Positions 1 to 56,697 of a stretch of DNA of 56,697 nt are shown here, one piece after another. The stretch is from the sequence record PZ513998.1. One strand, 5' to 3'. Made by a program: the position numbers and the translations under genes. The stretch comes from a phage. How positions within the stretch are numbered: the first letter of the stretch is position 1; each line of letters opens with the position of its first letter. The notes below the pieces were generated by a model. The model was not told the origin of the DNA. It saw only the letters and a program-made list of their open reading frames with translations, and ran no database searches.

Positions 1-180
1 ATGGTGATCAGGGAAAAGAAAAACTGGTATTATTGTTCATGCGGTAAGCCGTTTAGATCTGAGGCTCGCAGTAGTAACGGGCTAGTTTTGTTTCGATTAA
101 AGTGCGTATCCTGTGGGATATATTCACCGTGGCGCGGTTCAATTGGGCTATGTGTAGCGACGCTTGACAGCACCACGTAA
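1..180 (+). CDS. hypothetical small Cys-rich protein (zinc-ribbon-like CxCG ... CxxCG)
   Basis: 59-codon ATG..TAA ORF at window start, below the ORF-track size cutoff; translation MVIREKKNWYYCSCGKPF...KCVSCGIY; its first 7 nt ATGGTGA repeat the last 7 nt of ORF 181-546. Confidence 0.3.
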   Translation: MVIREKKNWYYCSCGKPFRSEARSSNGLVLFRLKCVSCGIYSPWRGSIGLCVATLDSTT

Positions 181-546
181 ATGGGTAACTCAGTAAATTG
201 TTTCAAATTTTATGAGGTTTGTAATGAGTTTCTAAATCTACCGGTAGTGGCTATCGGGAGGCCTAGCAACGATTTATCATTACCGGAATTTAATTACTCT
301 TATGGCGTGGTGTTCCATGTTAACAACAAGTTGCTTAGAGTCCTAACCGTCCGATATTCTTATGGACACCGGAGGGCATACGTTAGGATCGACGACGTAA
401 GAACGGATTACCCTAATGTCACTTATCCGGTTTACGAGCCGGTTCTTTTCTCGGGGGAGATCGCCGGCGAATGGATACGAGGCGCAAAAAATTTATACCG
501 GAGTTATAGGGACACGCTAACGAACGTAAGGGGGTCTGTATGGTGA
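181..546 (+). CDS. hypothetical protein
   Basis: 121-aa frame-1 ORF; no motif recognised; lies between the two halves of the portal gene if the window is circularised. Confidence 0.3.
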   Translation: MGNSVNCFKFYEVCNEFLNLPVVAIGRPSNDLSLPEFNYSYGVVFHVNNKLLRVLTVRYSYGHRRAYVRIDDVRTDYPNVTYPVYEPVLFSGEIAGEWIRGAKNLYRSYRDTLTNVRGSVW

Positions 547-1671
547 ATGAAATCAATCAAGGAACTTGTCGCGAGAAGTGCGAACAATCCCCCGGAGGTT
601 AAAGCACAAGGCGGTTATGAGGGTGCTCAGCGAAACTCGCGAGAAATGTATCGCTGGACGCCCGCAATAGTCTCTCCGGATCAGGAATTAGACGGCGGAC
701 AAAAAGAATTAGCCGATGCCCGGGTTCAAAACGTTATCCAGAATGACGGTTTTGCGTCCGGTGCCGTATCGATACATCGAGATAATATCGTCGGCTCTCA
801 ATACATGCTAAACGCTAAGCCGAATTTGTCCGCGCTAGGACTAAAAGGAGCTGACGCCGAAGCATGGGAGGAGGAGTTTCAAGACGTCGTAGAGTCGAAA
901 TTCAACGTGGCTGCGGACTCAACGGAAAACTGGTTTGATGTCACACGACGCAATTCTTTTACCGGCTTGGTTCGCCTCGCGGTGGCCCAAGCACTGATTT
1001 CCGGTGAAGTATTGGCATCGGCAGAATGGTCAAGAACCGCAGGTCGTCCTTTCAATACGGCCATTCAAATGATTAGCCCGCATCGACTGAGCAACCCGAA
1101 TAACTCGGCCAACACGAAAAACATTCGAGGCGGTGTTCATGTCGATGCGTTCGGACGACCAATCGGGTACTACATTCAAAACAGTTTCCCGGGAGAGAGT
1201 TTAATCAACGGTGAGAATCAAATGTGGCGATATGTTCCATCACGCAAACCGTGGGGACGTCGACAGGTTATTCACATCATGGAGCAAATTCTCCCGCACC
1301 AAAATCGCGGTATCTCAGACATGGTTGCAGCATTGAAGACCATTAGAATGACTAAGAACTTTCAGGAGATAACGCTACAAAACGCGGTAATCAATGCCTC
1401 GTATGCAGCCGCAATTGAGTCGGAGCTACCACCGGAAGCCGTTTACGCTCAGTTAGGTTTAGGGCAACGTCCGTTCGGCGAGATTATCCATGAGATGATG
1501 ACGAACGCAGCATCGTACTACGCGACTGCTAAAAACATGGAAATAGACGGCGCCAAGATCCCGCATTTAATGCCCGGCACTAAGTTGAACTTAAAACCGA
1601 TGGGGACTCCCGGCGGGATCGGCACGGACTTTGAGGAGTCGTTACTACGCCACATCGCAGCATCGTTATAA
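547..1671 (+). CDS. portal protein, lambda gpB family, N-terminal ~70% (ends at in-frame TAA)
   Basis: 374 aa colinear with lambda B from the N-terminus to the ...SLLRYIAAGL region (motifs MISPHRLSNPNN, NAVINASYAAAIESEL, AKIPHLMPG, SLLRHIAASL); homologs continue past this point; continuation found at 56182-56697. Confidence 0.8.
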   Translation: MKSIKELVARSANNPPEVKAQGGYEGAQRNSREMYRWTPAIVSPDQELDGGQKELADARVQNVIQNDGFASGAVSIHRDNIVGSQYMLNAKPNLSALGLKGADAEAWEEEFQDVVESKFNVAADSTENWFDVTRRNSFTGLVRLAVAQALISGEVLASAEWSRTAGRPFNTAIQMISPHRLSNPNNSANTKNIRGGVHVDAFGRPIGYYIQNSFPGESLINGENQMWRYVPSRKPWGRRQVIHIMEQILPHQNRGISDMVAALKTIRMTKNFQEITLQNAVINASYAAAIESELPPEAVYAQLGLGQRPFGEIIHEMMTNAASYYATAKNMEIDGAKIPHLMPGTKLNLKPMGTPGGIGTDFEESLLRHIAASL

Positions 1672-1947
1672 ATGAGCCGTCCATGCGATGAAACTCTCGC
1701 AGTATTAAAACAGCGATATGTTGAAGCGAGCCGAGCATATCACGATTTACAAATCGGGGTGTCTGGCCGAGTGTTTGTCGACCAAAATAGCGAACGTGTT
1801 GAATTCACCGCAGCTAACCGTCAGAGTCTACTTGCGTATCTTACCGGGCTACAACGTCAGATTTGTCAGTTAGCCCCGAACGACCCGATCTGTAATTGCG
1901 GTGTCGGCTTCGGGTCAATTTCCGCACCACTAGGGGCGTTATTCTAA
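1672..1947 (+). CDS. head-tail joining protein, lambda gpW-like
   Basis: 91 aa; central segment ...RAYHDLQIGVSGRVFVDQNSERVEFTAANRQSLLAYLTGLQ resembles gpW (…[39 protein letters not shown]); sits between large terminase and portal. Confidence 0.45.
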   Translation: MSRPCDETLAVLKQRYVEASRAYHDLQIGVSGRVFVDQNSERVEFTAANRQSLLAYLTGLQRQICQLAPNDPICNCGVGFGSISAPLGALF

Positions 1948-4014
1948 ATGGCTAAATACAAAAATCTCTTTGAGATCGCGGTCAAGATGTCGGATAACTT
2001 ACGACCCCCGGAAAGGTTGACCGTTTCTAATGCAGCATCTCAATATCGATATGTAAATTCTCCCGGGTCGTATGTAGGCCCGTGGTTGAATACAACAACG
2101 CCGTATATGGTCGAACCAATGGACGTATTAACTTCGCGCAATCACAGCAAGATGGCGTTTGTAGGCCCGGCACAGTCAGGTAAAACCGACGCGATTATCA
2201 TTAATGGCGTGTCATACTCAATCAAAGTCTCACCGATGGATACAATGGTATTCTGTCCGACAATGGCAGCCGCCCGAGACTTTTCTATGCGACGTATTGA
2301 TCGTCTTCACCGACACAGCCCGCTAATCGGCGAGCAATTGTTGAAAGGTAGAGACACCGACAATAAATTCGATAAACAATACATTACAGGTATGATGTTA
2401 ACTATCACATACCCTACCGTGACCGAATTGGCCGGACGACCGGTTCCAAGAATATTGATGACCGACTTTGACCGTATGGACGACGATATCGGCGGTGATG
2501 GTAATCCATTTGACTTGGCAACACAGCGTACAACAACCTTTGGTTCGTTTGCTATGACTATGGCCGAATCGTCCCCGTCGAGAGAGATTCTTGACCCGCA
2601 CTGGATAGCTAAGTCACCGCATGAGGCTCCGCCGTGTACCGGTATTATTGCGCTTTACAACCGTGGGGATAGACGACGTTGGCAATGGCCGTGTCCTCAC
2701 TGTGACGAATATTTCGAGGGTAAATTCGAGCATCTAACGTGGGACAACGGAAAACAGCTATCTAACCGAGAGAAAGCAGAAACCGTACAAATGGTATGCC
2801 CGGAATGTGGTTGTTTGATCCACCCCGACGAACGCTTTGAAATGAATTTATTCGGAGTGTGGGTTCCGGAGGGTTGTAAAGTTGATAAGAGCGGGAGACT
2901 TACGGGCAAAGCCCCTCATACCGACTTCATTTCTTACTGGCTCCGCGGTACGGCAGCCGCCTTTACGACATGGCAAAAACTGGTAAACATCTACCTCGAT
3001 GCCCTTGACGAATATCAACGGACGTACTCAGAAGAAGCCTTGAAGAAATTCTGGAATAACAACATGGGTGAGCCGTATCAGCCTAAGTCGTTAGAATCAG
3101 TCCGCGCACCGGAAGCACTGAAAAGCCGGTCATCAGATTACCCGCTAGGCATGGTTCCGAATGACGTTCGATTCCTCGTAGCAACGATAGACGTTCAATT
3201 GAATAGCTTCGTAGTACAGGTGTTCGGTATTTCCCCGGGTTCACCGTATGACACTCATGTTATAGACCGGTTCTTCATCAACAAGTCGGAGCGTAAGGAC
3301 GAAGACGGCGACGCAATGATCTTACAGCCGGCGACATACGAAGAAGACTGGAAACTTATCGAAAAACAGGTAATAGATAAAGAGTATCCGTTGTCAGACG
3401 GTAGCGGTAGAATGATGTCAATTAAGATGACCGGTTGTGACTCCGGGGGTAAATCTGGCGTAACCGGCATGGCATACGCGTTCTATCGATATTTGAAGAC
3501 AAAGAATAAACATGCTCGCTTCATCTTATTGAAAGGTGGCACACGAGTAACAGACCCGAGAACCCGTATTAGCTATCCGGACTCTAACCGGAAAAACGAT
3601 AAGAATGCAGCTAGAGGAGAAATCCCGGTATTATTCTTAAACTCGAACTTGTTGAAAGACGCATTAAACGGACGACTAGATTGTATTGAGCCTCACAAGG
3701 GCTATTATAATATGACTAGGGAATTACCGGACGAATTTTTCTCGGAGCTATGCGCCGAAACGAGAACCGCGAAAGGTTGGGAGAATTTAGCGCAAGCCCG
3801 AAACGAAGCATGGGACTTAAGCTACTACTGTTTGGGCCTTTGTACGTCTCCGGAGTTATTACGAGTAGAGTCGATAAATTGGGACAACCCCCCAACGTGG
3901 GCGGAGGAATGGGATAATAATACGATGGTCAGGGAACCCGAGGAAGAAAAACCATTCGCCTTTCAACCTCGACCGATGTTAGACTTTAGCCGTTTAGGTG
4001 AACTATTAGGATAG
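1948..4014 (+). CDS. terminase large subunit (GpA family)
   Basis: 688 aa; Walker A-like FVGPAQSGKTDA; Cys pairs CPHCDEYF...CPECGC typical of GpA zinc ribbon; adjacent to Nu1-like, gpW-like and portal genes; first 8 nt ATGGCTAA repeat 4592-4599. Confidence 0.8.
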   Translation: MAKYKNLFEIAVKMSDNLRPPERLTVSNAASQYRYVNSPGSYVGPWLNTTTPYMVEPMDVLTSRNHSKMAFVGPAQSGKTDAIIINGVSYSIKVSPMDTMVFCPTMAAARDFSMRRIDRLHRHSPLIGEQLLKGRDTDNKFDKQYITGMMLTITYPTVTELAGRPVPRILMTDFDRMDDDIGGDGNPFDLATQRTTTFGSFAMTMAESSPSREILDPHWIAKSPHEAPPCTGIIALYNRGDRRRWQWPCPHCDEYFEGKFEHLTWDNGKQLSNREKAETVQMVCPECGCLIHPDERFEMNLFGVWVPEGCKVDKSGRLTGKAPHTDFISYWLRGTAAAFTTWQKLVNIYLDALDEYQRTYSEEALKKFWNNNMGEPYQPKSLESVRAPEALKSRSSDYPLGMVPNDVRFLVATIDVQLNSFVVQVFGISPGSPYDTHVIDRFFINKSERKDEDGDAMILQPATYEEDWKLIEKQVIDKEYPLSDGSGRMMSIKMTGCDSGGKSGVTGMAYAFYRYLKTKNKHARFILLKGGTRVTDPRTRISYPDSNRKNDKNAARGEIPVLFLNSNLLKDALNGRLDCIEPHKGYYNMTRELPDEFFSELCAETRTAKGWENLAQARNEAWDLSYYCLGLCTSPELLRVESINWDNPPTWAEEWDNNTMVREPEEEKPFAFQPRPMLDFSRLGELLG

Positions 4015-4599
4015 ATGGCAAAGGCACCGGTAACAACAAGACGTCGTAGCAATCAGCTAGACCGTGAATCCGAGTCGATGATCTTCGACGGGGTTAACAT
4101 TACTCAGATCGCAAAGATATTTAACATGGAGCGTAGAGACGTTACGCCCAAGATCCGAGAAGTTCCTCCTTGCGGGGAACGAGGCGGGTATCCGATTTAC
4201 AAATTAAATGAAGTGGCGCCATACCTAGTAAAGCCCCTGTATGATGTCGAAACCTACATTAAGCGAATGCACCCCAACGAGCTTCCTAAAATGCTCTCTA
4301 AAGAGTTCTGGAACGGAATGAAAGCTAAGCAGGACTACGAGTTGAGAGAGGGTGAGCTATGGCCTACCGACCAAGTAGAAGCGCTAATGTCGGAGTCTTT
4401 TAAACACTTACGCATGTCATTACTCTTAGTAACGGACTCACTGGAACGTGAATCCACCCTCACCGATCATCAAAGAACCCGCATCACGGAAATGATAGAC
4501 GGCGCGCTAAATGAGATGGCGCAAACACTCGTTGAGGCATTCGGAGACCGGGCTAAGACGGAAGTCAAAGAGAGTACCGTAGGTGGCAAGAATGGCTAA
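4015..4599 (+). CDS. putative terminase small subunit (Nu1-like HTH protein)
   Basis: 194 aa; N-terminal HTH-like segment GVNITQIAKIFNMERRDVTPKI followed by GERGGYPIYKL, similar in layout to lambda Nu1; adjacent to large terminase. Confidence 0.45.
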   Translation: MAKAPVTTRRRSNQLDRESESMIFDGVNITQIAKIFNMERRDVTPKIREVPPCGERGGYPIYKLNEVAPYLVKPLYDVETYIKRMHPNELPKMLSKEFWNGMKAKQDYELREGELWPTDQVEALMSESFKHLRMSLLLVTDSLERESTLTDHQRTRITEMIDGALNEMAQTLVEAFGDRAKTEVKESTVGGKNG

Positions 4600-6123
4600 A
4601 TGCGAAAGAAATTCTCGAAACGTACGGTTGGGAAGACTAAAGTTAACCTACTTGAAGAAATCAGGAAAGGTAGAAAACTTGTTGAAAGACAACGGGAAGA
4701 CTTACACGAGTATCAAGTTGAAGCCCGACAACTGGCGCATGACATTCCATTCTGCGGATTATTCCTCGAAATGGGTATAGGCAAAACCGTAATAACCGGA
4801 ACGCTGATCGCCGACTTACTTGATAACTTTGAAGTAGATAGAGTTCTCATTATAGGCCCTCGTAGGGTGGCTAAAGTAACATGGCCGGACGAATTCATGG
4901 AGTGGGGTCATCTATGTGGGTATAAAGTAACGCCGGCAGTCGGAACACCCAAGGAAAGACTAGCGGTACTAAATAGCAATAGTCCTATCGTATCCATAAA
5001 CCGAGAGAATGTAAGCTGGCTAGTAAACTATTACAAAGGCAAGTGGCCGTTCGATATGGTGGTCATAGACGAGTCGAGTTCCTTTAAGTCTCACAAATCT
5101 AAGCGGTTTAAGGACTTAACTAAAGTCAGACCGAGGATAAAACGACTAATCGAGTTGACGGCCACCCCAAATGGCGAGGGATTTACTTCGTTCTTTTCTC
5201 AAATATATTTACTTGATTACGGTAAACGGTTCGGCCGTAGCTTCAATAAGTTTAGGGATAAATACTTCGAGTACAACCCGTATAACCACAGCATCAAGCC
5301 GAGAGAAGATACGGAGATGCGTATCTTAGAAAAGATAAAAGATATATGCGTAGTTATGCGAGCAGAAGACTATCTCGATCGAGTACCGTATGAGCCAAAG
5401 GTGATCCCGGTAAAACTCAATAAGAAGATCACCAAGGAGTATTTCGACTTCCAAAAGAATTTAGTCATGATGATACCCGAAGCGGAAAACGTCATAGTGG
5501 AAGCGCAATCGGCAGCGATACTCGCATTGAAACTGCTACAAATGTGCTCCGGCGTTATTTACAACACGTACTATGACGGGATAGATGAGAACGAGGAGCC
5601 GATAAGGAAGACCGACATCTATGATATCCACGAGGAGAAACTAGACGCGCTCGAAGTGTTTCTGGAAGAAGCAAAGGAAGCCGGAAAGAATGTTTTCCTT
5701 GGGTATCACTTTCGGTCATCACGAGAAAGAATATTAGCCCGATTCCCGGATATCGTCGAGATGGATAAAGACGGAAATAACATAAAACAATGGAACGCGG
5801 GGCGAATAAAAGTTTACATGGCACACCCTCAAAGTGCGGGGCACGGCTTGAATTTACAGCGGGGCGGACATACAATTCTTTTCTATGACATTCCGTATTC
5901 GTTCGAGAACTATGACCAATTTATCGGCCGGCTCGATAGGCAAGGTCAAAAGCACCGAGTAACAGTACACCACTTAGTTGCGGTCGGAACAAATGAAGAT
6001 GGCCGAACAGTCCAACTAGCCGACCGCCACGTTTATAACAATCTGAGACGTAAGGAAGAAAACCAAGATTGGGCCTTGAAGACCTTACGTGATCTCAGAA
6101 AAGCGATGAAAAAGGAAGTTTAG
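4600..6123 (+). CDS. SNF2-family helicase
   Basis: 507 aa; Walker A LEMGIGKTVITG, DExx box VVIDESSSF, C-terminal helicase motif QFIGRLDRQGQ; first 41 nt identical to 6371-6411. Confidence 0.8.
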   Translation: MRKKFSKRTVGKTKVNLLEEIRKGRKLVERQREDLHEYQVEARQLAHDIPFCGLFLEMGIGKTVITGTLIADLLDNFEVDRVLIIGPRRVAKVTWPDEFMEWGHLCGYKVTPAVGTPKERLAVLNSNSPIVSINRENVSWLVNYYKGKWPFDMVVIDESSSFKSHKSKRFKDLTKVRPRIKRLIELTATPNGEGFTSFFSQIYLLDYGKRFGRSFNKFRDKYFEYNPYNHSIKPREDTEMRILEKIKDICVVMRAEDYLDRVPYEPKVIPVKLNKKITKEYFDFQKNLVMMIPEAENVIVEAQSAAILALKLLQMCSGVIYNTYYDGIDENEEPIRKTDIYDIHEEKLDALEVFLEEAKEAGKNVFLGYHFRSSRERILARFPDIVEMDKDGNNIKQWNAGRIKVYMAHPQSAGHGLNLQRGGHTILFYDIPYSFENYDQFIGRLDRQGQKHRVTVHHLVAVGTNEDGRTVQLADRHVYNNLRRKEENQDWALKTLRDLRKAMKKEV

Positions 6124-6411
6124 ATGACTGTTAGAGAGAGCAAAGTCGAATCGGATATCCGAAAATACGCTTTGGCCCGAGGCTGGTGGGTTTCTAAATT
6201 TACTAGCCCCGGTAAACGAGGCGTACCAGACCGGATATTCATTAAAAACAGTTTTGTAGTTTTTATCGAAATCAAACGCCCCGGAGAGAAGCCGTCGAAG
6301 CAACAAGAATTACGCATGGCCGAGATGAAGCGCTACGGGGCTTTAGTATATTGGGTGGATAATTTAAACGATGCGAAAGAAATTCTCGAAACGTACGGTT
6401 GGGAAGACTAA
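6124..6411 (+). CDS. VRR-NUC domain nuclease
   Basis: 95 aa; PD-(D/E)xK-like core GVPDRIFIKNSFVVFIEIKRPGEKPSKQQ typical of VRR-NUC; classic partner of phage SNF2 helicases. Confidence 0.65.
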   Translation: MTVRESKVESDIRKYALARGWWVSKFTSPGKRGVPDRIFIKNSFVVFIEIKRPGEKPSKQQELRMAEMKRYGALVYWVDNLNDAKEILETYGWED

Positions 6412-8445
6412 GTGGAATCGAAAAGAACGTTAATTTTTGACTATGAAACATATAGCGAACTAGACATAAAGAAAGTAGGCGGTCACAAGTATGCACAGCA
6501 CCCGTCTACTGAAATTCTAATGGTAGCGTGGAAGTTTACTGACTCGGACGAAATCGGTTTTTGGGACAACACAATGCCCGAAGAAGATTTAGACGAGTTA
6601 AAGGGATATTTGCGCGACGATAACATCATAAAACGGGCATTCAACGCGCAGTTTGAGCGGTTGATCACTAAACACGTCCTAGGTATCGACACACCGTATG
6701 ACGTCTGGCGTTGTACGATGGTGGCTGCGTACCACCGAGGTTTTACCGGCGGGTTAGACATGGTTGGTAAGGCTCTAGGTTTTAAAGGGGATAAAGCAAA
6801 AGACGCAGCAGGTAAACGCCTAATTCAGAAATTTTGTAAACCAAGAAAGCCAACTAAACTCGACAAAAGTACAAGACACGATGCGGAATCACACCCGGAA
6901 GAATGGGAAGCATTCGGAGCCTATTGCCGACAAGACGTGATAGCCGAAGAAAATATCGACCGCCGTCTGAGTGACATCAAGTATGACATGATCGAATTTG
7001 AGTGGGAAGTTTACGCGTTAGACCAGAAAATTAATGACCGCGGAATAAATATCGATAACGACTTCATCGAAGCAGCAATAAAGATGGCCGAGACACGCAA
7101 GCCACAGATTATCGATGAAATGCGAGAACTTACAGGGCTAGCCAATCCCGGGTCTCAGAAACAACTATTAGCGTGGCTACAACAAGAGGGATACCCGTTC
7201 AACGACCTATTAGCTGACACCGTGAAAAAAGTCATAAACGAGTATCCGGACAATGGGATCACAGAAAAAGCGTGTCGAGTTCTTAAACTTCGTCGTAAAT
7301 CTAACAAAACCTCTCTAAAGAAATACAACAAAATGTTAGATATTGAAAACGACGACGGTAGGGTACGCGGAACAATTCAATGCTACGGGGGTTCTCGAAC
7401 CGGACGATTCGCCGGGCGGGGCTTACAAACTCACAACTTCGTAAGAACACCGAAGATACTTGAAGACGTCGAAGCTACGGAAATCGCTAAAAAGCTAGTT
7501 CTCGACCAAGACATGTGGGCTTTAAACGTTTTTGCTGGCGAACCCATGGATATGTTGCCGGGGCTACTACGATCCGCACTAATCCCAACGGTAGGTCGTC
7601 GCTTCGTTGTAGCGGACTTGTCATCAATTGAATCGGTAGTAATAGGTTGGCTTACCGGCTGTAAGTGGTTCCTAGATACCTTGCGGGCTAAAAAAGACTT
7701 ATATCGCGCATTCGCCTCAGCATGGCTAAAAATTCCTTACGAAGACACCCTCCCATTCCGAGGAAAGGCAAAACCGGCCACACTAGGTTGCGGATATCGA
7801 CTAGGCGGTGGCGAACTTATTGACGGTAAGAAAACCGGACTTTGGGGTTACGGTGAAAACATGGGAGTCATGCTAACACAAGAGGAGGCTCACGCTTCGG
7901 TAGACGCATTCCGAGAGTTGTGCCCTGAGATTGTTGACGGTTGGTATAAACTTGAAGATTGCGTAAAAACCACCATTAAGACGCACAAGACAACCCGATG
8001 GAGATCGTTAGTATTCGGGTTTAAAAAACCGTTCTTATGGATTAAGTTGCCATCGGGGCGGAAACTTTATTACTACCGCCCACGCTTAGTAACAAACACC
8101 TACAAGAACCGCAGAGGTGAGACGTACACTCGTCAAGAAATAATGTACGAGGGTAAAAAAGATCAAGGCGGTTGGGGTGTTCAAACCACGCACGGCGGGA
8201 AATTGATTGAGAATATCGTTCAAGCCATAGCAAGAGATGTCCTAGTAAACGGCATGTTTAATGCGGAAGAAATAGGTTTCGATATCGTATTCCACGTTCA
8301 CGATGAAATCATAACGGAAGTCGACGAAGATGACCTGTTAGGGCTAGACGACCTCATTGATTGTATGGCAGCACCGATATCGTGGGCGCCGGGACTACCA
8401 TTAGGAGCAGCAGGGTGGGAGGGGTATTTTTACCGTAAAGATTAA
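6412..8445 (+). CDS. DNA polymerase, family A-like with 3'-5' exonuclease domain
   Basis: 677 aa, GTG start; exo motif FDYETYSE, motif A-like VADLSSIESVV, motif B-like RGKAKPATLGCGYRLG, motif C HVHDEI. Confidence 0.75.
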   Translation: MESKRTLIFDYETYSELDIKKVGGHKYAQHPSTEILMVAWKFTDSDEIGFWDNTMPEEDLDELKGYLRDDNIIKRAFNAQFERLITKHVLGIDTPYDVWRCTMVAAYHRGFTGGLDMVGKALGFKGDKAKDAAGKRLIQKFCKPRKPTKLDKSTRHDAESHPEEWEAFGAYCRQDVIAEENIDRRLSDIKYDMIEFEWEVYALDQKINDRGINIDNDFIEAAIKMAETRKPQIIDEMRELTGLANPGSQKQLLAWLQQEGYPFNDLLADTVKKVINEYPDNGITEKACRVLKLRRKSNKTSLKKYNKMLDIENDDGRVRGTIQCYGGSRTGRFAGRGLQTHNFVRTPKILEDVEATEIAKKLVLDQDMWALNVFAGEPMDMLPGLLRSALIPTVGRRFVVADLSSIESVVIGWLTGCKWFLDTLRAKKDLYRAFASAWLKIPYEDTLPFRGKAKPATLGCGYRLGGGELIDGKKTGLWGYGENMGVMLTQEEAHASVDAFRELCPEIVDGWYKLEDCVKTTIKTHKTTRWRSLVFGFKKPFLWIKLPSGRKLYYYRPRLVTNTYKNRRGETYTRQEIMYEGKKDQGGWGVQTTHGGKLIENIVQAIARDVLVNGMFNAEEIGFDIVFHVHDEIITEVDEDDLLGLDDLIDCMAAPISWAPGLPLGAAGWEGYFYRKD

Positions 8446-9051
8446 ATGGCAAAACTTAAACCAGTAAAACGTATTAAACATGAAGGTAAAACAGTAGCGG
8501 TAATCTATGAAGACGGCCACGTCCGAATTGATAATGTTCGCTTGTCATACCCACACTTAGCAACACCACAAGAGGGTGATGACGGCAGTAAAAAGTTCGG
8601 TGCTACATTCTTATTAGACAAGGACATTCATTCTGAAACAGCCGAAGTCTTAAAAGATTTAGCAGCTAAAACAGCGAAAAACGCGAAAGTGAAAGTCCCG
8701 TCATCGAAGTATTTCATCAAAGATGGTGACGAAGAATTTTCGGACAAACCTGAATGTGAAAATATGTTTGTTATCTCCGCCCGGGAAAAGAAACGTCCTG
8801 TTTGTCGAGATGCTGACAAAGAAGAAATCGACGTAGACGATATTGAAGAAATCCTATACGGCGGTTGCTATGTTAGTGCCTTGATTGGTCTTTGGGTTCA
8901 AGATAACAAATACGGAAAACGAGTTAACGCTAACCTCCGTTCAATCAAATTCATCAAAGACGGCGAGCCGTTCGGTGCTGAAAGAATCGATGATTCCGAA
9001 GCGTGGGACGACGAAGACGAATGGGGTGAAGGCGAAGAAGACGACATCTAA
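8446..9051 (+). CDS. DUF2815-like phage ssDNA-binding protein
   Basis: 201 aa; acidic C-terminal tail DDSEAWDDEDEWGEGEEDDI as in SSBs; conserved position between DUF2800-like nuclease and DNA polymerase. Confidence 0.5.
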   Translation: MAKLKPVKRIKHEGKTVAVIYEDGHVRIDNVRLSYPHLATPQEGDDGSKKFGATFLLDKDIHSETAEVLKDLAAKTAKNAKVKVPSSKYFIKDGDEEFSDKPECENMFVISAREKKRPVCRDADKEEIDVDDIEEILYGGCYVSALIGLWVQDNKYGKRVNANLRSIKFIKDGEPFGAERIDDSEAWDDEDEWGEGEEDDI

Positions 9052-10380
9052 ATGGATAAATCATTTTTACATCGACTTATGTTGGCTTGCGAAAATGACG
9101 GACATTCGATATTCGCACCGTCATACTCCGCAACTTGGATGAATTGCCCCGGGTCGCTAGTACCTAGCATCTTGGAGGAAGATTCAGCCGGGTTCGAGGC
9201 AGCCGAGGGAACCATCGCCCACGCTATTGCTGAGGAGTGGTTGAGAACCGGGAACAGGCCCGACCACTTATTAAATACAACTCAGGTACACGAGGAGAAC
9301 GGAAATCGATTCGAGATCCCGGTCGACCACGAAATGTTCGAGTATCTTCAAGAATACATTAAGATGTGCGGTGAGAACAAAGGCGATCAGTTTGTAGAAA
9401 CTAAAGTGTGGTTCACGGACTTAATGCCGATCGCCAACCCGGACGCAGACGAGCTAAACGGGGAAGATGAAAGCCCGATTAAGTTTATCCGACAAGGCGG
9501 TACGTGTGACCACGCTGTATGCCAACCCGGTAAATTAATCATAACCGATTTGAAATACGGGCAATTCATTCACGTTTCTACTGACGACAATACTCAATTG
9601 AAATTGTACGCATACGGATTCTTTAGAGAGTTCGACGAAAAGTATCACTTCGAAGATATAGAGATCCGTATCTGTCAACCGAGAAAATATAATTTTGGCC
9701 GGTTTAAGATGACCCGTTCGGAGATTATCGCTTTCGGGGAGCGAGTGAAAAAAGCCACCAAAGAAGCGTGGAGTATGGACGCTCTACGTTACCCAAGTGA
9801 AAAGGCTTGCGAGTGGTGTAAGATATCCTACAAATGCCCGGCGAACTTCGCAAGAATACTAGATCTCAAGAACGGCAGATACAGCCCTAACCCATTCGGA
9901 TACTCGGCGGACGACATGGCAAGTATAAAAGATCTCCTCAGAGAAGAACTAAATTTACAATTAAAAGAGACTTCCCTATTGACATGGGAGGAAATTTCGT
10001 TAATATACCCACATCGCAAGCCGATAGAGAAGTGGTTCAAAGATGTTGAGAAAGCAGCATCAAAACGGATCATGGAGGGTAAGCCGATAAAAGGCTTGAA
10101 GATGGTAGCGAAAAGAGGGACTCGGCAGTTTGTTGAGGAGTCCACGGCCACGGAAGAACTAGAATTTGTAGGGCTAGACGAAAGTCAAATAAACCCCACA
10201 AAGATGATATCCCCGAAACAGGCCGAAACACTATTGAAAAAGCTAGGATATGATAAAGATGTTGTTAAAAGCATCTTGTCTGACCTGACTTTTACAAAAC
10301 CGGGCGAACCGACGTTAGTTACAGAGGACGACCCACGAAAAGACCTAAACGAGAAGTATCAAGAAGTTTGGGACGATTAA
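9052..10380 (+). CDS. DUF2800-like PD-(D/E)xK (Cas4-like) nuclease
   Basis: 442 aa; N-terminal MDKSFLHRLMLACENDGHSIFAPSYSATWMNCPGS; Cys cluster CEWCKISYKCP; conserved partner of DUF2815 and PolA. Confidence 0.55.
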   Translation: MDKSFLHRLMLACENDGHSIFAPSYSATWMNCPGSLVPSILEEDSAGFEAAEGTIAHAIAEEWLRTGNRPDHLLNTTQVHEENGNRFEIPVDHEMFEYLQEYIKMCGENKGDQFVETKVWFTDLMPIANPDADELNGEDESPIKFIRQGGTCDHAVCQPGKLIITDLKYGQFIHVSTDDNTQLKLYAYGFFREFDEKYHFEDIEIRICQPRKYNFGRFKMTRSEIIAFGERVKKATKEAWSMDALRYPSEKACEWCKISYKCPANFARILDLKNGRYSPNPFGYSADDMASIKDLLREELNLQLKETSLLTWEEISLIYPHRKPIEKWFKDVEKAASKRIMEGKPIKGLKMVAKRGTRQFVEESTATEELEFVGLDESQINPTKMISPKQAETLLKKLGYDKDVVKSILSDLTFTKPGEPTLVTEDDPRKDLNEKYQEVWDD

Positions 10381-10863
10381 ATGTCACAACAAAACGGCGT
10401 TTTAGAAATGTTATTAGCTAGCTTCGCAACTTTAAACGAGAATATCGAGAAGTTAAACGGAAACATCGAAGCGTTGGTAGCTAACGGCGTAGCATCGGGT
10501 AAAACTGAAACTAATGCCGACACTAAAGCTGAAAGCAAATCTGAAACTAAAGCAGAAAGCAAGTCAGAGACTAAGACAGAAGAAAAGAAAGCGGATAAAA
10601 AATCTAATTCTAAAAAATCTGAAAAACAAGCTGACAAGCCGGCGGATAAACCTAAATACACTAAATCAGACATCACCGAAGCGCTTCGCAAAGTTCGAGC
10701 TGATATCGACAAAGAAGAAGCGGTTCGCATCATCAATGAAGTCGGCGGTGTTGAGAAGATGGGCCAGATCCCAGAAGATAAGTATGAAGCTGTTTTCCAA
10801 GCGTGTGAAGCATCTCTTAACGGTGAATCAGATGACGACTCAGGCGATGACGACGATATGTAA
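10381..10863 (+). CDS. hypothetical acidic protein with KSETK repeats
   Basis: 160 aa; repeats ESKSETKAESKSETKTEEKK and Asp-rich C-terminus SDDDSGDDDDM; function unknown. Confidence 0.35.
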   Translation: MSQQNGVLEMLLASFATLNENIEKLNGNIEALVANGVASGKTETNADTKAESKSETKAESKSETKTEEKKADKKSNSKKSEKQADKPADKPKYTKSDITEALRKVRADIDKEEAVRIINEVGGVEKMGQIPEDKYEAVFQACEASLNGESDDDSGDDDDM

Positions 10864-11199
10864 TTGACTGGATTGTCTCGTTTCGACACGGCCTATAATA
10901 CTCGTTATGAAATCCCTGTCAACACCTTTTTGACGAAATTTTTATATCGGGTATCCACCTCAATGTTAGGCCACCCGAAAAGTTTCATTGCCGGTAAGAT
11001 GTTTATCGCCTTTTAGGTGATACTTTTATCCTCTCAACTGATATCGCTCTCAGGTGGCCGTAGATTTAAGTCCGTTCACGTATTGACTTTCTGTTTTAAG
11101 TGGAATATCCCGCGCGTTGACTTATCTATAATTCTTGCGGTATTATCTGCGTCTACCCTCGGGTTAGATTTATCACAACTAAGGAGCAAGTATTTATGA

Positions 11200-11484
11200 A
11201 TGAAAGAGAGTAATTTCCCATCGTGGGCGAAGAACAATAAAACGGGTCGACTTAAATTCATGATCCGGCATTTAGCCAGTTTCGCTTCGGAGGAGGGCCA
11301 CCTAGTTTTCCTGTGCCGAGACGCTAAACTGTCGGTTCGTGGTGTCTCACAAGCAATCGACCGAGGAGAATTCACCTTTCAAATGGCGGATAAACTCGTT
11401 AAGGCTGCAAGCGTTGCTGGAAACCCGGACGTCACAGTTATGAACCTATTAAAACCTATGGAATCATTTAAAGAGGACAAATAA
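11200..11484 (+). CDS. hypothetical protein
   Basis: 94-aa ORF; AAGGAG 9-13 nt upstream (11182-11187). Confidence 0.3.
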   Translation: MKESNFPSWAKNNKTGRLKFMIRHLASFASEEGHLVFLCRDAKLSVRGVSQAIDRGEFTFQMADKLVKAASVAGNPDVTVMNLLKPMESFKEDK

Positions 11485-14160
11485 ATGTCTAACGTTTTCA
11501 AATCTCGTGGCCCTGAACTTTTCGACAATGGATACGAAGTCGTACCTATTACTCGTATCGACGCAACTGACAGCAAAGGGAAATTATTGTCTGGCGCGGG
11601 TAAAGCCCCGGCGTTAAAAGGGTGGCAGAAAATAGAGATCACTTCTGACATCGTTAATGAATGGGCGACGGGTAGTCGCTCTCGCTGTGGTGTGGGTATT
11701 CGTACCCACCGTAACCCTGCTGTCGATATCGACTGTTTAGACGCCGAAGCGTCAGAACACATGACGGCTTTCGTTGAGTCGGAAGTGGGCTTTGCTCCTA
11801 TCCGTGTTGGGCGTGAACCTAAAGCGCTACTCCTCTATTATACAGAACGTCCTTTCACAAAAGTAAAATCAACCATCTTCGTTGATGAAAACGGGAATGA
11901 AAACGCTGTCGAGATATTAGGAAGCGGGCAACAATTCGTTGCTTACGGTATCCACCCGGGAACTAAGAAACCGTATAAATGGGTTACTAAAGGCGAGTCG
12001 CCTGCGGAAAACCAAGCGGATTTTGACCTTGAAGAAATCACACTAGAAGACGCGAGAAAAATTATTGCGGAATTCGACCGGTATGCGAAAGAGCGCGGTT
12101 GGAAACCTTTAAAAAGTAAAAGCGGTACGGTCATCAAGCCATCTTTGGGCTACTACTTAGATGCTCCGGAAGAACTATCAGACTGGTCGGACGAGTCGGA
12201 CTTTGACGATGATGAAGACGATTGGGTCACTACTGATGATATCACCGATAAATGGGACGGTACTTACGAAGAACTTTACGAAATCTTCGAAAATGATATC
12301 GAACCATCTTACGATTACCACACTTGGATTCCTGTTCTGGCTGCACTTAAAGACGCCGAACGTGAGCCGGACGAGTTTAAAGAGATCGCGAGAATGTGGT
12401 CTGCTCGGGCCGAGGAGTCTTTCGATAACGATGCCTTTGAAGATAAATGGGAAAACGGTAATTTCAATCGTGTTGGTAAATACGCTAAGACATTACGAGG
12501 AGTAATTGCCGAAGCGGAAAAGATCCAAGGCGTTCGCGAAATTGAGGACGTAGTTATACCTTTATTCGAAAAAGCTACTGACTTGGCCGAGTGGACTTTA
12601 GCTGCCGACCGCCTACGTGAAACGTGGGCTTTCGGTTTAGAAAGAGAGACGGCCATAAACATTGCTTGCGAAAAGTATAAGAAAGTCACTAACGGGTTAA
12701 AACTTACGGACGTTCAAAAGAAACGATATCTTAGTATCGATTACTCTCTCTTTGACGCTCCCGAATGGTTGGCTCCTTGGGTTTATTGTACTACGGATAA
12801 CGAGTTTATTAACTTAGACAATAGAACCAGAATGAACCCTAAATCTTTCGCGAATGCCTATAACCGAGAAACTGTGAAGAAATTCGGGGTAGCTGCGGAC
12901 GTTTTCGCCACGGTTGAAAGACCCGTTCCTGTTATCCACGATACGATGTATTACCCGTTGATGCACGGTGAGATGCCTAAGAACAAATGGAAGCGGGTTC
13001 CGGGTATTAATGACAAGCGTGTTTTCGAATACAACGGTTTGACGTTCTTAAATACCTTTGACCATCGTTCCATGCCTGAGACCGCAACAAAAATTTCGAC
13101 CGCTGGATATAAGGCGATCGGGGAGGTAAAACGATACTTCGAAATACAGTATCCAGATCCAGACGAACGAAGACATGCGATGGACTGGATCGCGTGGGTT
13201 ATCAATAATCCTGTTAGAAAGATTAACTATATGCTTCTCGTTCTTGGTGGTCAGGGTTCCGGTAAAACCATCGTTAAGAAGTTTATGGAACACATGCTCG
13301 GCTCTGATAACGTCTCTACGATTTCGAATAAGGTTATCCATGGTAATTTTACCGGGTGGCAGTCTGGTCACATGCTCAAAGTTATTGAGGAAATATCGGT
13401 GAGTGGTCATCGCTACGACGTTATGAACTCATTGAAAGAGCCGATATCGAATGAAACGTTACAGATCGAAGCGAAGTACCGTGACCCACGCCAGTGTGTG
13501 AATACTTCGTCGTATATGGCATTTACCAATGATGTTGGTGCTTTGCCTCTTACATCAAGTGACCGTCGCTTCTTGTTAGTTCGTAGTGCGTTCCAGCACA
13601 AGCGTGAAGTCACTGAATACCTACGGAAAGACCCTAATTACTTTAAACGGTTTGAGAAAGCCTTTACTAAACACGCACCGGAGATCCGCAAATGGTTTAG
13701 CGAGTGGGAGTATTCCGAGGGCTTCAAACACGATGGTAACGCTCCTGAAACGGTGAGTATGGGAAGCATGTCTTTAGCGTCAGAAGACGATTTCACCTCC
13801 GTAGTAATGGGGGCCGTAGATGATTGTGAGAAAGAGTTAGAATTTACATCGGGGATCACAGACGAAGTAATTTTCATTCCATCGGCAGTAGATTTAGTCC
13901 GAGATAGGTCTAAGGTTCCTAACGGGAAAATAATATATCGCATACTCGCTGAATATGGTTTCTTCCGGCCTGTGGATTCTCGTACACAAATAAGATTTAA
14001 TGACGTAAGAGGACAAGTTGTTGTCGCGAATAGACATAAATGGCTCTATCCTGATGGGAGTGTCAACGTAGATAAGATTAAAGAGCATTTAGAGGAGAAC
14101 GAACGCCGGGTAGAAGAACAAGAAAGCAAGAGAGAGTTAGAAGAAACTGACGTTTTCTAA
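11485..14160 (+). CDS. DNA primase-polymerase (prim-pol) fused to D5/P-loop helicase
   Basis: 891 aa; N-terminal prim-pol-like segment (GKAPALKGW, VGIRTHRNPAVDIDCLD, EILGSGQQFVAYGIHP); C-terminal Walker A LVLGGQGSGKT. Confidence 0.75.
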   Translation: MSNVFKSRGPELFDNGYEVVPITRIDATDSKGKLLSGAGKAPALKGWQKIEITSDIVNEWATGSRSRCGVGIRTHRNPAVDIDCLDAEASEHMTAFVESEVGFAPIRVGREPKALLLYYTERPFTKVKSTIFVDENGNENAVEILGSGQQFVAYGIHPGTKKPYKWVTKGESPAENQADFDLEEITLEDARKIIAEFDRYAKERGWKPLKSKSGTVIKPSLGYYLDAPEELSDWSDESDFDDDEDDWVTTDDITDKWDGTYEELYEIFENDIEPSYDYHTWIPVLAALKDAEREPDEFKEIARMWSARAEESFDNDAFEDKWENGNFNRVGKYAKTLRGVIAEAEKIQGVREIEDVVIPLFEKATDLAEWTLAADRLRETWAFGLERETAINIACEKYKKVTNGLKLTDVQKKRYLSIDYSLFDAPEWLAPWVYCTTDNEFINLDNRTRMNPKSFANAYNRETVKKFGVAADVFATVERPVPVIHDTMYYPLMHGEMPKNKWKRVPGINDKRVFEYNGLTFLNTFDHRSMPETATKISTAGYKAIGEVKRYFEIQYPDPDERRHAMDWIAWVINNPVRKINYMLLVLGGQGSGKTIVKKFMEHMLGSDNVSTISNKVIHGNFTGWQSGHMLKVIEEISVSGHRYDVMNSLKEPISNETLQIEAKYRDPRQCVNTSSYMAFTNDVGALPLTSSDRRFLLVRSAFQHKREVTEYLRKDPNYFKRFEKAFTKHAPEIRKWFSEWEYSEGFKHDGNAPETVSMGSMSLASEDDFTSVVMGAVDDCEKELEFTSGITDEVIFIPSAVDLVRDRSKVPNGKIIYRILAEYGFFRPVDSRTQIRFNDVRGQVVVANRHKWLYPDGSVNVDKIKEHLEENERRVEEQESKRELEETDVF

Positions 14161-14294
14161 ATGTTGTACAAAAATCACCCAACACACATGATCGAATTAC
14201 CTTTATATAGCTTATATATATATTTTTCTATTTTTCCTTTCCTATCTATTTTTTCTTTCTTCTGGAATTTCTATTTTATTATCTATTACTGTGT

Positions 14295-14350
14295 TTGCTG
14301 TGTCAGAAAGAAAGTAATATAGTTGCTGTGTCAGAAAGAAAGTAATATAG
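14295..14350. repeat. tandem direct repeat, 2 x 28 bp (TTGCTGTGTCAGAAAGAAAGTAATATAG)
   Basis: two perfect adjacent copies at 14295-14322 and 14323-14350, inside an AT-rich stretch. Confidence 0.9.
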
Positions 14351-15090
14351 TAAAAACAATAACTTACCTTGGAACACCTATTGGAACATCAGCCGGCACA
14401 GCAATTTCCTGTGACACACCACCAGCCATGGTAATACCTAAAACGGCGCATAACTATTTGATATTATTACGGAATTACCTAAAATACCGGTCATTACGGT
14501 AAATGATGTCCCCTATTGCTAAAGCCTGTGCGTCGCTCTCCGTGCTTTCTAGAGAAGAATCACTTTTAAATCGAAAAAGGTACTTGGACGAGTTGTCCGG
14601 TTGGGCGGGGGTGCGCAGAGCCGTCTTCCAGAAATTTGTCCGGGATCTGCCATAGATGTTTGGGTGTTCGGGTGGGCGGTGTTGTGGGTTAGATGTGCTT
14701 CAAATTGTAAGCGTGTGCGATTGTGCGAGGCGATCGCGGTGTTAGTTGTCGGTCGTATCCGTTGAGCGGGGGTATAGCGCCTCGGGTGAACACGCCGATC
14801 GGGAACGTCGTTTTTACGTTTTGTGCGGGTGTTCGGGTGTGCGGTTGTACCGCATGACGTTTTTACAAATATAAATGCGGTCGCGCCAGCGCCTACCCAC
14901 CCAACACCACCACCCCAAGCCCTCACTCTCCCCCATTCCCCCCCACCCTATGGAAAATTGCCGTAAAGCCATGTGTTGCGTCCTCAGCGTGTTTTGCCCG
15001 CTAGGTAAGGCCGATGTATTACCTACGATGAGTTATGCCCGTGTGGTTCGATTGAGGGCGGAAGACGGCGCTTTGTTTGTTCCGACTTAA

Positions 15091-15330
15091 ATGAGCATTC
15101 TCAAGATGCTACTCTCCGGTGTGTACAACGTGGGCGCCGTGTGTTTCTTCGGCCTAATTTCGATTTATATTCTCTCGTTCTTTTTCCGCGCCCTACAAAA
15201 CCACGGTTTCGACGGTCTACACCGCACTACGTTAGTTCTCGAATCAATCGGCGCTATCATGATGGTCGTCTTCATGGTTTGCGTTGCGATCTTGGTGTTC
15301 GCCGGAGGCGTCGCCCTAACAATCCGGTAG
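15091..15330 (+). CDS. hypothetical small membrane protein (2 predicted TM helices)
   Basis: 79 aa; hydrophobic stretches GAVCFFGLISIYILSFFF and IGAIMMVVFMVCVAILVFAGGVAL. Confidence 0.3.
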   Translation: MSILKMLLSGVYNVGAVCFFGLISIYILSFFFRALQNHGFDGLHRTTLVLESIGAIMMVVFMVCVAILVFAGGVALTIR

Positions 15331-15909
15331 ATGAGTTGTAACTGTTTCGATCGTATTCAAAAATCGATGGCTGATCGGGTGGCCGGTAAGTTGCCGAACG
15401 GCGCAATAATACACTCGGCGGAGTGGAAAACAGAAGTGTTAGCTATTGAAAATAAAAAGTTGAAAACCCGATATTTTCTAGACTTCACCATAGAGTATCA
15501 AGAGCGTAGACCGGACGGGACGCTCTACTCGACGGTAACAAAATCTGATTTTCCTGTGTTTATGAATTATTGCCCGTTCTGTGGCGTAAAGTTCGAGGAG
15601 GACGAACAAACTCAGGATCAGGAAGACCGTTTTAAATTCCCTGCGCTAGTCTACGTCAAAAATGGAAAAGACCCCATCGCACACACGGGGGCAACGTTAC
15701 AACGAAGTGGGACAGAACACCCTCGCGGAATGTTTGCGGAGTACGTGAACGTGCGAACCAATGAGCGGATTTACTTTTCTGAGTCGTTGATGTCCTCCCG
15801 CCTAGACGGTGGCGATTACGTCGAGATCCCCGACGACTGGGAACAACTCAGCGACTATTGCCAGAAAGACATAATCGCAGAACGAAAAGCACGAGGCGGT
15901 CGAAAATGA
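15331..15909 (+). CDS. hypothetical protein with Cys pairs (CNCF ... CPFCG)
   Basis: 192-aa ORF; possible zinc ribbon; no family recognised. Confidence 0.3.
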   Translation: MSCNCFDRIQKSMADRVAGKLPNGAIIHSAEWKTEVLAIENKKLKTRYFLDFTIEYQERRPDGTLYSTVTKSDFPVFMNYCPFCGVKFEEDEQTQDQEDRFKFPALVYVKNGKDPIAHTGATLQRSGTEHPRGMFAEYVNVRTNERIYFSESLMSSRLDGGDYVEIPDDWEQLSDYCQKDIIAERKARGGRK

Positions 15910-16122
15910 ATGGAAATAATCAACGCTTGGCCGTTTTGTCTCGGTGTCGTTTTGATGGTGTTAGGGTTCGGCGTGGCTGTCCTGTGTATCGTGGGGACGA
16001 ACAAAGCGACCCGAAGCGAAACCTTTGAGAAATTACGCGCTGTAAGTTTAGCCGGAATCACCTTTGTGATGGTGGGCGCGTGTTTCGTCATCTACTCGTC
16101 TGTTAGGAGTCAATTATTATGA
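15910..16122 (+). CDS. hypothetical small membrane protein
   Basis: 70 aa; two hydrophobic helices (WPFCLGVVLMVLGFGVAVLCIV, LAGITFVMVGACFVIY). Confidence 0.3.
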   Translation: MEIINAWPFCLGVVLMVLGFGVAVLCIVGTNKATRSETFEKLRAVSLAGITFVMVGACFVIYSSVRSQLL

Positions 16123-16812
16123 ATGATCGTATTAACTGGTTGTACTCAAAACACGTTTGACATGAAGATCCACACTAAAGCGGGCGCCGTTTTCCATACA
16201 AATATTAGCTTTGAAGATTTCCGCACTAAAGCCAGTGGGGCTTCGTACCACTTGCATAAAATGGGTCATGAACTGGGCGACGTTGAGTCTCTTGGCATGG
16301 TTCCGGAAGATAGGTTTAACCGTGTGCGCTTTTGGGCGCATGGCATGGAAAAGCTGATCGTAGCGCATAATACCGGCTTTCACTCGTTCGACTTTCTCCA
16401 CGTTGATTTATTGCCGATAAATACACTACTAGGTGAGGTCAAAACGCCGTTAATCATTCCGTCGTTGATTGGTGGCGTGAATCTCGGCACATGGAAAAAC
16501 GATTGTTATTTAATTACCTCACCCTTGGCGAAAGATAACGGTAAATCGGTTCTAGTATGTCAAGGGGAGAAAGTTCTAGAGGACGAGGAACTAACGCAAT
16601 CAGAGCTAGACGCGGGGGAGAACTTGAACACACTCACCGTATTAACTGACCTGCAAACACTCCGCCAGCCTTACCTAGTCAGCGATGGCGATTTATTTTG
16701 CGACCAGTTCGATTCTAGCGTGGGGATTGTGTTAAACGTTGTCGCGGACACCTACGGGGATATTGTCATTAACCCACACGGAATAGCAAATACTCAATTT
16801 ATGGATCGCTAG
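16123..16812 (+). CDS. hypothetical protein
   Basis: 229-aa ORF; no motif recognised. Confidence 0.3.
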   Translation: MIVLTGCTQNTFDMKIHTKAGAVFHTNISFEDFRTKASGASYHLHKMGHELGDVESLGMVPEDRFNRVRFWAHGMEKLIVAHNTGFHSFDFLHVDLLPINTLLGEVKTPLIIPSLIGGVNLGTWKNDCYLITSPLAKDNGKSVLVCQGEKVLEDEELTQSELDAGENLNTLTVLTDLQTLRQPYLVSDGDLFCDQFDSSVGIVLNVVADTYGDIVINPHGIANTQFMDR

Positions 16813-17613
16813 ATGAAAAAGATTACTATCGGTGCTTCAGAACGTGCGGAATTACGTCAAATTTGTAACGTTATCAAAGCTAATCCTACGCACTATGAAA
16901 CGGTTACTTACACGAATAAAGACGCGACCGCATCTATCAAAGTTAAATATTCCGCCGGCGAAAAACTAACGTATAAAGCCTTTATCACCGTTATCGTGGG
17001 CGAGAAAGTGGCAACCGAAACCGTAGAAGCCGGAAGTTTTAATATCGTCGAGAACAAGATCCGTGCGTGTGGTTCTGTTGACTACTTGACCGAGTTATCA
17101 AATAAAACCGTATCCCTAGATAAACCGCTTCACGTATCATTGCGTAAATCAATGCAACCAAGCGCACAGCAACGTAGAGGAATCAAGGAGATGACGCGTA
17201 AAGCGGAGAAAGCCGACCCATTGGATTTAGTGCTTATGGATAGCCTCTTGATCGTTCGCAAGTCGTTTGGTGTCGTATATCGTGGCCAAGTTCTAAACTT
17301 CAAAAGTGCTATAAACAATCAAGGGGCGATCAAGATTATCGTGTCTATAAATACGATGTTTAATAACGACTTACAATATGTGTGGTCAATGATATACACC
17401 CTCGACCGTTTGGCCTACGATATACGCAATGGGAACCTCGCCATTCTATCGCATAGTGCGCCGACGAAAGTTTTACGGGTGTACGGTTGGCGCGGTGACT
17501 ATGAGACTATCGCAGTAAACCAGAAAGCCCGACTGTCATCAGTGATCGAGAATTTCATGATTGAGGGTGGTTCTCGTCGCATTGAGTTTCGCCCGTTACC
17601 TCAAAGAAACTAA
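16813..17613 (+). CDS. hypothetical protein
   Basis: 266-aa ORF. Confidence 0.3.
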   Translation: MKKITIGASERAELRQICNVIKANPTHYETVTYTNKDATASIKVKYSAGEKLTYKAFITVIVGEKVATETVEAGSFNIVENKIRACGSVDYLTELSNKTVSLDKPLHVSLRKSMQPSAQQRRGIKEMTRKAEKADPLDLVLMDSLLIVRKSFGVVYRGQVLNFKSAINNQGAIKIIVSINTMFNNDLQYVWSMIYTLDRLAYDIRNGNLAILSHSAPTKVLRVYGWRGDYETIAVNQKARLSSVIENFMIEGGSRRIEFRPLPQRN

Positions 17614-17835
17614 ATGAAGCCGGTAAATAATCCAACCTTGGATAAGACGATCGAGATTTACCAAGAGCGAGGCGAAAATATTTATTACGTTGTTGCGGGC
17701 GGTGTATGGATCGGGACGATTGCCAAGACACCACACCACCTCAAGCCGTGGACTTTCTGCGGGCAAGGTGTGAGCCTTGGCGGGGATTCCTTGGAAATGG
17801 TTAAAAAATCCGTGGTTACGATGCTCACACGGTAA
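17614..17835 (+). CDS. hypothetical protein
   Basis: 73-aa ORF. Confidence 0.25.
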   Translation: MKPVNNPTLDKTIEIYQERGENIYYVVAGGVWIGTIAKTPHHLKPWTFCGQGVSLGGDSLEMVKKSVVTMLTR

Positions 17836-18477
17836 ATGAGACGCGTTGATCCTAAAGACTGTTTAGACATAATCCTAAACTACCATTATGCGAAACGTCG
17901 ACCTAGCATATCTTACGCTTTCGGGTTCTTCGAAGACGAGGAGCTTGTCGGGGTTCTAACTATCGGTAAGCCGGCCAGCAACCCGCTATGTGTTGGAATA
18001 TTGGGCGAGGAGTACAAAAGCCACGTTTTTGAGTTAAACCGACTTTGTTTTATTCGTCCAATCCGTAACGCTCCGTCGCAGTTGATCGCCTTCGCTATGG
18101 CTGAGTTGAAAAGTGAAAACCTTGTCATCGTGTCGTATGCGGATCGCGGTATGAACCACAACGGATATATTTATCAAGCGTCTAATTTCATCTACACGGG
18201 GGCGACGAAAGCGCGCACCGATAAATACACGGAGCAAGGTAAACACTCTCGGCATTATCAAGGAAAGGAAAGCAAGACGTATCGACAAGTCAGAACATCT
18301 AAGCATCGTTACGTTTATTTTACGGGGAGCCGTTCGGTCGTGAAGAAGTATAAAAAGTTGCTTCGATATCCGGTATTGCCTTATCCCAAGGAAGAAAATA
18401 AAAATTATGTGCTCGGATCCGAGTACAAGCAAGAACTCGTTAAGATTAAAGGGGGAGAAAATGAAGCCGGTAAATAA
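17836..18477 (+). CDS. hypothetical protein, possibly GNAT-fold / Mom-like modification enzyme
   Basis: 213 aa; pattern NYHYAKRRP...YAFGFF...GVLTIGKPASNPL...ELNRLCF...LVIVSYAD...HNGYIYQASNF recalls acyltransferase-like phage proteins; recall-based and weak. Confidence 0.25.
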   Translation: MRRVDPKDCLDIILNYHYAKRRPSISYAFGFFEDEELVGVLTIGKPASNPLCVGILGEEYKSHVFELNRLCFIRPIRNAPSQLIAFAMAELKSENLVIVSYADRGMNHNGYIYQASNFIYTGATKARTDKYTEQGKHSRHYQGKESKTYRQVRTSKHRYVYFTGSRSVVKKYKKLLRYPVLPYPKEENKNYVLGSEYKQELVKIKGGENEAGK

Positions 18478-19218
18478 ATGACTTTCATTTCTAACGTTGT
18501 AACCGATAACAGCCCTTTTGATATGCCCGAAAGTGTTCGTAATTATATTTTGACAGTTAACCCTCGCGCCAAGGTGGGCGATGTTAAAACATTATCGGGG
18601 GCGATAGCATTAATTGCGGATTTCGATAAATTCATTCCACTAGCACGTTACCTATTTGAGAGCGTCGAGGTGAGCGTGTTCGATCATGGTGCGAGCTGTC
18701 ATATGGCCAATGATGCGGACTTATCCGCACGAACTATCGCCGTAATGAAAGCGCTGGGGTTCTCTTTAGACCTTGATAAATCTCACGGAGCGACAACATT
18801 TGCGAAAACAATCGACGGGAAAGAATTAAAAGCCATATTTTTTAGCCGTGGCGAAGAAGCCGAAGGTTGGGACATAACTTTCACGATCGGCGGGTGTGTG
18901 ACGCTTAAACGTAACGCGGTTAGCGATTTAGACGCCTTGATCTTGGCGTCACTCCCTGAAAGTTTCGACACAATGCGCCCACTGTTAGACGGCCTGTCAA
19001 GCCTTGGTTTCGAAGTGAACAACGAAGCATCAGTTGACGGGCTTACAGTGTTCTACTGCGAAGACGACGGGCGAGAAATCCACGTGAAAGATGGCGACGT
19101 GTTCGGGCATTTTTTCGCGGTCTACTTCGTTGATGGTAAAGACGTTGCGATACGCGCGAATCGTCCGGCCGAAATTATTGTTCGTGACGCCTCAGAATCG
19201 TGGACGTGGGAGGGTTAA
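18478..19218 (+). CDS. hypothetical protein
   Basis: 246-aa ORF. Confidence 0.3.
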   Translation: MTFISNVVTDNSPFDMPESVRNYILTVNPRAKVGDVKTLSGAIALIADFDKFIPLARYLFESVEVSVFDHGASCHMANDADLSARTIAVMKALGFSLDLDKSHGATTFAKTIDGKELKAIFFSRGEEAEGWDITFTIGGCVTLKRNAVSDLDALILASLPESFDTMRPLLDGLSSLGFEVNNEASVDGLTVFYCEDDGREIHVKDGDVFGHFFAVYFVDGKDVAIRANRPAEIIVRDASESWTWEG

Positions 19219-19285
19219 GTGAGTAATATAATACTACCGCTTTCAGGTGTCAACAAGTTTTTTATAAATATTTTAGGCAATAAAA

Positions 19286-19327
19286 AACCTCTTACCGTGG
19301 CACCGAATAAGAGGTTTTAGTTGTTTT
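19286..19327 (+). terminator. intrinsic terminator-like hairpin (AACCTCTTA / TAAGAGGTT stem, 13-nt loop) followed by a T-rich run
   Basis: perfect 9-bp inverted repeat at 19286-19294 and 19308-19316, then TTTTAGTTGTTTTC; lies just after ORF 18478-19218. Confidence 0.5.
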
Positions 19328-19404
19328 CATGTTTTCAAATCAAGGCTATATTAACGGATATTTTTCAACTTGTAAACAATAAATTTCTCAGCGGAAAAGA
19401 AAAA

Positions 19405-19422
19405 AGCCCGCATATACGGGCT
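19405..19422 (-). terminator. hairpin AGCCCG-CATATA-CGGGCT preceded by an A-run (terminator-like on the minus strand)
   Basis: 6-bp stem, 6-nt loop; AAAAGAAAAA immediately upstream on +, i.e. a T-run after the hairpin on the minus strand. Confidence 0.35.
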
Positions 19423-19425
19423 TAA

Positions 19426-19995
19426 ATGGCAGAATTAGCATACACTAAAGCGTCTATCTTCCAATCTATCGTTGATGATGTTAGTACGGGTCTACCTAAA
19501 GGAACTTCATTAGATACCCGCGGAGATTTCGAAAATCAATTACGCGACCTTTTCGAAGAAAATAATCTTATGAATGCGCCGGAATGTATCAGCGTCGACT
19601 ACTTCGGGGAAGCATGGGAGATCGTCCAGTCTAGCGAGTTTGATTCTGTTGAGCTAGAAACGCCTTTAGATTTCAGCGGGTGCAAAAGTTCATTAAAATG
19701 TTTGATGATGGAAGCTAACGCATTAATAAGCGCGTCTTGGCGTGAACAAGTGGAAGCCTACATCGAAGAACTGGCCGAAGCACTGGAAGAAGTTGTCGAG
19801 GGTTGCGAGGAGTTCGGAACAATCGACGAACTGGTAATCACTGGCGGGTGCCGTTTCGGTCACATTCCACACCTAAGAGAGTTCGATGCTGGCGACTTTT
19901 CTGTGTGCATGTGGGCGCCGAACGAAGCCGGAGAGTCTGAAATTTATTATAATTTCCGAGGTCTGGAACTGCGCGGGGTTGTATATCATGGGTAA
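19426..19995 (+). CDS. hypothetical acidic protein
   Basis: 189-aa ORF. Confidence 0.3.
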   Translation: MAELAYTKASIFQSIVDDVSTGLPKGTSLDTRGDFENQLRDLFEENNLMNAPECISVDYFGEAWEIVQSSEFDSVELETPLDFSGCKSSLKCLMMEANALISASWREQVEAYIEELAEALEEVVEGCEEFGTIDELVITGGCRFGHIPHLREFDAGDFSVCMWAPNEAGESEIYYNFRGLELRGVVYHG

Positions 19996-20373
19996 GTGGA
20001 CGGTGTGACATACTTTTCATCAGTTCCTAAAGATACCAATTCACGCCGGGCGAGATCCCGGCTTTCTTCGTTCTTGAGTCCGCACGAAAAAGAGTTACAA
20101 CTATCTACGCACGACATACAGACTATTTTAAACCTAGCTAATGCGTTTTACTTCCGAGCTGATCCGGAGAGTAAACCGGCTTACTCAGACAACAAAACTA
20201 TTGTAAGCCTTCGCATATCCGGAATAGTCGAAGATGATCGGGGCTGGCTCATTATCCGCCGGCATTTCCTTAATTCTGGTCAGTGCTGGAAGACGTTGCA
20301 CTTAGAGGTTATTTTTACCCACATAGAAAATCTGACCTTATGTGAGTGTAAAATTCCCTATTTCCCCGATTGA
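19996..20373 (+). CDS. hypothetical protein
   Basis: 125-aa ORF, GTG start. Confidence 0.25.
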   Translation: MDGVTYFSSVPKDTNSRRARSRLSSFLSPHEKELQLSTHDIQTILNLANAFYFRADPESKPAYSDNKTIVSLRISGIVEDDRGWLIIRRHFLNSGQCWKTLHLEVIFTHIENLTLCECKIPYFPD

Positions 20374-20565
20374 ATGATGAAGAATAAAATCACATTAAAC
20401 AGCGGTATGATTTTAATCGCTGACGACGAAAAAGTTACGGTAAACGCAGACGGTTCGCTATTCTGTCCGGCGTGGGATATGCGCTTTATGTTAACTCGTA
20501 ACATTTCATATAATCGAACGGTTACACATCGAGAGGTGAAAAGTTTTGAGCGATTATACAGTTGA
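20374..20565 (+). CDS. hypothetical protein
   Basis: 63-aa ORF. Confidence 0.2.
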   Translation: MMKNKITLNSGMILIADDEKVTVNADGSLFCPAWDMRFMLTRNISYNRTVTHREVKSFERLYS

Positions 20566-20808
20566 ATGGCTAAGAAATTAAATAATTTAGAGGCTCGCGG
20601 GGCGTTTGGTTTTGTCGTCGCGTCTCTTTGTGCGGTAGGGTTCGCGGGGGCGGTGGGAACTTTGGCCGTATATGGTGATCTAACCGTCGCGCGTTTCTGT
20701 CTTTATGGGGTAGCGTTTGGGGTGGTCGGCGGGATTGCGTGGCCTGATCAGGAGAGCGGGGAGGCGTTTATATCTGCGATACGTGGGGGCGGTAATGATG
20801 AAGAATAA
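20566..20808 (+). CDS. hypothetical small membrane protein
   Basis: 80 aa; Gly/Ala-rich hydrophobic helices (FGFVVASLCAVGFAGAVGTLAVYG, VAFGVVGGIAW). Confidence 0.25.
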   Translation: MAKKLNNLEARGAFGFVVASLCAVGFAGAVGTLAVYGDLTVARFCLYGVAFGVVGGIAWPDQESGEAFISAIRGGGNDEE

Positions 20809-21135
20809 ATGAGCAAACAAATTCCTTTCGATCTTTTCCGTTCTGCGCATCGTCTGACTGTCACAGGGATCGAGGCGAACTATGAGCAATATGTCGTTCT
20901 CTCCCATAAAGCCGACGCGGATTATCTGGAAAAGTTCATCGATAACTTATTGAATGATTTCCCTTTCCCTGTTGCGATATCAGAAGAAAGAGTGAGTAGC
21001 CCGTCTTCTGTAATTATCCGGTCGGGCTTGATGGTGTCCGAGATTAAAAAGGATATAAAAAGCGGTAAGGTGGCTAATATGTATTTATCGGAGCCGGTTC
21101 GAACTCGCAACGATAATATTATTATTCACCCGTAA
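20809..21135 (+). CDS. hypothetical protein
   Basis: 108-aa ORF. Confidence 0.25.
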   Translation: MSKQIPFDLFRSAHRLTVTGIEANYEQYVVLSHKADADYLEKFIDNLLNDFPFPVAISEERVSSPSSVIIRSGLMVSEIKKDIKSGKVANMYLSEPVRTRNDNIIIHP

Positions 21136-21204
21136 ATGTATGTACGGGCGCACCGGTGGGCGCGTTTCCTTTGTTCCGTCAGAATTTTTATAGATAAAAA
21201 CTTG

Positions 21205-21233
21205 TTGACACCGGCCCGAGGTGTTGCTAATAT
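21205..21233 (+). promoter_or_regulatory. sigma70-like promoter candidate (TTGACA - 17 nt - TAATAT)
   Basis: consensus -35 TTGACA at 21205-21210, 17-nt spacer, -10 TAATAT at 21228-21233. Confidence 0.45.
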
Positions 21234-21262
21234 TCTCAGCACACAAACAAACTGATTGTACT

Positions 21263-21450
21263 TATCTACAAAAATTTCGGGCTTACTTCAAAAACCTCGC
21301 GGGCCGATGATTTTCTGTGACGATTTAAAAACTTTTCCGGCCGGCTTACTTCAAAAACCTCGCGGGCTGAAAAAATTCCCGTGAGTGAGAAATAAAAACC
21401 GGCCAATGGATTTATCTACAAAAATTAGAACCTTACTTCAAAAACCTCGC
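21263..21450 (+). repeat. three direct copies of a 19-bp motif CTTACTTCAAAAACCTCGC plus two copies of TTATCTACAAAAATT
   Basis: 19-mer at 21282-21300, 21345-21363, 21432-21450; TTATCTACAAAAATT at 21263-21277 and 21412-21426. Confidence 0.85.
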
Positions 21451-21474
21451 CGGTTGACGGAAATCCTCGGGTAA

Positions 21475-21906
21475 ATGATCGAGTCAGAAGATATTATTTT
21501 CGTAAACGGCGACAAACCTAAAATCGATAACTCGCCAGCGCTAGAAAGACGCAACACGGTTAGTGTAGAACTAGAACGAGAGTTAACCGCAGCGTCTTCG
21601 ATTCCGGACAAACTTACAGTAGTACCAACAAAAGGGAGACCAACCAGCATGGTAGGTATGATCGTATCGTTAGATGTCGGAGACGTGTTCACTAAATCCG
21701 AGTTTATTCTTGAAGTTTCAGGTCTCGACGCCATGAGCGAGAGCGTAGACCTGACTACACGAAAAGAAAAACTCAGACAAAGCGTAAAAGCGTCTATGAC
21801 ACACGCTAAAAAGAAAACTAAGGGCGAATATACTTTAGAAACGCACCACTTTATTACGCCGTTGGGTCGCCTTTACATTCAAGTTTTAGTGACCCGTATT
21901 TCCTGA
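21475..21906 (+). CDS. hypothetical protein
   Basis: 143-aa ORF. Confidence 0.3.
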   Translation: MIESEDIIFVNGDKPKIDNSPALERRNTVSVELERELTAASSIPDKLTVVPTKGRPTSMVGMIVSLDVGDVFTKSEFILEVSGLDAMSESVDLTTRKEKLRQSVKASMTHAKKKTKGEYTLETHHFITPLGRLYIQVLVTRIS

Positions 21907-22218
21907 ATGGAACGCAACGACAATTTAGAGCACACCACCCCCGCAGACCCGGATACGCAAATCGTCAAGTTGTTAGAGGGGAACCCGGATCTTTTAAAGC
22001 ACTTTTATAAACTTTCCGCATTAGCGGGAAACGTGGGGGAGATGGAACGCTCTTTCGAAGAACGAGTTGACGCCGTGTTTAAAGTAGGTATCCGCCTAGT
22101 CATGGTCGCGAGCAACCGGAAAAACCTTATCGTAACCGATGACGATGTGGCAAAGGCGGAGAACTCAACACTGGAAGTTAGCGAAAATAACGGCAATGTT
22201 AAATATATGATCAAGTAG
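21907..22218 (+). CDS. hypothetical protein
   Basis: 103-aa ORF. Confidence 0.3.
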   Translation: MERNDNLEHTTPADPDTQIVKLLEGNPDLLKHFYKLSALAGNVGEMERSFEERVDAVFKVGIRLVMVASNRKNLIVTDDDVAKAENSTLEVSENNGNVKYMIK

Positions 22219-22539
22219 ATGAAAAATTCAAACGTAGCACTCGCCATTGATTCCGTTTTGGTAAAAAAGAAAATTGATATTATCCCGGTTTTTAAATCGT
22301 TAGAGGAAGAATATCAAATGCGGATACAAGCGTCGTGGTCAGGCATCACCGCGCACACGCCAGAACGACGCATCTACACCCACGGCCACCCGACTACTAA
22401 GATGGCAACAACACCGGAACAACGTACAACGTATCGCCTCCGTCTATTGAAATTCCTACGGTGGCTCTACGCGAACAACTACACAACGGGGCCACTGTTA
22501 GAAATCAAATCGTGGCTAGAGGAGCAAGAGGAATGGTAA
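22219..22539 (+). CDS. hypothetical protein
   Basis: 106-aa ORF. Confidence 0.3.
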   Translation: MKNSNVALAIDSVLVKKKIDIIPVFKSLEEEYQMRIQASWSGITAHTPERRIYTHGHPTTKMATTPEQRTTYRLRLLKFLRWLYANNYTTGPLLEIKSWLEEQEEW

Positions 22540-22887
22540 ATGGTAAAGGTCTTATACAACAGCGAACAAGCGCAAGTAAACCAGTTGCGAGACCAGATTA
22601 AATCGCACACTGAGTCGTTTGAAACAGCGATGGCCGAAGTCGACCAGATCATTAAAGAAAATATCGAGACATACCTAAACGATATATCCGGGTTAATGAT
22701 GTCGATAGTTAGAGTGTATGACAACGCGGAGATTGAGGACAAAGCGGTGGCCTTAGATCTTGTTCACTCTAAAGCGGTAACTCGTTTAGCTGCTATCGAA
22801 GATAAGAGCATAGAACTACGCGCCCATATTGAAAACTTAGTATCCACCATTAAAACCGGAGTGATTAAAAACAATGAAACCATTTGA
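22540..22887 (+). CDS. hypothetical protein
   Basis: 115-aa ORF, predicted helical. Confidence 0.3.
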   Translation: MVKVLYNSEQAQVNQLRDQIKSHTESFETAMAEVDQIIKENIETYLNDISGLMMSIVRVYDNAEIEDKAVALDLVHSKAVTRLAAIEDKSIELRAHIENLVSTIKTGVIKNNETI

Positions 22888-23976
22888 ATGAAACCATTTG
22901 ATAAATTTATTGCTTTTGCAATATCTGAACCAGCAGACCCTAACAATACGACTTCGTTTTCCGCATTAGCTAACGGGACAGAAGACCAACTAAAACAACT
23001 AGGCCGAGAACTAGAAACAAGCCTGAGAAACTTACCGATCGGAGACCCAAGCGCTATGCAGTGGACGCGCCACGGTTTTGCTAAACCCGACGAGAACGCC
23101 GAACCGATCACCGTTGTAGATGAAGTCCTAGGGGACATGGAAGACACACCATACGTTATGATAGACGAAGCGGGTAAATATCTTGTGTTCACTTTCGAAG
23201 AACGTGCTCGAATGCTAAGCCCGACAACGATCAAGGACGAATTAGAGGTTAAAGTAAAAGATTGGATAGAACGAGTTGGTGACACCCCGACAAAACGTGA
23301 ACGTAATGATATGCGCGATGAAATCATCAATGACTTGTTGCCAAAGGCCACAATAAAGCGCACCAAGACATACGCCATGATCATCAAGGGTGTTCTTATT
23401 GTCTTCGCCGGTAGCAATAACATCGGTGAAAAAGTAGCATCGGCCGTAAGAAAGGTAGTAGGGTCTCTCCCAGTAGTACCATGGTTTGAGCATTCGGCCC
23501 TCATTACGGAGTTTCTAAAGAAAATCGCTACGGTAGACTTTGACCCGGAAGATGCAGTAGGCCAAGCGCTAGATAAATTTGAGATTGTCCGTAGTGCTAA
23601 AGTCTCCGCTGAAACCGGTGCGTACACTTTCAAAGATGTTTTTGACATCACGAATGACGTTTCCTTCAAAGAAGCGCTAGGACAAACTAACGGATACTCA
23701 TACCCTCTCGGGATCACCGAAGCGAATTTAGAATTACGACATGACGCCACAGACAGCCCTATCGGTTTTGTTCTTACGGCCAAAGGCGTTTTAAAGAGCG
23801 TAAATTGGAATGACGAGCCGGAAAATATTTTCGACGACTCAGTGTTTGACACGAACGAGGAACGGGAGCGTGCTCGATTTATTTTCTCTACGTGGGACGC
23901 TTACACCTTAGTTACGGCCGTGCTAGGAGCGCTACACAACGCAAACGCAAACCGATTTGTAGAAGACGATATGTAA
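22888..23976 (+). CDS. RdgC-like recombination-associated protein
   Basis: 362 aa; segment KRERNDMRDEIINDLLPKA...AVRKVVGSLPVVPWFEHS matches the RdgC core (…LKDEVLHSLLPRAF…LLRKSLGSLPVVPLSMEN). Confidence 0.6.
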   Translation: MKPFDKFIAFAISEPADPNNTTSFSALANGTEDQLKQLGRELETSLRNLPIGDPSAMQWTRHGFAKPDENAEPITVVDEVLGDMEDTPYVMIDEAGKYLVFTFEERARMLSPTTIKDELEVKVKDWIERVGDTPTKRERNDMRDEIINDLLPKATIKRTKTYAMIIKGVLIVFAGSNNIGEKVASAVRKVVGSLPVVPWFEHSALITEFLKKIATVDFDPEDAVGQALDKFEIVRSAKVSAETGAYTFKDVFDITNDVSFKEALGQTNGYSYPLGITEANLELRHDATDSPIGFVLTAKGVLKSVNWNDEPENIFDDSVFDTNEERERARFIFSTWDAYTLVTAVLGALHNANANRFVEDDM

Positions 23977-24177
23977 ATGAATACAGAACGTAAAAAACTG
24001 GCGTCTAACCTGACAAGACTAAAAGTCGGAGAGTCTTTCTTCGTAGAATGTCTTCCGAAAGACCTAGCCCACGTTCGACGCCTAGCTTATAAGCTGAATA
24101 TTAAGTTATCCATGGTTCGTGTCGATGTCGACCCGATCTACGGTACATTGGGGACGAGGATATCTCGCGTCAAGTAA
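23977..24177 (+). CDS. hypothetical protein
   Basis: 66-aa ORF. Confidence 0.25.
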   Translation: MNTERKKLASNLTRLKVGESFFVECLPKDLAHVRRLAYKLNIKLSMVRVDVDPIYGTLGTRISRVK

Positions 24178-24996
24178 ATGATTAAACTTATGCACTATGC
24201 GGATTACGACTACCGCGACCCAAGTAAACATGAACACCGAATATTCCCGGTTCCGGCCGGAATTAGAGTCGGGGTGATCATTAAACGCGTTAAGTCCATC
24301 GCGAACCCAACAAAGATTGAGGTGTGGCAATACGACGAAAAAGGTAACGCGATTACTGACCTTACCGGCTTCGCCCCACACATCGAGGAAATATGTTTAA
24401 AAGCGTACCAATGGCTTACAGAACATACATTATCTCTATCCGGGATCTCTGATACTGAGTCCGATGCGTATGACTCCGGGATCGTAATCGATGGGTATTT
24501 CCAAGATATCCGTCCCAACTATGGAACGGCCGACGAGACATTAGACCAGTTGGAAGAATGGTTATTAGATGAATTCGAGACGACGGACGAAACTAAAACC
24601 ATATTTCAATATCTGGCCGTTACGACCTACGAGTCAGCGCTTCGCGGTAAAGACGGTAAAGACATTCATCTACGCCGTTCTAACCTACGCCATGCGTTGT
24701 GCGCATCGAACAATGCTGACCACACCCGAGCAAATATCTCTGTCTCGGATAATGTGCCACGTTTTACCGTGTGGCCGATGTCTATGTCACCTCGTTCTTG
24801 GGATATGAGCAAGCCCGGCCCGAACGCTTGGGACTCCATGGCGGGCGTCGCAGCACCAAGAGGTCAACAATTCGAAGACCAGTTAAATACATGCTTTGAG
24901 CGCGGTTTTATCGGCGGGCTAGATATGCGAGCGTTTCACGGCTGGAATACAAGAGTTACCGCGTACCAGTTTATTACTGAGGACGCAACGTTATGA
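24178..24996 (+). CDS. hypothetical protein
   Basis: 272-aa ORF. Confidence 0.3.
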   Translation: MIKLMHYADYDYRDPSKHEHRIFPVPAGIRVGVIIKRVKSIANPTKIEVWQYDEKGNAITDLTGFAPHIEEICLKAYQWLTEHTLSLSGISDTESDAYDSGIVIDGYFQDIRPNYGTADETLDQLEEWLLDEFETTDETKTIFQYLAVTTYESALRGKDGKDIHLRRSNLRHALCASNNADHTRANISVSDNVPRFTVWPMSMSPRSWDMSKPGPNAWDSMAGVAAPRGQQFEDQLNTCFERGFIGGLDMRAFHGWNTRVTAYQFITEDATL

Positions 24997-25764
24997 ATGA
25001 TTGACGGGGAATTGGATATTATGGCACTACCACAGATTAAAGACTTTGCCGGATACGATGGCCCGTTAGACCACCCGATCATTATGCCTGTTCCGTCCCT
25101 CATGAGGGCGGAAGTCTATGTATCCCACGATTTAAAGGATATAGAAATCAACGGCGTTTTTCGCGACGGAACCTATTCTGCGTCGAGATGGACGGGGTTA
25201 TGCCCGGAATTAGAAGAACAATTTTTATTCCTAGCGGAGTTGTTGAAAGACGACTTTAAGGAAAAATGTATCCTCCCATTTAGAGTTGGTCGAGACAAGT
25301 CCGAACTACGGGAAGTCGATAGATTTATCCCGGGGATCACCGGAAACATCGGTTTTGAAGTGTATTTACATGACACCGGGGATTTCGGCACCAAGTATAC
25401 TCAGAAATACTTAGCCAACAGTAAGATGACGGGAGAGAAAGACGACGGCGGGCTAGTATCCGCCTCGATCGTGAGCGCTTACGGGTTCGGGGAACTAACG
25501 CCAGTTTCGCGCGAGGTAATAGACGTTGTGCGGATTTACGAAAGACGTTATCAGATTAGCCACCGACTCAACCTCATGGACGACGAGGGGTATTTGCTGT
25601 CATTAGCTCCCGGAGAACTGAAACGCGTTGACGCGGTACGAACTGCTGAATTCTATTTCGAACAAGGATACCCCAACGTGATTATTCTCAATTCCGGACG
25701 TCCGTACAACTCCGACGCTACCGGACAAATGTATTACTATTCACCGGAGACATACGACTTATGA
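24997..25764 (+). CDS. hypothetical protein
   Basis: 255-aa ORF. Confidence 0.3.
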   Translation: MIDGELDIMALPQIKDFAGYDGPLDHPIIMPVPSLMRAEVYVSHDLKDIEINGVFRDGTYSASRWTGLCPELEEQFLFLAELLKDDFKEKCILPFRVGRDKSELREVDRFIPGITGNIGFEVYLHDTGDFGTKYTQKYLANSKMTGEKDDGGLVSASIVSAYGFGELTPVSREVIDVVRIYERRYQISHRLNLMDDEGYLLSLAPGELKRVDAVRTAEFYFEQGYPNVIILNSGRPYNSDATGQMYYYSPETYDL

Positions 25765-26211
25765 ATGACCGAGCACAAGAAATTAACCCGCGTGTACGGC
25801 GCTAACCTTTGTACTTTTTGCGGTAGAGCATGGGAAGACGGAGAAGAAATCCCCGATTGCGTTGCGCCCCAAGAGGAGGTTCAAAAAACACGCAAGAAAT
25901 TTTTCCGGGCATACTTCCCGGCGCCAACCCACTTTACCGCATGGTTGTTATATGGGAATAACGGTAAAGCGATGGTCGCCTATGCGGATCATCGGGAGGT
26001 GGCTTTACGCATCGGGTATTATTGGACGAGAAACAGAAAAGATATTGTAAAGGTAGAAGAATCGGCGGAGCTAACCCGTTTTGCTGTTTGGCAATCCGTA
26101 CCCTATATTGAGATTAATCCGGTAATTATTAATAAACTAAACCAGTTAAGCAAAAAAGGGGATAACATAATAATATCTCCCGCTAATTTTAAAAAGGCCA
26201 TTTATGACTAA
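25765..26211 (+). CDS. hypothetical protein
   Basis: 148-aa ORF. Confidence 0.3.
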   Translation: MTEHKKLTRVYGANLCTFCGRAWEDGEEIPDCVAPQEEVQKTRKKFFRAYFPAPTHFTAWLLYGNNGKAMVAYADHREVALRIGYYWTRNRKDIVKVEESAELTRFAVWQSVPYIEINPVIINKLNQLSKKGDNIIISPANFKKAIYD

Positions 26212-26844
26212 ATGACTAAGTTAGATGAAGTACGCAAATTATCATACTCGTTCAAACTGCCCGAAGATGTCCGAGAGGGAACCTATGTAGTTTTACGCTT
26301 CGAATCTGAGGTAGGAAAGTGGTATCAGAACGCAAATATTGTTAGCTATATGCTCGGTGTTATCAGCCACACTACTAAGACACAATTCCAAGTTTCTTGT
26401 GAGGGTTTATCCTCCCCGATGCGTTTCGGGCGCGATGGCGGTATCCGCGCAGACAGCAAGGGACAAGTTGGTGGCGCACTAAGAACGTCAGTATTCCTTG
26501 CCGGTAGTGCAGATACCGCAGAAGAATACATCAAGGGCCAAGTAGAACAACACAACGACCCCGAAGTAGTAAGACGCGAGCCAACGTTCCACTTAAAAAA
26601 TGCTGACGATTTGATAGGTATCATCGTCAAGCTGGACAAGCTGATAAACGATGCGACAACGCTATGGGGCGCAATACCTGAAAAATGGAAAGGCCGAGAG
26701 CAACGACGTAGCCGAAACGACCGAATACCGCATGATATGTTAGTAGCGATCTTGTGTAATCCGGACGCATCGGACATATTAGCAGACCTATTTAAGTCCA
26801 TAGCTAAAGCATTCGGAGTATCAACCAAAAAAGAGGAAGAATGA
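26212..26844 (+). CDS. hypothetical protein
   Basis: 210-aa ORF. Confidence 0.3.
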   Translation: MTKLDEVRKLSYSFKLPEDVREGTYVVLRFESEVGKWYQNANIVSYMLGVISHTTKTQFQVSCEGLSSPMRFGRDGGIRADSKGQVGGALRTSVFLAGSADTAEEYIKGQVEQHNDPEVVRREPTFHLKNADDLIGIIVKLDKLINDATTLWGAIPEKWKGREQRRSRNDRIPHDMLVAILCNPDASDILADLFKSIAKAFGVSTKKEEE

Positions 26845-27585
26845 ATGATGATCAATCCCTACGCGGTGGAATTACAGAAATTGAAAGACGCCAAGAAACA
26901 CATTCCAAAGCAGATAAAAGACCAATGGCGTACTCCGGACTGGCTTTTCTACGCGCTAAACTCTTTATACGGCCCGTTCTTGGTAGATTTGTTTTCAGAT
27001 GGACAGAATGCTAAGTGCTCCCGGTATTTCATGGCCGAGGATAATGCGCTACAACAGAACTGGAAAGAAGCACTAGAAGACGCCAAGTTTGAATTCCTTA
27101 TCGATGCAGACTGTGCGGGGTACGATGCTACTGACGATCTAAAGACGGCCAAGTGTTTTGCTAACCCGCCATACAGCCCGGCTAAGTATATCGGTAAAGG
27201 GCGTAAGAATAGAATACCGCTCTGTGGTATGCGAAATATCATGGCTAAGGCCTACGAGGAACACAAGGCCGGTTGCCCTTCATTCTGGTTGCTTAAATCC
27301 GCCACGTCAGAAGATTGGTGGCCTAACGAGACCGCAAGCCAGATAATCCACATCAAGGGTAGAATTGCTTTCGAGAAACCGGTGTGGTTTAGAGATGAGG
27401 TCGTAGACCGCGTGGAAAGTAGTGCTGCTTTCGGTGCGTCCGTTGCTATTTTTAACGGAATAAACGATATTCAAGAACCGGAAGCCTACATCAGTCGAGA
27501 TACCTTAAAATTAATAGGGGAGCCACTTGCTGAAATTAATGCGGAAAGACGCGCCGAGTGGATAGCTAGTTTCGACGATCTATAA
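26845..27585 (+). CDS. DNA N6-adenine methyltransferase (phage Dam family)
   Basis: 246 aa; N-terminal WRTPDWLF motif and catalytic NPPY (CFANPPYSP) as in phage Dam-type MTases. Confidence 0.75.
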   Translation: MMINPYAVELQKLKDAKKHIPKQIKDQWRTPDWLFYALNSLYGPFLVDLFSDGQNAKCSRYFMAEDNALQQNWKEALEDAKFEFLIDADCAGYDATDDLKTAKCFANPPYSPAKYIGKGRKNRIPLCGMRNIMAKAYEEHKAGCPSFWLLKSATSEDWWPNETASQIIHIKGRIAFEKPVWFRDEVVDRVESSAAFGASVAIFNGINDIQEPEAYISRDTLKLIGEPLAEINAERRAEWIASFDDL

Positions 27586-27816
27586 GTGGCCTCCCTATTA
27601 AAAGGTAAATCCCGTGAAAATTCTAAAGTATACATTGCTTGTGTTGATTGTGATTTCTGCGGTTGTCGGCTCATACATGGCAATACGATCAACCTCATGC
27701 GCGGAGTATGGCCAGAAGAACAAAGTTGCGACCGAATACTCATTGTACGAGGGTTGTGTGATAAAAAACTCCGGCCACCCGTAAAAAAGTTCACCTCAAG
27801 CGAGAAAAATAGTTGA
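27586..27816 (+). CDS. hypothetical protein
   Basis: 76-aa ORF, GTG start. Confidence 0.2.
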   Translation: MASLLKGKSRENSKVYIACVDCDFCGCRLIHGNTINLMRGVWPEEQSCDRILIVRGLCDKKLRPPVKKFTSSEKNS

Positions 27817-28350
27817 ATGGATCATAAGTACAAGGTTTCGGACAGGAATACCGTCGCCCGAGTAGTGGGCCGTCATCGCCAATGGTGCGACGCATACGTT
27901 GAGGTAAAACGTATCGTTCGTGAAATGTCCGAAAAAGGGATAACCGATCTGGAAGTTGACGCGATGCCGATCCACGCGCACCTAAACCGGATTGCTGGTT
28001 TCAACTCATTTTTTGCCAACACTCAAAACGAATGGTGGCTAAGATTTAGACCATTTGAAGCCTACCCACAAGATAACGGGAAGACGCTAATTAAGTACCG
28101 CGACTCCCACCCGTGTAACATCTGGCGAAAAGTAGAAAAGATGGAATTCGACCGAGAAGATTTAGAACGAAGAATAAGTCGTATCGAACAAATATTACAA
28201 GGACAGCCGGAAACAATCGCATACGATAGAAAAGTATTTCGAATTCGTAGAACACAAGAATTATCTCAAACCGGCATGTCAAACCGAAAAGCGAGAAAAA
28301 TCGCATGGGAGGAAGCCGGTAGAGAATTCCCGGGAGAAGACCATGTTTGA
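27817..28350 (+). CDS. hypothetical protein
   Basis: 177-aa ORF. Confidence 0.3.
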   Translation: MDHKYKVSDRNTVARVVGRHRQWCDAYVEVKRIVREMSEKGITDLEVDAMPIHAHLNRIAGFNSFFANTQNEWWLRFRPFEAYPQDNGKTLIKYRDSHPCNIWRKVEKMEFDREDLERRISRIEQILQGQPETIAYDRKVFRIRRTQELSQTGMSNRKARKIAWEEAGREFPGEDHV

Positions 28351-28602
28351 ATGTTTGATGAAATACGGAGAATAAAACGGAAATATGAAATGTTGCCTCC
28401 CGGAGATAACATACCTCTGTATGGCGATTTCATTGAGTTTAAGGACGAATTTAACGGAGCAACATATATTGGGGAGGTGTTAGATCACCATTTCAGTTCA
28501 ACACCTCACGATCAAATTTGGAATGTCTTCGTAGACGGCGTGACCATATCTGCGAAACAATCTGAGATAACAAGAGTATACCGACGCAAACGGAGAAAAT
28601 AG
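28351..28602 (+). CDS. hypothetical protein
   Basis: 83-aa ORF. Confidence 0.25.
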   Translation: MFDEIRRIKRKYEMLPPGDNIPLYGDFIEFKDEFNGATYIGEVLDHHFSSTPHDQIWNVFVDGVTISAKQSEITRVYRRKRRK

Positions 28603-29466
28603 ATGAAAGACCTAACAAAACCTTTAGTAGAAATCGATATCGACGTTAGAACGGATTACCTACCTCACGGTGTTTTATCCGTTGATATCAAAACCGAGGA
28701 AATATCTCACGAACTAAAATCGTTACTAGCCGATACATTTGAAGCCATGGTAGTTCGTTTGATTTCTTCGGAGAGAAAATACCAAAGAGGGAACTCTTAC
28801 CAGAACGAAGAACTAGCGCAAAGCGGTGAACTCGCATTCCGGATCGCCGACCGGCTTAAAAATTTCCAAGATATTGACGCCATGAATTTGATTATGTTTT
28901 CCATGTACCATCAGGCGTATTCTGGACAACAAATTCATCTAATGGATAGTTGTATTAAAGATTTCCATCGCGGGGTGGTAGACGCGTATAACTTCATTGA
29001 TTCTACTTGCCCTCCCGGTTGTGCTGAGGAAGCGTTCCGAACACTGCTTATGAGCGAGTTAGTCGACACTACCATGAAAGAACTCGGCAAAGGCGATAAA
29101 ACCTCATACAAGATGTTAGGTGGCGATACGGCCAAGTTATCCGTTAACCCCCCTAAGTCCCTAAAAGCATTTGCGGATCAACTAGGCGACGAGGAGCTTT
29201 ACATCTATAACATTCTAGGCATGAATTTTGTGATCCCATGGTGGGGCGATACCGTAGTAGCGAATAAGGAAAAACAACTACTCGTGTTCCCGGGTGTACC
29301 ATATGTTGATCGAGAGACCGATAGATGGCGTTCACCAGACTGTGAAGATTTCCAAAAAGACGGTCTCGTTATCGGCACAATAGATGTCTCGAAAGAAAGA
29401 GAATATCTCATTGATGGTTTTATTCTATCTCTGTCCGCATTCAACCGCAAACCGCTAGAGGGCTAA
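28603..29466 (+). CDS. hypothetical protein
   Basis: 287-aa ORF. Confidence 0.3.
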   Translation: MKDLTKPLVEIDIDVRTDYLPHGVLSVDIKTEEISHELKSLLADTFEAMVVRLISSERKYQRGNSYQNEELAQSGELAFRIADRLKNFQDIDAMNLIMFSMYHQAYSGQQIHLMDSCIKDFHRGVVDAYNFIDSTCPPGCAEEAFRTLLMSELVDTTMKELGKGDKTSYKMLGGDTAKLSVNPPKSLKAFADQLGDEELYIYNILGMNFVIPWWGDTVVANKEKQLLVFPGVPYVDRETDRWRSPDCEDFQKDGLVIGTIDVSKEREYLIDGFILSLSAFNRKPLEG

Positions 29467-29931
29467 ATGAAATTAGTATACATAGCTGGCCCATACCGCG
29501 CAGACACCAAAGAGGGCGTGGCTGAAAATATCCGTAAGGCACAAGTAATCGGGCTATCTCTAACCACCAACGGACATACATTAGGGGTATTCCCCGTGAT
29601 CCCTCACATGAATACGGCGCACTTTGAGACCCACACTTTAACCGTATCACAAAAATTCAGCGCTTTTATTGAGCCGGTGCCAGATGAATACTGGCTACAA
29701 GGAACAATGGCATTGATGGAAAAATGCGATGCGGTTTTATTGACGCACCCACAAGCCGGCATAACAAGCAAGGGAACGCGGGCGGAGGTTATGCGCGCTA
29801 TTGAGTTGGGTATTCCTGTTTATGACCACATAAACGGTCTACTATCTGACCTTAGAGACGAATCAACGCCTCTACGAAGTATTAATGTTTTGAATGACAA
29901 GCGAGAATTTCTCGGGGCGGTTGATGAGTGA
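29467..29931 (+). CDS. nucleoside 2-deoxyribosyltransferase-like protein (DUF1937/DUF4406-type)
   Basis: 154 aa; N-terminal KLVYIAGPYRAD and C-terminal CDAVLLTHPQAGITSKGTRAEVMRAIELGIPVYD typical of this Rossmann-like family. Confidence 0.45.
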   Translation: MKLVYIAGPYRADTKEGVAENIRKAQVIGLSLTTNGHTLGVFPVIPHMNTAHFETHTLTVSQKFSAFIEPVPDEYWLQGTMALMEKCDAVLLTHPQAGITSKGTRAEVMRAIELGIPVYDHINGLLSDLRDESTPLRSINVLNDKREFLGAVDE

Positions 29932-29969
29932 ATGACAAGCGAGAATTTCTCGGGGCGGTTGATGAGTGA
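29894..29969 (+). repeat. perfect tandem duplication, 2 x 38 bp (ATGACAAGCGAGAATTTCTCGGGGCGGTTGATGAGTGA)
   Basis: copy 1 at 29894-29931 is the 3' end of ORF 29467-29931; copy 2 at 29932-29969 is the 5' end of the next frame-1 ORF, read in a different codon phase. Confidence 0.9.
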
Positions 29970-30147
29970 TGTAGCGTACTTAATAGTCGTTGCGATGTGT
30001 GCCTTAGTTATAACACTAGGGATACGGAAATAAATGCCCCTTTACTTTATTATCAAAACCGGCAAGACCGCTCACCGTCTTCACCACCCCAACCGCACAA
30101 CCTTTGTCCTAGGCAGTTATGAAATAAAACTTGGTCGGCCGTTTTAG

Positions 30148-30402
30148 ATGTCCTTTTGGGCTAAAATCAAGGCGATGGCTCTAGGGGTCGTCGCCTTTTT
30201 TGTCCTCCTATTCCTAACGTGGCGTAAAGGAAAACAGGACGGAAAGAACGAGAAAGTTATCGAAGATATTATCGATAACCATATTGAACAAGAACGAGTT
30301 AATGAGGTAAAACAAGATGTCGATTCGGGGATTAATAGCTTACCGGACGGCGGTAGTTCTGATCGTCTTCGCAGTGGTTGGTTGCGTAAAGACCGTAAAT
30401 AA
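30148..30402 (+). CDS. putative lysis-associated membrane protein (holin- or spanin-like)
   Basis: 84 aa; single N-terminal TM helix (AMALGVVAFFVLLFLTW) then charged helical tail; next to putative lysin. Confidence 0.3.
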   Translation: MSFWAKIKAMALGVVAFFVLLFLTWRKGKQDGKNEKVIEDIIDNHIEQERVNEVKQDVDSGINSLPDGGSSDRLRSGWLRKDRK

Positions 30403-31107
30403 ATGGCGAATTTAAAGCCTAAAGGTATCAGACAAAATAACCCGGGTAACTTGGAGTGGGGATCTCCTTGGCAGGGGCTAGTACCGAAAGCGGAGAGAAC
30501 GTCTCCTCGCTTTTGTGAATTCGTAAATCCGGTTTATGGTATTCGTGCGATCGCAGTAACGTTAATCACGTATTACGATAAGCGCAAATCAAAGAACGGC
30601 TCTCGCATCGACTCCGCGCGTGAAATCGTTGAGCGTTGGGCGCCGGGGTCGGAGAAAGGGAATAATACCAACGTATACGCTAAAAACTTAGCAGACCTAC
30701 TAGGCGTTGGCCCGGACGACGAAGTTATCGATATGCACGACTACGACCAGTTGTTTTTATTGGTGTCAGGCATCATCGGTACAGAAAACGGCTTCAATGG
30801 GCCACTCAAAGGCAAAACGGTAAACACTTGGTATTCTGACGAGACTATCGAAGAAGCCCTCCGTATGGCCGGGGTGACTAAGAAACCGAAAGTCGTTAAT
30901 TCTACTGCAACCGTAGCAGCCGGCACCGCAGCACTAGGCGTCGCTCAGTTGGTTGAGGTCGTCCAGCCGGTCAAGGAGGCGGTACACAATGCCTCGGGAG
31001 ACCTTTCATCTGGCGACTACGCTAGAATCTTCCTCGGCGTCGCCACCGTCGGGATCGGGATTTACCTCGGCTATGTCCGCTACCGTAAATTCAAATTGGG
31101 GCAGTGA
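30403..31107 (+). CDS. putative cell-wall hydrolase (endolysin-like) with C-terminal membrane anchor
   Basis: 234 aa; N-terminal IRQNNPGNLEW motif; C-terminal hydrophobic helix RIFLGVATVGIGIYLGYV; flanked by small TM proteins. Confidence 0.3.
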   Translation: MANLKPKGIRQNNPGNLEWGSPWQGLVPKAERTSPRFCEFVNPVYGIRAIAVTLITYYDKRKSKNGSRIDSAREIVERWAPGSEKGNNTNVYAKNLADLLGVGPDDEVIDMHDYDQLFLLVSGIIGTENGFNGPLKGKTVNTWYSDETIEEALRMAGVTKKPKVVNSTATVAAGTAALGVAQLVEVVQPVKEAVHNASGDLSSGDYARIFLGVATVGIGIYLGYVRYRKFKLGQ

Positions 31108-31422
31108 ATGGCGGGTAGAGATGGAGGTACGGGAGGCGTTCGCATTGACTTGGCGATCAATATCCCGACTATCCTTTCGCTAATAGCAGCGTTGTGTAGC
31201 GGTATAATGTGGGTTAATAACCAGTTTAGCAATGTTAGAAACGATGTTTTGTTGGTCACGGCTGACGTTAGAGTCCTAGAACAACGAACAACGCAAGCCG
31301 AGCGGGAAATCGCCGATATAAAACATAATACCGCACAACAAATAAACCAGTTTCGAGGTGAAGTTCGCGAAGACCTTAGAGACATTAAAACTAGCGTTCA
31401 AAAACTCGCAGATAAAAAATAG
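31108..31422 (+). CDS. membrane-anchored coiled-coil protein (spanin-like)
   Basis: 104 aa; TM helix IPTILSLIAALCSGIMWV followed by heptad-like charged helix. Confidence 0.3.
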   Translation: MAGRDGGTGGVRIDLAINIPTILSLIAALCSGIMWVNNQFSNVRNDVLLVTADVRVLEQRTTQAEREIADIKHNTAQQINQFRGEVREDLRDIKTSVQKLADKK

Positions 31423-33408
31423 ATGGCAGTCAACGCAAGGAACACTTCGCGGGCTGTCGTTTATCAGATCTTGCCTGACTTTAGGGCAAGGTCTACCCAC
31501 CGGAATGTTCTATATCAGGTCTCCGCGAAACTGCGTTTTCGGTCGCAGCACCGAAACGTGGTCTACCAAATACCGCCATTTCGTGCTAGGTCGGTCGTTT
31601 CTAATATAGTATATAGTACCGATTCAACTGCAAGAACGGTAATTACTGTCCCACAAGCGCTAAACCAAGTTGTCTATAACACGTCGTACCAGTTTGAGAT
31701 TTCAAACAATATCATTGGTGGGGTAATAAATACCGCGACCTATTCATGGGTTGAAGCGTTGCCGATCTCTAAACTTGATGTGAAGTCTTTTACGCAACTG
31801 GTGGTCGTTGGTACGGAATACGACACTACGTCCATGAAGTTTATCGGGCAAAACGTCCACCTCGTAAACCAAGGGCTACCGCAACCCCGCCCGGTCGATA
31901 CATGGTCGAACACGGAGATGGGTTCCGAGGTTATGCTCGTTTGTCAGTCTTTGGATATCGAATATATCCCGAGATCCGGGGTTGACTCTCCTAGCGTTGT
32001 ATCGTTGGTTTCCTACTCATCTCCGATAAAATGGGAGACAAGACCGGCTGACGTCGGTACGGTAACACATTTAGCATCGGTTCCGACGGATTTGTTCGGC
32101 CTCCCTAACTCTTTCACATCTTCCGGGAGTGTCGTTCAATTGTCGTCGTACCCGTCCACACCTCCGGCACGAGTAGGGGTTGAAAACGTCCCTCAGATTG
32201 TCAGTTTAGCCTCGATACCGGTAGGCGATGATCCGACCGTCGGAGTGGAGAAATCGTCTCAGGTTTTCACTCAAGCGATTCTGTCATCGGATTATGTATA
32301 TCCGCAATCCGATACTGATGTCGGCCAAGTTTTATTGTCACAAGTTGAGTCGGTCATTGATGAACTACCGATTTCCCCGGAGGACGTTAGTTCCGTTGTG
32401 TCCTTATCGGCGATTGGGGTCGACGCAACATGGAGTTGGTCAGATATATCTTCACCGTCAGTTAATATTTTGGCCGTACAAGATAGCCCGCAACCTCCGC
32501 TAGAGTCGTACTTCGTTTTAAATGCGGTAGGGTCTGCTACGGTGGCGATGTTATTAGAATCGGACTTCGGGCCGGCACACAAAGACAGTTACACCGAAAC
32601 GTATTCCGTACCGATCCTATCGTTGATGACTGCGCCTAAACGGTTTTACCCGCCTCTTGATAACGTGGTAGAACTTGAGAAAGGAAACCATGTTACTCAA
32701 TACGTTACGTCTACTGCGATGAAACGTGACGACGGTATGCCGATATCTACGGAAGATGTCGCCTCACTATCCATTGTTTCCGGGATAAAATCTCCGATGC
32801 CAACTCCGGACGAAGTTGCGAGGAAAGGCGACTTTATTTCGGGCCTATCGCAACACACCATGGTTACGAGTTCGTTCCCGTCTACGGAAGAACCTCAGAG
32901 TTATGTTGAAACGGGTAGTTTAGCTAAAAATATCGCGGTAACGGCATCGTACCCTGATATTCGTCTACCGATGACAGTTGGCCAAACGGACTTAGTAGCA
33001 TTTAATATCGCTAACTCGGTTGACTACCCGCCGGTGAAATCGTTTTTAATGTATGATTTCGCGGGATTAGTAACACAAAATATCGCGTGTAAGGCTAACT
33101 ATTTGCCCGCAAATACGCTAAACTCCTTATCGTTGACGACACAAACTTCGGCTAACGTTGCGTTCTCGGCCAGATACCCTGATAAAAGTACGGTTTATTC
33201 GCGAATTAATTCCGCTCAGGTTTCATCTTCGCTGGCAACGGTAGCTGAGTACCCGGATAAAGACTCAGTTCTTTCAGACATAAAGTCTACGTCCGTGTAT
33301 CAAAATGTTGTGCGCGTCGATTCTTCGTTATATCACATGCCACACCCACCGCAGAGACATCGCGTTAGGATCGTGTGTAAGATGATATATGGATATAAGA
33401 ACCGATAA
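31423..33408 (+). CDS. repeat-containing tail fibre-like structural protein
   Basis: 661 aa; N-terminal repeated RNVxYQ motif and recurring xYPD/YPP motifs; Ser/Thr/Val-rich; sits in tail-fibre position. Confidence 0.4.
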   Translation: MAVNARNTSRAVVYQILPDFRARSTHRNVLYQVSAKLRFRSQHRNVVYQIPPFRARSVVSNIVYSTDSTARTVITVPQALNQVVYNTSYQFEISNNIIGGVINTATYSWVEALPISKLDVKSFTQLVVVGTEYDTTSMKFIGQNVHLVNQGLPQPRPVDTWSNTEMGSEVMLVCQSLDIEYIPRSGVDSPSVVSLVSYSSPIKWETRPADVGTVTHLASVPTDLFGLPNSFTSSGSVVQLSSYPSTPPARVGVENVPQIVSLASIPVGDDPTVGVEKSSQVFTQAILSSDYVYPQSDTDVGQVLLSQVESVIDELPISPEDVSSVVSLSAIGVDATWSWSDISSPSVNILAVQDSPQPPLESYFVLNAVGSATVAMLLESDFGPAHKDSYTETYSVPILSLMTAPKRFYPPLDNVVELEKGNHVTQYVTSTAMKRDDGMPISTEDVASLSIVSGIKSPMPTPDEVARKGDFISGLSQHTMVTSSFPSTEEPQSYVETGSLAKNIAVTASYPDIRLPMTVGQTDLVAFNIANSVDYPPVKSFLMYDFAGLVTQNIACKANYLPANTLNSLSLTTQTSANVAFSARYPDKSTVYSRINSAQVSSSLATVAEYPDKDSVLSDIKSTSVYQNVVRVDSSLYHMPHPPQRHRVRIVCKMIYGYKNR

Positions 33409-34986
33409 ATGTTGACGGGAGGTTATAGCGATGAAAGTTGGTTGCCTGACGATTCTTACGCTCCTAATGGCTCTCTAGACGTATCTAAGATCCCGCTATT
33501 CACGGTAGATAGTCGTGGCTTATTTAATGGCGGTAATACTGGGGCTATGTTGTATACTTTTAGAGCTTCCGGCCTCTATGCTCCCGTATCCGCACCGTGG
33601 TCGCCTAGCTACCCTTTCGGGTATCCGTTCAATAGTCCGAGTATTCGACCGGAGTTATCCCCGAGCGGTTTTTCTATTGTACCTTGCCCGACTAGACCCG
33701 GAAGAAAGCGCTTCATGTTCCCCGGAAAAAAGATGGTCGGTAGACCCCTTACTTCTACAAGTAGCAGTGATAACTGGTCGGGGTCTCCTAACTGCTTCTC
33801 AATTCGCTATCGCATTCCTAGACCGTCGGTATCGGCTCCGGCAGGGCGTCAAACTAGCATATCTTTTGTAGCTAGATTTAATAGACGTACGGATAAGACC
33901 ACTAGACTAGCTTGGTATTTTTCTGTCGGATACCCGTCGATTAAGGTTCGACCGGGATACCAAACTAACTGGAGGAATTATGGGCTATCCAGTTTATGTC
34001 CGGGGTTCTTCGCTAGTTATATAATTTTTGGGAGTTCTAAACGTATAAATCTAGGGTCAGGAACACCGGGAGATACGGAGACTTGCACTTATTCAGATGG
34101 TCTTCCGTGGGTGTGCTTAAGACCTAACAACGAATTAGCTACGGATATACCCAACCCGACGGTACCGGGGAGAGACGGTCATTTTTTCAAATTTGAGTTC
34201 GACCGAGATTACCATATAGAAATTTTGTTGAGGATAAACTCCGCTACAAACAATTATGTAACTCGACCCTCCGTGAAAGTATTCATCGATGGGGAACCCG
34301 TCAGCAGTTGGAACGTTTCTGGAGCCAATGACGAGTTCTGGATTCCGCCCGAGGATACGTCAAATTTAGCTACTTCGGATCGGGTAAACTCAGAGAACTT
34401 TCTTACAGGGTTGCAGTTTAATTTTCAGATGAATCATAAGTACAACGTGTCAGTTTACCCGACGTATCACTATCCGGAGATGGCGGAGGAGTCCGGCCCG
34501 GTATTGATTAGTGATATCGTGGTAGGGGAGTCCAGTGCTTCCGACGGAGAAGTTGTCTTCGGGCCGTCAACTCGCGTATGGGGAGACGCTCCTAACTCGG
34601 ATATCGAGACATCATTCAAACGGCCACAAAGTTTCGATTCTAATGCTAGCGTGGTTGGTGCCCCCATGGGGTCGAATGTTGTTGATGAGGGGGCCGAGTT
34701 ATCCGGTGGGGCTGGAGACCGAGACATGTATAAAACCGATGGTAGTTCTATGCCGGATTTCGCCGGGAATATCTTAGGAGTTCAAGTAAAATCGATAGTT
34801 CGTGCCCCGTCCGCTGACGGCGAGGTCGTATCGCTACTAGGAGAAAGAGAATTGGGGTCTACCGAACTAAAGGCTTCGAATGGCGGGCGCTATTCGTCCG
34901 TAGCTCACACGATTACTTATACAACCCCCACCTCTCCTGAAGAAATATCCAATACTGCTTACGGTATATCAGTGAAAGAGGTATAA
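33409..34986 (+). CDS. putative tail fibre / receptor-binding structural protein
   Basis: 525-aa ORF adjacent to fibre-like genes; no catalytic motif recognised. Confidence 0.35.
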   Translation: MLTGGYSDESWLPDDSYAPNGSLDVSKIPLFTVDSRGLFNGGNTGAMLYTFRASGLYAPVSAPWSPSYPFGYPFNSPSIRPELSPSGFSIVPCPTRPGRKRFMFPGKKMVGRPLTSTSSSDNWSGSPNCFSIRYRIPRPSVSAPAGRQTSISFVARFNRRTDKTTRLAWYFSVGYPSIKVRPGYQTNWRNYGLSSLCPGFFASYIIFGSSKRINLGSGTPGDTETCTYSDGLPWVCLRPNNELATDIPNPTVPGRDGHFFKFEFDRDYHIEILLRINSATNNYVTRPSVKVFIDGEPVSSWNVSGANDEFWIPPEDTSNLATSDRVNSENFLTGLQFNFQMNHKYNVSVYPTYHYPEMAEESGPVLISDIVVGESSASDGEVVFGPSTRVWGDAPNSDIETSFKRPQSFDSNASVVGAPMGSNVVDEGAELSGGAGDRDMYKTDGSSMPDFAGNILGVQVKSIVRAPSADGEVVSLLGERELGSTELKASNGGRYSSVAHTITYTTPTSPEEISNTAYGISVKEV

Positions 34987-36003
34987 ATGTTAAAACATCA
35001 AGACGGTTTCGACCACTACGCAGATATCGGCAAGAAAGGTTCCGTAGTCGAGCCGTACTTAAAAGCAGCCGGGTATGATATCCGAAATGCTACTGACGAT
35101 ACGTTCCAGATTGACCTAGGTCGTCGTGACGGCGCTAAGAGCCTTAAATTTACCGTAGAACGTAACTCCGCAACCAATGCGTCGCTATCATGGGGGTTCA
35201 CTCCGGCCGGAAACTACGCGTGTTTCGGTTTCGCGATGAAAGCCAATGGTTCTCGTATGCGAGTATGTCGGGTTGAGAACTTGGTCGACGTGGAGTGGGA
35301 TAGCGAAGACGGTAAGCTAGAAATTGATGGCCAAAAAGGGGTAAACCCGCTGATCCTTAATGCGTGGTATTTTTTCGAGATAGAACTTGATAAGTCCGCT
35401 AAGAAAGTAACCGTATGGGTTAATAACGAAAAGCAAATCGAGGCGACCCTTACTACTTCTTGGCCTGAAAAACTCGTTCTGGTATGGGGGCAAGTGGGTA
35501 CAGCGCCCAATGCGGGTATCCAGTACCTAGATGATTTTTACGCTATGGACGATTCGGGGTCGGTAAACACTTCCCGCCTAGGGCCGATTGAGGTTGCTAC
35601 CCGCGCTCCTACTTCTGATGTTACGACCGAATGGGAGATCGTTAACGGCACTAACGAAAATCACTACCAAGTTGCCTCCCAACTGGAGCCGGGGAGACCT
35701 AACGCACCGTATTTACAGTCTAACAAGTCGGGAGCTAAAGACATTTTCCGTTCTAATACGATCCTACCGACTAACAACAAGGTTTTCGGCGTGTCGGTGA
35801 TTGCGTATGCCCGTAAAGGGGACTTAGACGACCGCAAACTCGGTATGGTGATCCAGACTGACGGGGGTTCTGAGAAAGAAGTCCAAGTACCGTTGACCGA
35901 AGACTATAAATACTACCAAGTTACCCACGAACAAACTCCGGGTAATACCGACTGGAATAAAGGCGCTGTCGAAGCATTGCAGTTCGGCATCGTGACTCGA
36001 TAG
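34987..36003 (+). CDS. tail-associated protein, paralog 1 of 3
   Basis: 338 aa; shares motifs with the next two ORFs (GFD near N-terminus, WYFFEIEL, RLGPIEVATRAPTSDVTTEW, C-terminal FGIV). Confidence 0.4.
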   Translation: MLKHQDGFDHYADIGKKGSVVEPYLKAAGYDIRNATDDTFQIDLGRRDGAKSLKFTVERNSATNASLSWGFTPAGNYACFGFAMKANGSRMRVCRVENLVDVEWDSEDGKLEIDGQKGVNPLILNAWYFFEIELDKSAKKVTVWVNNEKQIEATLTTSWPEKLVLVWGQVGTAPNAGIQYLDDFYAMDDSGSVNTSRLGPIEVATRAPTSDVTTEWEIVNGTNENHYQVASQLEPGRPNAPYLQSNKSGAKDIFRSNTILPTNNKVFGVSVIAYARKGDLDDRKLGMVIQTDGGSEKEVQVPLTEDYKYYQVTHEQTPGNTDWNKGAVEALQFGIVTR

Positions 36004-36987
36004 ATGATGCAATTTATGGACGGTTTCGACCAGCTAAAAGATATGCCGTCGGATAAGATGGTAAATTTACTCAACAACTCGGGGTACAACGCAGTACCGC
36101 CGATCCGTATTGCGGAGGGACGTAATACAGAAACCCGATGCTTATACCTAGGTGATGTAAACGAGAACGCAGCAAGCCCGGCAACACTGTCTCGACTTTT
36201 TAACTCCGAGACTAACCGTGTGGTTATCGGTTTTGCGTATTGTGCGGACAAAGTGCGGGACGATATTATCCGTATTCCCGGTTTTGGGGTGCTCGCTTGG
36301 AACCGCGACAATGGTAAAGTCTCCTTGGCCGGTGTTACGGGTCAAGCTATCTTGCTCCTAGGTATCTGGTACTATTTCGAGATCGTCATCAACAAAGAAA
36401 CAAATACTTTCCAAGTTTTTATTAATAACGGTGCGGACTTAGCTGGACAACTACCGGATAGTGTTCGTTTCATGACAGACTACAAATGCGAATGGCCGGG
36501 CGGTTCTGGCGGTAAAAAATTAGATGATATCGTTTTTATCGATGCGCAAGCCGGCAAATACGTTGACCGAGTTGGCCCGATTGAAATACTCACCCGAATG
36601 CCGACGGTGGACGTGGTGAGCGAATGGTCGCCATCGAAAGGCGATAACCACTGGTCTCTTGTCAGTAATCGCCCTCCGAAAGAGGACGAATATATTCAGT
36701 CTAACGTCTCCGGCGCGATGGATACTTTCAAAAGTGAAATCCCGCTCGACGCTAAAGGCGACATCTTGGCCGTGAGTGTCACCGCGATCAACCGTAAATC
36801 TGACGTAGATAATAGACAACTCGGGTTGGTGGTTGGCGAGAAAGACAAACAGTTGGAAAAGGTAGATGAAAAACTTACCTTGACTGACAAAATAAGTTAT
36901 GCTGTATTCGAAAATTCTCCGCTCGGCGCTAATTGGGATCGCGATAATATCCCTGAAACTCCGTTCGGTGTAGTTATTAGACCATAA
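36004..36987 (+). CDS. tail-associated protein, paralog 2 of 3
   Basis: 327 aa; WYYFEIVINK, RVGPIEILTRMPTVDVVSEW, FGVV shared with neighbours. Confidence 0.4.
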   Translation: MMQFMDGFDQLKDMPSDKMVNLLNNSGYNAVPPIRIAEGRNTETRCLYLGDVNENAASPATLSRLFNSETNRVVIGFAYCADKVRDDIIRIPGFGVLAWNRDNGKVSLAGVTGQAILLLGIWYYFEIVINKETNTFQVFINNGADLAGQLPDSVRFMTDYKCEWPGGSGGKKLDDIVFIDAQAGKYVDRVGPIEILTRMPTVDVVSEWSPSKGDNHWSLVSNRPPKEDEYIQSNVSGAMDTFKSEIPLDAKGDILAVSVTAINRKSDVDNRQLGLVVGEKDKQLEKVDEKLTLTDKISYAVFENSPLGANWDRDNIPETPFGVVIRP

Positions 36988-37908
36988 ATGTTTTTCTTCG
37001 AGGGGTTCGAACAGTTCGCCTTCGATGGGGATTCCCCGGCTTTCATGCGTAGAGCCGGGTATACCGTTTCGGGGTCTTTCGGCTTCGGCGCAGGACGTAA
37101 GAACGGCGCAAGCGTCCTACTCGGCCGAGGTCGAATATCCCGAGATTTCCCATCTGATACCGGCAATTTTACCGTAGGTTTCGCGTTCAATATGACCACG
37201 AGAGGAAATCTCGTAGGCATCTCAGGCGGGGATAGTACGCTTAAAGTTGGTGTAGACCAGACCACAGGGTTATTACAGTCCGAGGGAGAGTCAGGTTACG
37301 TTATCCCATTGCGTAACAACTGGTACTATCTAGAAGTGGAAGTAAACAAAGACGCAAAGACGGCCGACGTCTATATCAATGGTAAAAAAGACATTACGGT
37401 TTCGATACCAGATGGCGTAGCGACGGCAGACACGCTCACAATAACATTGCGGGACTTCGACGAGTCGGATTTTGCGGACATTCGCTTCGATGACTTGTAT
37501 TATGCCGACACTACGAGAGTCGGGCCTATCACCGTCACTACTCGCGTTCCGACGAAAGACGTATCGAAAGATTGGGGTGTTTCCGGTGGGGAATCTCACC
37601 ATGAGGTCGTAGCTCCCGCACTACCGAACTTAGTTGACCGGTTCATCTATACGGGGACGAATGGTGCTACGGATTCTTTCACCTCGGAAACCGTGCTATC
37701 AGAGGAGACAGAAGTAAAAGGTGTTTCGGTGATAACACTCCTCCGAAAAGCCACCGTAGATCCAGTTAGCGTAGATGTGTTCACAAACGAGCTAGTTAAA
37801 AACGAAGCTACGTTACCTCGTGATTGGGAGTACCGCTACTCAGAACTTGGAGTGCTCCCGGAGCACGTAATACCGGACTCAACTTTCGGAATAACTCTAA
37901 AAGCGTAA
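36988..37908 (+). CDS. tail-associated protein, paralog 3 of 3
   Basis: 306 aa; WYYLEVEVNK, RVGPITVTTRVPTKDVSKDW, FGIT shared with neighbours. Confidence 0.4.
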   Translation: MFFFEGFEQFAFDGDSPAFMRRAGYTVSGSFGFGAGRKNGASVLLGRGRISRDFPSDTGNFTVGFAFNMTTRGNLVGISGGDSTLKVGVDQTTGLLQSEGESGYVIPLRNNWYYLEVEVNKDAKTADVYINGKKDITVSIPDGVATADTLTITLRDFDESDFADIRFDDLYYADTTRVGPITVTTRVPTKDVSKDWGVSGGESHHEVVAPALPNLVDRFIYTGTNGATDSFTSETVLSEETEVKGVSVITLLRKATVDPVSVDVFTNELVKNEATLPRDWEYRYSELGVLPEHVIPDSTFGITLKA

Positions 37909-38646
37909 ATGAAAATTGCCCCTAACATGGGGCTTTCCTATGGTTGGGTGAGAGGCGAGGATTTTTGGGGTGGCCCAATGAACGAGACGCTAACCACCTT
38001 AGATACTGTTACGTTTCTACGCCTACAATCTATCACGTTTAGTGCGCCACCGGCTGACGCTAAAAACGGCGACACCTATTTTATCTATAAAAACCCGACT
38101 GGCCCTTGGGTTGGCCAAGAAAGAAAACTGGCCGTATTGATCGACGGCGTGTGGCAATTCATCGAACCCAAACGAGGTTGGCGAGCATTCTTAGACCCGA
38201 CCAGTGAGTTTATCTGGTGGGACGGGGAGACGTGGCGTATTGAGAATACCGGAGTTGACCCGATCAACCCTAACCCATCTCCCGATGTTGTACCTATGGC
38301 GTTTGATGTATCCGCGACTATTTCGGAGAAGATGTATCCATCGGAAGTGCTCGTACACTTGCCAATTATCGACAATATGTACCTACCGGCTAACATGGCA
38401 CAATCTCAATTCGACGCCCGTAGTGCTTTTCTCGATAAAGCTAAGTTCACTGTGCAGAGAAATAACCAAACTGTCGGCACATTCACTGTCGATCGGGGGC
38501 AATATAACGCCACTTTCGTGACGTCTGGTAGCGTTGCCGTGAGATTTTTCAAAGGTGACAGGCTGACAATCTTAGCTCCGGTTGATACAATCGACTCAGC
38601 CGTTAACTTCGGCTTTATTATTAGATTAATGATTCAGGGGGCTTAA
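37909..38646 (+). CDS. hypothetical tail-associated protein
   Basis: 245-aa ORF between the paralog triplet and the J-like protein. Confidence 0.3.
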   Translation: MKIAPNMGLSYGWVRGEDFWGGPMNETLTTLDTVTFLRLQSITFSAPPADAKNGDTYFIYKNPTGPWVGQERKLAVLIDGVWQFIEPKRGWRAFLDPTSEFIWWDGETWRIENTGVDPINPNPSPDVVPMAFDVSATISEKMYPSEVLVHLPIIDNMYLPANMAQSQFDARSAFLDKAKFTVQRNNQTVGTFTVDRGQYNATFVTSGSVAVRFFKGDRLTILAPVDTIDSAVNFGFIIRLMIQGA

Positions 38647-41600
38647 ATGGGGCTACACATGGGGATCGGCCGTGGCCCTATTGATGAATTGATGGAAATC
38701 GAGGTCGGCGGAAGAACCGCTTGGCGTGGTTCCGTTAAAGAGTCCTCGTTCTTTCGGATACGGGCTGAAAATCTTTTCGGGGGTAAGAAAGCGGAGGGAG
38801 GCATTGAGGGTGGTTTCGAACTCTACATGGGCGATAAGGATCAGGTCGTTAGCGACAAACTTAAATCCATGTTGGGCGGTGGGAGCCAACCGGAGTTTCG
38901 CGGAGTAGCTACCGGCTATTTCGATGGTTTAGTGTCGGCCATGAACCCATACCCGAAAGCGTGGCGATTTAAAATACGTCGCATCTTAAAAGGTTGGGAC
39001 GGTGGGGTGTGGTATCCGGAAAAAGCGGTCATAGAACTTACCGGCCACGATGACGAGGGGAAAGAGTATCCCATCAAGGCGATGAACCCGGCTCACGTTA
39101 TTTACGAGTGTATGACAAACCGAGATTGGGGCCGAGGTATCTCTCGTGACCTACTGTTTGACTCGGAGTTCCGAAAGGTGGCCGATACGTTGTTCGAGGA
39201 GGGGTTCGGGATCTGTATTGCGTGGAGACGCCAAGACACCCTAGAGTCTTTTATCCAGAATATACTTAACCACATTTCAGGCGTGTTATACGTCGATAAG
39301 TTTACCGGTACTTTCAAACTCAAGTTACTTCGTAATGACTACGATGCGGATAACTTGCCGGTGTACGGTTTTGAGAGCGGGTTACTACAAATCGAGGAAG
39401 CGACTAACGGCGCAATCCATGGTCTGATGAATGAGTGTGTCGTTAAATGGTTCAACCCGATCGTCGGTAAAGAGAGTCAAGTTCGAGCACAGAACCTAGC
39501 CCTGATTCAGACTTCCGGCGCCATCAAAAGCGACACATTCACGTATGAGGGGGTGCCAACCGCAAAACTGGCCACTATCATAGCAGAAAGAGACTTACGT
39601 GTTGCGTCTACTAACGTCCGCCGGTTCACCCTAGTTTGTGACCGTCGAGCATGGCGAGTACAACCGGGAGACGTTTTGAAGATTTCCGACCCAAAGACAC
39701 GCGGACTTGAGAGCGTAATCGTTCGTGTAGCGGACACAGAGGAGAGTAAACAATCCGATGGTCAGATACGATTATCTTGCGTACAAGACACGTTCTCGTT
39801 CGACCTGAACACGTTTACTGGTGTTCAAGACCCGTCTTTCCCTAAACCGAACCTAAACCCGGTTCCGGCCAGACGTTTAGTTTATGAGGCGACATACGCA
39901 GAATTGTCGTCCCTATTCCCACTAGGAGAGTTTGAGGCCATCAAGCCGTCTTTCGGGTATTTGCGGGCACAGGCGGAAAAAGGCTCACCGGTAACGATGG
40001 CGTTCGAGATGCACGTCCAAAACCCGACCACTGGAAAGTATGAGAAAACAGGTGCGGGGGATTTCACTGCGCTATTCGAATTACCGGTTGACCTTGGATA
40101 TTTAGACCGCTATATCCGAATGAAAGATCCGGTAGATGAAGACTTGATTGAAGTCGGGGACGTTTTTTACGTCAACCAAGAAATAATCATGATCCAGTCT
40201 ATCGAGGAAGACGGGTTAGTCGAAATACGTCGAGGCGTGTACGACACCGTACCTCACCAACACCCCGCTGGCTCCGTAGTGTGGGATATGGTTCAAGGTG
40301 GCGGGCTTGACCTGACAACCCGACAAGCGGGAGAAACCTTATCGGTGAAGATACTCCCATGGACGCTATCGGGTGGGGTTCTCGACGAGTCTAACGTGTC
40401 CGAAGATGAACTGACTTTCAATTACCGATTCTACCGCCCATACGCTCCGGGTAAAGTAGAACTCACCTCAGTGGAAAGCACGGAACCGAACCCTTGGTTT
40501 AATGGCCATGTTTTACGAGCGGACGTCGGAGAGGCCGAAGTGCCTGACGCCTTGACGATAACGTGGGCGCACCGAGATAGACCGATGCAACAAGACAAGC
40601 CTATTTATCATGAGCAAGATAGTATCGGGCCGGAGCCGGGAACGACATACCGAATTAGTATCCTAAACGCTAAGGGTGAAGTAATCCGCAGAGAAAACGG
40701 GATTACCGGCACACAGTTTGTCTACACTTACGGCCAAGCGAGCCTAGATTTGAACGTGGAAGCGTCAGCCATAGATCCGGTTGCTGGGTACTTGAGATTA
40801 GAGTCTATGCGCGACGGGTTCGAATCGTGGCAAAACTACTTAATACCGATCACCGTTTTCAAGAAACCGCCTCAAATGGCGTATGTTAGTTTCTTAAACC
40901 AATCTGTCGCTCAGGTGTCCGATAAAATCGACCCCGAAGATAAAGACGGAGAGACGGCCGTAGACGCAAAAGCCATGGTTAGTTTTGTCAACCAATCCGT
41001 AGCACAGGAGAGCGAAGATCTATCTTCCGGTGGCGGGGGCCTACCTGATGGCGTGAATGTTAGCTATGTGCGACAACCGGTTTCGCAACAAGGCAAATTA
41101 GTTCCTATCGTAGATAGCCAACTGTTTGAGTTCCCTTACTTAATGTTGCTACGCCATGGGTTCGAACCGTCCGCCTCACAATTCTTCGCTACGGTAGCTA
41201 GACCGTCAGACCGTGTAACCGACGGGTACGATTTGTTCGAGAAAGAGAAGAACGATACAGAGTACGTGAACCAAGGGGCGCAACCGTGGACGCCGTGGGG
41301 GATTCTGTCTAAGGCAATCTCATATCTGGATAATGAGATAATCCTCGATGCTACGTCGGATTCTGACGGGGTTCCTACTGAGGACGCGATGCCGGGCGAC
41401 GTGATTTTCGTCGGAGCCGAAGCGATGGTGATCCGGGGCATCGATGGTAAACGTATTACGGTTGGCCGTGGTTGTGTTGATACAATCCCCGCACTTCATG
41501 GGAAAGGTCAAGTTGTGTGGTTTGTCGACAAACAAATAGCTTCCGGGCAACGTAAATATCACGACGGCCAGACTTGCGTAGTTGCCGTAAGGCCTCATTC

Positions 41601-42426
41601 TCTCGCAGCAGAAATCCAGCCTAAAGACGTGGTAAACAAACAACTGGAAGTGAAACTACGCGCGGATAGACCATATCCACCGGGGTTCTTGCTCGGCAAC
41701 GGTGAGCACTTTTTCAAAGGGTGGGACGCACTGGCCGATAACTTTGACTACTATGACCCGCAAGGCAAAGACTTAGTGATGACGTGGGCGCACCGTAACC
41801 GAGTTCGTCAAGGGGAAACCGTGTTAGACCATCTTGATGTGGGACAACAACGGCCAAGCGACGTAATGTATCGAGTGTGGATCGGGAAACGATATACTCC
41901 TAGATACAGCAATCGCACAGTTACTATCACCATGGGGACGTATTATACTCGCGACGCAGGAATGACGATCAAGGCCGAAGACTTACACGCGTTCGGCAGA
42001 CGAGTAGGGATCTTGACGGAATCCACCGGCTACGTCTATGTTTCGATCACGGTATCCGCTGTCGATGAAAACGAGCTTAGTAGCTGGCAAGGATATAATA
42101 CTCAGTGTAAAGTACCCTCAATTCCGGCCAAGCGAGATGTTGACCCCAATCCGGGAAGACCTGACCCGGGAACTGGCGGTGGCGAAACTGGCGGTGGCGG
42201 AACTGGCGGTGGTACGAACCCCGGCAATCCAGATCCGGGTCAGCCTGATAGACCGAACCCCGACCCCGACCCGGGCAACCCTGATCCAGAACCTAATCCG
42301 GGCAACCCTGACCCTGATCCGGTCGAGCCTCCGCCACCGTTGGTTGTTGCCGGTTGGTCAAACAAGTGGGATCATGATTGGGCGGAACGACTACCAGACC
42401 AAGACGTCAAAGAGGATACTGAATAA
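38647..42426 (+). CDS. host specificity / central tail fibre protein (lambda gpJ-like)
   Basis: 1259 aa; N-terminus MGLHMGIGRGPIDEL resembles the start of J-like tip proteins; size and position relative to tape measure fit; Pro/Gly/Asp-rich repeat tail at C-terminus. Confidence 0.55.
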   Translation: MGLHMGIGRGPIDELMEIEVGGRTAWRGSVKESSFFRIRAENLFGGKKAEGGIEGGFELYMGDKDQVVSDKLKSMLGGGSQPEFRGVATGYFDGLVSAMNPYPKAWRFKIRRILKGWDGGVWYPEKAVIELTGHDDEGKEYPIKAMNPAHVIYECMTNRDWGRGISRDLLFDSEFRKVADTLFEEGFGICIAWRRQDTLESFIQNILNHISGVLYVDKFTGTFKLKLLRNDYDADNLPVYGFESGLLQIEEATNGAIHGLMNECVVKWFNPIVGKESQVRAQNLALIQTSGAIKSDTFTYEGVPTAKLATIIAERDLRVASTNVRRFTLVCDRRAWRVQPGDVLKISDPKTRGLESVIVRVADTEESKQSDGQIRLSCVQDTFSFDLNTFTGVQDPSFPKPNLNPVPARRLVYEATYAELSSLFPLGEFEAIKPSFGYLRAQAEKGSPVTMAFEMHVQNPTTGKYEKTGAGDFTALFELPVDLGYLDRYIRMKDPVDEDLIEVGDVFYVNQEIIMIQSIEEDGLVEIRRGVYDTVPHQHPAGSVVWDMVQGGGLDLTTRQAGETLSVKILPWTLSGGVLDESNVSEDELTFNYRFYRPYAPGKVELTSVESTEPNPWFNGHVLRADVGEAEVPDALTITWAHRDRPMQQDKPIYHEQDSIGPEPGTTYRISILNAKGEVIRRENGITGTQFVYTYGQASLDLNVEASAIDPVAGYLRLESMRDGFESWQNYLIPITVFKKPPQMAYVSFLNQSVAQVSDKIDPEDKDGETAVDAKAMVSFVNQSVAQESEDLSSGGGGLPDGVNVSYVRQPVSQQGKLVPIVDSQLFEFPYLMLLRHGFEPSASQFFATVARPSDRVTDGYDLFEKEKNDTEYVNQGAQPWTPWGILSKAISYLDNEIILDATSDSDGVPTEDAMPGDVIFVGAEAMVIRGIDGKRITVGRGCVDTIPALHGKGQVVWFVDKQIASGQRKYHDGQTCVVAVRPHSLAAEIQPKDVVNKQLEVKLRADRPYPPGFLLGNGEHFFKGWDALADNFDYYDPQGKDLVMTWAHRNRVRQGETVLDHLDVGQQRPSDVMYRVWIGKRYTPRYSNRTVTITMGTYYTRDAGMTIKAEDLHAFGRRVGILTESTGYVYVSITVSAVDENELSSWQGYNTQCKVPSIPAKRDVDPNPGRPDPGTGGGETGGGGTGGGTNPGNPDPGQPDRPNPDPDPGNPDPEPNPGNPDPDPVEPPPPLVVAGWSNKWDHDWAERLPDQDVKEDTE

Positions 42427-42636
42427 ATGGAAAAAAGAATTTACATCAAACATGTTCGTCAAGCCGGATATTGTGCTAACGGCGTAGGCCGGGTATTAGA
42501 GCGGATCGGTGTTGACGAAAGAGACTTTTTACAGAACGGGTTGCTGATCACCCCGCAACTGGCTAACAACACAAACCCGATGATACGACGTGTGGTAGAA
42601 ATCGCACTCGCTGATAGTGAGGTAAAACGTGGGTAA
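42427..42636 (+). CDS. hypothetical protein
   Basis: 69-aa ORF. Confidence 0.25.
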   Translation: MEKRIYIKHVRQAGYCANGVGRVLERIGVDERDFLQNGLLITPQLANNTNPMIRRVVEIALADSEVKRG

Positions 42637-42873
42637 ATGGGTATCGAATGGGCTTTAGCAGCCATGGTCGCAAGTTTGCTGATCTCAATTGCGTTAACCC
42701 CGAAACCGGCTTCGGCAAAACCGCCGACGTTTGATGACTCTAACATACCTCAGATTGAAGACGGCACACCGCAAACCGTATATTTCGGGGAGTGCTGGAC
42801 AGGAGATTGGCAGGTGTTAGGTTACGGCGATATGAGAACTTCAAAAATCAAAGCAAGTCAGGCTAAAAAATAA
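42637..42873 (+). CDS. hypothetical protein with N-terminal hydrophobic helix
   Basis: 78-aa ORF. Confidence 0.25.
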   Translation: MGIEWALAAMVASLLISIALTPKPASAKPPTFDDSNIPQIEDGTPQTVYFGECWTGDWQVLGYGDMRTSKIKASQAKK

Positions 42874-43689
42874 ATGGCATATAATCAACTAGAAATATCC
42901 ACTGATGACGGTCAGCCGATTTACTTATATGAGTTTCGGCTGAACGACAATTATTGGCGATACACTTCCGCTAAAAAAGATATCCAGATGTTAGGGCAAA
43001 CTTGGCTTGGCACCCCCATGGAAGATGACGGGATACGCCAAACAAGTGACGCCCAATCGGATAGCCTAACCATCTTAATGCCTCAGTCGGCGGTAATAGT
43101 CGATTTGTTCCGGGGCACACCACCAATCAATGCAGTAACGTTAAAGATCCGCAGGTTCCACCGTGGCGATACCGAAGCAGCCGTCTGTTACGTCGGCGAA
43201 GTGCTACAACTAGATACTGCTAACGCTGCCGCAGCTAAGATTACGTGTAACACCCTTTCCGCGTCGATGGAGCAAAACGGTTTACGTTTAGCGTGGTCTC
43301 GCTCGTGCCCCCACGCGTTATACAATTCGTCATGTGGCGTAAACCCGGCCGAGTTTATGGTCGAAGCTACGATACAAAGCGTCGGGTCAAACAATATCAT
43401 GTCTAAGGATTTAGCACCTTACGGGGAATCCTATTTCGCCGGCGGATACATCGAATGGGTAGATAAACTCCGCGGGGTGGAGAGACGCGCTATTCAGGCA
43501 CACAGCTACGACTCAATAGAAATTTTCGGAACCGTGGGCGGAATTACCGGCGGAATGATCATAAAGGTATTTCCCGGCTGTCCTCGAACCGTGGCATCTT
43601 GCCGAGATAAGTTTAATAACCTCGCTAATTATGGCGGAATACCATCAATGCCGGGGCGTTCTCCGTTTGACGGAAATCCGGTTTACTAA
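42874..43689 (+). CDS. minor tail protein with C-terminal Cys cluster (lambda gpL-like)
   Basis: 271 aa; four Cys in the C-terminal half (SCPHALYNSSCG ... GCPRTVASCRD) as in Fe-S-binding gpL-type proteins; position next to tape measure. Confidence 0.4.
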   Translation: MAYNQLEISTDDGQPIYLYEFRLNDNYWRYTSAKKDIQMLGQTWLGTPMEDDGIRQTSDAQSDSLTILMPQSAVIVDLFRGTPPINAVTLKIRRFHRGDTEAAVCYVGEVLQLDTANAAAAKITCNTLSASMEQNGLRLAWSRSCPHALYNSSCGVNPAEFMVEATIQSVGSNNIMSKDLAPYGESYFAGGYIEWVDKLRGVERRAIQAHSYDSIEIFGTVGGITGGMIIKVFPGCPRTVASCRDKFNNLANYGGIPSMPGRSPFDGNPVY

Positions 43690-45378
43690 ATGGCACTATT
43701 AGGATTACGGCCGTTTAGGGAGACAAATTCCGAGGGGTTGGCGCCAGAACAGAGCGCCCGCCTTTCGGGGGCGTACCAAATATTCGCCCAAGAAATCTAT
43801 GACAAGCCCGACGTCGGTCAAAAATATTACGGGTCTAAATGGACTCGTTTTCCGGCGGGGGAATATACGATATCGATGATCGCTAACGGCTTCGGCGGTG
43901 TTGGTCTTGAGGGAACCGTCATCGCGGATAATGTTAGTAACGGTGGGTCTTGGACTACGCCCACTACCGCAAAATTTTCGATAACGGCCAACGCGGTAAT
44001 TAAATTCGATATCTGGTATACGGCCAACGCGACTAATGAGCCAGCGTATTTCATCTACGTGATACATGATAGTACCGGAGAAGTATTTGAAGTATCGAGA
44101 GCGAATGAGTATATAGGGAATATCGTTCCTATCGAAATGGAAGATATGCCCCCACGACCTCCGTTCTCGGTAGACAATCGACTACAATTGCCGGTGTTCC
44201 TACCGAAACCAAACTGGAAAGATGGCGTAGTTGAGGGGCTATCGTGGCTCACTGACGTTCTTCAATCAGAAACGGGCGCGGAACAACGTAGACGACTAAG
44301 AGAGCAACCGAGACAACACTTGACGGCGAGTTTTGCTAGTTTCGGAGTAACGAGAAACCTAATTGACGGATACCTTACGGCCGTTGGCCCTAACGAGGGT
44401 TTAGTCCCCTTATGGTTTTACGAAGAAGTCGTAGACAACAAACTAACCGTGGCTACCGTGGAAGTGTTGGGGGACTTTAAAGACATACCGCTACGCGTTA
44501 ATGATACGGTGATCATTAGAGAACCTTACGACATGCTCGCTTTTGAGTTGAATGTCATCAAAGAATACTCCGACAATAAAATCGTATTACGGTATGGTTT
44601 ACAAAGAGATTTCATTCTCGGTAGCACAATAACGCCTATGCGACAATCTCGCGTGGAACTAACGGCCGAAGTATCGCAACTCACGGATCAAGTTAGCACG
44701 ACTCAACTACAATTCAGCGTAACCGAAGACCCGACAATATTTGAGAAGTGGGACGCTCCGGTTTACAAAAATACCGGATTGCGTGTGTTCACTATGGAAC
44801 CTAACTTTAGGGATATCGCATTTACATACGGGTCGAATGCAGTATTTTTCGATGGTCAGGTGGGCGGTATTTCAATGGCCTATCCGGGAGGTCAAGCGCA
44901 ACAATGGGAACGACTCGGGTTCCATATTAACGGCCGTGAGGATATGCGTAAATTCGTAGAGATGATCCACACAATGAATGGCCGGTGGAAATCATTTCAC
45001 TTACCGACGTACCGAGATGAATTTGAACTGATACAAGATATCAATACCAACGACGGGGCGCTTAGAGTACACCCATCAGGCTATACGCTTTACGGCCAAA
45101 GTAGCCAGAACACCCGAAAACACATCATGATCGAGTTGTTTGACGGCCGAGTTTTTTACAACACGATAATCTCAAGTAGAACTATGCGAGGGGAGGAGTG
45201 GCTATTCTTAGCAGAGACACTACCTAACATTGCAATGAGTGACGTTCGTCGTGTATGCTATATGCCGATAACTCGCTTAGATATAGATTCTATTGAGTTC
45301 CAACGATTAACTGATAGTCGGGGAGTAAGCACAGTTACGCTCGTATTCGTAAATATTCCGATGGAGCGAACCGTTTAG
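43690..45378 (+). CDS. tail component protein (distal tail region)
   Basis: 562-aa ORF abutting the tape measure gene; assignment by position only. Confidence 0.3.
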   Translation: MALLGLRPFRETNSEGLAPEQSARLSGAYQIFAQEIYDKPDVGQKYYGSKWTRFPAGEYTISMIANGFGGVGLEGTVIADNVSNGGSWTTPTTAKFSITANAVIKFDIWYTANATNEPAYFIYVIHDSTGEVFEVSRANEYIGNIVPIEMEDMPPRPPFSVDNRLQLPVFLPKPNWKDGVVEGLSWLTDVLQSETGAEQRRRLREQPRQHLTASFASFGVTRNLIDGYLTAVGPNEGLVPLWFYEEVVDNKLTVATVEVLGDFKDIPLRVNDTVIIREPYDMLAFELNVIKEYSDNKIVLRYGLQRDFILGSTITPMRQSRVELTAEVSQLTDQVSTTQLQFSVTEDPTIFEKWDAPVYKNTGLRVFTMEPNFRDIAFTYGSNAVFFDGQVGGISMAYPGGQAQQWERLGFHINGREDMRKFVEMIHTMNGRWKSFHLPTYRDEFELIQDINTNDGALRVHPSGYTLYGQSSQNTRKHIMIELFDGRVFYNTIISSRTMRGEEWLFLAETLPNIAMSDVRRVCYMPITRLDIDSIEFQRLTDSRGVSTVTLVFVNIPMERTV

Positions 45379-48300
45379 GTGGCAAATAGAGACGTAGAAC
45401 TACGGATCAGAGCCAGAGATGATAGTCAGAAAACGCTAAAGCAAGTATCAAAGACGTTAGATGACTTAACATCGGCGCAGACCCGTAACGCGGACGCAGC
45501 GAAACGAGGTGACGCTTCGGTCAGAGAACTAGAACAACAATATAAGAAATTAGAGAATGCCGGACAACAATTGCTCCGGCTTAATTCTTTAACAGAGATG
45601 TTTACCCGCCAGAAAGAGGCGCTTAATAAGGTAAACACTCAATTGGCCGAAGCCAAGAAAAAACATAGTGACCTTTCCTCCGCTATGAACGGTGCGTCTA
45701 ATGTCACTAAGAAAATGCAGTCCGACTTAGACAAAGCAGAACGAGCGGTAAAGCGTTTGACCGACCAACAAGACCGGTCGACCAAGAGCGTACAAAAGAC
45801 CGCCAAGGAACTATCTCGTTTCGGGATTTCGTCGAATGATATTGCGACCGCACAGAAAAGAATACGTGATGAAGTAACCCGGACAAACCAAGCGCTAGCC
45901 CGCCAAGAGAAGATCATAGGTGACGTGCCGACTCGCGCACAGAAAGCCCACGCCCAACTACTAGCAAGTTTGAAGTTACAAGCAAACCAACTGGTAGCGA
46001 GCACGAAAGGCTATCAAACACTTGGCCGAGTGATCTCGTCTTTACCGTCAATGTCCGGGCAAATGGCCGACTTGATGGCTCCGGCAGAAGCAGCTAGGCG
46101 TAAGATAGGTACACTAGAAAAACAGATAAACGATTTAGCTACGGCATCAAAACGTTGGCGCAAAGACGCTAGCGGTATGAATTCAGACCTAAAGGCCCTA
46201 GAAGCCTCCGCGAAATCGGCGATAGGAATGTCCCGCATGATCGAGACTTTCCAACGTCAAACCGAAGCGGTGAGAAAAGCGAGAGCGGAATACCGATCAG
46301 CACAGGCCGACGCTAAGAACTTAGCAAATCAGGTAAGACAAGCCGGCACAGCGAATGCCGAGATGGGCGCAAAACTTCAAGCGTCTAATGCTCGACTACG
46401 CGAAGCAAGCCAAGCGTTACGGAATGAAACGGCTTCCGCTAGACAGACTCAATCCGCGTTACGGTCAGCCGGTATTGATACTAGAAACCTAGGAGCGGAA
46501 CAACAACGACTCCGGGGATTAGTACAAAACTCGGTGGGCGGTATTAATAACCTCCGAGCATCGTTAGAGCGGTTGTCCGGTAGCGCCCGATCTTCCGGCA
46601 AAGCCTTTTCATTCTTCCGAGACGAGGGACGTACCACGTTGTCATTCATGCAGAGAATGCGTGGTGACGTTCTTAGTCTGGCGTCAGCCTACATCGGGGT
46701 TCAAGGCGCCGTAGACATGGCGAAAGGTGCGGTAGAGGCCTTTAAGGTTCAACAACAAGCCATGGTTAAAATCGGAACGGTGGTGGGGTCTGGCCCGGAA
46801 GAACGAGCGAAAGAATGGGAGTATATGTTAGGCCTCTCAGATGCGCTCGGTATTAAAATTGAAACACTAAGTAAGGCATATACCAAGTTTGCGGTATCGG
46901 CTAAGGAAGTAGGCCTATCGCAGAAAGAAGCTAAATTTATCTTTGAGAATATCGCAAAGACGGCTCGCGTATATCACCTATCCGACGATGATATGAACGG
47001 CGTGTTCTTGGCCTTGGAACAAATGCTCTCGAAAGGACAAGTTTATGCAGAGGAGTTGAGGCAACAATTAGGTGAACGTCTCCCCGGCGCCGTAGCGATG
47101 TTCGCGAAAAGTTTAGGTAAGACCATACCCGAATTTACAAAGATGATGGAGAATGGCGAGGTAGACGCCAGATCCGTGATTAACTTCGCGAACGAACAAG
47201 GCAAAGCTATCGAAGCGCAACTCGCCGAAGCGCAAAAAGGCGTAGATGCGATCGAAGCTAGAGCATCAAATGCGATGTTCAACCTCAAACTGGCGATATC
47301 AAAATCCGGGTTCATCGAAGCGTATACCTCGATGTTGGAGAAACTGACGGAGTTCATCACATCAGACCGAGGTAAAGAAGCAGCCGAAAAACTCGGAACA
47401 GCGTTCTCCGCGATTGCCGACGGGGTGATATGGGCCGTGGATAATGTAGACCTACTAATAGACGCCCTAAAGGTCTTAGCATCGATAAAGGTGATAAAGA
47501 TCTTAGTATCCACCGGCCGGAATTTGATATCCGTATTCAAGGAAGTTAAGGGCGTCATTTCAACGGTATTGCCTCTAGGAAAACGCTTGGTAGGAGGTAT
47601 CGGATCTCTAATTGCTAGCACAGGACTACTCACCGGTGCGCTGAAACTTCTACTAAGAGCGATACCGTTTGTCGGGGTGGCCCTGTTAGCGTGGGATATG
47701 GTTTCCATTCTCTACGAGAACAACGAAGCGTTCCGGAAGTTTTGCGACGAGACGATCGAGCGGGCTAAGTACCTCGGCAAGATGCTAATCGATTATGCGA
47801 AAGTACCGGGTACTGCGATATATGATTTATTAGTGTCGTTCGTCAGGCCAATAACTACGTTGTTCGGTGATTCCATCAAACAAGTTGGCAAGTGGTTGGC
47901 AGACCTGTTAGGAATGTTACCTGTGGTGGGGGACTCACTAAGCGCATGGGTCATGGGTATTACTGACGACCTGACGAAAGCTGACCGTGAGATATTCGAG
48001 TCTTCGAATAAGCTCAGCAAAGATATCGTAGACAATTGGGATAAGATGACCGGCGACGTATCTTATGTCCACGAAAAAGCCATGGAAACGGTGGCAGACA
48101 ATGCCGGAAAGACCGCCGGAGCCGTAATCGGTTCAATGGAACTGGTGAGCAAGGCTGCAGAACAGTTAGCCAAGAAACAAAGCGGATTCGAGTTTCAGAA
48201 AGACCCCGGAACGGGAATAGGTCAAAGAGACCTCGACATGCGTGCGTTGAAAAAGGAGATCGAGAAACGCCAGAACGCGGAGGAGAAAGCCGACCTAGCA

Positions 48301-49710
48301 GCCAGAAAAGCAGCACAACGTAAGAGCCTCGCAGGACGCCTACAAATCATCGATGAAGAATACGCTAAGATGTATGAAAAAGCGAAAGCCATCGGTGGCA
48401 AAGAGGGCGACGAGATGAAAAAGCAAATCGACGACCTAGTAGCTCACGCGAAACGGTCAGAGACGATGCTATTCAATGCTCAACAAAGTTCTAGCGGTGG
48501 CCTAGATAAGCGTAAGCGCAAGATCGATGCTATCACGCAAGCGCTTGAAAGAATGAACGCAGAAGTTAACAGACGTCAAACTAAGGCTGATCCGGAGTCG
48601 TCTCTCGATGACCGAATTAACGCGGAGATCGAGAAGTCAAACGTTAAGATTAATGCGTTGAAAAAAGAGGCCCTAGCCATAGGCGGACAAGAGGGCAAAC
48701 AACTGGCCGACAACTTGGAGAAGCTACGAGAGAAAACAAACCTCTATCTCTCAGAGAAAATGCAAGTCGAGGAGGTTAAGCGTCTTCAAGATGCAGTTAA
48801 TGCGCAATTAGAGATCAAAAAGAACAAGATTGAAGAAATCAACGCCAAAAGAAAAGCGGGCTTGATTGATGACCAGCAACAAGCTGACGCGATCAAGGCC
48901 ATAAATGAGGGGTCAATAGGGGCGATATCTTCATCACTAGACGCTCTTAGCAACCAAGTGGCGCAGTCATCTACATTATTCAGTGAAGAAGAACTAGTCC
49001 GGATAACAACTGGTATTAGTAAAATACGTTCCGAACTACAAGGCGTTGAGGGTGAATTCACTAAACTAGACAGCCAAGTTGTAAACGGGGTTCTAGGAGG
49101 TTTCGACACGGCGATCAACTCGGCTTATGATGGGATCGTTAAAGTCGCAACTGGGGCAGAAAGTATCGGAGACGCATTCGCAAACCTAGGCGTCGCAGTG
49201 GCTCAGTTTTTCGCAGATTTCCTAAAACAAATAGCTATGGCAATAATGCAACAAATGGTACTCAATGCGATAGCCGGCATGGGTGGAGGGGTAGGAGCAG
49301 CAGCAGTATCGATGGGCGGTGTGGTAGCCCCGGTAAAACACTCCGGCGGTGCGGTCGGGAGCGGAGGTAGGTCTAGAACCGTGGCTCCCTCTACATTTGC
49401 ATCGGCTCCGAAGTTCCATAACGGGGGAATGCCCGGAATTAAGCCTAACGAAATACCGACAATATTAGAGCGAGGGGAAGAAGTCTTATCCAAGAACGAC
49501 CCTAGAAATATCGCAAATGGCGGACAGGCAGCAAGACCGGGAGGACAAGCCGGCCCGACAAACATCAAACTAGTAGCAGTTGATGACCGTAGCAAGATAC
49601 CGGAAGCCATGGCAACGGCCGAGGGCGAGCAGGTTATGATTGTTAACTTAAACCGAAAATCACCCGCGATCCGTAGCATATTAAATCGCGGAAGCTCTAA
49701 GAGGACATAA
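45379..49710 (+). CDS. tail tape measure protein
   Basis: 1443 aa, GTG start; long Ala/Gln/Lys/Glu-rich coiled-coil regions, internal hydrophobic segment, Gly-rich C-terminal region. Confidence 0.8.
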   Translation: MANRDVELRIRARDDSQKTLKQVSKTLDDLTSAQTRNADAAKRGDASVRELEQQYKKLENAGQQLLRLNSLTEMFTRQKEALNKVNTQLAEAKKKHSDLSSAMNGASNVTKKMQSDLDKAERAVKRLTDQQDRSTKSVQKTAKELSRFGISSNDIATAQKRIRDEVTRTNQALARQEKIIGDVPTRAQKAHAQLLASLKLQANQLVASTKGYQTLGRVISSLPSMSGQMADLMAPAEAARRKIGTLEKQINDLATASKRWRKDASGMNSDLKALEASAKSAIGMSRMIETFQRQTEAVRKARAEYRSAQADAKNLANQVRQAGTANAEMGAKLQASNARLREASQALRNETASARQTQSALRSAGIDTRNLGAEQQRLRGLVQNSVGGINNLRASLERLSGSARSSGKAFSFFRDEGRTTLSFMQRMRGDVLSLASAYIGVQGAVDMAKGAVEAFKVQQQAMVKIGTVVGSGPEERAKEWEYMLGLSDALGIKIETLSKAYTKFAVSAKEVGLSQKEAKFIFENIAKTARVYHLSDDDMNGVFLALEQMLSKGQVYAEELRQQLGERLPGAVAMFAKSLGKTIPEFTKMMENGEVDARSVINFANEQGKAIEAQLAEAQKGVDAIEARASNAMFNLKLAISKSGFIEAYTSMLEKLTEFITSDRGKEAAEKLGTAFSAIADGVIWAVDNVDLLIDALKVLASIKVIKILVSTGRNLISVFKEVKGVISTVLPLGKRLVGGIGSLIASTGLLTGALKLLLRAIPFVGVALLAWDMVSILYENNEAFRKFCDETIERAKYLGKMLIDYAKVPGTAIYDLLVSFVRPITTLFGDSIKQVGKWLADLLGMLPVVGDSLSAWVMGITDDLTKADREIFESSNKLSKDIVDNWDKMTGDVSYVHEKAMETVADNAGKTAGAVIGSMELVSKAAEQLAKKQSGFEFQKDPGTGIGQRDLDMRALKKEIEKRQNAEEKADLAARKAAQRKSLAGRLQIIDEEYAKMYEKAKAIGGKEGDEMKKQIDDLVAHAKRSETMLFNAQQSSSGGLDKRKRKIDAITQALERMNAEVNRRQTKADPESSLDDRINAEIEKSNVKINALKKEALAIGGQEGKQLADNLEKLREKTNLYLSEKMQVEEVKRLQDAVNAQLEIKKNKIEEINAKRKAGLIDDQQQADAIKAINEGSIGAISSSLDALSNQVAQSSTLFSEEELVRITTGISKIRSELQGVEGEFTKLDSQVVNGVLGGFDTAINSAYDGIVKVATGAESIGDAFANLGVAVAQFFADFLKQIAMAIMQQMVLNAIAGMGGGVGAAAVSMGGVVAPVKHSGGAVGSGGRSRTVAPSTFASAPKFHNGGMPGIKPNEIPTILERGEEVLSKNDPRNIANGGQAARPGGQAGPTNIKLVAVDDRSKIPEAMATAEGEQVMIVNLNRKSPAIRSILNRGSSKRT

Positions 49711-49729
49711 ATGGTACAGGCCGAAGTAG
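49711..49729 (+). repeat. 19-bp exact repeat ATGGTACAGGCCGAAGTAG (second copy at 49947-49965)
   Basis: start of frame-1 ORF 49711-49869 is identical to the last 19 nt of frame-1 ORF 49870-49965. Confidence 0.9.
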
Positions 49730-49965
49730 ACATTGTTATCAAGCGAGTTAATAATCAAATAGCAACGGAAGCAATATTAATGCAACAATGTATCGCCTCC
49801 GCCGTATGGGGGAAAGAGGGCGCTAAGATTTTCAACAAGACGATAAAGGGGCTACAAGGTGGCAAATAGATGCGGAGAAAATCAGGGAGGGGGTTAGCCT
49901 CCTCCTGTCCCACGGTCATACGTTCGCACGACACTACCCGATCGGCATGGTACAGGCCGAAGTAG

Positions 49966-50418
49966 ATGTCATTATCCGCATTCGAACCAACGAAAAAAAG
50001 CGTAACTATCAATGATTCTATTTCCATCGAAGTTCGAGGCTTATCACTAAACGATATCTCTCGATTAATCCAGTTACACGCCCAAGATTTAGACGGCGTA
50101 TTCGACTTATATTCACAAGGAGTTGGGGCCGGGAAAGAATTAGATAGTTTAGTATTCGCTAACTACTTGCTCACCCTGATATCCTCCGCACCGGGGCTAA
50201 TTAGTAGCATTATCGCGGTTTCTGCGGACGAACCTACCATGGCCGATAAAGCCTCCCTCCTACCGATAACGGCGCAATACGATTTAATGATGGCCGTATT
50301 TGAGTTAACTTTCTCGGACATTGCTACGCTAAAAAAGATCATGGCGAACGTAATGGAGAAAGTGGGAGAAGCGAACGGGAAAACAGTTCCGGCCAAGAAA
50401 GCCAAGAAAAAGGGTTAA
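49966..50418 (+). CDS. putative tail assembly chaperone (gpG-position)
   Basis: 150-aa acidic protein with Lys-rich C-terminus next to the tape-measure region; K-rich run AAGAAAAAGGG near its 3' end. Confidence 0.4.
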   Translation: MSLSAFEPTKKSVTINDSISIEVRGLSLNDISRLIQLHAQDLDGVFDLYSQGVGAGKELDSLVFANYLLTLISSAPGLISSIIAVSADEPTMADKASLLPITAQYDLMMAVFELTFSDIATLKKIMANVMEKVGEANGKTVPAKKAKKKG

Positions 50419-51606
50419 ATGGCACAACCATGTACAAGCAGCAACGACCAGAATTACGTCGTAGGGCGTGGTCGACTATTCTTCGACAAGTTCGTCGACG
50501 GTTGTAACAACTCCGAGCATGGCGAAATGTATTTCGGTAATACCCCGGAGTTATCACTATCTTCTGACACAGAAACGTTAGACCATTATTCGTCTGATTA
50601 TGGTATGCGTGAAAAAGACCTAACCGTGATGCTAGAGCATTCTCGTTCTGGTTCATTCACAACCGACCATATCTCCGCGGACAACCTAGCGTTGTTCTTC
50701 CTAGGGGACAAAACGCATGTTACTCAGACTCAGGTGACAGGCAACAAAGAAGTATTCGAAAACGTGGCATTAGGTCGTCACTACCAACTCGGCACAACGG
50801 ATATCCTACCGATGGGCGTTCGTAACATCGAGAATCTGTTAGTTTACGTGGCGGACGGTGATACAACCATCAACCTAGGCGATGGCGATGTGTCAACTAT
50901 CGACGGTGTAACTAAAGTAAATTTTGCCGGCCAGATCGACTACGACCTAGAGTTAGGACGTATCTATATCGAACCTACCGCTACTGAAATTAAAAACGGT
51001 CAGCAGTTAGTAGTCCAGTATGACATCGAGGCGCAGGCTCGCGAAATCATCATTGCCCGTAACCGCATGATCTACGGCTCACTGCGATTCTTGTCAGCTA
51101 ACCCGGTAGGTAGCGCGAAAGATTTCTACTGGCCCAAAGTCATGTTACAACCTGACGGAGACTATGCACTTAAAGGTGACGACTGGCAACAAATTGGGTT
51201 TACCTTTAGCGTTCTTCGCAAAAACCGCAAAGTGGAGCAGGTTTACATCGAGTCAGCGATGGCAAGAGCATCTACGCCCCCAAAGCCTGATCCGGAGCCG
51301 GAATACCGTCTAACTCTTAGCGTTACTCCGACCTCCGGTACTGAGGGTGATACTTTAGTAGCTAAGGTAAAAGCTACGAAAGACGGCGCTCCGAGAAAAA
51401 CAAAAGTGGTCTTTGCCTTTAGCTCCGACGAGGTGGAACTGGCCGATAGTCACCCTGACGGTGTAGAGACAGACGGGGTTACGGGAGAGGCCACTGTGAA
51501 TCTTACGGTAGGCCCCGTGTCCGGTTCCGCGACAAAAGTTACGATAACAGTAACCGATAGCGACGGAGGAAGTGCGACGGAGGAAGTTACCGTCAACCCA
51601 AAGTAA
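50419..51606 (+). CDS. major tail protein with C-terminal Ig-like domain
   Basis: 395 aa; C-terminal ~100 aa Thr/Val-rich beta-strand pattern (TLSVTPTSGTEGDTLVAKVKATKDG ... TKVTITVTDSDGGSATEEVTVNPK) typical of Ig-like decoration on major tail proteins. Confidence 0.5.
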   Translation: MAQPCTSSNDQNYVVGRGRLFFDKFVDGCNNSEHGEMYFGNTPELSLSSDTETLDHYSSDYGMREKDLTVMLEHSRSGSFTTDHISADNLALFFLGDKTHVTQTQVTGNKEVFENVALGRHYQLGTTDILPMGVRNIENLLVYVADGDTTINLGDGDVSTIDGVTKVNFAGQIDYDLELGRIYIEPTATEIKNGQQLVVQYDIEAQAREIIIARNRMIYGSLRFLSANPVGSAKDFYWPKVMLQPDGDYALKGDDWQQIGFTFSVLRKNRKVEQVYIESAMARASTPPKPDPEPEYRLTLSVTPTSGTEGDTLVAKVKATKDGAPRKTKVVFAFSSDEVELADSHPDGVETDGVTGEATVNLTVGPVSGSATKVTITVTDSDGGSATEEVTVNPK

Positions 51607-52119
51607 ATGGCAAGTAAAAAATTAGAAATACTAAAAGCACTAACGTCTCTACTAGAAACAGTATCATCGGACGGTAACGAAAATATACGGCCGTATAGTT
51701 TGGCCGGAAGTGTCTATCGCGGTAGAACCGTTTTTGGAGATAACGACCCCGTACCTTTGGTGAGTATACTTGAAGCGAAAGGGGCTAATTACGCTGATTA
51801 CGCTGATGACTTCAAGATCATAAACAAAACCGGCTGGAACCTATTAATACAAGGGTGGGTCGACCCGATAGACCCTAAACAAGAAACCGACCCGGTATAC
51901 GAGCTAGTACAAGACGTAATATGTGCGTTACAAAAGATTAATGCGGTACGGCCGGAGACCGGTAAACCGCTATACCCGGAGTATTATCGACTAGGTGGGC
52001 GGATTTTTGAATTAACTTTAGGTGACGAGGTTGTCAGACCAAGCGAAGTTGAGGTATCATCTAAGGCGTTTTTCTACCTCCCGATAGTAATCGGCATCAC
52101 TAATCAAGCAAGAGGGTAA
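51607..52119 (+). CDS. putative tail terminator / head-tail joining protein
   Basis: 170-aa ORF; assignment by position between capsid and major tail genes. Confidence 0.3.
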   Translation: MASKKLEILKALTSLLETVSSDGNENIRPYSLAGSVYRGRTVFGDNDPVPLVSILEAKGANYADYADDFKIINKTGWNLLIQGWVDPIDPKQETDPVYELVQDVICALQKINAVRPETGKPLYPEYYRLGGRIFELTLGDEVVRPSEVEVSSKAFFYLPIVIGITNQARG

Positions 52120-52737
52120 ATGGCGATATCGGTGGAGACGGTGGGCGTTAATGCGTTAAAACTGTATTTCGACGGTATGCCGAAGATGACGGCGCGGTCT
52201 ATGCGTTTAGCGATAAATACGGTAGTCCGCCGGTCAGGCATGAAAGCGCTACGGGACGGAATGTTGGCCGAGATAAGTTTCCCTAGGGGATACCTAAAAG
52301 GTGACAGACTGAAAGTGGCTCGATACGCCTCAGACAATAAACTAGAAGCGACAATACTCGCGAGGAAAAGGGCCACCAGCCTAGCGCGTTTTGCCACCTC
52401 CGGAACGATGGGTAAGTCCGGGGTAACAGTTAAAGTTCGTCGGGGGAGAACAACCTTTCTTAAGAAAGCGTTTCTTGTTAAACTGAAAGCAGGTGCGAGT
52501 ATGTCAGAAGACAATTACAACACCGGACTAGCAGTTCGTCTCTCTCCCGGGGAGAAACTTAACAACAAAGCAAGCGCCCACAAAGCGTGGCTTGTTCCCG
52601 GGCGAGTGGCCCTCCTTTACGCCCCATCGGTAAATCAGGTTATGGAAACTACGGCCGGAAAAGTGTCACCTCAGATCGCGAAGTTAGTTGAAGGCGAGTT
52701 CTTCCGGCAGTTTGAGAGATTAAGCAATGGCAAGTAA
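52120..52737 (+). CDS. putative head-tail connector / tail completion protein
   Basis: 205-aa ORF; positional assignment. Confidence 0.3.
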   Translation: MAISVETVGVNALKLYFDGMPKMTARSMRLAINTVVRRSGMKALRDGMLAEISFPRGYLKGDRLKVARYASDNKLEATILARKRATSLARFATSGTMGKSGVTVKVRRGRTTFLKKAFLVKLKAGASMSEDNYNTGLAVRLSPGEKLNNKASAHKAWLVPGRVALLYAPSVNQVMETTAGKVSPQIAKLVEGEFFRQFERLSNGK

Positions 52738-53091
52738 ATGACCGCTTGGGCTAGACAAAAATATAAAATGAGAAAGGCGGTTCATTCCGCCTTTCGCCTA
52801 TCTGCTATCTTGATAAGAGGGAATCAGGAGCCGGTCGCCCTGTATGTCCGATATCACAATAAGATAGCAATCATGGGCGACCTCATGGAAGCGGGCTATT
52901 CAGAAGTTATTGACGGAGTAGACCGAATGATCTTCGATAGAGACGAACTGAAAGAAAAAGGTGTCGTACTAGCATACGGAAATATCATTCAATTGACAGA
53001 CCCGGGATTCGAAGATATCCGAGTGTCGTTGGTAGCGCAAGAGCCGTACAACGGCCCGGTCGAATCAAAGTGGCAAGTTAAAAGGATATAA
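52738..53091 (+). CDS. putative head-tail adaptor protein
   Basis: 117-aa ORF; positional assignment. Confidence 0.3.
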   Translation: MTAWARQKYKMRKAVHSAFRLSAILIRGNQEPVALYVRYHNKIAIMGDLMEAGYSEVIDGVDRMIFDRDELKEKGVVLAYGNIIQLTDPGFEDIRVSLVAQEPYNGPVESKWQVKRI

Positions 53092-53439
53092 ATGTCAGAG
53101 ACCAAAGAAACTGTAGTACAACGCGTGGCGCTTCAAACGATCATCTTACGTCGTAACGGCCAGCAATTCGTTCCGGCCATCGGCGATGTAGTTGAACTCA
53201 CAACCTCCGAGTTAGAACAGATTAACGCAACTAACCCTAGCGCTATCGGCCACATTAAGATTAATCAATCTGTGGCAAAGGCCCTCGTCGAAAAGACGGT
53301 TGATATGGAAGCCATCAAACGAGAAGCACTAGAACAAGCCCGTGCAGAACTCGCAGCCGAACAAGCTAAATCCGCAGACACGGCAAAGAGCAATAAGAAA
53401 GGAGCCAAAGCGAAGACCGACGCTGACGACGATCTATAA
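53092..53439 (+). CDS. putative head completion / DNA stabilisation protein
   Basis: 115-aa ORF with Ala/Lys-rich helical C-terminus, adjacent to major capsid gene; positional assignment. Confidence 0.3.
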   Translation: MSETKETVVQRVALQTIILRRNGQQFVPAIGDVVELTTSELEQINATNPSAIGHIKINQSVAKALVEKTVDMEAIKREALEQARAELAAEQAKSADTAKSNKKGAKAKTDADDDL

Positions 53440-54507
53440 ATGGCTGGACAGTATTCAACCGTACAACTTTTACCGGTATTGCGTAAAATCGAATCGCTAC
53501 CGTCGTTTTTCTTAGGGTTCTTCCCGAACACGATCAACTTTGATACCGACGAAATCGCGATCGATAAAGTAAGCGACAACTACAAACGCGTAGCACCGTT
53601 CGTCGCTCCTAACGTACAAGGCGTGGTGATCAAAGAGAAAGGTTTCCACACCGTAGCGTTTAAACCGGCGTACCTGAAACCTAAACATGCTATCGACCCA
53701 TCGATGGTGTTTCCTCGTCGCCCGGGCGAAAACCTACTAACTGGTTCCTTGACGCCAGACCAAAAATTCAAGATGGCCGTCGCAGAAACGCTACGCAAAC
53801 ATAAGTCAATGATCGAGAATACGTTCGAGGTTATGGCAGCGTCAGCGGTGATCTATGGCTACGTTGATGTTGAAGGGCCGGACTATCCGAAAACCCGTGT
53901 AGACTTCCGACGTGACCCGTCGCTGACCATCACAACCGACTGGACGGCTCCCGGCATCACATCGGAGCAGACCTTTAAAGACTTACGCTTAGGCAAGCAA
54001 CTGGTTAATGACAAGTCTGCTAGCGGTACGGTTGTTCGTGACTACATCTTCGGCCAAGACGCTTGGGATTTATTCGTCAAGATCAACAAAGACGAATTGT
54101 TCGGCGATCACGGCTTGATGGATACTCGTTTCAAAGGTTCTGAAACATTGATTACGCGTATCTCAGATGGCCTTGAGGGCATTGAATACATGGGCCGTAT
54201 CGCGGGTGTAAATGGCGCGGGTGCAATGGATATCTACGTCAACACGCAGAAATTCGTTAACCAAGACGGCAAAGAAGAATACCTAGTACCACAAGGCGGT
54301 ATCGTAGGTGTATCTCGTGCTATCGAGGGCTACCGTTGCTTCGGTGCAATCCACGACAAGAAAGCGGGCTTCCGTTCATTAGAAATGTTCCCTAAAATGT
54401 GGGAAGAAGAAGACCCAAGTGTTGATTATGTGATGACGCAATCGGCTCCGTTAATGGTTCCACGCGATCCTAACACTTCATTCTTACTGATGGTATCCAC
54501 CAAGTAA
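53440..54507 (+). CDS. major capsid protein (lambda gpE family)
   Basis: 355 aa; size and overall pattern typical of E-family capsid proteins; flanked by D-like decoration protein and S49 protease. Confidence 0.8.
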   Translation: MAGQYSTVQLLPVLRKIESLPSFFLGFFPNTINFDTDEIAIDKVSDNYKRVAPFVAPNVQGVVIKEKGFHTVAFKPAYLKPKHAIDPSMVFPRRPGENLLTGSLTPDQKFKMAVAETLRKHKSMIENTFEVMAASAVIYGYVDVEGPDYPKTRVDFRRDPSLTITTDWTAPGITSEQTFKDLRLGKQLVNDKSASGTVVRDYIFGQDAWDLFVKINKDELFGDHGLMDTRFKGSETLITRISDGLEGIEYMGRIAGVNGAGAMDIYVNTQKFVNQDGKEEYLVPQGGIVGVSRAIEGYRCFGAIHDKKAGFRSLEMFPKMWEEEDPSVDYVMTQSAPLMVPRDPNTSFLLMVSTK

Positions 54508-54903
54508 ATGTTAGCAGGTTCTCGCGACCTTAACGCATGGGAACCAACTCAGATTTTCGCCGGCGAGTCACCGATCCATACGGACAACGGCGTGGCGTCA
54601 AGCGATATCGATATGTACCAAGTGGTATATCGTAAAGAAGACGGCACTATCGCAGCATTTGACGACACGGTTTATCCGGGTACGGGTTCCGGCGGTGACG
54701 AGGGTGAGGGGACTGCAACGGCGATATTACCAGTCGGGATCTCGGCACAAGCAACGAAAAGCGGTCAGACAGTACAGTTCTACACCGGCGGTACGTTTAA
54801 TATCGATGCGATCACATGGCCGAAAGCCATTGATGACCTAGTGAAAGCCAAATCGCTTTTCGAGTTAGGTCGCTCAACAATCATTATCAAAAAACTGTAT
54901 TAA
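54508..54903 (+). CDS. head decoration protein (lambda gpD-like)
   Basis: 131 aa; LNAWEP ... ILPVGISAQATKSGQTVQFYTGGTFNIDAITWPKA parallels gpD LVAWDG ... [31 protein letters not shown]. Confidence 0.6.
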   Translation: MLAGSRDLNAWEPTQIFAGESPIHTDNGVASSDIDMYQVVYRKEDGTIAAFDDTVYPGTGSGGDEGEGTATAILPVGISAQATKSGQTVQFYTGGTFNIDAITWPKAIDDLVKAKSLFELGRSTIIIKKLY

Positions 54904-56181
54904 ATGACGCAAGGCACTTATCAAGCTGCTGCCGTACAAGCGGTACAAGCTATTAATCTACGCCCGGCGTTTCTGGACGAACGTTCAGTCGGTTCTATGG
55001 GGAGTAACTTACAGTTGCTAGCTAACGTAGAGGCCGACATGACTGACGAAACTTGGTCAACAATGCTAAACAACGTGTGTATGACGTATGGGGTGTCTAA
55101 CAGCGCACCAACTAACAAACCATACGGATTCTCTAACGGAACCGCTTTCATTCCGGTACACGGCTCTCTAATTAACCGCTTCGGCGGTTCTTGGGGATTC
55201 GTTACAGGATATAGCTATATTCGTAGAGCACACGCAATGGCCTTGAATGATCCGGACGTCGAGAGAATCGTCTATGACGTTAATTCGGGTGGAGGCGAGG
55301 CAGCCGGTTGTATGGAACTATCGGACGAGATTTTCAGTCGTCGCGGTGAAAAACCTACACTGGCCGTCATCAACTCAAGTTGCTATTCTGCTGCTTACGC
55401 GATCGCAAGTGCGTGTGACGCGATAAGTATCACGCCCTCGGGTGGCGCGGGTTCAATTGGGGCGTTGATTATTCACGCTGATATGTCTAAAATGTTGTCT
55501 GACGTAGGAATTAAAGTATCTGTGATACGCGCCGGCGACAGAAAGGCAGAAACCAACCCTTTCGAGGAACTTAGCGATCAAGCGAGAGCAGAGCTACAAT
55601 CAGGCGTCAACGCTTGTAGAAAAACGTTTGTAGCAACCGTAGCAAGAAATCGCGGTTTGTCGGAAAAGCTAGTATTCGACACCGAAGCGAAAACATACGA
55701 CGCGAATGATGCTAAAGACTTAGGTCTAGTTGACCGCGTTGAATCGCCAGAAATGGCATTACACAACTTCATTAACGGAACAGAGAGCGAAACTGATATG
55801 GCCGTAAAAAACACAAACGCGGAGCAACCGACAATCAATGCGTCCGAAGAACAAGCTAAAGGTGCGAAAGCAGAACAAGCGCGTATCAAGGGCATTCTTG
55901 GTTGTGATGAAGCAAAAGGGCGCGAATCGTTAGCACAACACATCGCGTTCAACACCTCAATGAGCGAAGAAGATGCTAAGGCAATGCTTAACGCTTCTCC
56001 GGTTGAGAAAGCGGAAGAACCAAAGCAAGAAGAAAAGCCGAACGCTTTTAAGAAAGCAATGGACGAAGGCGAACAGCCGGGCATCAAAGCCGAGCCACAG
56101 GACACGGATAAGCCCTTAGCAACGGACGAGAATAACTCGTTATTAGACGACCTTTCAGGTCTTGGCTATTTCGGTAACTAA
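54904..56181 (+). CDS. S49-family head maturation protease / scaffold (lambda gpC-like)
   Basis: 425 aa; SppA/S49-like core (VNSGGGEAAGCMELSDEI, INSSCYSAAYAIASACD, GSIGAL); C-terminal RIKGILGCDEAKGRE matches gpC RIMGILNCEEAHGRE; ATGA at 54904-54907 repeats the last 4 nt of the window. Confidence 0.8.
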   Translation: MTQGTYQAAAVQAVQAINLRPAFLDERSVGSMGSNLQLLANVEADMTDETWSTMLNNVCMTYGVSNSAPTNKPYGFSNGTAFIPVHGSLINRFGGSWGFVTGYSYIRRAHAMALNDPDVERIVYDVNSGGGEAAGCMELSDEIFSRRGEKPTLAVINSSCYSAAYAIASACDAISITPSGGAGSIGALIIHADMSKMLSDVGIKVSVIRAGDRKAETNPFEELSDQARAELQSGVNACRKTFVATVARNRGLSEKLVFDTEAKTYDANDAKDLGLVDRVESPEMALHNFINGTESETDMAVKNTNAEQPTINASEEQAKGAKAEQARIKGILGCDEAKGRESLAQHIAFNTSMSEEDAKAMLNASPVEKAEEPKQEEKPNAFKKAMDEGEQPGIKAEPQDTDKPLATDENNSLLDDLSGLGYFGN

Positions 56182-56697
56182 AACCTTTCATACGAACAGT
56201 TTAGCCGAGACTACACGAAGACTAACTATTCTTCCGCGAGAGCCTCAATGGGGGAAACATGGAAATTCATGCAGTCTCGCAAAAAGATCATTGCTGATGC
56301 TTTCGCTACAAACATTTATGCGTTGTGGTTAGAGGAGATGATAAACAAAAACGAAATCCCGTTGCCACGAGGAAAAACGAGCGACTGGTTTTACGAACCG
56401 TTAGTGAAAGACTGTTTAATTCGTTGCGACTGGATAGGTGCAGCCCGCGGTCAAATCGACGAGAAGAAAGAGACCGAAGCAGCTATCATGAGAATTAACA
56501 GTGGTCTGAGCACTCGTGAGAAAGAAATCGCTCGACTCGGCGAAGACTGGAGAGAGATTTTTAGGCAGTTAGAACGAGAAAAACGAATAAAAGATAAATA
56601 CGGGCTTGTTTTCTCCGGAGATGTGAGTAATATATCCGCTAACGAGAAAACAAACTCGGAAGATGACGAAGAAACTAACAGTGGGGATTCGGAATGA
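56182..56697 (+). CDS. portal protein, lambda gpB family, C-terminal fragment lacking a start codon
   Basis: open in frame 1 directly after the protease stop; first ATG only at 56248; translation NLSYEQFSRDYTKTNYSSARAS...CDWIGAARGQIDEKKETEAAIMRINSGLSTREKE is colinear with gpB residues following ...IAAGL (GVSYEQLSRNY...CDWIGSGRMAIDGLKEVQEAVMLIEAGLSTYEKE); continues exactly where ORF 547-1671 stops. Confidence 0.75.
   Translation, partial: NLSYEQFSRDYTKTNYSSARASMGETWKFMQSRKKIIADAFATNIYALWLEEMINKNEIPLPRGKTSDWFYEPLVKDCLIRCDWIGAARGQIDEKKETEAAIMRINSGLSTREKEIARLGEDWREIFRQLEREKRIKDKYGLVFSGDVSNISANEKTNSEDDEETNSGDSE

Follow-up and report, generated by a model that had tools for sequence, protein, structure and literature searches.

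A small protein family with an SSB-like acidic tail, encoded beside the exonuclease, SSB and PolA genes of phages

In HMGB1 and SSB-type proteins, a basic region that binds nucleic acids is paired with an auto-inhibitory acidic tail. In phage T7, the tail of gp4 (the primase-helicase) behaves like that of gp2.5 (the SSB) and, in the same manner, docks on the T7 DNA polymerase. Acidic tails of Gp2.5-type SSBs mediate polymerase and helicase binding, as that of gp2.5 does for the polymerase and primase-helicase of T7, and occupy the SSB groove in Enc34 crystals (PMC5686142, PMC12339929). The auto-inhibitory tail of gp2.5 is covered by reference 14 as cited in PMC5686142.

Like T7 gp2.5 and gp4, the 160-residue protein described here has a C-terminus that is disordered, rich in Asp and Glu, and closed by a hydrophobic residue, which is critical in the T7 system. 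As in T7, several proteins of one replisome bear near-identical tails, and the SSB of the module is a structural homologue of gp2.5 (PMC5686142, PMC12339929). Unlike gp2.5 and gp4, however, the protein has neither an OB fold nor an enzymatic domain, and its binding is proposed by analogy. The polymerase of the module, unlike that of T7, lacks the thioredoxin-binding insertion, and the tail is also common to a PD-(D/E)XK exonuclease and, in some phages, to a SNF2 helicase and an RdgC-like protein. From genomic context and this analogy we suggest, with moderate confidence, that the product of the ORF is a conserved accessory factor for replication and recombination, belonging to the module of DUF2800 exonuclease, Gp2.5-like SSB and family A polymerase, and that it would dock through its SSB-like tail.

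The gene and its native operon

The window, that is, the whole 56,697-nt stretch of DNA analysed, is an artificial concatenation of 86 gene calls, all on the plus strand and in frame 1, without intergenic DNA. The calls are those of a phage nearly identical to Escherichia phage E21 (Lavrentievavirus). The gene under study (10381..10863, + strand) is a complete ORF from ATG to TAA that encodes 160 residues and corresponds to E21 gp09 (YP_009998113), with 100% identity to E21 over 484 nt. In native genomes it opens a leftward operon, followed by the genes for the DUF2800 exonuclease, the Gp2.5-like SSB, PolA, VRR-NUC and the SNF2 helicase, and a cro-like gene and the primase gene are divergent from it. 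The initial annotation had placed the ORF within a replication module, which is right for its neighbours but not for the layout, since the window is artificial and the gene is natively the first of its operon.

The PD-(D/E)XK exonuclease gene (9052..10380, + strand; DUF2800, PF10926, E 2.7e-66) lies natively directly downstream of this ORF. The Gp2.5-like, Enc34-type SSB (8446..9051, + strand; PF10991, E 1.5e-29) has a tail reading ...WGEGEEDDI, and the PrimPol/D5-type primase-helicase (11485..14160, + strand), whose gene is natively divergent from the ORF, ends in ...RELEETDVF. The family A DNA polymerase (PolA; 6412..8445, + strand) has no acidic tail.

The native promoter of the gene is sigma70-like (TTGACA-16-TATTAT), matches 11 of 12 consensus positions (L001, 4922-4949) and lies about 50 nt 5' of the ATG in E21. 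Its single exact match in the window is found at 10895..10922 on the minus strand, displaced and inverted because the intergenic region became attached to neighbouring gene calls. In E21 the gene has, besides this promoter, its own Shine-Dalgarno sequence and terminator. Early expression from this host-type promoter of its own is probable.

The family was found at 72 of 94 module loci; at 68 of these 72, its gene precedes the exonuclease gene by less than 1 kb on the same strand. The same gene position was observed in E21, in four divergent metagenomic relatives and in seven IMG/VR loci, as well as in Chivirus YSD1, Klebsiella phage KPN N54, Xanthomonas phage FoX4 and Achromobacter phage phiAxp-2. 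Synteny was established by profile search for Bordetella phage BPP-1 and Staphylococcus phage phi12, and judged by eye for Vibrio phages, Ruegeria phage DSS3-P1, RcRios and APSE-3. It thus spans phages that are very divergent and infect Gram-negative as well as Gram-positive bacteria. For three sub-families, namely a charge-swapped one (P0091), an HeH-type one (P0177) and one with a DDFA tail (P0104), the contigs were too short to span the module. The DUF2800 exonuclease alone occurs in 886 of 50,697 phage records, from phages that infect Proteobacteria, Firmicutes, Bacteroidota and Actinobacteria. The combination of DUF2800 exonuclease, Gp2.5-like SSB and PolA is among the commonest phage replication cassettes, and the small protein that nearly always accompanies it is still without a family description.

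Architecture and relatives of the protein

The protein is made up of four parts: an N-terminal helix with heptad repeats, a disordered linker of about 55 residues, a three-helix C-domain and an acidic tail whose final residue is hydrophobic. The N-terminal amphipathic helix (residues 4-39; 10390..10497, + strand) was predicted by AF2 with a pLDDT of about 90 over residues 11-30. Its heptad pattern, L8/L11-12/F15/L18/I22/L25/I29/L32, can be read directly from the sequence, and the motif L..L..A...N(T/E)..L is conserved in family alignments. This helix is likely a coiled coil or a partner-binding helix.

The linker (residues 38-92; 10492..10656, + strand) is of low complexity and rich in K, E, S, T and A, with an AF2 pLDDT below 50 over residues 38-89. 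It has a net charge of +4, varies in length among relatives and houses both the KSETK repeats and the Lys-rich block EEKKADKKSNSKKSEKQADKPADKPK, which forms the centre of the protein. The tandem repeats, the Lys-rich centre and the poly-Asp C-terminus (SDDDSGDDDDM) were all correctly described in the initial annotation. At the DNA level, the repeat has a 24-bp unit present in 3.1 copies (10500..10574, + strand; Tandem Repeats Finder score 78) and encodes (A/T)ESKSETK units. Its translation, TKAESKSE-TKAESKSE-TKTEEKK, contains two exact AESKSETK units and partial copies. Because the number of SKSETK-type units ranges from 1 to 4 among close relatives (>90% identical), the repeat is a true slippage-type array.

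The conserved C-domain (residues ~95-147; 10663..10821, + strand) was modelled by AF2 from a 125-sequence alignment as three helices (95-108, 111-122 and 132-147), with a mean pLDDT of 83 and a core above 90. Its family signature is ..AL.KV(K/R)....A..II.evGGVeKM..IPedKY.AV..ACeaaL. The tail ESDDDSGDDDDM (10825..10860, + strand) comprises 12 residues with a net charge of -8. It appeared disordered in both models, with a block-mean pLDDT of 52 over residues 150-160 when the C-domain was modelled and values under 50 over residues 154-160 when the full-length protein was. The whole protein has a pI of 4.66 and a net charge of -11, which falls to -3 without the tail. The protein is thus acidic overall, but most of its negative charge sits in the 12-residue disordered tail and is segregated from the basic linker.

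An exhaustive search retrieved 139 representative clusters with the same architecture, in which the N- and C-terminal regions are conserved down to about 25-30% identity. Among these clusters there is no Pfam family, no named PHROG and no PDB relative. The protein matched phrog_7721 (E 2.5e-50, residues 4-160 against profile positions 1-138 of 138), as did 54 of 54 relatives tested, and weak links were seen to phrog_408, phrog_32389 and phrog_18562. Since phrog_7721 and the linked PHROGs carry no functional annotation, membership names the family but does not explain it. Names given in databases, such as porin GjpA, FmdB regulator, RecT and TolA, are inconsistent and wrong. The family is widespread and has no described function.

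Neither profile sequence searches nor Foldseek gave a significant match in the PDB (best Foldseek E 2.4), and Foldseek against BFVD matched uncharacterised phage proteins only; one 'RecT family' and one 'ERF superfamily' protein were matched weakly, at their ends (E 1.5-1.9). No characterised structural or scaffolding family, a match to which would have refuted the functions first suggested for the ORF, was found in Pfam, PHROGs, PDB sequences, PDB folds or BFVD; a Borrelia BB1 scaffold surfaced at E 6.3 and probability 0.21 only. The model is all-helical, without an OB fold, and neither PF10991 nor another SSB family was matched; the protein is not itself an SSB. A word-index homologue search with the full protein and the C-domain profile retrieved only small unannotated proteins and no domain fusions hinting at function. 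A tblastn search of the phage collection with the relative P0146 (full length and C-domain) gave no match, with masking of low complexity as the probable cause. Pfam matches to DUF6033 and MC1 (E 0.008-0.01) were under the curated cut-offs and were treated as low-complexity noise. The C-terminal (HhH)2 of NusA was rejected as a fold relative (Foldseek E 2.7, rmsd 8.5 A). By eye, the GGV.KM hairpin loosely resembles a helix-hairpin-helix, an unsupported likeness.

Acidic tails of the module proteins

The last residue is L, M or I in 108 of the 138 family representatives. Depending on the lineage, the tail ends in V, I, L, M or LLG, in step with the SSB and exonuclease that each phage encodes, and it often also tracks the tails of the primase and helicase. 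In YSD1, for instance, the family protein, the exonuclease and the SSB end in EEDDV, DDDEV and WEDEV, respectively, and in DSS3-P1 they end in DDDDILG, DVDDLLG and GDDDLLG. In Kokobel1 the family protein ends in DEDM and the SSB in EEEM, and in Saba both are L-terminal. At locus L061 the primase, family protein, exonuclease, SSB and helicase all end in [DE][DE][DE]I. Four DNA-metabolism proteins of the window carry such tails: the SSB (EEDDI), the product of this ORF (DDDDM), the primase (ETDVF) and an RdgC-like protein (VEDDM). As their last residues differ in E21 (M, I, F), the match there is one of motif class and not of identity. Some members of the family, such as bbp35 of BPP-1 and that of phi12, have no acidic tail.

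The co-variation was assessed by permutation in a set of 31 loci, dereplicated at an SSB identity of 70%, in which shared ancestry is still present. With shared ancestry thus included, the family protein and the SSB had an identical last residue at 16 of 31 loci, compared with 8.4+-1.8 expected (p<1e-4); for the exonuclease and the SSB the figure was 18 of 31, against 8.3 expected (p<1e-4). Under very strict single-linkage dereplication (50%, n=10), agreement between family protein and SSB was not significant for the last residue (p=0.10) but stayed significant for the last three residues (p=0.018).

Up to five module proteins share a lineage-specific acidic ending, which points to one shared docking site. 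The family A DNA polymerase is a candidate docking hub for these tails; its region aligned to the front basic patch of T7 is modestly basic only. Because its tail is like those of the SSB and nuclease of the module, the protein has the look of a helper in replication and not of a DNA mimic. The initial annotation had also offered an SSB-related factor as a possibility, and this comes close, in that the tail resembles and co-varies with that of the phage's own Gp2.5-like SSB.

By analogy with T7, the tail of such an accessory protein would dock on a receptor that reads the SSB tail, which could be the polymerase, the primase-helicase or the basic cleft of the SSB. The basic linker may touch DNA non-specifically, and the N-terminal helix may oligomerise or bind another protein of the module. 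The acidic tail might also fold back onto the basic linker and act as an auto-inhibitory switch, as SSB tails do. The shared tail offers a concrete and cheap handle on the assembly of these replisomes.

Other explanations

A DNA-architectural or regulatory role outside the replisome, in which an H1- or HMG-like protein would coat or bend DNA near the divergent promoter and origin, is unlikely in our view. The acidic tail would then serve solely to auto-regulate DNA binding. As in HMGB1 and SSB-type proteins, a basic segment is followed by an acidic tail in one chain, and the charges of linker and tail are anticorrelated in sign across the family (131 representatives, Spearman -0.41, p 1e-6); the linker is acidic in all seven representatives whose tail is basic, and the family includes a charge-swapped sub-family. 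Unlike in HMGB1 and SSB-type proteins, the basic part is no HMG box or OB fold but an unstructured linker of low complexity. The linkers of relatives are suggestive of DNA binding: AT-hook-like GRP motifs occur in 18 of 138, that of DSS3-P1 has H1-like AKPAAK repeats, and HeH-like motifs are present in some. The gene also abuts the divergent promoter region beside the cro-like gene, and in APSE a putative origin is annotated in the neighbouring intergenic region, between cro-like and repressor-like genes. The histone-like character proposed for the ORF at first therefore has some basis in relatives with AT-hook or H1-like AKP linkers but not in this member, which contains no GRP motif and no basic tail of (A/K/P) repeats. 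With a linker of just +4 and no AT-hook, DNA binding is only weakly suggested for the 160-residue protein. Moreover, an architectural role leaves unexplained both the agreement of the last residue with those of SSB and exonuclease and the conservation of the N-terminal helix and C-domain.

The gene could also encode an inhibitor of host nucleases, the positional analogue of lambda Gam or T7 gp5.9, although we consider this quite unlikely. By blocking RecBCD or AddAB, such a protein would allow linear replication and recombination intermediates to survive. Gam is a helical dimer, and the present protein is likewise small, helical and mildly acidic, with a heptad pattern in its N-terminal helix and a charge density similar to that of Gam (-0.07 against -0.06 per residue). 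Its gene has its own host-type promoter and lies directly upstream of exonuclease and annealase genes, a position that mirrors lambda gam-bet-exo and T7 5.9-6. Firmicutes phages often place Mu Gam-like or small coiled-coil proteins upstream of annealing-protein modules (PMC8093625). However, the protein has no sequence or profile similarity to either inhibitor: there was no Pfam match to lambda Gam, Mu Gam or gp5.9, and in BLASTP gp5.9 was matched over 5 residues at E 1.1 and Gam at E 19. It differs from both by its long disordered basic linker and by a tail that follows those of the phage's own SSB and exonuclease, which argues for a phage-encoded partner. One and the same family also serves phages of RecBCD hosts and of AddAB hosts, and the DNA-binding motifs in relatives' linkers do not fit a DNA-competitive inhibitor.

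A bolder form of the accessory-protein proposal, which we judge distinctly unlikely, is that the family is an unrecognised core subunit of PolA-type replisomes that lack the thioredoxin-binding insertion, acting as an oligomeric, DNA-contacting tether. If so, it might be a processivity or organising factor that keeps the polymerase on DNA, or a hub adaptor by which a single tail-reading site is occupied in turn by SSB, exonuclease, primase and helicase. In that case the C-terminal peptide, shared and co-evolving, would serve the entire replication and recombination machinery as a phage-specific 'address tag'.

The hypothesis favoured at first, an anti-restriction DNA mimic of the Ocr/ArdA type that blocks type I restriction enzymes, is very improbable. 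It is true that the protein, like these mimics, has a low pI and a poly-Asp end, and that its gene is probably early with a promoter of its own. Yet no Ocr or ArdA family was matched in Pfam by the ORF (E<=1) or by 54 relatives (E<=0.01), and BLASTP against T7 Ocr gave chance matches of 4-8 residues at E 80 or worse. Negative charge is 3.5 times denser in T7 Ocr (-0.24 per residue, against -0.07 here), and basic residues are a third as frequent there (5% K+R, against 16%). True mimics bear their charge on a folded, DNA-like surface; here it lies in the 12-residue tail, and the rest of the protein carries a mere -3. About one third of the chain is disordered, and the folded part is predicted to be a 55-residue three-helix bundle with no neighbour in the PDB; beside it the model shows one long helix, and no fold that imitates bent B-DNA. 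Anti-restriction accessory genes are usually not locked in synteny with a replication module, but this gene is held in strict synteny with replication genes. The reversed charges of one sub-family, with acidic linker and basic tail, do not fit a mimic either. The DNA-mimic reading is thus largely refuted here, and the protein should stay out of catalogues of DNA-mimic anti-restriction candidates, from which a false lead is removed.

A Ser-rich antisense ORF of 170 residues (10377-10889) was discarded, since it mirrors, as an artefact, the low complexity of the coding strand. That the gene itself is a chance ORF or low-complexity artefact, as its low-complexity centre, the overlapping antisense ORF and the inconsistent database names might suggest, has a negligible probability and is refuted by the termini conserved in 139 representative clusters, and it is further opposed by the confidently predicted fold of the C-domain, the proper promoter, Shine-Dalgarno sequence and terminator of the native genome, and the conserved gene position.

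The KSETK protein and its family

The ORF at 10381-10863 (+) consists of 160 codons with an ATG start and a TAA stop, and its product, the KSETK protein (MSQQNGVLEMLLASFATLNENIEKLNGNIEALVANGVASGKTETNADTKAESKSETKAESKSETKTEEKKADKKSNSKKSEKQADKPADKPKYTKSDITEALRKVRADIDKEEAVRIINEVGGVEKMGQIPEDKYEAVFQACEASLNGESDDDSGDDDDM), corresponds to gp09 of Escherichia phage E21. The repeats, the Lys-rich centre and the poly-Asp C-terminus described in the initial annotation were each found in the translated ORF, which contains a 24-bp tandem DNA repeat in 3.1 copies (10500-10574). Since the number of SKSETK-type units varies from 1 to 4 among relatives more than 90% identical to the protein, this stretch is slippage-prone and of low complexity. 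The protein is acidic as a whole (pI 4.66, net charge -11), with a segregated charge: the linker (residues 38-92) carries a net charge of +4 and the final 12 residues one of -8, and without these 12 residues the net charge is only -3.

An AF2 model of the full protein, built on a close-family alignment, comprised a long helix at residues 4-39 (central pLDDT about 90), residues 38-89 without structure, and a helical C-terminal region of lower confidence. As read from the sequence, the N-terminal helix (N-helix) has a clean 3-4 hydrophobic spacing (L8, L11/12, F15, L18, I22, L25, I29, L32). A second model, of residues 90-160 and based on a 125-sequence alignment, was confident (mean pLDDT 83, core >90) and displayed a three-helix domain (95-108, 111-122 and 132-147) followed by a disordered tail.

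A word-index search recovered close relatives only, and an exhaustive HMMER search with a profile of the C-terminal domain (C-domain) gave a family of 139 representative clusters. Nearly all members are 105-230 aa long and follow one common plan: an N-helix (motif MSlE..l..Lt.A...NTaAL), a low-complexity linker that varies in length and is rich in A, K, T, E, P and G, a C-domain with the signature ..AL.kVKe..G...AK.iIkevGGVeKMadIPedKydAV..A...aL, and a usually acidic tail whose final residue is L, M or I in 108 of 138 representatives. A few members bear a tandem pair of C-domains. AT-hook-like GRP motifs, such as KKGPGRPKK, occur in the linker of 18 members, and other members have a HeH/SAP-like motif or, like that of Ruegeria phage DSS3-P1, H1-like AKPAAK repeats.

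None of the members searched matched Pfam. All of them match phrog_7721, with weaker links to phrog_408, 32389 and 18562, each of these being annotated as 'unknown function'. The PDB yielded no relative of the family by sequence (best E 0.08) and none of the KSETK C-domain by fold (best E 2.4), and the matches in BFVD were uncharacterised phage proteins only (Saba, Aeromonas A18P4, phiAxp-2, FoX4, Burkholderia AH2, RDJL Phi 2, Enc34 and others). The family is so far undescribed. The names given to homologues in GenBank/RefSeq, UniProt and JGI are inconsistent and implausible, and are probably low-complexity artefacts: 'outer membrane porin GjpA' (ASh-2020a), 'putative FmdB family transcriptional regulator' (P2-71, NotEvenPhaged), 'RecT protein' (KPN N54 gene 12), 'Membrane spanning protein TolA' (RDJL Phi 2) and 'vacuolar-type H+-ATPase subunit H' (a JGI entry).

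Genomic context and shared C-terminal tails

In every examined locus long enough to judge, the family gene adjoins the same replication/recombination module, which includes a DUF2800 exonuclease, a Gp2.5-like SSB and PolA. These loci came from four divergent metagenomic relatives, seven IMG/VR entries, and the named phages Chivirus YSD1, Klebsiella phage KPN N54, Xanthomonas phage FoX4, Achromobacter phage phiAxp-2, Bordetella phage BPP-1 (bbp35) and Staphylococcus phage phi 12. The duf2800-gp2.5-polA module has already been noted (PMC8093625), and 'four hypothetical proteins' were counted in it in the Enc34 paper (PMC5686142). The C-domain profile detected the family in 72 of 94 module-bearing loci; the gene lies on the exonuclease strand, less than 1 kb upstream, in 68 of these 72 and is directly adjacent in 37. 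The DUF2800 exonuclease itself is present in 886 phage records. The same architecture was recognized by eye in Vibrio phage NVP1093O_70, DSS3-P1 gp79, RcRios gp3 and the C-terminus of APSE-3 gene 19. Phage phi 12 (NC_004616) contains an unannotated 120-aa ORF immediately 5' of its DUF2800 exonuclease (locus L027, 2642-3004; about 6743-7105 of the record) with the family N-helix, a weak C-domain profile match (E 5e-4) and no acidic tail, and by these sequence features the family may extend to staphylococcal temperate phages.

Within one phage, the family protein, the exonuclease and the SSB have similar tail peptides, which differ between lineages. The tails of these three proteins are, respectively, EEDDV, DDDEV and WEDEV in YSD1, EEDDV, DDDDEV and EDDDV in KPN N54, and DDDDILG, DVDDLLG and GDDDLLG in DSS3-P1. 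Family protein and SSB end in SGEDM and GDDEM in phiAxp-2, DEDM and EEEM in Kokobel1, and DDDL and DDEL in Saba, the exonucleases of these phages (...DLNGQ, ...EVWDD and ...VWDDD) giving no match. Primase and helicase tails often fit the pattern of the same phage, and up to five proteins per module (primase, family protein, DUF2800 exonuclease, SSB and SNF2 helicase) share a lineage-specific acidic end such as ..DEV, ..DDI, ..DDL, ..DDLLG or ..PLA. Related loci with shared tails were L013, L018, L019, L023, L061, L082, L092 and L094. In L013 the family protein, exonuclease, SSB and primase end in DDGL, TTDL, DDEL and SEDL; in L061 and L082 the first three end in I, and primase and helicase in [DE][DE][DE]I; in L094, where the family was not detected, exonuclease and SSB end in GNPLA and EDPLA. 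PolA had no such tail in any compared locus.

This agreement was evaluated by a permutation test in which loci were dereplicated at 70% SSB identity (31 loci) and pairings were shuffled 10,000 times, a shuffle in which shared descent remains. The last residue was identical between family protein and SSB in 16 of 31 loci (shuffles 8.4+-1.8, p<1e-4), between exonuclease and SSB in 18 (8.3, p<1e-4) and between family protein and exonuclease in 10 (5.6, p 0.013). When clustering was made very strict (n=10), significance was kept only by the scores for the last three residues (family-SSB and exonuclease-SSB, each p=0.018). Concordant switches among close relatives (M/M in Kokobel1, L/L in Saba, M/I in E21) argue for repeated concerted change.

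Among the 86 window products, six have an acidic run with a hydrophobic end, and four of these are DNA-metabolism proteins: the SSB (EEDDI, 8446-9051), the KSETK protein (DDDDM, 10381-10863), the primase (ETDVF, 11485-14160) and an RdgC-like protein (VEDDM, 22888-23976). The two others are small proteins, one of DUF7443 in the structural region (..DADDDL, 53092-53439) and one of phrog_7734 (..EEQEEW, 22219-22539).

Possible role of the KSETK protein

Docking through acidic tails is a known principle of the T7-like replisome, in which gp4 bears a tail similar to that of gp2.5. T7 gp2.5 docks on basic polymerase patches by its acidic tail, whose terminal Phe is essential, and this tail also interacts with the primase-helicase (PMC12339929; PMC5686142), and in Enc34 SSB crystals the tail sits in the groove of a neighbouring SSB (PMC5686142). 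The co-variation of the module tails, taken with the T7 analogy, suggests that one receptor would recognize all of them, the KSETK protein being one of its clients. The polymerase of this window lacks the T7 thioredoxin-binding insertion, and its segment aligned to the T7 front basic patch is only modestly basic. By this analogy, we give about an even chance to the KSETK protein being an accessory factor of the replication/recombination module. It would dock through its acidic tail, its linker may contact DNA, and its N-helix may oligomerise or bind a partner. The AT-hooks of relatives point to linker-DNA contact, though only weakly for the KSETK protein, its own linker having a net charge of +4.

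A purely architectural or regulatory DNA-binding protein would account for the linker but leaves the last tail residues unexplained, and is unlikely. The gene position makes a Gam/gp5.9-like nuclease inhibitor possible, yet this role is quite unlikely, as it fits poorly with a family tail that tracks phage proteins and with a family found in phages whose hosts have RecBCD as well as in those whose hosts have AddAB. The proposal of the initial annotation, an Ocr/ArdA-type DNA mimic, is contradicted and highly improbable: the protein and its relatives have no homology to Ocr/ArdA, its charge density is 3.5-fold below that of Ocr with three times the basic residues, its charge is concentrated in a short tail, its models have no DNA-like fold, and the family is strictly syntenic with the module.

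With architecture, family, synteny and tail co-variation established, a testable further component, whose role is proposed from context, and a testable assembly rule are added to a common phage replication cassette. Nothing was found in the open-access literature on a module-wide shared tail, and we know of no earlier report of it.

Across 131 representatives, the net charge of the linker is anticorrelated with that of the tail (Spearman -0.41, p 1e-6). A positive linker is combined with a negative tail in 96; each of the seven basic tails goes with an acidic linker, and no representative is positive in both parts. In a charge-swapped sub-family (representatives P0091, P0115, P0159, P0169, P0173 and P0181), the linker is strongly acidic, with a net charge of -5 to -12, and the short tail is basic (..KKAKK, ..AKKK). 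The family-wide charge pattern would fit an electrostatic linker-tail contact, intra- or intermolecular. The opposed charges resemble the arrangement of tail and basic DNA-binding surface in SSBs, whose tails vie with DNA for that surface, as cited in PMC5686142 (its reference 14).

Organization of the window relative to E21

By megablast and tblastn, the window falls in the Lavrentievavirus group (Casjensviridae), and it is essentially identical to Escherichia phage E21 (NC_052983). Piecewise alignment revealed that each E21 minus-strand gene is individually flipped, that intergenic DNA is missing between gene calls, and that gene overlaps are duplicated (4 nt, TGAA, at 11201-11204; 1 nt, A, at 11485). 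Read in frame 1, the full 56,697 nt form 86 ORFs on the + strand, placed end to end. The window is an artificial concatenation and not a natural sequence. Its gene order is reliable, but since genes were flipped singly and spacers dropped, orientation, spacing, promoters and terminators are not readable from it.

In native E21 (locus L001), the primase and a 94-aa cro-like gene run leftward; after an intergenic region of about 350 bp, gp09, the DUF2800 exonuclease, the Gp2.5-like SSB, PolA, VRR-NUC and the SNF2 helicase run rightward. E21 gp09 has a predicted sigma70-like promoter (TTGACA-16-TATTAT, 11/12 consensus positions) about 50 nt upstream, a Shine-Dalgarno sequence AAGGA, and a GC-rich hairpin with a T-run 20 nt past its stop codon. 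In the window this promoter is inverted (10895-10922), and the Shine-Dalgarno sequence and terminator are absent.

The exonuclease call (9052-10380) begins 27 nt upstream of the RefSeq start (E21 gp08, L001 5571-6872); this longer start, ATGGATAAA, is preceded by AGAGG and looks better supported. Two 'genes' at 10864-11199, of 50 aa (TTG start) and 60 aa (GTG start), tile the E21 divergent intergenic/promoter region; a permissive gene finder has most likely over-called here. The 94-aa gene before the primase (11200-11484) belongs to phrog_7401 (unknown function) and gave no match in a Pfam search; its slot holds an annotated cro-like/helix-turn-helix regulator in FoX4, APSE-3, RcRios and a Vibrio phage, and this gene and the divergent promoters probably make up the module's control region.

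Compared with E21, the record of Proteus phage Q29 (GenBank OM962992, locus L002, 3946-8265) shows four genes that are individually inverted at their own positions, those for the exonuclease, SSB, polymerase and VRR-NUC, whereas the orientation of the short spacers between genes is unchanged. Annotation of this record is limited to 18 features, and the gene-by-gene inversion looks like an artefact of deposition or assembly. Genomes sharing 98-99% identity with these Proteus phages carry the names Staphylococcus phage SVV09-A, Enterococcus phage AS-M1_NWU, Pseudomonas phage E21, Escherichia phage E21 and several Salmonella phages; on near-identical genomes, host labels that differ in this way are suspicious.

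Follow-up and report, generated by a model that had tools for sequence, protein, structure and literature searches.

What occupies the DNA behind the primase gene of this phage, where nearly a kilobase seems to hold no gene at all? The window analysed here, meaning the whole 56,697-nucleotide stretch of record PZ513998.1, raises the question at positions 14161-15090, for which an earlier note, made from the letters alone, had proposed a replication origin or a packaging or regulatory region. We conclude, with a probability of roughly 90%, that this region is a distorted view of the lambda-type cos region of Escherichia phage E21, a non-coding interval between two converging operons, and that the "genes" and the tandem repeat seen in it are artefactual.

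The distortion comes from the way the window is built. It is not contiguous DNA: it consists of 85 predicted E21 ORFs joined in one reading frame. By megablast the window corresponds to E21 (MN604053 / NC_052983; 58,536 bp; Casjensviridae, Lavrentievavirus; deposited as a circular record with no cos feature and no termini data) at 99.9% identity, but as many separate pieces. Read in frame 1, its whole length is tiled by 85 consecutive head-to-tail ORFs with zero leftover bases. The ORFs near the region under study abut exactly, each stop codon being followed immediately by a start codon, and every tile starts with ATG, GTG or TTG, the sole exception being the last one, which starts with AAC. 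Exact full-length matches to MN604053 were found for 84 of the 85 tiles, and the other one matches along 1,122 of its 1,125 nt. The tiles keep the order of the E21 genome, each written in its own coding orientation, with intergenic DNA omitted and overlaps duplicated. As the GenBank annotation of E21 lists 64 CDS, against 85 tiles in the window, the tiles come from a more permissive gene caller.

Locating the region in the parent genome, a check that the earlier note had itself recommended, places it at E21 13751-15160, where neither GenBank nor RefSeq annotates anything. The true interval behind the primase gene is therefore 1,410 nt long, not about 0.9 kb as had been stated: window 14161-15090 is made of six short ORF calls taken out of it, and 508 nt are absent, in gaps of 327, 73, 20, 14 and 74 nt. 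Four of the six tiles (window 14503-15090) are individually reverse-complemented, yet listed in ascending genome order. The components of the interval and its immediate neighbours are, in E21 order and with strands referring to the genome:

Window 11485-14160, E21 11075-13750, plus strand: primase-helicase gene, 891 aa, Prim-Pol / PriCT_2 / DUF5906; its end at window 14160 maps exactly to E21 13750.
E21 13751-14077: gap, 327 nt absent from the window.
E21 about 13772-13800, plus strand: primase-side terminator hairpin, within the 327 nt absent from the window.
Window 14161-14322, E21 14078-14239, plus strand: tile 1, a 53-aa ORF call, mapping exactly.
Window 14295-14350: artefactual 2 x 28-nt duplication, both copies being E21 14212-14239, the overlap of tiles 1 and 2.
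Window 14323-14502, E21 14212-14391, plus strand: tile 2, a 59-aa TTG ORF with a 28-nt overlap with tile 1.
E21 14392-14464: gap, 73 nt absent from the window.
Window 14503-14655, E21 14465-14617, minus strand: tile 3, a 50-aa ORF call.
Window 14656-14745, E21 14618-14707, minus strand: tile 4, a 29-aa ORF.
E21 14708-14727: gap, 20 nt absent from the window.
Window 14746-14874, E21 14728-14856, minus strand: tile 5, a 42-aa TTG ORF.
E21 14857-14870: gap, 14 nt absent from the window.
Window 14875-15090, E21 14871-15086, minus strand: tile 6, a 71-aa ORF.
E21 15087-15160: gap, 74 nt absent from the window.
E21 15138-15113, minus strand: terminator of the other operon, within a window gap.
Window 15091-15330, E21 15161-15400, minus strand: first credible gene beyond cos, converging on cos.

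In a window concatenated in this manner, tandem repeats at tile junctions, spacings measured across tiles and composition patterns of minus-strand tiles are all suspect, and intergenic signals, such as terminators and part of the cos core, drop out. The perfect 2 x 28-bp tandem repeat that the earlier note had reported illustrates the first point: it is an artefact of overlapping ORF calls written consecutively, and the genome holds one copy only. The two copies (window 14295-14322 and 14323-14350) meet exactly at the tile junction 14322/14323 and correspond to the 28 nt shared by two ORF calls that lie in different frames (E21 14078-14239 and 14212-14391). The 28-mer is present in single copy in the E21 genome as well as in nine of nine aligned relatives, and no period-28 array was found in E21 by TRF. 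The same process operates along the entire window, where every overlap between plus-strand tiles gives rise to a junction duplicate of equal length (4, 7, 8, 14, 28 and 38 nt), and where all three perfect tandem duplications of at least 12 nt at tile junctions are overlap duplicates.

The six tiles themselves are spurious over-calls by a gene finder tiling non-coding DNA. We aligned E21 with nine Lavrentievavirus genomes and counted variable columns by codon position, the expectation from real genes being that variation concentrates at third positions. Counts at positions 1/2/3 were as follows:

Primase 3' end, coding control: 0/0/10.
Gene at E21 15161-15400, coding control, intact in all relatives: 12/0/23.
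Tile 1: 3/2/1; ATG changed to ATA in 8 of 10 genomes, frameshifted in P2-71.
Tile 2: 14/9/8; in-frame stops in pPM_01 and Isf-Pm1.
Tile 3: 6/6/7; open in genus relatives, Isf-Pm1 being without the segment.
Tile 4: 3/6/5; stops acquired in relatives.
Tile 5: 4/12/4; stops acquired in relatives.
Tile 6: 7/18/11; frameshifted in nine of nine relatives via indels in a variable G run.

Third-position bias is absent from all six tiles, five of which are broken in close relatives by start loss, stops or frameshifts, and Pfam and PHROG searches on the six returned no family match. These results make it highly improbable that any of the tiles is a genuine small gene. It is true that none of the six is interrupted in E21, that a gene finder called them all, that tile 3 is open in every genus relative retaining the segment, and that small "hypothetical proteins" are annotated here in some deposited records. 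However, these annotations are without coding support, and the small ORFs that depositors of genus relatives have placed in the interval are mutually inconsistent in position and strand. Tile 3, for its part, runs across the cos cleavage site, and the cos-spanning ORFs of other genera differ from it in start, length or frame. A further candidate, a 74-aa minus-strand ORF at E21 13880-14104 (RefSeq, ASh-2020a), was rejected as a gene: its substitutions are mostly non-synonymous, it carries a frameshift in SD-12 and a premature stop in pPM_01, and it does not resemble the ORF that Kokobel1 has in a similar place. The earlier note had seen no convincing gene after the primase and had warned that the ORFs, on either strand, might be spurious; mapping and coding tests agree with it on both counts.

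What remains is a 1,410-nt interval between the primase-helicase operon, on the plus strand, and a series of small minus-strand genes, so that transcription converges on it from both sides, each operon being closed by its own intrinsic terminator. Could such an interval be a structured non-coding RNA, or mainly a promoter or regulatory region? Its untranslated length would allow this, and E21 has two 17-nt GTACAAAWTTTATACAG boxes and a partial third, operator-like elements that resemble the ATAACAAATTTGTTATA palindromes upstream of gp1, an HTH protein gene of Chi. We nevertheless consider this reading unlikely. Both flanking operons point inward and terminate, and tblastn detects no homologue of Chi gp1 in E21. 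There is no Rfam match at E<=1 in E21 13600-15300 and no tRNA or tmRNA; the folding energies of the two arms (z = -0.74 and -1.87) are not distinct from those of shuffles. A sigma-70 scan yields 3 sites against 2.6 expected from shuffles, and the best two are altered in relatives.

A more specific identity is given by a 12-mer, 5'-GGTGCGCAGAGC, that lies inside the region and that the earlier note had overlooked. It occupies window 14610-14621 (E21 14510-14499, minus strand of the genome), would constitute cosN with a 12-base 5' overhang, and is unique, with one exact match in the window, one in the E21 genome and none at one mismatch. Primer extension on the ends of phage Chi identified a 12-base single-stranded 5' extension of precisely this sequence (Hendrix et al. 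2015, PMC4342425). The termini of Siskin were checked by Sanger sequencing, and the overhang predicted for it is made of the same 12 bases (PMC6498227). The ends of Jing313, predicted with PhageTerm, again correspond to this 12-mer, which is present in six of the six Proteus and Klebsiella Chi-like phages announced (PMC9022528). A cos site of this kind is hence already known from Chi and from Proteus Chi-like phages, and database records converge on the same place. The linear record of Proteus phage DanisaurMW starts with GTGGCGCAGAGC and ends with ...GGTGCGCAGAGC / ...GGGGGTGCGCAGAGC, homologous to E21 14499-14510, and the records of Jing313 (about 95% identical to E21 over the cos interval), Inception, DoubleBarrel, NotEvenPhaged, Saba and Phraden start or stop at E21 14499 or 14510. 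The packaging role suggested in the earlier note is strongly supported by these coincidences.

The 12-mer is embedded in a conserved core. Only E21 14449-14546 of the interval, about 100 bp around the 12-mer, matches phages outside the genus. The portion of the core inside the window spans positions 14574-14655 (E21 14546-14465) of tile 3, which thereby carries most of the core, and the rest, E21 14458-14464, falls in a window gap. Its elements are AAAAGGTAC upstream of the 12-mer, CGGGGG directly before it and CCATAGCC after it; in an alignment of E21, DanisaurMW, Chi, Saba and Kokobel1, which represents four genera, GGGGCTAT, CGGCTCTGCGCACCCCCG and GTACCTTTT are invariant. Map position is conserved as well, with the primase gene at E21 11075-13750, cos at 14499 and the gene for the small terminase subunit (TerS) at 3475-4059, a layout shared by Chi, Saba and Kokobel1. 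The large subunit (TerL) has GpA_ATPase (8e-67) and GpA_nuclease (4e-55) domains, and the packaging and head genes of E21 also encode a lambda-family portal, an S49 protease, an E-type capsid protein and a DUF1441 TerS, the latter 57% identical between E21 and Chi and 99-100% identical within the genus.

By analogy with its sister phages and with lambda, we infer that E21 itself is cleaved at GGTGCGCAGAGC. Its lambda-type terminase, made of a gpA-family large and a DUF1441 small subunit, would recognise the conserved core of roughly 90 bp and nick concatemers or circles 12 bp apart at the 12-mer, generating 12-base 5' cohesive ends. E21 14510 down to 13751 would then be the left virion end and 15160 down to 14511 the right end, giving the virion untranslated ends of about 750 nt on the primase side and 650 nt on the other side. 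After injection, annealing of the ends would re-form the interval. The previously unannotated cos site of E21 is now placed, and the "circular" record should open at 14499/14510.

The core accounts for just some 100 of 1,410 nt, and a minimal cos leaves the composition of the flanks unexplained, an observation that counts against cos as the explanation for the interval in full. This composition is extreme. Four genome-wide records for 100-nt segments are held here: the lowest GC (starting at E21 14106), the pyrimidine maximum (14114), the C+A maximum (14621) and the G+T maximum (14989). The AT-rich polypyrimidine stretch that had been noticed at window 14200-14290 (20% GC, 77% pyrimidine) is real and represents the extreme of the genome in both GC and pyrimidine content; as a 100-nt block it spans window 14189-14288 (E21 14106-14205, plus strand, GC 0.20), within tile 1, at a distance of about 290-390 bp from cosN towards the primase. 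The G/T-rich and C/A-rich blocks of the earlier note are equally genuine, and extreme in the genome: window 14656-14874 is 69% G+T, and window 14880-14950 is 80% C+A. Their order is not, however, that of the genome, since the minus-strand tiles were flipped singly. The same flipping affects the recurring 13-mer GGGTGTTCGGGTG, whose copies seem to be 165 nt apart in the window instead of 74. Both copies exist and are the only two in the genome; the first had been given its right position (window 14662-14674, in tile 4), whereas the second had been placed one position off and lies at window 14827-14839, in tile 5. On the genome the complement, CACCCGAACACCC, is found at E21 14689 and 14763, with a true spacing of 74 nt, and both copies sit in short 8-nt-periodic arrays, that of tile 4 being CA-rich on the genome plus strand. 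The CA-rich part of tile 6 (window 14880-14950) is the complement of a G-rich tract of the genome plus strand and includes a G-quadruplex-type motif at window 14913-14948.

Several short repeats accompany these blocks. Three TGTACAAA-type boxes are found at E21 13855, 13975 and 14082, the last being the TGTACAAA box at window 14165-14172, in tile 1. A 21-nt repeat, AAAAACGACGyTCCCGATCGG, occurs once per arm, at window 14795-14815 (tile 5) and at E21 13807, which is absent from the window. Of the seven copies of the motif YTCCCGATC in E21, four fall inside this interval, which makes up 2.4% of the genome; the arms of Saba and Kokobel1 contain the motif too. Among genus members, arm variability is similar to that of third codon positions nearby: 3.5-8% in the left arm and 14-20% in the right arm, and 6% and 19-26% at third positions in the genes next to them. 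Within the interval, variability peaks (28%) at E21 14341-14448, a stretch that adjoins the core and is reached by the 3' half of tile 2.

We compared the flanks of cos in the complete genomes of E21, Saba, Kokobel1 and Chi and in Chi-like IMG/VR contigs found via the cos 16-mer, after discarding 6 of 15 matches as high-GC chance matches without Chi-like context. At the sequence level the flanks are unalignable: no more than a few per cent of 11-mers are common to the compared lineages. Their architecture shows common features. Nine Chi-like lineages have an AT-rich window whose start lies at -371 to -410 from cosN, towards the primase, and Saba has a comparable window near -388, the joint-lowest in GC of that arm. 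Genome-wide, this window ranks first for low GC in E21 and Chi, second in Kokobel1 and fourth in Saba. In E21, Saba and Kokobel1, the genome-wide maximum of C+A starts at +125 to +172 from cosN, and the strongest CA skew falls 110-215 bp to the side away from the primase; with the exception of Chi, every compared contig has a CA-rich block beginning at +106 to +214. In addition, lineage-specific 6-mers are enriched around the AT-rich block in Chi, Saba and the contig lineages L026, L029, L033, L035 and L036 (<=0.3% of 300 shuffles). Examples are GTTACA in Chi, GTGACA in L026 and CTTGTA in L033, each present eight times; in Chi the eight copies fall within 340 bp, a count reached by 0 of 300 shuffles. 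Against shuffles, E21 (P=0.19) and Kokobel1 (P=0.11) show no significant enrichment.

Any role of the flanks is one that we infer from such regularities. Tentatively, and with the odds against it, they may form an undescribed bipartite element common to Casjensviridae, either a cos-coupled origin or a very extended terminase-assembly site. Judged on sequence features, they would fit an origin beside the Prim-Pol/helicase gene as well as an extended assembly site, and the computed data do not separate the two.

Under the first option, the primase-side arm would be a replication origin, possibly besides serving cos: the AT-rich block would unwind, and the boxes would bind an initiator, either the Prim-Pol/helicase or a small regulator. 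In favour of this option, the genome reaches its GC minimum just behind the Prim-Pol/PriCT_2/DUF5906 gene, three TGTACAAA-type boxes are present, and in Chi and six further lineages enriched 6-mers flank the AT-rich block. We still regard it as doubtful. The earlier note had proposed looking for DnaA boxes and iterons and analysing GC skew: in E21 13751-15160 there is no DnaA box, whether sought as TTATCCACA with at most one mismatch or as TTWTNCACA; the 6-mers of E21, like those of Kokobel1, are not enriched over shuffles; and cumulative GC skew is uninformative as to an origin, as it tracks the direction of transcription. The fixed distance of the AT-rich block from cosN (about -370 to -410) suits a cos-linked role at least equally, and a literature search on a Chi-like phage origin or on the genome ends of E21 returned nothing relevant, including no paper on a Chi-like origin. 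The origin of phage P4 uses TGTTCACC iterons. This lead was rejected for E21, where a single exact TGTTCACC occurs near 14810 with no array and where the enzyme is a Prim-Pol, not of the P4 alpha type.

Under the second option, the flanks would be an extended packaging signal containing equivalents of cosB and cosQ, with the AT-rich block acting as a bend or IHF-type site and the boxes binding the small terminase subunit, which would position the large subunit on cosN. A lambda-type terminase, the constant distance of the AT-rich and CA-rich blocks from cosN in most lineages compared, and the recurrence of YTCCCGATC in the arms of three genomes, with its concentration here in E21, all point in this direction. 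Set against these, the elements lie 300-700 bp from cosN, whereas cosB of lambda lies within about 170 bp of it, and E21 has no repeated sites within that distance. TerS retains 57% identity between E21 and Chi, yet the repeated motifs differ completely; likewise, nowhere in the interval is variation higher than in the core-adjacent E21 14341-14448, though TerS is nearly invariant within the genus. We lend this option limited credence. The conserved architecture of the flanks provides a small testable lead to the sites of replication initiation or terminase assembly in Chi-like phages.

The cos region of E21, as we read it, can be compared with three kinds of known systems. With the iteron-containing, AT-rich origins of plasmids and phages it shares an extreme AT-rich block beside a replication-initiator-like gene. 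Short repeated boxes, another trait of such origins, are strong in the flanks of Chi, L026, L033/L035 and L036, but E21 differs in that its iteron enrichment is not significant and DnaA boxes are missing.

Lambda resembles it in packaging machinery. A gpA-family large terminase, a lambda-family portal, an S49 protease and an E-type capsid protein are common to lambda and E21. The cohesive ends of lambda are 12 bases long, and 5' cohesive ends of 12 bases are found in both lambda and Chi, having been shown experimentally in the latter. By contrast, the cosN of E21 has no sequence similarity to that of lambda, and its small terminase subunit is of the DUF1441 type instead of Nu1. The terminase genes of E21 are remote from cos (about 10 kb), unlike the lambda arrangement, where cosQ-cosN-cosB is cut by gpNu1/gpA. 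Nor does E21 have a counterpart of cosB in the form of repeated sites close to cosN, the stretch adjoining the core being instead the one that varies most.

The nearest relatives are the cos sites of Chi and Chi-like phages (PMC4342425, PMC9022528). Chi has the HTH gene gp1 between cos and primase, which E21 is without, and the flanks of the two phages are unalignable outside about 100 bp. The ends of Chi have been determined, whereas the E21 record is circular and carries no cos feature. The sites have several features in common: the 12-mer is identical and its flanking blocks are conserved; cos lies at the same place on the map, between the primase gene and the right-end small genes and over 10 kb from the terminase genes; and in both cases it is bordered on each side by several hundred nucleotides of non-coding DNA.

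The whole window (w1-56697, w denoting window coordinates) consists of 85 ORF calls, or tiles, from Escherichia phage E21 (MN604053), joined in one frame, each in coding orientation and in genome order. About 1.8 kb of intergenic E21 DNA is missing, and overlaps between ORFs are written twice, as at two junctions:

w22887: junction duplicate, 14 nt
w29931: junction duplicate, 38 nt

A further perfect tandem duplication of 14 nt, at w51573, lies away from any tile junction and is for that reason possibly genuine. Tiles 1 and 2 (w1-546, E21 19875-20413) break genome order with respect to all remaining tiles. The arbitrary origin of the E21 record also cuts the portal gene in two, leaving its parts at opposite ends of the window:

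w547-1671: tile 3, E21 1122..1, followed by a TAA at w1669-1671 that is not present at the corresponding point of the E21 genome
w56182-56697: last tile, E21 58536..58021, first codon AAC, 3' part of the portal gene

Between the primase gene and cosN, the inferred cohesive-end site at E21 14499-14510, one ORF occupies the position held in phage Chi by the HTH gene gp1:

E21 13880-14104: minus strand, 74-aa ORF, mostly outside the window; a CDS in RefSeq for ASh-2020a

No similarity between this ORF and gp1 was found. Non-synonymous changes make up the majority of its substitutions, and the frame is broken in SD-12 by a frameshift and in pPM_01 by a premature stop.

On the far side of cosN, a run of seven G residues (E21 15018-15024, w~14937-14943) sits in a G-quadruplex-type motif and differs in length in every aligned relative, by -10 to +4 nt; the spurious 71-aa tile T6 is frameshifted as a result. 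The length change could reflect slippage or sequencing error. A 16-nt patch (E21 14886-14901, w~15060-15075) exists in one version in E21 and DanisaurMW and in another in the other eight genomes, the E21 version forming a 13-nt inverted repeat with sequence adjoining cosN (14491-14503 / 14889-14901).

Host labels in this group look doubtful in at least some records. By their deposited names, Pseudomonas phage E21, Staphylococcus phage SVV09-A and Enterococcus phage AS-M1_NWU are 92-95% identical to these Proteus phages, as are Salmonella phages SD-11 to SD-14, and the host listed for Escherichia phage E21 is enterotoxigenic E. coli.

Across the cos site itself, some 180 bp aligned to E21 14410-14586 are absent from Isf-Pm1 (L012, OL741431). 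The first Chi record, JX094499, is reported to have been artificially joined without 171 bp at its ends (PMC4342425), and both losses probably arose in the same way, through misassembly where cohesive ends meet. At the ends of Chi, the left arm (L013 1-613) carries about eight GTTACA/TTGTAAC boxes surrounding an AT-rich block, together with two 17-bp palindromes, ATAACAAATTTGTTATA, upstream of gp1, and the right arm (L014 2600-2860) carries GATATACGCGGCGTGCGT as four direct repeats spaced by ~60-80 bp.

Follow-up and report, generated by a model that had tools for sequence, protein, structure and literature searches.

Proteins of the Mom family serve in restriction evasion (PMC13219725, PMC7261163). 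In phage Mu, the mom gene is transcribed from a C-activated late promoter, and the gene for Com, a small zinc-finger activator of translation, overlaps its start. In phage T7, the gene 0.3 product Ocr is a DNA-mimic inhibitor of type I restriction-modification systems and of BREX. The class I genes of T7 and the FelixO1-like early arrays are series of small genes with little conservation, which lie downstream of strong host-type promoters and include counter-defence genes. The block of small genes described here, from Escherichia phage E21 (Casjensviridae, Lavrentievavirus; genome previously sequenced, NC_052983), is likewise an array of small genes that includes a counter-defence gene, and differs from the T7 and FelixO1-like arrays in that a 96-nt promoter/5' UTR cassette is reused three times and that the genes are arranged in two divergent arms.

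Window layout and native organization of the block

The DNA analyzed here, referred to as the window, is a stretch of 56,697 nucleotides (PZ513998.1). It is made up of 85 stop-to-stop segments that abut in one frame and on one strand without any spacer. All but one of these (84/85) are exact substrings of the E21 genome, in either strand, and one truncated ORF carries an appended TAA. The window is a series of ORF calls that were individually excised, joined and each turned to the plus strand, and it is not a genome layout. Gene order, strand, spacing and intergenic signals read from the window are unsafe for inference, and other readings based on it need to be re-read against NC_052983.

The region of interest, positions 15091-22887, contains 22 stop-to-stop segments, of which 17 correspond to conserved genes and five to native intergenic DNA (19219-19320, 19321-19425, 21136-21255, 21256-21384, which is "gp24" in RefSeq, and 21385-21474). 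The five intergenic segments span promoter and repeat DNA, and two conserved genes of the block have been displaced to the start of the window (Table 1). The ORF boundaries given in the earlier note were exact, and only one segment (gp16) exceeds 250 aa, in agreement with its description of mostly shorter ORFs. Its count of about 20 small genes held for the 17 conserved segments, while the five intergenic segments drop out and the two displaced genes have to be added.

Table 1. Genes and intergenic segments of the block, with positions in the window
Feature	Position	Strand	Description
orf59	1..180	+	Small protein, CxC...CxxC; natively the third in the gp20 unit (exact match, record 20054-19875)
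orf121	181..546	+	Natively directly downstream of gp20 (record 20413-20048); unannotated in E21 RefSeq
gp12	15091..15330	+	79-aa 2-TM peptide (hydropathy); last gene of leftward unit 4
gp13	15331..15909	+	192 aa, CxC...CPFCG, zinc-binding candidate
gp14	15910..16122	+	70-aa 2-TM peptide (hydropathy)
gp15	16123..16812	+	229 aa, acidic; slot variable among relatives
gp16	16813..17613	+	Basic protein of 266 aa; heads leftward unit 4, right after promoter cassette
gp17	17614..17835	+	73 aa; ends the gp19-Mom-gp17 unit
gp18	17836..18477	+	Mom-family GNAT-type DNA modification enzyme (anti-restriction family), assigned from sequence
gp19	18478..19218	+	Acidic ORFan of 246 aa; heads the Mom unit
Intergenic	19219..19425	-	Not genes; native intergenic record 19547-19762, core of gp19 promoter, inverted orientation
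gp20	19426..19995	+	189 aa, candidate DNA mimic, own promoter cassette
orf125	19996..20373	+	Real gene, missing from E21 RefSeq annotation
gp21	20374..20565	+	63 aa, early leftward unit
gp22	20566..20808	+	80-aa 2-TM peptide (hydropathy)
gp23	20809..21135	+	108 aa; first gene of native leftward arm
Intergenic	21136..21474		Pieces of native divergent promoter region (record 22232-22580), incl. doubtful 42-aa "gp24"
gp25	21475..21906	+	DUF7609; first gene of rightward operon towards RdgC
gp26, gp27, gp28	21907..22887	+	103, 106, 115 aa; rightward operon, conserved in both genera

We consider it very improbable that permissive ORF calling, and not the presence of genes, accounts for many of the ORFs listed. 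This explanation holds for the five promoter and repeat segments, and segments at 14161-15090, outside the block, are likewise not genes. Against it, the other 17 segments encode proteins that are conserved between genera or in many isolates, 16 of the segments are annotated in RefSeq, and the substitutions in the genes tested are biased to third codon positions. Conservation in Kokobel1, a phage of another genus, extends to eleven genes of the leftward arm and to each of gp25-gp28, and the amino-acid identities between the block proteins and their Kokobel1 homologs range from 41 to 75%. The highest value was obtained for orf125 (75% to Kokobel1 gp61), with 25/17/66 differences at the three codon positions and a dN/dS of about 0.1; this gene is annotated in SD-11_S17 and DanisaurMW. 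Similarly, orf121 is 54% identical to Kokobel1 gp59 and 99-100% identical in PM87, SD-11_S17 and DanisaurMW, all of which have it annotated, and had no match in Pfam. The E21 annotation is corrected by the addition of orf125, orf121 and orf59 as real genes, and both "gp24" and the label "tail protein" for gp21 are doubtful. The latter is not credible, as the match covers only positions 157-217 of the 217-aa phrog_18953.

In the native genome, the block consists of two arms that diverge from a single intergenic region. Four units make up the leftward arm, [gp23-gp22-gp21-orf125], [gp20-orf121-orf59], [gp19-Mom-gp17] and [gp16-gp15-gp14-gp13-gp12], and the rightward arm contains gp25-gp28, followed by RdgC and onward, in an operon that also includes a Dam-family methylase. 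Because gp12-gp23 are natively located on the strand opposite to that of the primase and gp24-gp29, the window reverses their transcription order. The flanks suggested previously, a primase (RefSeq annotation) and RdgC (Pfam, E = 2e-22), were borne out, but the single co-directional unit between them is an artefact of the window.

The 96-nt cassette, with its promoter, 5' UTR and Shine-Dalgarno sequence, heads each of the last three leftward units and is kept at the three corresponding sites in PM87, SD-11_S17 and DanisaurMW. Seven similar near-consensus sigma-70 promoters (TTGACACC-N15-TAnnnT) are confined to record 17.8-29.2 kb. The motif of the gp19 promoter is found at window 19225-19253, minus strand, and that of the gp23 promoter at 21205-21233, in a segment that also holds three direct repeats. 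A terminator-like hairpin natively follows gp17, and scans of the native 17-kb region for Rfam families and tRNAs gave no matches. Judging from the promoter matches, host RNA polymerase would transcribe the block early in infection, and the restriction of the seven promoters to this region is as predicted for the early genes that the earlier note took these to be. It is highly probable that the block is an ordinary early/accessory gene region of phage E21, which the window displays as joined ORF calls on the same strand.

A Mom-family enzyme in the leftward arm

The only product of the block that could be assigned with confidence is gp18, which on sequence criteria is a Mom-family GNAT protein. 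It matched Pfam family PF25680 over profile positions 5-202 of 202 (E = 5.2e-35, 121.4 bits, cut-off 27.1) and phrog_1384, "Mom-like" (E = 1.4e-68), and was similar to Mu Mom in searches with phmmer (PDB 8bv8_A, E = 3.8e-7) and tblastn (phage Mu, E = 3e-5, 26% identity, query coverage 86%). The gene is annotated as Mom-like in RefSeq. The closest relatives, with 52-55% identity, are found in Listeria and Staphylococcus phages of the Herelleviridae, and 27 records match gp18 at a level of at least 95%. The statement that no family could be named in the block was thus mistaken for this gene, and also for gp25, which belongs to DUF7609 (Pfam, E = 2e-29).

We compared gp18 to Mu Mom in an alignment that also included the homologs from JD024 and Listeria phage LMTA-34. 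Six of the residues listed as mattering in Mu Mom (H58, Y59, R111, S124, D149 and Y159; PMC13219725) are all invariant. In the column of R151, which is essential in Mu Mom, gp18 has a Gly (ADRG versus ADER in Mu) with an Arg one position earlier, in an alignment that is ambiguous by one residue, and the Listeria homolog reads ADSG in this region. The basic segment at the HTH-like insertion of Mu Mom (Mu 175-209), which is required for activity, is about 12 residues shorter in gp18 than in Mu and JD024. The GNAT core is common to gp18 and Mu Mom, a methylcarbamoylase (PDB 8BV8; PF25680), at an overall identity of 26-28%, whereas the N-terminal 45 residues, W48, on which the Mu dimer depends, and W181 are missing from gp18.

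The genes also differ in their control, since gp18 has a near-consensus sigma-70 promoter, in contrast to the C-activated late promoter of Mu mom. Unlike mom in Mu, gp18 has no overlapping com gene, and the gene immediately upstream, gp19, encodes a protein without a Cys motif. A role for orf59, the only small protein with four cysteines, as a Com analog was considered and rejected; it has no similarity to Mu Com and is located in a separate transcription unit, the one that precedes the Mom unit.

By analogy with Mu Mom (PMC13219725), gp18 would use Gly-tRNA(Gly) as the donor of a glycine that is attached to adenine N6 in double-stranded phage DNA, and the resulting carbamoylmethyl-adenine would block host restriction endonucleases. 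We infer both the DNA chemistry and the protection from Mu Mom, and because gp18 differs from it in identity, N-terminus, W48, R151 and insertion, the activity and the product could differ as well. The DNA of RP6, a Lavrentievavirus relative with homologs to gp19 and gp20, is reportedly cut by EcoRI and HindIII (PMC10194311), so any protection is probably not general.

An acidic DNA-mimic candidate and two variable slots

With much less confidence than for the assignment of gp18, we propose that gp20 is an acidic DNA mimic. The protein has a net charge of -27 and a pI of 4.10, and its charge density is twice that of any other protein in phage E21. Relatives at 25-30% identity have retained a net charge of -23 to -28 and a pI of 4.05, and distant relatives are located in early small-gene arrays of Acinetobacter and Hafnia phages. 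No Pfam family matched gp20 at E <= 0.01, and the comparison to T7 Ocr (gp0.3) with hhalign was not significant (E = 0.38 and 0.092, probability <1%). A Foldseek search against PDB gave no match, and in BFVD only a member of the gp20 family was matched. As a DNA mimic, gp20 would titrate DNA-binding defence proteins. A more speculative suggestion, which we regard as rather doubtful, is that gp20 founds a family of phage DNA-mimic anti-restriction/anti-BREX proteins, in which an Ocr-like helical N-terminal half is joined to a beta-sheet domain. This family would be scattered in virulent Proteus, Providencia, Acinetobacter and Hafnia phages that are unrelated to each other, and would work in concert with a divergent Mom, lacking the Mu R151 and N-terminus, that may install a different adenine adduct.

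Two slots in the leftward arm, those of gp15 and Mom, are swapped between near-identical relatives. The gp15 gene is absent from PM87, where five small ORFs are found instead, and from SD-11_S17 and Kokobel1. It has homologs in only seven close clusters, and its AF2 model (pLDDT 51) was too poor for a structure search. The replacement proteins in the variable slots of Kokobel1 and PM87 belong to no known families. The gp19 gene occurs also in phages where Mom is absent; HMMER, run exhaustively on 1.84e9 representatives, retrieved only the cluster of gp19 itself and one marginal match, and tblastn matches were limited to the genus and Kokobel1. The gp15 and Mom slots behave as expected for accessory, host-interaction cargo.

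Conserved and probably early genes, cysteine proteins and membrane peptides

All ORFs were searched against Pfam, NCBIfam, PHROGs and PADLOC, with matches only to Mom, to DUF7609 and to PHROGs without an assigned function. Among the latter are the matches of gp16 to phrog_37646 (45% identity in Kokobel1), gp17 to phrog_37849 (56% identical to Kokobel1) and gp13 to phrog_7033. The DUF7609 protein gp25 also matched phrog_6647 and is 55% identical to Kokobel1; gp23 had no match in Pfam or PHROG, and the matches of gp28 were all sub-threshold (HBL, and LmuB in what is probably a coiled coil). Sequence searches of PDB with gp13, gp15, gp16, gp19 and gp20 had no match with an E value under 0.4, and searches of large databases with gp20, gp15 and gp13 retrieved only 4-7 close clusters. 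Among 5.8e9 proteins, the homologs retrieved were limited to this phage lineage.

These results bear on the possibility that the block mainly contains core replication, recombination or regulatory accessory genes, with Mom as the sole counter-defence gene, which we consider unlikely, though the least so of the alternatives. It is in line with the native location between the primase and RdgC, with the retention of the 11 leftward genes and gp25-gp28 in Kokobel1, and with the operon that gp25-gp28 share with RdgC and the methylase. Against it are the lack of detectable replication or recombination families in any block gene, the lineage-restricted homologs, the small size of the genes, with membrane peptides among them, and the turnover of two slots between near-identical phages. 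For gp25-gp28 themselves, conservation across two genera and location in one operon with RdgC make them more similar to core early genes than to anti-defence cargo, and they may have a role in replication or recombination rather than in host takeover.

Four cysteines in a two-knuckle arrangement, candidate metal ligands as judged from the alignments, are invariant across two genera in both gp13 and orf59. In gp13, which the earlier note had listed as a zinc-ribbon candidate, Cys3, 5, 81 and 84 are invariant down to 36% identity; its homologs are found only within the genus, and the SD-11_S17 protein lacks the N-terminal 66 aa. In orf59, which is 43-51% identical to Kokobel1 gp58, Cys12, 14, 35 and 38 are invariant.

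Hydropathy profiles agreed with the presence of two hydrophobic segments each in gp12, gp14 and gp22, as indicated before. No match to gp12 was found in Pfam or PHROG, gp14 had only a sub-threshold match to TctB in Pfam, and gp22 had a weak match to phrog_8635 and is 56% identical to Kokobel1. Two hydrophobic helices in 70-80 aa are a typical size and topology for holins, antiholins and some exclusion proteins. It is nevertheless doubtful that the three peptides are lysis-timing or superinfection-exclusion proteins rather than inhibitors of host defence. The lysis cassette with endolysin and spanins is located at record 31.5-32.9 kb (window 30148-31422), about 10 kb away and in another transcription unit, whereas gp12, gp14 and gp22 belong to sigma-70 early units, and Kokobel1 dispenses with gp12 and gp14, both of which are absent from it.

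No functional data on the block were found in the Lavrentievavirus literature. The remaining proteins, about 15, are lineage-restricted and without an inferable mechanism, and for these an anti-defence reading is speculation. The region as an early/accessory block is an ordinary one, and the anti-defence function that had been guessed for it is correct for one gene, gp18, whose family has a proven anti-restriction role, while gp25-gp28 look like core early genes. A search of the block for confident matches to housekeeping or structural families, which the earlier note had named as evidence against its guess, found none, and no defence-system family was matched either.

The candidates for anti-defence screening are hereby narrowed from about 20 genes to gp20, the gp15 slot and the slot in which Mom is exchanged for another gene. 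The presence of a recognizable counter-restriction enzyme in the phage is relevant since Lavrentievaviruses are in development for Proteus therapy.

Composition of the window

In and around the block of small genes between the primase and RdgC genes (window 15091-22887), each gene begins one base past the preceding stop, in one frame and on one strand, and the whole window splits in frame 1 into 85 spacer-free stop-to-stop segments, of which all but the last (84/85) have an ATG, GTG or TTG start. We know of no natural genome with a spacer-free, one-frame layout of this kind. Megablast traced the window to Escherichia phage E21 (MN604053/NC_052983, 58,536 bp; Casjensviridae, Lavrentievavirus), with 99.9-100% identity, yet in many non-colinear pieces. 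Exact native E21 substrings from either strand account for 84 of the 85 segments, which follow the order of the E21 record with every one turned to the plus strand. The exception comes from the portal gene: its 5' portion is cut at the record origin and has a TAA appended, while the rest of this gene forms the last segment. Two ORFs, orf59 (59 aa) and orf121 (121 aa), are out of record order, and the window lacks 2,273 nt of the intergenic DNA of E21.

Since the segments are exact E21 substrings, joined without spacers and turned to the plus strand, the window is a programmatic concatenation of ORF calls from E21, presumably produced by a permissive ORF caller. The order, strand, spacing and regulatory signals of the genes in the window are not biological. 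The gene layout described in the earlier note is an artefact of the changed strands and order, and other readings of this window that rest on order, strand or spacing are unsafe.

Coordinates of the features (native positions refer to NC_052983 where marked "record", and to L001, a stretch of native E21, or L004, a stretch of Kokobel1, where so marked)
Feature	Window	Native position	Strand or direction	Remark
orf59	1-180			moved to window start
orf121	181-546			moved to window start
Portal gene, 5' part	547-1671
Portal gene, remainder	56182-56697
GT-rich repeats	14503-14874	record about 14503-14780; L001 12572-12849
gp12-gp23		record 15161-22221	minus
gp13	15331-15909
gp18 (Mom family)	17836-18477
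gp19 promoter region	19219-19320, 19321-19425			inverted in window
Surviving promoter	19225-19253		minus
gp20	19426-19995
orf125	19996-20373
Divergent promoter region with repeats	21136-21474	record 22232-22580; L001 4764-4962		read as 21136-21255, 21256-21384 ("gp24") and 21385-21474
Surviving promoter	21205-21233		plus	in window downstream of gp23
gp25	21475-21906
RdgC	22888-23976
gp35	26845-27585
96-nt cassette copies		L001 6273-6368, 7750-7845, 9512-9607
TTGACACC promoters (4)			left-facing	gp23, gp20, gp19, gp16
TTGACACC promoters (3)			right-facing	gp25, gp31, gp36
Putative unit gp23-gp22-gp21-orf125			native leftward
Putative unit gp20-orf121-orf59			native leftward
Putative unit gp19-Mom-gp17			native leftward
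Putative unit gp16-gp15-gp14-gp13-gp12			native leftward
Putative unit gp25-gp26-gp27-gp28-RdgC...			native rightward
Kokobel1 gp56		L004 8138-8992

Genes and native organization of the block

Credible genes were recognized in 17 of the 22 segments of the block, which bears out the earlier note in reading its ORFs as real. RefSeq annotates gp12-gp23 and gp25-gp28, and these are conserved either among numerous isolates or, with 34-75% identical amino acids, in a second genus, Kokobelvirus. The remaining one, orf125, is unannotated in E21 and is 75% identical to gp61 of the Providencia phage Kokobel1, with 25/17/66 differences by codon position and a dN/dS of about 0.1; it, too, is a real gene. 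In the other five segments, intergenic DNA was taken for ORFs, and the suggested count of about 20 genes was thus inflated. RefSeq "gp24", which overlaps direct repeats, is probably not a gene. Natively, orf121 and orf59, both conserved in Kokobel1, are also members of the block, located directly downstream of gp20, between gp20 and gp19.

In E21 itself, gp12-gp23 converge on the plus-strand primase gene gp11 and diverge from the plus-strand genes gp24-gp39, which include RdgC (gp29). Because gp12-gp23 are natively on the minus strand, the window order from 15091 to 21135 is the reverse of the transcription order. The leftward arm contains three copies of a 96-nt cassette with 86-97% identity, consisting of TTGACA, a 17-nt spacer, TATATT, a short hairpin and GAGGA, corresponding to promoter, 5'UTR and Shine-Dalgarno sequence. 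The cassettes end 8-9 nt upstream of the start codons of gp20, gp19 and gp16, a partial fourth copy lies upstream of gp23, and the small hairpin GCCGGAACGAACCGG is conserved within the 5'UTR. The close relatives PM87, SD-11_S17 and DanisaurMW retain the cassette at all three of these positions, and Kokobel1 does so in part. The E21 genome has seven copies of the extended motif TTGACACC-N15-TAnnnT, all within 17.8-29.2 kb of the record; two of the seven are left in the window, both misplaced. Terminator-like hairpins were located 3' of orf59, gp17 and gp12. Near-consensus, host-type promoters of this kind suggest that the block is transcribed early, by the host RNA polymerase.

The two divergent early promoters flank three direct repeats with the core GGCCCGCGAGGTTTTTGAAGTAAGCC, spaced by 83 and 63 nt, which give rise to the repeated "LLQKPRG" in the translation and may bind a regulator. 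GT-rich repeats with an 8-nt periodicity (TGTGCGGG / TGTTTGGG) are found in the 1.4-kb gap where gp12 and the primase gene converge; in the window they are cut into overlapping pseudo-ORFs, and they might serve as an origin or as a site connected with packaging.

The genes gp25-gp28 are conserved in both genera, are likely to be co-transcribed with RdgC and have the appearance of core early genes. For RdgC, the window ORF encodes 362 aa, in agreement with the annotation of PM87 and SD-11_S17, as compared to 306 aa in E21 RefSeq; at this greater length, it shares 14 nt with the end of gp28 on native E21 DNA. Over this region, three records named Enterococcus phage AS-M1_NWU, Staphylococcus phage SVV09-A and Pseudomonas phage E21 share 93-96% identity with these Proteus/Escherichia phages, and their host assignments look doubtful.

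A Mom-family protein in the block

The earlier note could name no family in the block, but two proteins have one: gp25 contains DUF7609, and gp18 matches the Mom family (Pfam PF25680, E 5e-35, 121 bits against a cut-off of 27), phrog_1384 ("Mom-like") and the PDB entry of Mu Mom (8BV8, E 3.8e-7). Mu Mom, a GNAT enzyme, takes glycine from Gly-tRNA(Gly) and attaches it to N6 of adenine in double-stranded DNA, after which the adduct rearranges to 6-NcmdA, which shields the DNA from restriction (PMC13219725, PMC7261163). Among the residues that matter in Mu Mom, H58, Y59, R111, S124, D149 and Y159 (Mu numbering) are conserved in gp18, where the counterpart of S124 lies in the motif RNAPSQ. In contrast, gp18 has Gly in the R151 column, preceded directly by Arg, and lacks W48, W181 and the first 45 residues of Mu Mom, and its HTH-like insertion is 12 residues shorter. 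Family membership is therefore firm, whereas what gp18 makes, and with which specificity, is inferred.

The nearest relatives of gp18 beyond the genus are from Listeria and Staphylococcus Herelleviridae phages (52-55% identity). A search for a com-like gene gave no candidate. In Kokobel1, an unrelated 284-aa ORFan, gp56, stands in place of Mom, exactly between the homologs of gp19 and gp17; it gave no match in Pfam and PHROG searches and is a candidate for an alternative counter-defence gene. Outside the block, gp35 of E21, named "phosphoadenosine phosphosulfate reductase" in RefSeq, matches Pfam Dam (PF05869, DNA N6-adenine methyltransferase; E 9e-30); with gp35, the phage would have a second enzyme that modifies adenine.

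The acidic protein gp20 and the remaining proteins

Searches of Pfam, NCBIfam and PADLOC assigned none of the other block proteins to a family, and PHROG matches, where there were any, were to groups of unknown function. The RefSeq name "tail protein" of gp21 rests on a match to the final 60 residues of a 217-aa PHROG. Hydropathy bears out the reading of gp12, gp14 and gp22 as 2-TM peptides, all distant from the lysis cassette. The zinc-ribbon proposal for gp13 stands as far as its four invariant cysteines; orf59 likewise has four invariant ones. gp19 is an ORFan even in an exhaustive HMMER search, and is kept in Kokobel1, where Mom is replaced. gp15 marks a second variable slot: it is found in E21 and DanisaurMW, PM87 has five small ORFs in its place and SD-11_S17 has others, and it is absent in Kokobel1; its predicted model was too poor for use.

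The best candidate among the unassigned proteins is gp20, which has a net charge of -27 and a pI of 4.10; its charge density, double that of any other E21 protein, equals that of T7 Ocr (net -28, pI 4.05). Its homologs form four clusters among 5.8e9 proteins, and distant relatives with 25-30% identity in Acinetobacter phage YMC13/03/R2096 and Hafnia Ounavirinae phages all keep a net charge of -23 to -28 and a pI of 4.05, within arrays of small early-type genes. The AF2 model, built from a five-sequence alignment, was confident (pLDDT 80.9, pTM 0.79) and predicts an N-terminal helical half (H8-22, H35-45, H60-68 and a long H89-127) followed by a C-terminal beta-sheet. Foldseek gave no match to this model in the PDB, BFVD returned a member of its own family only, and hhalign comparisons with Ocr were not significant (E 0.38 and 0.092), all of which we count against a relationship to Ocr. 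A role as a DNA mimic is a tentative lead, and rather unlikely.

The suggestion of host-takeover or anti-defence functions holds in part, in that this is a probable early region with one anti-restriction gene, which nevertheless belongs to a known family and was already annotated in RefSeq. The block is an ordinary part of a phage already known, and the main leads that it offers are gp20 and the two variable slots, gp15 and Mom.

Follow-up and report, generated by a model that had tools for sequence, protein, structure and literature searches.

A Mom-like gene of Escherichia phage E21 and its predicted action as a stand-alone adenine-modifying enzyme

Does the 213-aa protein encoded at positions 17836..18477 (+ strand, ATG start) of a phage DNA record modify DNA, and if so, does it work in the way that Mom of phage Mu does? 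An earlier note, made from the letters of the whole 56,697-nucleotide stretch (hereafter the window), had proposed a GNAT/Mom-like modification enzyme at this locus. The protein is 100% identical to YP_009998122.1, the gp18 product of Escherichia phage E21 (NC_052983.1 / MN604053.1; Casjensviridae, Lavrentievavirus), and is referred to below as gp18. It was analyzed with Pfam, PHROG, AF2, fold and dN/dS comparisons. The Pfam Mom profile PF25680, which has a curated gathering score of 27.1, matched residues 2-185 of gp18 over profile positions 5-202/202 with 121.4 bits and E=5.2e-35; with the same model Mu Mom scored 253 bits versus the 121 bits of gp18. PHROG 1384, “Mom-like DNA modification protein”, was matched with E=1.4e-68, and a sequence search of the PDB retrieved 8bv8, “Methylcarbamoylase mom”, with E=3.8e-7. 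Profile-profile alignment (hhalign) of E21-type and Mu-type sequences gave a probability of 99.5%. Two further matches were set aside. The NCBIfam “XF1762 family protein” was sub-threshold (21.7 bits against a cut-off of 50), and matches of residues 131-176 to MRPL20 (E 0.08-0.6), likewise from the sequence search of the PDB, were disregarded as due to a basic, low-complexity insertion.

We consider it almost certain that gp18 is a member of the Mom family. This Mom-like identity is already known from RefSeq, several GenBank submitters, Pfam and PHROGs: RefSeq names YP_009998122.1 “Mom-like DNA modification protein”, and the same label was used by submitters for Proteus phages P2-71, Inception, Jing313, PM87 and others.

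Acetyl-CoA-dependent GNAT acetyltransferases are defined by the motif A P-loop, Q/R-x-x-G-x-G/A, located between beta4 and alpha3. A regular-expression search for this CoA-pyrophosphate motif ([QR]xxGx[GA]) across the entire gp18 protein found none, and the beta4-alpha3 junction of gp18 reads FIRPIRNAPSQ. The AF2 model of gp18 is a GNAT fold whose last strands are separated by an insertion; the insertion itself (residues ~131-148) has a pLDDT of 61-75, and no HTH was modelled there. Many CoA-dependent acetyltransferases are present among the structural matches of the model. The solved structure nearest to it is that of Mu Mom, 8bv8, by a clear margin over the others, and the best BFVD match is Orf128 of Lactobacillus phage LP65 (TM 0.87). 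Structure prediction and fold comparison, together with PF25680 and PHROG 1384, therefore bear out the proposal of a GNAT/Mom-like modification enzyme.

Mom of phage Mu, the founder of the family, modifies the adenines of DNA and so lets the phage evade bacterial restriction enzymes. The reaction of Mu Mom was recently reconstituted in vitro by Silva et al. (Nat Commun 2026; PMC13219725). Glycine is transferred from Gly-tRNA-Gly to adenine N6 in dsDNA, and the resulting glycyl-dA is converted, by rearrangement on the base, into N6-carbamoylmethyl-dA; ~20% of dA carries the modification, within an SAS context (PMC13219725). R111 and S124 are indispensable to catalysis, R151A has no detectable activity in vivo, the activity of H58A, Y59A, Y159A, W48A, W181A and R111K is drastically reduced, and that of D149A is greatly reduced, as shown in earlier work (PMC13219725). 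W48 is a residue of the homodimer interface, an HTH-like insertion, 175-209, is required, since its deletion abolishes activity, and a basic N-terminal segment, 11-19, contributes to activity (PMC13219725). Mom is proposed to bind tRNA in a FemX-like and DNA in a TacT-like manner (PMC13219725). The same residues, numbered lower by 10, had been mutated by Karambelkar et al. 2020, and Mu Mom was reported to bind acetyl-CoA (PMC7261163). The acetyl-CoA/Fe radical mechanism put forward in that work was set aside here because the later in vitro reconstitution needs Gly-tRNA-Gly.

The earlier note had also pointed to a conserved-looking core, and the alignments confirm it. All six motifs are present in gp18 (NYHYAKRRP at residue 15, YAFGFF at 27, GVLTIGKPASNPL at 39, ELNRLCF at 66, LVIVSYAD at 96 and HNGYIYQASNF at 108) and lie on invariant or near-invariant columns of a 27-sequence family alignment with relatives at 51-73% identity. 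In the N-terminal part these columns are H17, Y18, R21, P23, F29, G30, T42, G44, K45, P46, S48 and L51, and further on E66, L67, R69, S100, D103, H108, G110, Y111, Y113, Q114 and N117. To compare residues with those of Mu Mom, columns were counted in a 238-sequence MAFFT alignment that includes 120 E21-type and 116 Mu-type sequences. BLASTP and hhalign both place the Mu active-site pair H58-Y59 at H17-Y18 of gp18 (codons at 17884..17889, + strand). In the same alignments R111, essential for catalysis (PMC13219725), corresponds to R69 (18040..18042, +), and the likewise essential S124, the residue changed in the catalytically dead S124A crystal form, to S81 (18076..18078, +). D149 and Y159 correspond to D103 and Y113, the ends of a loop, D103-R-G-M-N-H108-N-G110 to Y113, encoded at 18142..18174 (+). 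Each of these six residues is found in 120/120 E21-type sequences.

The same loop departs from Mu in that G105 stands at the position of R151. In this column the 120 E21-type sequences have Gly (77), Gln (27), Ala (11) or Glu (3) and never Arg (0/120), versus Arg in 116/116 Mu-type sequences; R151 is a feature that defines the Mu-type subfamily and not the Pfam family as a whole. H108 is present in 120/120 E21-type sequences and is invariant in that group only. Residues 131-148 (18226..18279, +), the region of low model confidence, are a shortened counterpart of Mu insertion 175-209; the basic residues K136, H137, R139 and H140 are invariant within it, and the columns of Mu W181/H183 are gapped in 120/120 E21-type sequences. 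The column of Mu W48 is variable in the E21 type, being L10 or K7 in gp18 depending on the alignment. Past the PYPK motif gp18 has a C-terminal extension of ~28 aa (18391..18474, +) with subfamily-invariant Y191 and G194.

In a word-indexed search the E21 protein had 7,410 relatives and Mu Mom 843, and PF25680 was found on every match listed in these searches. By these counts the E21 type is the commoner form of the Mom family in the searched database. Its carriers are lytic phages, such as Listeria A511-like and Staphylococcus Twort-like phages, Lactobacillus phage LP65 (Orf128) and Acinetobacter phage JeffCo (gp55), as well as phages of Vibrio, Arthrobacter and Mycobacterium. A literature search found no experimental report of DNA modification by the E21-type subfamily. 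Across the subfamily > 50 positions are invariant, and the Mom copies within Lavrentievavirus are 96.7-100% identical to one another. Between gp18 and its counterpart in pPM_01 there are 21 nucleotide and 1 amino-acid differences (dN/dS 0.012), and between gp18 and that of PM87 43 and 5, respectively (dN/dS 0.037). Judged by the sequences of these two related phages, gp18 is under strong purifying selection.

Some unusual relatives were encountered. A Mom-like GNAT domain lies inside phage proteins of ~400-700 aa called “homing endonuclease” or “endonuclease-like” (PHROG 3339 and BFVD matches), carried by Campylobacter phage CP21, Pseudomonas phage PA5oct and uncultured Myoviridae. In some Staphylococcus and Bacillus phages the Mom gene appears split into 2-3 tblastn pieces and may be an interrupted gene. 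Genomes 93-97% identical to E21 over the region bear the host labels Proteus, Salmonella, E. coli, Pseudomonas aeruginosa, Staphylococcus ureilyticus and Enterococcus durans, some of which are probably wrong; Providencia phages also match the region.

Comparison with the natural record revealed that the window is an artificial re-orientation and rebuild of the phage E21 genome. The two are not collinear and align in 67 blastn segments. Each minus-strand CDS of the E21 record is individually placed on the + strand in the window with its record position kept, 1,870 nt of the record, mostly intergenic, are missing, and four-base start/stop overlaps are duplicated, with the result that genes abut exactly. 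Two ORFs unannotated in RefSeq have been moved to window positions 1-546 from their natural site between gp19 and gp20 (record 19875-20413); neither has a Pfam or PHROG match. Since minus-strand CDSs are flipped and intergenic DNA is missing, the gene order, operon structure and promoters of the window are not biological. With the order reversed in the mom region and the regulatory DNA gone, all gene context given below was taken from the natural record (locus L001), and context-based inferences drawn from the window need to be re-checked against it.

The rebuild also affects the translation start of mom. In the natural record the annotated ATG has an in-frame GTG 9 nt upstream of it, and a Shine-Dalgarno sequence, GGGAGGG, stands 7 nt before that GTG (L001 8208-8233). 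The upstream start is used by RefSeq for pPM_01 and for PM87, where it is an ATG, and the 216-aa protein cluster P0001 agrees with it. The true start of mom is probably this GTG, which would give a protein of 216 aa. The 12 nt containing it were dropped from the window (site 17827-17838).

On the natural coding strand the order is gp20, the two small unannotated ORFs, putative terminators, gp19, mom, gp17, a putative terminator and gp16 onward. The gp19 gene (246 aa, ORFan, phrog_38602; 18478..19218, +) is naturally immediately upstream of mom in the same unit, but is downstream of it in the window. The gp17 gene (73 aa, ORFan, phrog_37849; 17614..17835, +) is naturally immediately downstream, its start overlapping the mom 3′ end by 17 nt, and is followed in the natural genome by a terminator-like hairpin with a 12-bp stem and a T-run, identified by sequence match. 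The E21 genome has exactly three copies of a 96-nt promoter-leader module, which lie upstream of gp20, gp19 and gp16 (L001 5897-5992, 7374-7469 and 9136-9231; record 17763-21058), each at the head of a short unit made up of ORFan genes. By sequence match, the module consists of TTGACA-17-TATATT (11/12 consensus positions) followed by a conserved leader containing CCGGAACGAACCGG. Only one module core is left in the window, on the wrong strand: TTGACA-17 nt-TATATT at 19225..19253 (-), now downstream of gp19 and opposite to it, is the predicted natural driver of gp19-mom-gp17.

A tblastn search with Mu Com found no homolog in either the window or the record (best E about 6), and the 380 nt upstream of the gp19-mom-gp17 unit contain no GATC, versus three clustered sites in Mu. 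The sigma-70-like promoter and the lack of Com and of a GATC cluster suggest that expression is probably by host RNA polymerase and early in a lytic infection, unlike the late, multiply gated expression of Mu mom. The first of the two ORFs at window 1-546 (59 aa, window 1-180) has a zinc-ribbon-like CxC...CxxC pattern. This Cys-rich protein was considered as a candidate Com and rejected, as it has no family match, is unlike Mu Com and belongs to a different transcription unit.

Is mom part of a larger pathway? In PHROG and Pfam searches, neighbours gp15, gp16, gp17, gp19, gp20 and further adjacent ORFs had only matches to lineage-restricted families of unknown function or none. The Mom homologs of Acinetobacter phage JeffCo and of two metagenomic phage contigs lie amid unrelated small genes, and when genes up to 3 kb from Mom were compared across four independent phage contexts by tblastn and all-against-all blastp, no shared neighbour emerged. 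A multi-gene modification pathway was rejected on the ground that no conserved partner gene is present in these four contexts. Phage-encoded tRNA genes, whose presence would have been suggestive in view of the tRNA-dependent mechanism, were not found in E21. Elsewhere in the genome, three direct repeats ending in CGAGGTTTTTGAAGTAAG (in two of them CCCGCGAGGTTTTTGAAGTAAGCC) lie at L001 4388-4586 (about window 21256-21474), where the leftward block of genes (gp23) and the rightward one (gp24) meet in a divergent junction; they may be sites of operator or iteron type.

The earlier note had also mentioned a Dam, and this was found to be correct: a Dam-family DNA N6-adenine methyltransferase is encoded at 26845..27585 (+), with a PF05869 match of E=9e-30 and an NPPY motif. 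By coordinates this ORF is gp35 of RefSeq E21, where it is named “phosphoadenosine phosphosulfate reductase”, a product name that looks wrong. By analogy with Mu Mom, gp18 would most probably be a second adenine-directed modification function beside the PF05869 Dam.

The following mechanism is modelled on Mu Mom. Acting alone and on host aminoacyl-tRNA, gp18 would bind double-stranded DNA, flip out an adenine and pass an aminoacyl group to its N6, the most probable group being glycine from host Gly-tRNA-Gly. The adduct would rearrange on the base to N6-carbamoylmethyl-adenine, and this bulky group would shield phage DNA from host restriction endonucleases. The mom gene would be expressed as the middle gene of gp19-mom-gp17, behind the sigma-70-like promoter and up to the terminator-like hairpin. 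As a whole, this statement of a stand-alone Mom with Gly-tRNA-dependent adenine N6 modification and an anti-restriction role appears probable to us, with a good deal of room for doubt. The target sequence motif of gp18, like its donor, product and anti-restriction role, we infer by analogy.

One alternative is that gp18, although of the Mom family, differs from Mu Mom in chemistry or specificity, using another aminoacyl-tRNA or acyl donor, forming another adduct, or acting on another DNA motif or nucleic-acid substrate. [quoted passage not shown] On the other hand, R111, S124 and the four other active-site residues are all kept, randomly picked metagenomic Mom homologs were active in the same assay as Mu Mom (PMC13219725), and the changes in the insertion are expected to alter the DNA motif rather than the chemistry. 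We regard altered chemistry or specificity as unlikely, though well worth keeping in mind. Slightly more doubtful still is the proposal that the E21 type as a branch is mechanistically distinct, with an adduct, aminoacyl-tRNA or motif other than those of Mu Mom.

Two further explanations would deny gp18 a role in DNA modification. It could be an ordinary GNAT acetyltransferase that depends on acetyl-CoA and has a protein or small molecule as its substrate, as its fold, the many CoA-dependent enzymes among its structural matches, the acetyltransferase label on relatives in Bacillus phages BC-6 and PSYJ-YH and Listeria phage vB_Liva_VAfA18, and the acetyl-CoA binding reported for Mu Mom (PMC7261163) might suggest. 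Alternatively, with the essential R151 and part of the insertion lost, it could be an inactive relic or a non-catalytic binder of DNA or tRNA, given that R151A and deletion of the insertion each abolish Mu Mom activity and both features are altered in gp18. A relic is, however, difficult to reconcile with the low dN/dS values and with the invariant positions, all other catalytic residues included, of a subfamily that outnumbers the Mu type; the strict conservation of the loop that replaces R151, H108 included, points to a remodelled rather than a decayed active site. Since Mom is clearly the nearest relative, there is no P-loop, the Mom-specific Arg does not vary and gp18 is under strong purifying selection, both explanations are very improbable, and neither more so than the other.

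The Mu mechanism was established only in 2023-2026, and with Mu Mom now a Gly-tRNA-dependent DNA aminoacyltransferase (2026), every Mom-like gene becomes a candidate for tRNA-dependent hypermodification. The lack of R151, the invariant His108, the truncated insertion and the absence of Com/Dam/OxyR control make the E21 type a concrete test of the generality of that mechanism. Should the E21 branch prove distinct, most “Mom-like” phage annotations would refer to an uncharacterised DNA hypermodification. Lavrentievavirus phages are under development as therapeutic phages against Proteus, and bulky adenine adducts in their genomes would bear on how they evade restriction, on their host range and on how their DNA behaves in sequencing.

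How does gp18 compare with known systems? Classical acetyl-CoA GNATs (2bsw, 1y9k, RimI 5isv) have the GNAT core fold in common with gp18 at 7-16% identity, but the motif A P-loop is missing in gp18, the basic insertion is missing in them, and their donor differs from that of the characterised Mom family member. The tRNA-dependent GNATs (FemX, L/F-transferase, MprF and PacB, and the toxins TacT and AtaT) combine the GNAT fold with aminoacyl-tRNA as donor or substrate, but their acceptors are peptides, lipids or tRNA and not DNA; among the matches listed in the sequence and fold searches with gp18 they did not rank above generic GNATs. The PHROG 1384 / E21-type proteins are 52-73% identical to gp18 over the full length, match it in length (median 213 aa) and have its invariant residues; gp18 shows no substantive difference from them and belongs to this subfamily.

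The closest characterised system is Mu Mom itself (8bv8, PF25680; UniProt “Methylcarbamoylase mom”), which is of the same Pfam family, matched across the whole domain. The two proteins have in common a GNAT fold in which an insertion separates the last strands, the absence of the CoA P-loop motif, and the residues H58, Y59, R111, S124, D149 and Y159, kept in gp18 as H17, Y18, R69, S81, D103 and Y113; each is the product of a single gene without a conserved partner. Against a Mu-like mechanism count an identity of only 26% (BLASTP), Gly105 in place of the essential R151, an insertion ~12-15 residues shorter that lacks the W181/H183 stretch, and the absence of the basic N-terminal segment and of a conserved W48. 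The loops read D-x-G-M-N-H-N-G in the gp18 type and D-E-R-C-G-R-x-G in Mu. Furthermore, gp18 starts where the Pfam domain starts (Mu residue 39), without the 38-residue N-terminal extension of Mu, and has the conserved tail of ~28 aa, whereas Mu Mom ends at the PYPK motif. The settings differ as well. Mu is a transposable temperate phage whose mom operon has a com translational activator overlapping mom, a Dam/OxyR-controlled GATC cluster and a late C-dependent promoter, while gp18 comes from a virulent-type Casjensviridae siphophage whose unit has, in place of com and the Dam/OxyR-type GATC cluster, a predicted sigma-70-like promoter. In virulent phages, expression of E21-type genes seems to be early and to start at a strong promoter of the host type, with none of the layers of control that stop Mu mom from killing its host.

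Follow-up and report, generated by a model that had tools for sequence, protein, structure and literature searches.

What is the stretch at positions 21136-21474 of the phage sequence record PZ513998.1, in which a near-consensus σ70 promoter seems to be followed by three copies of a 19-bp motif? The initial annotation, made on the whole 56,697 nucleotides that were analysed (the window), took this stretch for a single regulatory block, in which repeats downstream of the promoter would serve as operator or iteron sites or as a phage-specific promoter set. The question touches on the Casjensviridae, phage chi and its relatives, which serve as flagellotropic model and therapy phages. To our knowledge, neither an origin nor operators or temporal control elements have been described for this family.

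Make-up of the window and the native locus

First of all, the window has to be distinguished from the genome from which it was made. The window of PZ513998.1 is an artificial concatenation of permissive gene calls, each set in coding orientation, with the uncalled DNA dropped, which we regard as practically certain. When the sequence is walked from base 1, passing from each stop codon directly to the codon that follows it, 85 consecutive plus-strand open reading frames (ORFs) tile all 56,697 bases. These tiles, the shortest of which is 90 nt, begin with ATG, GTG or TTG, except for one truncated gene at the end, and those around 21136-21474 abut with neither gaps nor overlaps. All but one of the 85 are exact substrings of Escherichia phage E21 (MN604053.1; Casjensviridae, Lavrentievavirus), our native reference, in which 28 of the 84 lie on the plus strand and 56 on the minus strand. 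BLAST shows that the gene order of the window is that of E21, with each native minus-strand gene individually flipped; 3,241 bases of E21 have been lost, and overlapping calls have left 277 bases in duplicate. The E21 arrangement is common to all 28 close relatives. With tiles flipped and uncalled DNA dropped, the position and orientation of the promoter relative to the repeats in the window are thus an artefact, and strand, spacing, neighbourhood and intergenic signals (promoters, terminators, operons, skew) all need to be re-read on native E21. The relationship between promoter and repeats that made the block look like one unit is absent from the phage itself.

Other irregularities of the concatenation are seen far from the block. 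The tiles at 1-546 are out of order, being E21 19875-20054 plus 20048-20413, whose genomic place is between window positions 19425 and 19426. The origin of the circular E21 record falls within the portal gene, whose two parts occupy window 547-1671 and 56182-56697; tile 547-1671 is the sole tile that is not an exact E21 substring, and the last tile starts with AAC and has no start codon.

The block itself is three abutting gene-caller tiles, all read on the plus strand of the window, which were cut from a divergent intergenic region of ~470 bp at E21 22222-22690. The first tile (21136-21255) is a spurious 39-aa ORF call, the reverse complement of E21 22232-22351, and carries the promoter in flipped form. 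The second (21256-21384) corresponds to E21 22366-22494 and the third (21385-21474) to E21 22491-22580; these two calls overlap natively and were set end to end, so that at their junction (21381-21388) the sequence GTGA is doubled at 21384/21385. At the junction 21474/21475, 110 native bases (E21 22581-22690) are missing, and this lost segment holds an A/T-rich stretch, a second promoter and the ribosome-binding site of the next gene.

In E21, the divergent region lies between a leftward gene at 21895-22221 on the minus strand and a rightward gene at 22691-23122 on the plus strand. The leftward gene encodes 108 aa, is the first gene of the leftward operon and stands in the window at 20809-21135 on the plus strand; it matches E21 exactly as its reverse complement and is annotated on the opposite strand in both E21 and pPM_01. 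The rightward gene (window 21475-21906, plus strand, 143 aa) is the first gene of the rightward operon and encodes a DUF7609 protein (Pfam PF24582, E=2e-29; phrog_6647).

The near-consensus σ70 promoter at 21205-21233 stands as it was first described. TTGACA (21205-21210) and TAATAT (21228-21233), on the plus strand of the window, are separated by 17 bp and preserve 10 of the 12 consensus positions, with a TG ahead of the − 10 element, and the promoter is conserved in relatives: across eight Lavrentievavirus genomes, the − 35 element is invariant and the − 10 element is TAATAT or TAGTAT. The placement of the repeats downstream of it, on the other hand, does not survive the comparison with E21, since this promoter (P_L) natively lies on the other strand. 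Read leftward, P_L is followed by GAGG and the ATG of the 108-aa gene; it would drive this gene and, with its back to the repeats, the rest of the leftward operon. The second promoter, P_R, is found on the native plus strand as TTGACA-17-TAGTAT, followed by AAGGGG-N6-ATG of the DUF7609 gene, and both of these signals are missing from the window. Promoter prediction, which the initial annotation had proposed as a check, yields on the native locus only P_L (minus strand) and P_R (plus strand), and the repeats lie between the two − 35 elements. Comparison with the parent genome, a further check proposed there, places the repeats upstream of P_R and the DUF7609 gene.

The repeat elements and their conservation

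On the plus strand, exact copies of the 19-mer CTTACTTCAAAAACCTCGC start at 21282, 21345 and 21432, as had been reported, and no further copy is found in the window even when three mismatches are allowed, a tolerance at which 0.01 copies are expected by chance; three copies are thus far beyond chance. The 19-mer is the core of an asymmetric element of ~25 bp, which we call B, with the consensus CTTACTTSAAAAACCTNGCNGGYTG. In the 50 units from which the consensus and a position weight matrix (PWM) were built, TTACTT, A12 and C18 are invariant and G20-G21 are nearly so, the matrix amounts to 34 bits and the unit contains no internal dyad. The three copies in E21, all on the plus strand, are B1 (21282-21306, CTTACTTCAAAAACCTCGCGGGCCG, 42 bits), B2 (21345-21369, 43 bits) and B3 (21432-21456, 42 bits). 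The GC-rich tetranucleotides that were noticed after each 19-mer (GGGC, GGGC and CGGT) are indeed there and belong to the conserved 25-bp element. In the window the copies are spaced by 63 and 87 bp, within the range of about 60-90 bp first given, but the larger value is inflated by the duplicated 4-nt overlap GTGA and is 83 bp natively.

The second, shorter motif that had been seen twice is the 15-mer TTATCTACAAAAATT, here called A, on the plus strand at 21262-21276 (A1, 5 bp ahead of B1) and at 21412-21426 (A2, 5 bp ahead of B3). A further copy with one mismatch, A0 (TTATCTATAAAAATT), is present at 21183-21197 on the minus strand of the window; its native orientation is that of A1 and A2, and it adjoins the − 35 element of P_L at the position of an UP element. 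In native E21, the three B copies all face rightward and the three A copies share one orientation, giving the order leftward gene, P_L, A0, A1-B1, B2, A2-B3, A/T-rich stretch, P_R, DUF7609 gene. A scan of the complete native genome with the B matrix returns these three sites (42-43 bits) and nothing else at or above 8 bits. Apart from A and B, TAAAAAC stands exactly 44 bp past the start of both B1 and B2 (E21 22436-22442 and 22499-22505; window 21326-21332 and 21393-21399), and the repeated unit may therefore exceed 25 bp within this clade. The related GATTAAAAC comes after B3 natively and was dropped from the window.

The search for further copies was extended to relatives, whose loci were taken as the regions upstream of DUF7609 homologues, and arrays are found at the homologous locus. 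In all 14 genomes examined, a B array lies directly upstream of a conserved σ70-type promoter and the DUF7609 gene. Three to five same-orientation copies occupy the same place in E21, Kokobel1, three UViGs, Chi, Enc34, JC01, PatoteraRojo, Redjac, Seifer and XAP3, and the B copies of the relatives are always on the strand of the rightward operon, always between divergent promoters and in that intergenic region only. P_R is kept as TTGACA-17-TAnnnT in 11 of 11 genomes, its − 35 element starting 30-109 bp past the start of the last B copy. Helical phasing between the last copy and this − 35 element was considered and set aside: nine of the 11 distances fall into one phase window, but that window was chosen post hoc and the genomes are related. 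Among eight Lavrentievavirus genomes that are 96-100% identical, the B copies carry two substitutions only, one of them at a position that is degenerate in the consensus, and in distant Casjensviridae the repeat block is the only intergenic portion still aligned by blastn. The exact 19-mer is present in four IMG/VR contigs, and among 185,579 prokaryotic species genomes (one per species) the motif is found only on two phage-sized contigs of ~59-60 kb that had been binned into MAGs.

Spacing between copies is shared within clades yet irregular, with 63/83, 61/57/47/57, 51/71/43/49 or 72, 51/43/32/39 in Enc34 and 45/33/33/45/111 in JS26. The sequence TTCTMTAYAAAAATT, which is related to the 15-mer, precedes some B copies by ~5-10 bp in Chi, Redjac, PatoteraRojo, Seifer, Kokobel1 and XAP3, and an A/T tract, AAAATTTTTGAACG or similar, comes after other copies.

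Two genomes carry more distant versions of the array. In JS26 (Dunedinvirus), six diverged copies (GGTACTTGAGAAAGCCAGCSAGACC) at 6727-7030 lie between the leftward gp13 and a rightward promoter with gp15, whose product is a DUF7609 protein (Pfam E=7e-23). In Burkholderia phage AH2, about seven direct repeats of ~29 bp (GTGCCCTTCAGCGACCTGTCGGGCTG) occupy the same place, upstream of TTGACA-18-TAGAAT and the DUF7609 gene, and their regular spacing of 29 bp makes this the sole regular array among those examined. The AH2 repeat shares 12-16 of 25 positions with the enteric B, in a genome that holds 26 chance sites with at least 15 matches. The similarity in sequence is therefore only suggestive, and the claim of homology rests on position and architecture. 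On this basis, the range of the 25-bp element seems to reach from phages of Proteus and Salmonella to one of Burkholderia.

Some host labels met in this comparison look doubtful: identity to Proteus phages is 94-98% for the records named Staphylococcus phage SVV09-A, Enterococcus phage AS-M1_NWU and Pseudomonas phage E21, and 'Xanthomonas phage XAP3' has an enteric-type control region. The literature searched on the motif and on repeats in phages related to chi holds no description of the array.

Candidate binding proteins and possible functions

Our current understanding of how the array behaves during infection comes from the published work on JS26. Strand-specific RNA-seq recorded zero reads at 5, 20 or 40 min on the ORF call 'gp14' (PMC8754663), which covers five of the six JS26 repeats; mapping of reads in repeats can be lossy, and the silence is to be read with that caveat. 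Going by this, the array in E21 is apparently untranscribed as well. The leftward block by the genome end of JS26 (gp01-gp13) is early, highly expressed and mostly non-essential and the rightward block (gp15-gp45) is middle, according to the expression study and a transposon-sequencing (Tn-seq) report (PMC8754663; 10.64898/2025.12.19.695335). In the text of the Tn-seq report, gp15, the DUF7609 gene by the array, is essential, with non-essential genes on either side; by implication, insertions in 'gp14', and thus in the array, are tolerated (10.64898/2025.12.19.695335).

Taken as direct, asymmetric repeats at one locus that do not code, the B copies very probably act as double-stranded DNA, not as RNA or protein, and form an array of predicted binding sites for a sequence-specific protein. 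Since the array architecture persists across phages of gamma- and betaproteobacteria and the early genes are not conserved, a conserved, phage-encoded binder is favoured, and on comparative grounds this is the most likely source of the array-binding protein. The DUF7609 product, which is invariably adjacent, is the prime candidate. JS26 has two DUF7609 paralogues, gp15 (7132-7422) and gp28 (12636-13031); the short one (96 aa) stays by the repeat array and the long one with the RdgC module. Both are reported as essential by Tn-seq (10.64898/2025.12.19.695335). The predicted fold of the DUF7609 protein gave no informative match and lends no support either way to a role as binder. An acidic tail (...DDDEV or EDDEV) is present in the DUF7609 proteins of Chi, Enc34, PatoteraRojo and Seifer and absent from the E21, Kokobel1, JC01 and JS26 forms. 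A tail of this kind recalls those with which SSB-type proteins bind their partners.

Other candidates have been considered. JS26 Gp30, reported to be a winged helix-turn-helix (wHTH) protein (10.64898/2025.12.19.695335), is a further putative binder, but BLAST, Pfam and pairwise similarity reveal no equivalent of it in E21. The 106-aa E21 protein that is syntenic with Gp30 belongs to a single homologue cluster, and its single-sequence AF2 model is unusable (pLDDT 51). JS26 gp10, the one early gene reported there as essential (10.64898/2025.12.19.695335), was also set aside as a conserved binder, having no detectable homologue in E21 or at the other loci. Among host-type sites, the DnaA box and the motifs of IHF, σ28, σ32, σ54, σE, NarL, OmpR and the marbox were compared with B, and none matches its conserved positions.

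Of the functions that may be proposed for the array, we favour, with a probability of about 0.42, a role in controlling either the neighbouring promoter P_R, which reads rightward, or the change from early to middle expression; an iteron-type replication origin comes next, and then a pause in DNA entry. A sequence-specific DNA-binding protein would occupy the B array cooperatively and thereby determine how active P_R is, or when it fires, as early expression gives way to middle expression; P_L might be governed in the same way. Promoter control is favoured because the array lies just upstream of a conserved P_R, keeps a fixed orientation, apparently tolerates insertions and is found at a single locus. 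The B sites adjoin promoters, the array being placed between P_L and P_R, as expected of operators. No B copy overlaps either core promoter, however, whereas in classical repression the sites overlap the − 35 element, the − 10 element or the start site. The suggestion of operator or iteron sites in the initial annotation thus names the class that remains favoured, the repeats being direct, non-coding, confined to one locus, conserved in the family and, judging by JS26, apparently untranscribed, but the irregular spacing and the absence of core-promoter overlap fit it less well.

A replication origin, in which the B copies would be iterons for a phage initiator (DUF7609 or the prim-pol/helicase) and the divergent promoters and A/T tracts would aid opening, is possible but unlikely. 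Three to seven direct repeats of ~25-29 bp beside a small essential gene with its own promoter resemble the layout of an iteron replicon, the genome has only one such region, which seems not to be transcribed, A/T-rich tracts (AAAATTTTTGAACG and similar) follow many of the copies, and array and DUF7609 gene remain neighbours in a rearranged operon, too, such as that of JS26 gp15. As for iterons proper, at least three direct repeats of ~17-25 bp in one orientation are expected, and three to seven copies are indeed present in the 14 genomes; the regular, helically phased spacing that is likewise expected is seen in AH2 (29 bp), but most genomes have copies that are irregularly spaced and out of helical phase. 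No DnaA box is conserved either, since the resemblance of TTATCTACA to one is lost in relatives, which have TTATCTATA or TTCTCTATA, and an unwinding element is not clearly recognisable. Replication genes are found in another part of the genome, by a different divergent intergenic region, and the Tn-seq text on JS26, in implying that insertions in the 'gp14' array are tolerated, also speaks against an origin (10.64898/2025.12.19.695335). The GC skew of the native genome merely follows gene orientation and thus does not help in locating an origin.

A pause in DNA entry, similar to that at the injection stop signal (iss) of phage T5, is improbable. The first 9-14% of the genome to enter, with P_L and the small early genes, would end at the array and be available for expression at once, and the array would hold back everything else, including the strong promoter P_R, until an early or virion protein releases it. 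The position of the array is compatible with this. Both termini of the linear record of DanisaurMW, a close relative of E21, map to E21 ~14,500 (~14,499-14,510) and share a short GCGCAGAGC overlap, and E21 ~14,499-14,510 (window 14613-14629, inside the flipped tile 14503-14655) is thus a probable cos site, judged from the sequence records. Given the position of these termini, the leftward operon of E21 takes up all the DNA between P_L and the genome end. The array stands 7.9 kb (13.5%) inward of the physical end in the E21 clade, and in JS26 the distance is 6.7 kb (10.5%); in each case it is beside the early block. Around cos, a native region of ~1.4 kb that is free of genes (E21 13751-15160) was chopped into small, partly flipped calls at window 14161-15090.

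Further points in favour of an entry pause come from other phages. The Tn5 insertion hot-spot of JS26 covers exactly gp01-gp13, which the authors attribute to early-injected DNA, their prediction being that this end is the first to enter, and one gene of this early block, gp10, is essential (10.64898/2025.12.19.695335); in T5, the iss is found at 7.9% of the genome, within repeat regions that are conserved and untranslated (10.1101/866236). In addition, the block that counts as 'middle' in JS26 stands behind P_R promoters close to consensus. Against this, P_R of JS26 itself is weak (TTGCAC-17-TAGATT), and the middle timing is therefore explained more simply than by an entry pause. We also know of no mechanism by which a passing duplex would be recognised. 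Gp10 has no detectable E21 homologue, and the JS26 authors invoke a general lambda-like biphasic entry and not a signal (10.64898/2025.12.19.695335). The literature searched holds no direct demonstration of two-step DNA transfer for any of the Casjensviridae. If an entry pause were nevertheless to apply, the chi-like cos siphophages would be two-step injectors like T5.

Finally, there are readings in which the repeats would be promoters, RNA or protein, and these are improbable even when taken together. Tandem promoters, phage-specific or activator-dependent, with each B copy a rightward promoter, are very improbable. Every copy does face the direction of the rightward operon, the 3' end of B (GGYTGAC/GGTTGAA) resembles a − 35 hexamer and in native E21 TAAAAAC recurs 44 bp past the starts of B1 and B2. 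However, no − 10 element is conserved at a fixed distance across the 50 units, nothing inside the array passes the promoter scan, units spaced by only 29-33 bp, as in AH2 and JS26, have no room for a promoter each, and the ORF call on the JS26 array has no reads at 5, 20 or 40 min (PMC8754663). Since B occurs at one genomic locus only, it is not a dispersed phage promoter set, and that part of the initial proposal is not supported. A repeated non-coding RNA element, either a small RNA or a leader structure, is more improbable still; short conserved intergenic repeats can be RNA motifs, but here there is no Rfam match at E<=1, the folding energy is the same as that of shuffled sequences (z = -0.07), the unit lacks an internal dyad and no reads map to the JS26 array call (PMC8754663). 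Least credible is a small protein with a repeated GLLQKPRG peptide (QGF21917.1, a hypothetical protein, in E21; gp15 in pPM_01), for although such an ORF is called in the window (21256-21384) and in several GenBank records, it is annotated with 129, 135 or 216 nt, or not at all, among relatives that are 96-98% identical, the A-run after B2 varies by +/-1 nt and breaks the frame, copy spacing differs between genera, B1 and B2 do not share the frame of native B3, 83 not being a multiple of 3, and the JS26 counterpart has no RNA-seq reads (PMC8754663). The repeats are thus not the trace of a conserved protein product, which the initial annotation had named as the outcome that would speak against a regulatory role.

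With control of P_R or of the early-to-middle switch as the preferred reading, the 25-bp element and its strictly conserved partnership with a divergent early promoter, a σ70 promoter and an essential DUF7609 gene provide a testable handle on the early-to-middle switch, or on the start of replication, in the Casjensviridae, and suggest a candidate function for the essential DUF7609 protein.

Comparison with known systems

We thus turn to the systems that the array resembles, each of which it matches only in part. The first of these is the entry signal of T5. In both cases, a conserved cluster of untranslated repeats lies at the inner edge of a terminal segment of ~8-14% of the genome, and this segment carries small early genes with strong host-type promoters (10.1101/866236). 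In the first-step-transfer region of T5, which belongs to a terminal repeat, the dominant features are inverted repeats and palindromes together with paired DnaA boxes (10.1101/866236), whereas the array described here has simple direct repeats, cos ends, no inverted repeats and no conserved DnaA boxes.

The iteron arrays of lambda ori, P1 oriR, R6K, RK2 and pSC101 are a second case. They share with the B array the clustering of direct, asymmetric sites of ~20-25 bp at one locus, with the promoter of a small essential gene adjoining and A/T-rich DNA nearby. Their repeats are spaced by ~22 bp, in phase. B spacing, in contrast, is irregular (32-111 bp), and no Rep-like initiator, DnaA boxes or unwinding element have been identified. 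The JS26 array also differs in that it appears tolerant of transposon insertions, going by the Tn-seq report (10.64898/2025.12.19.695335).

The two remaining comparisons are with control regions and centromeres. In the divergent early control regions of lytic and temperate phages, such as that of lambda (pR/pRM-oR), back-to-back σ70 promoters enclose regulatory sites and a temporal switch is controlled, as is proposed here; B sites, however, are direct and not dyad-symmetric, occupy 170-300 bp in all and stay clear of the core promoters. Direct-repeat operator and centromere arrays, such as ParR-parC of plasmid R1, and asymmetric phage operators, such as those of P1 C1, also consist of asymmetric sites close to a promoter region, and in these as in the B array cooperative binding would be expected and a candidate binder is encoded next to the sites. 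They differ in that B sites spare the − 35 and − 10 elements and that these phages are lytic and have no partition system. The B array is best regarded as a cis-acting repeat array that is specific to this phage family and belongs to a divergent early control region.
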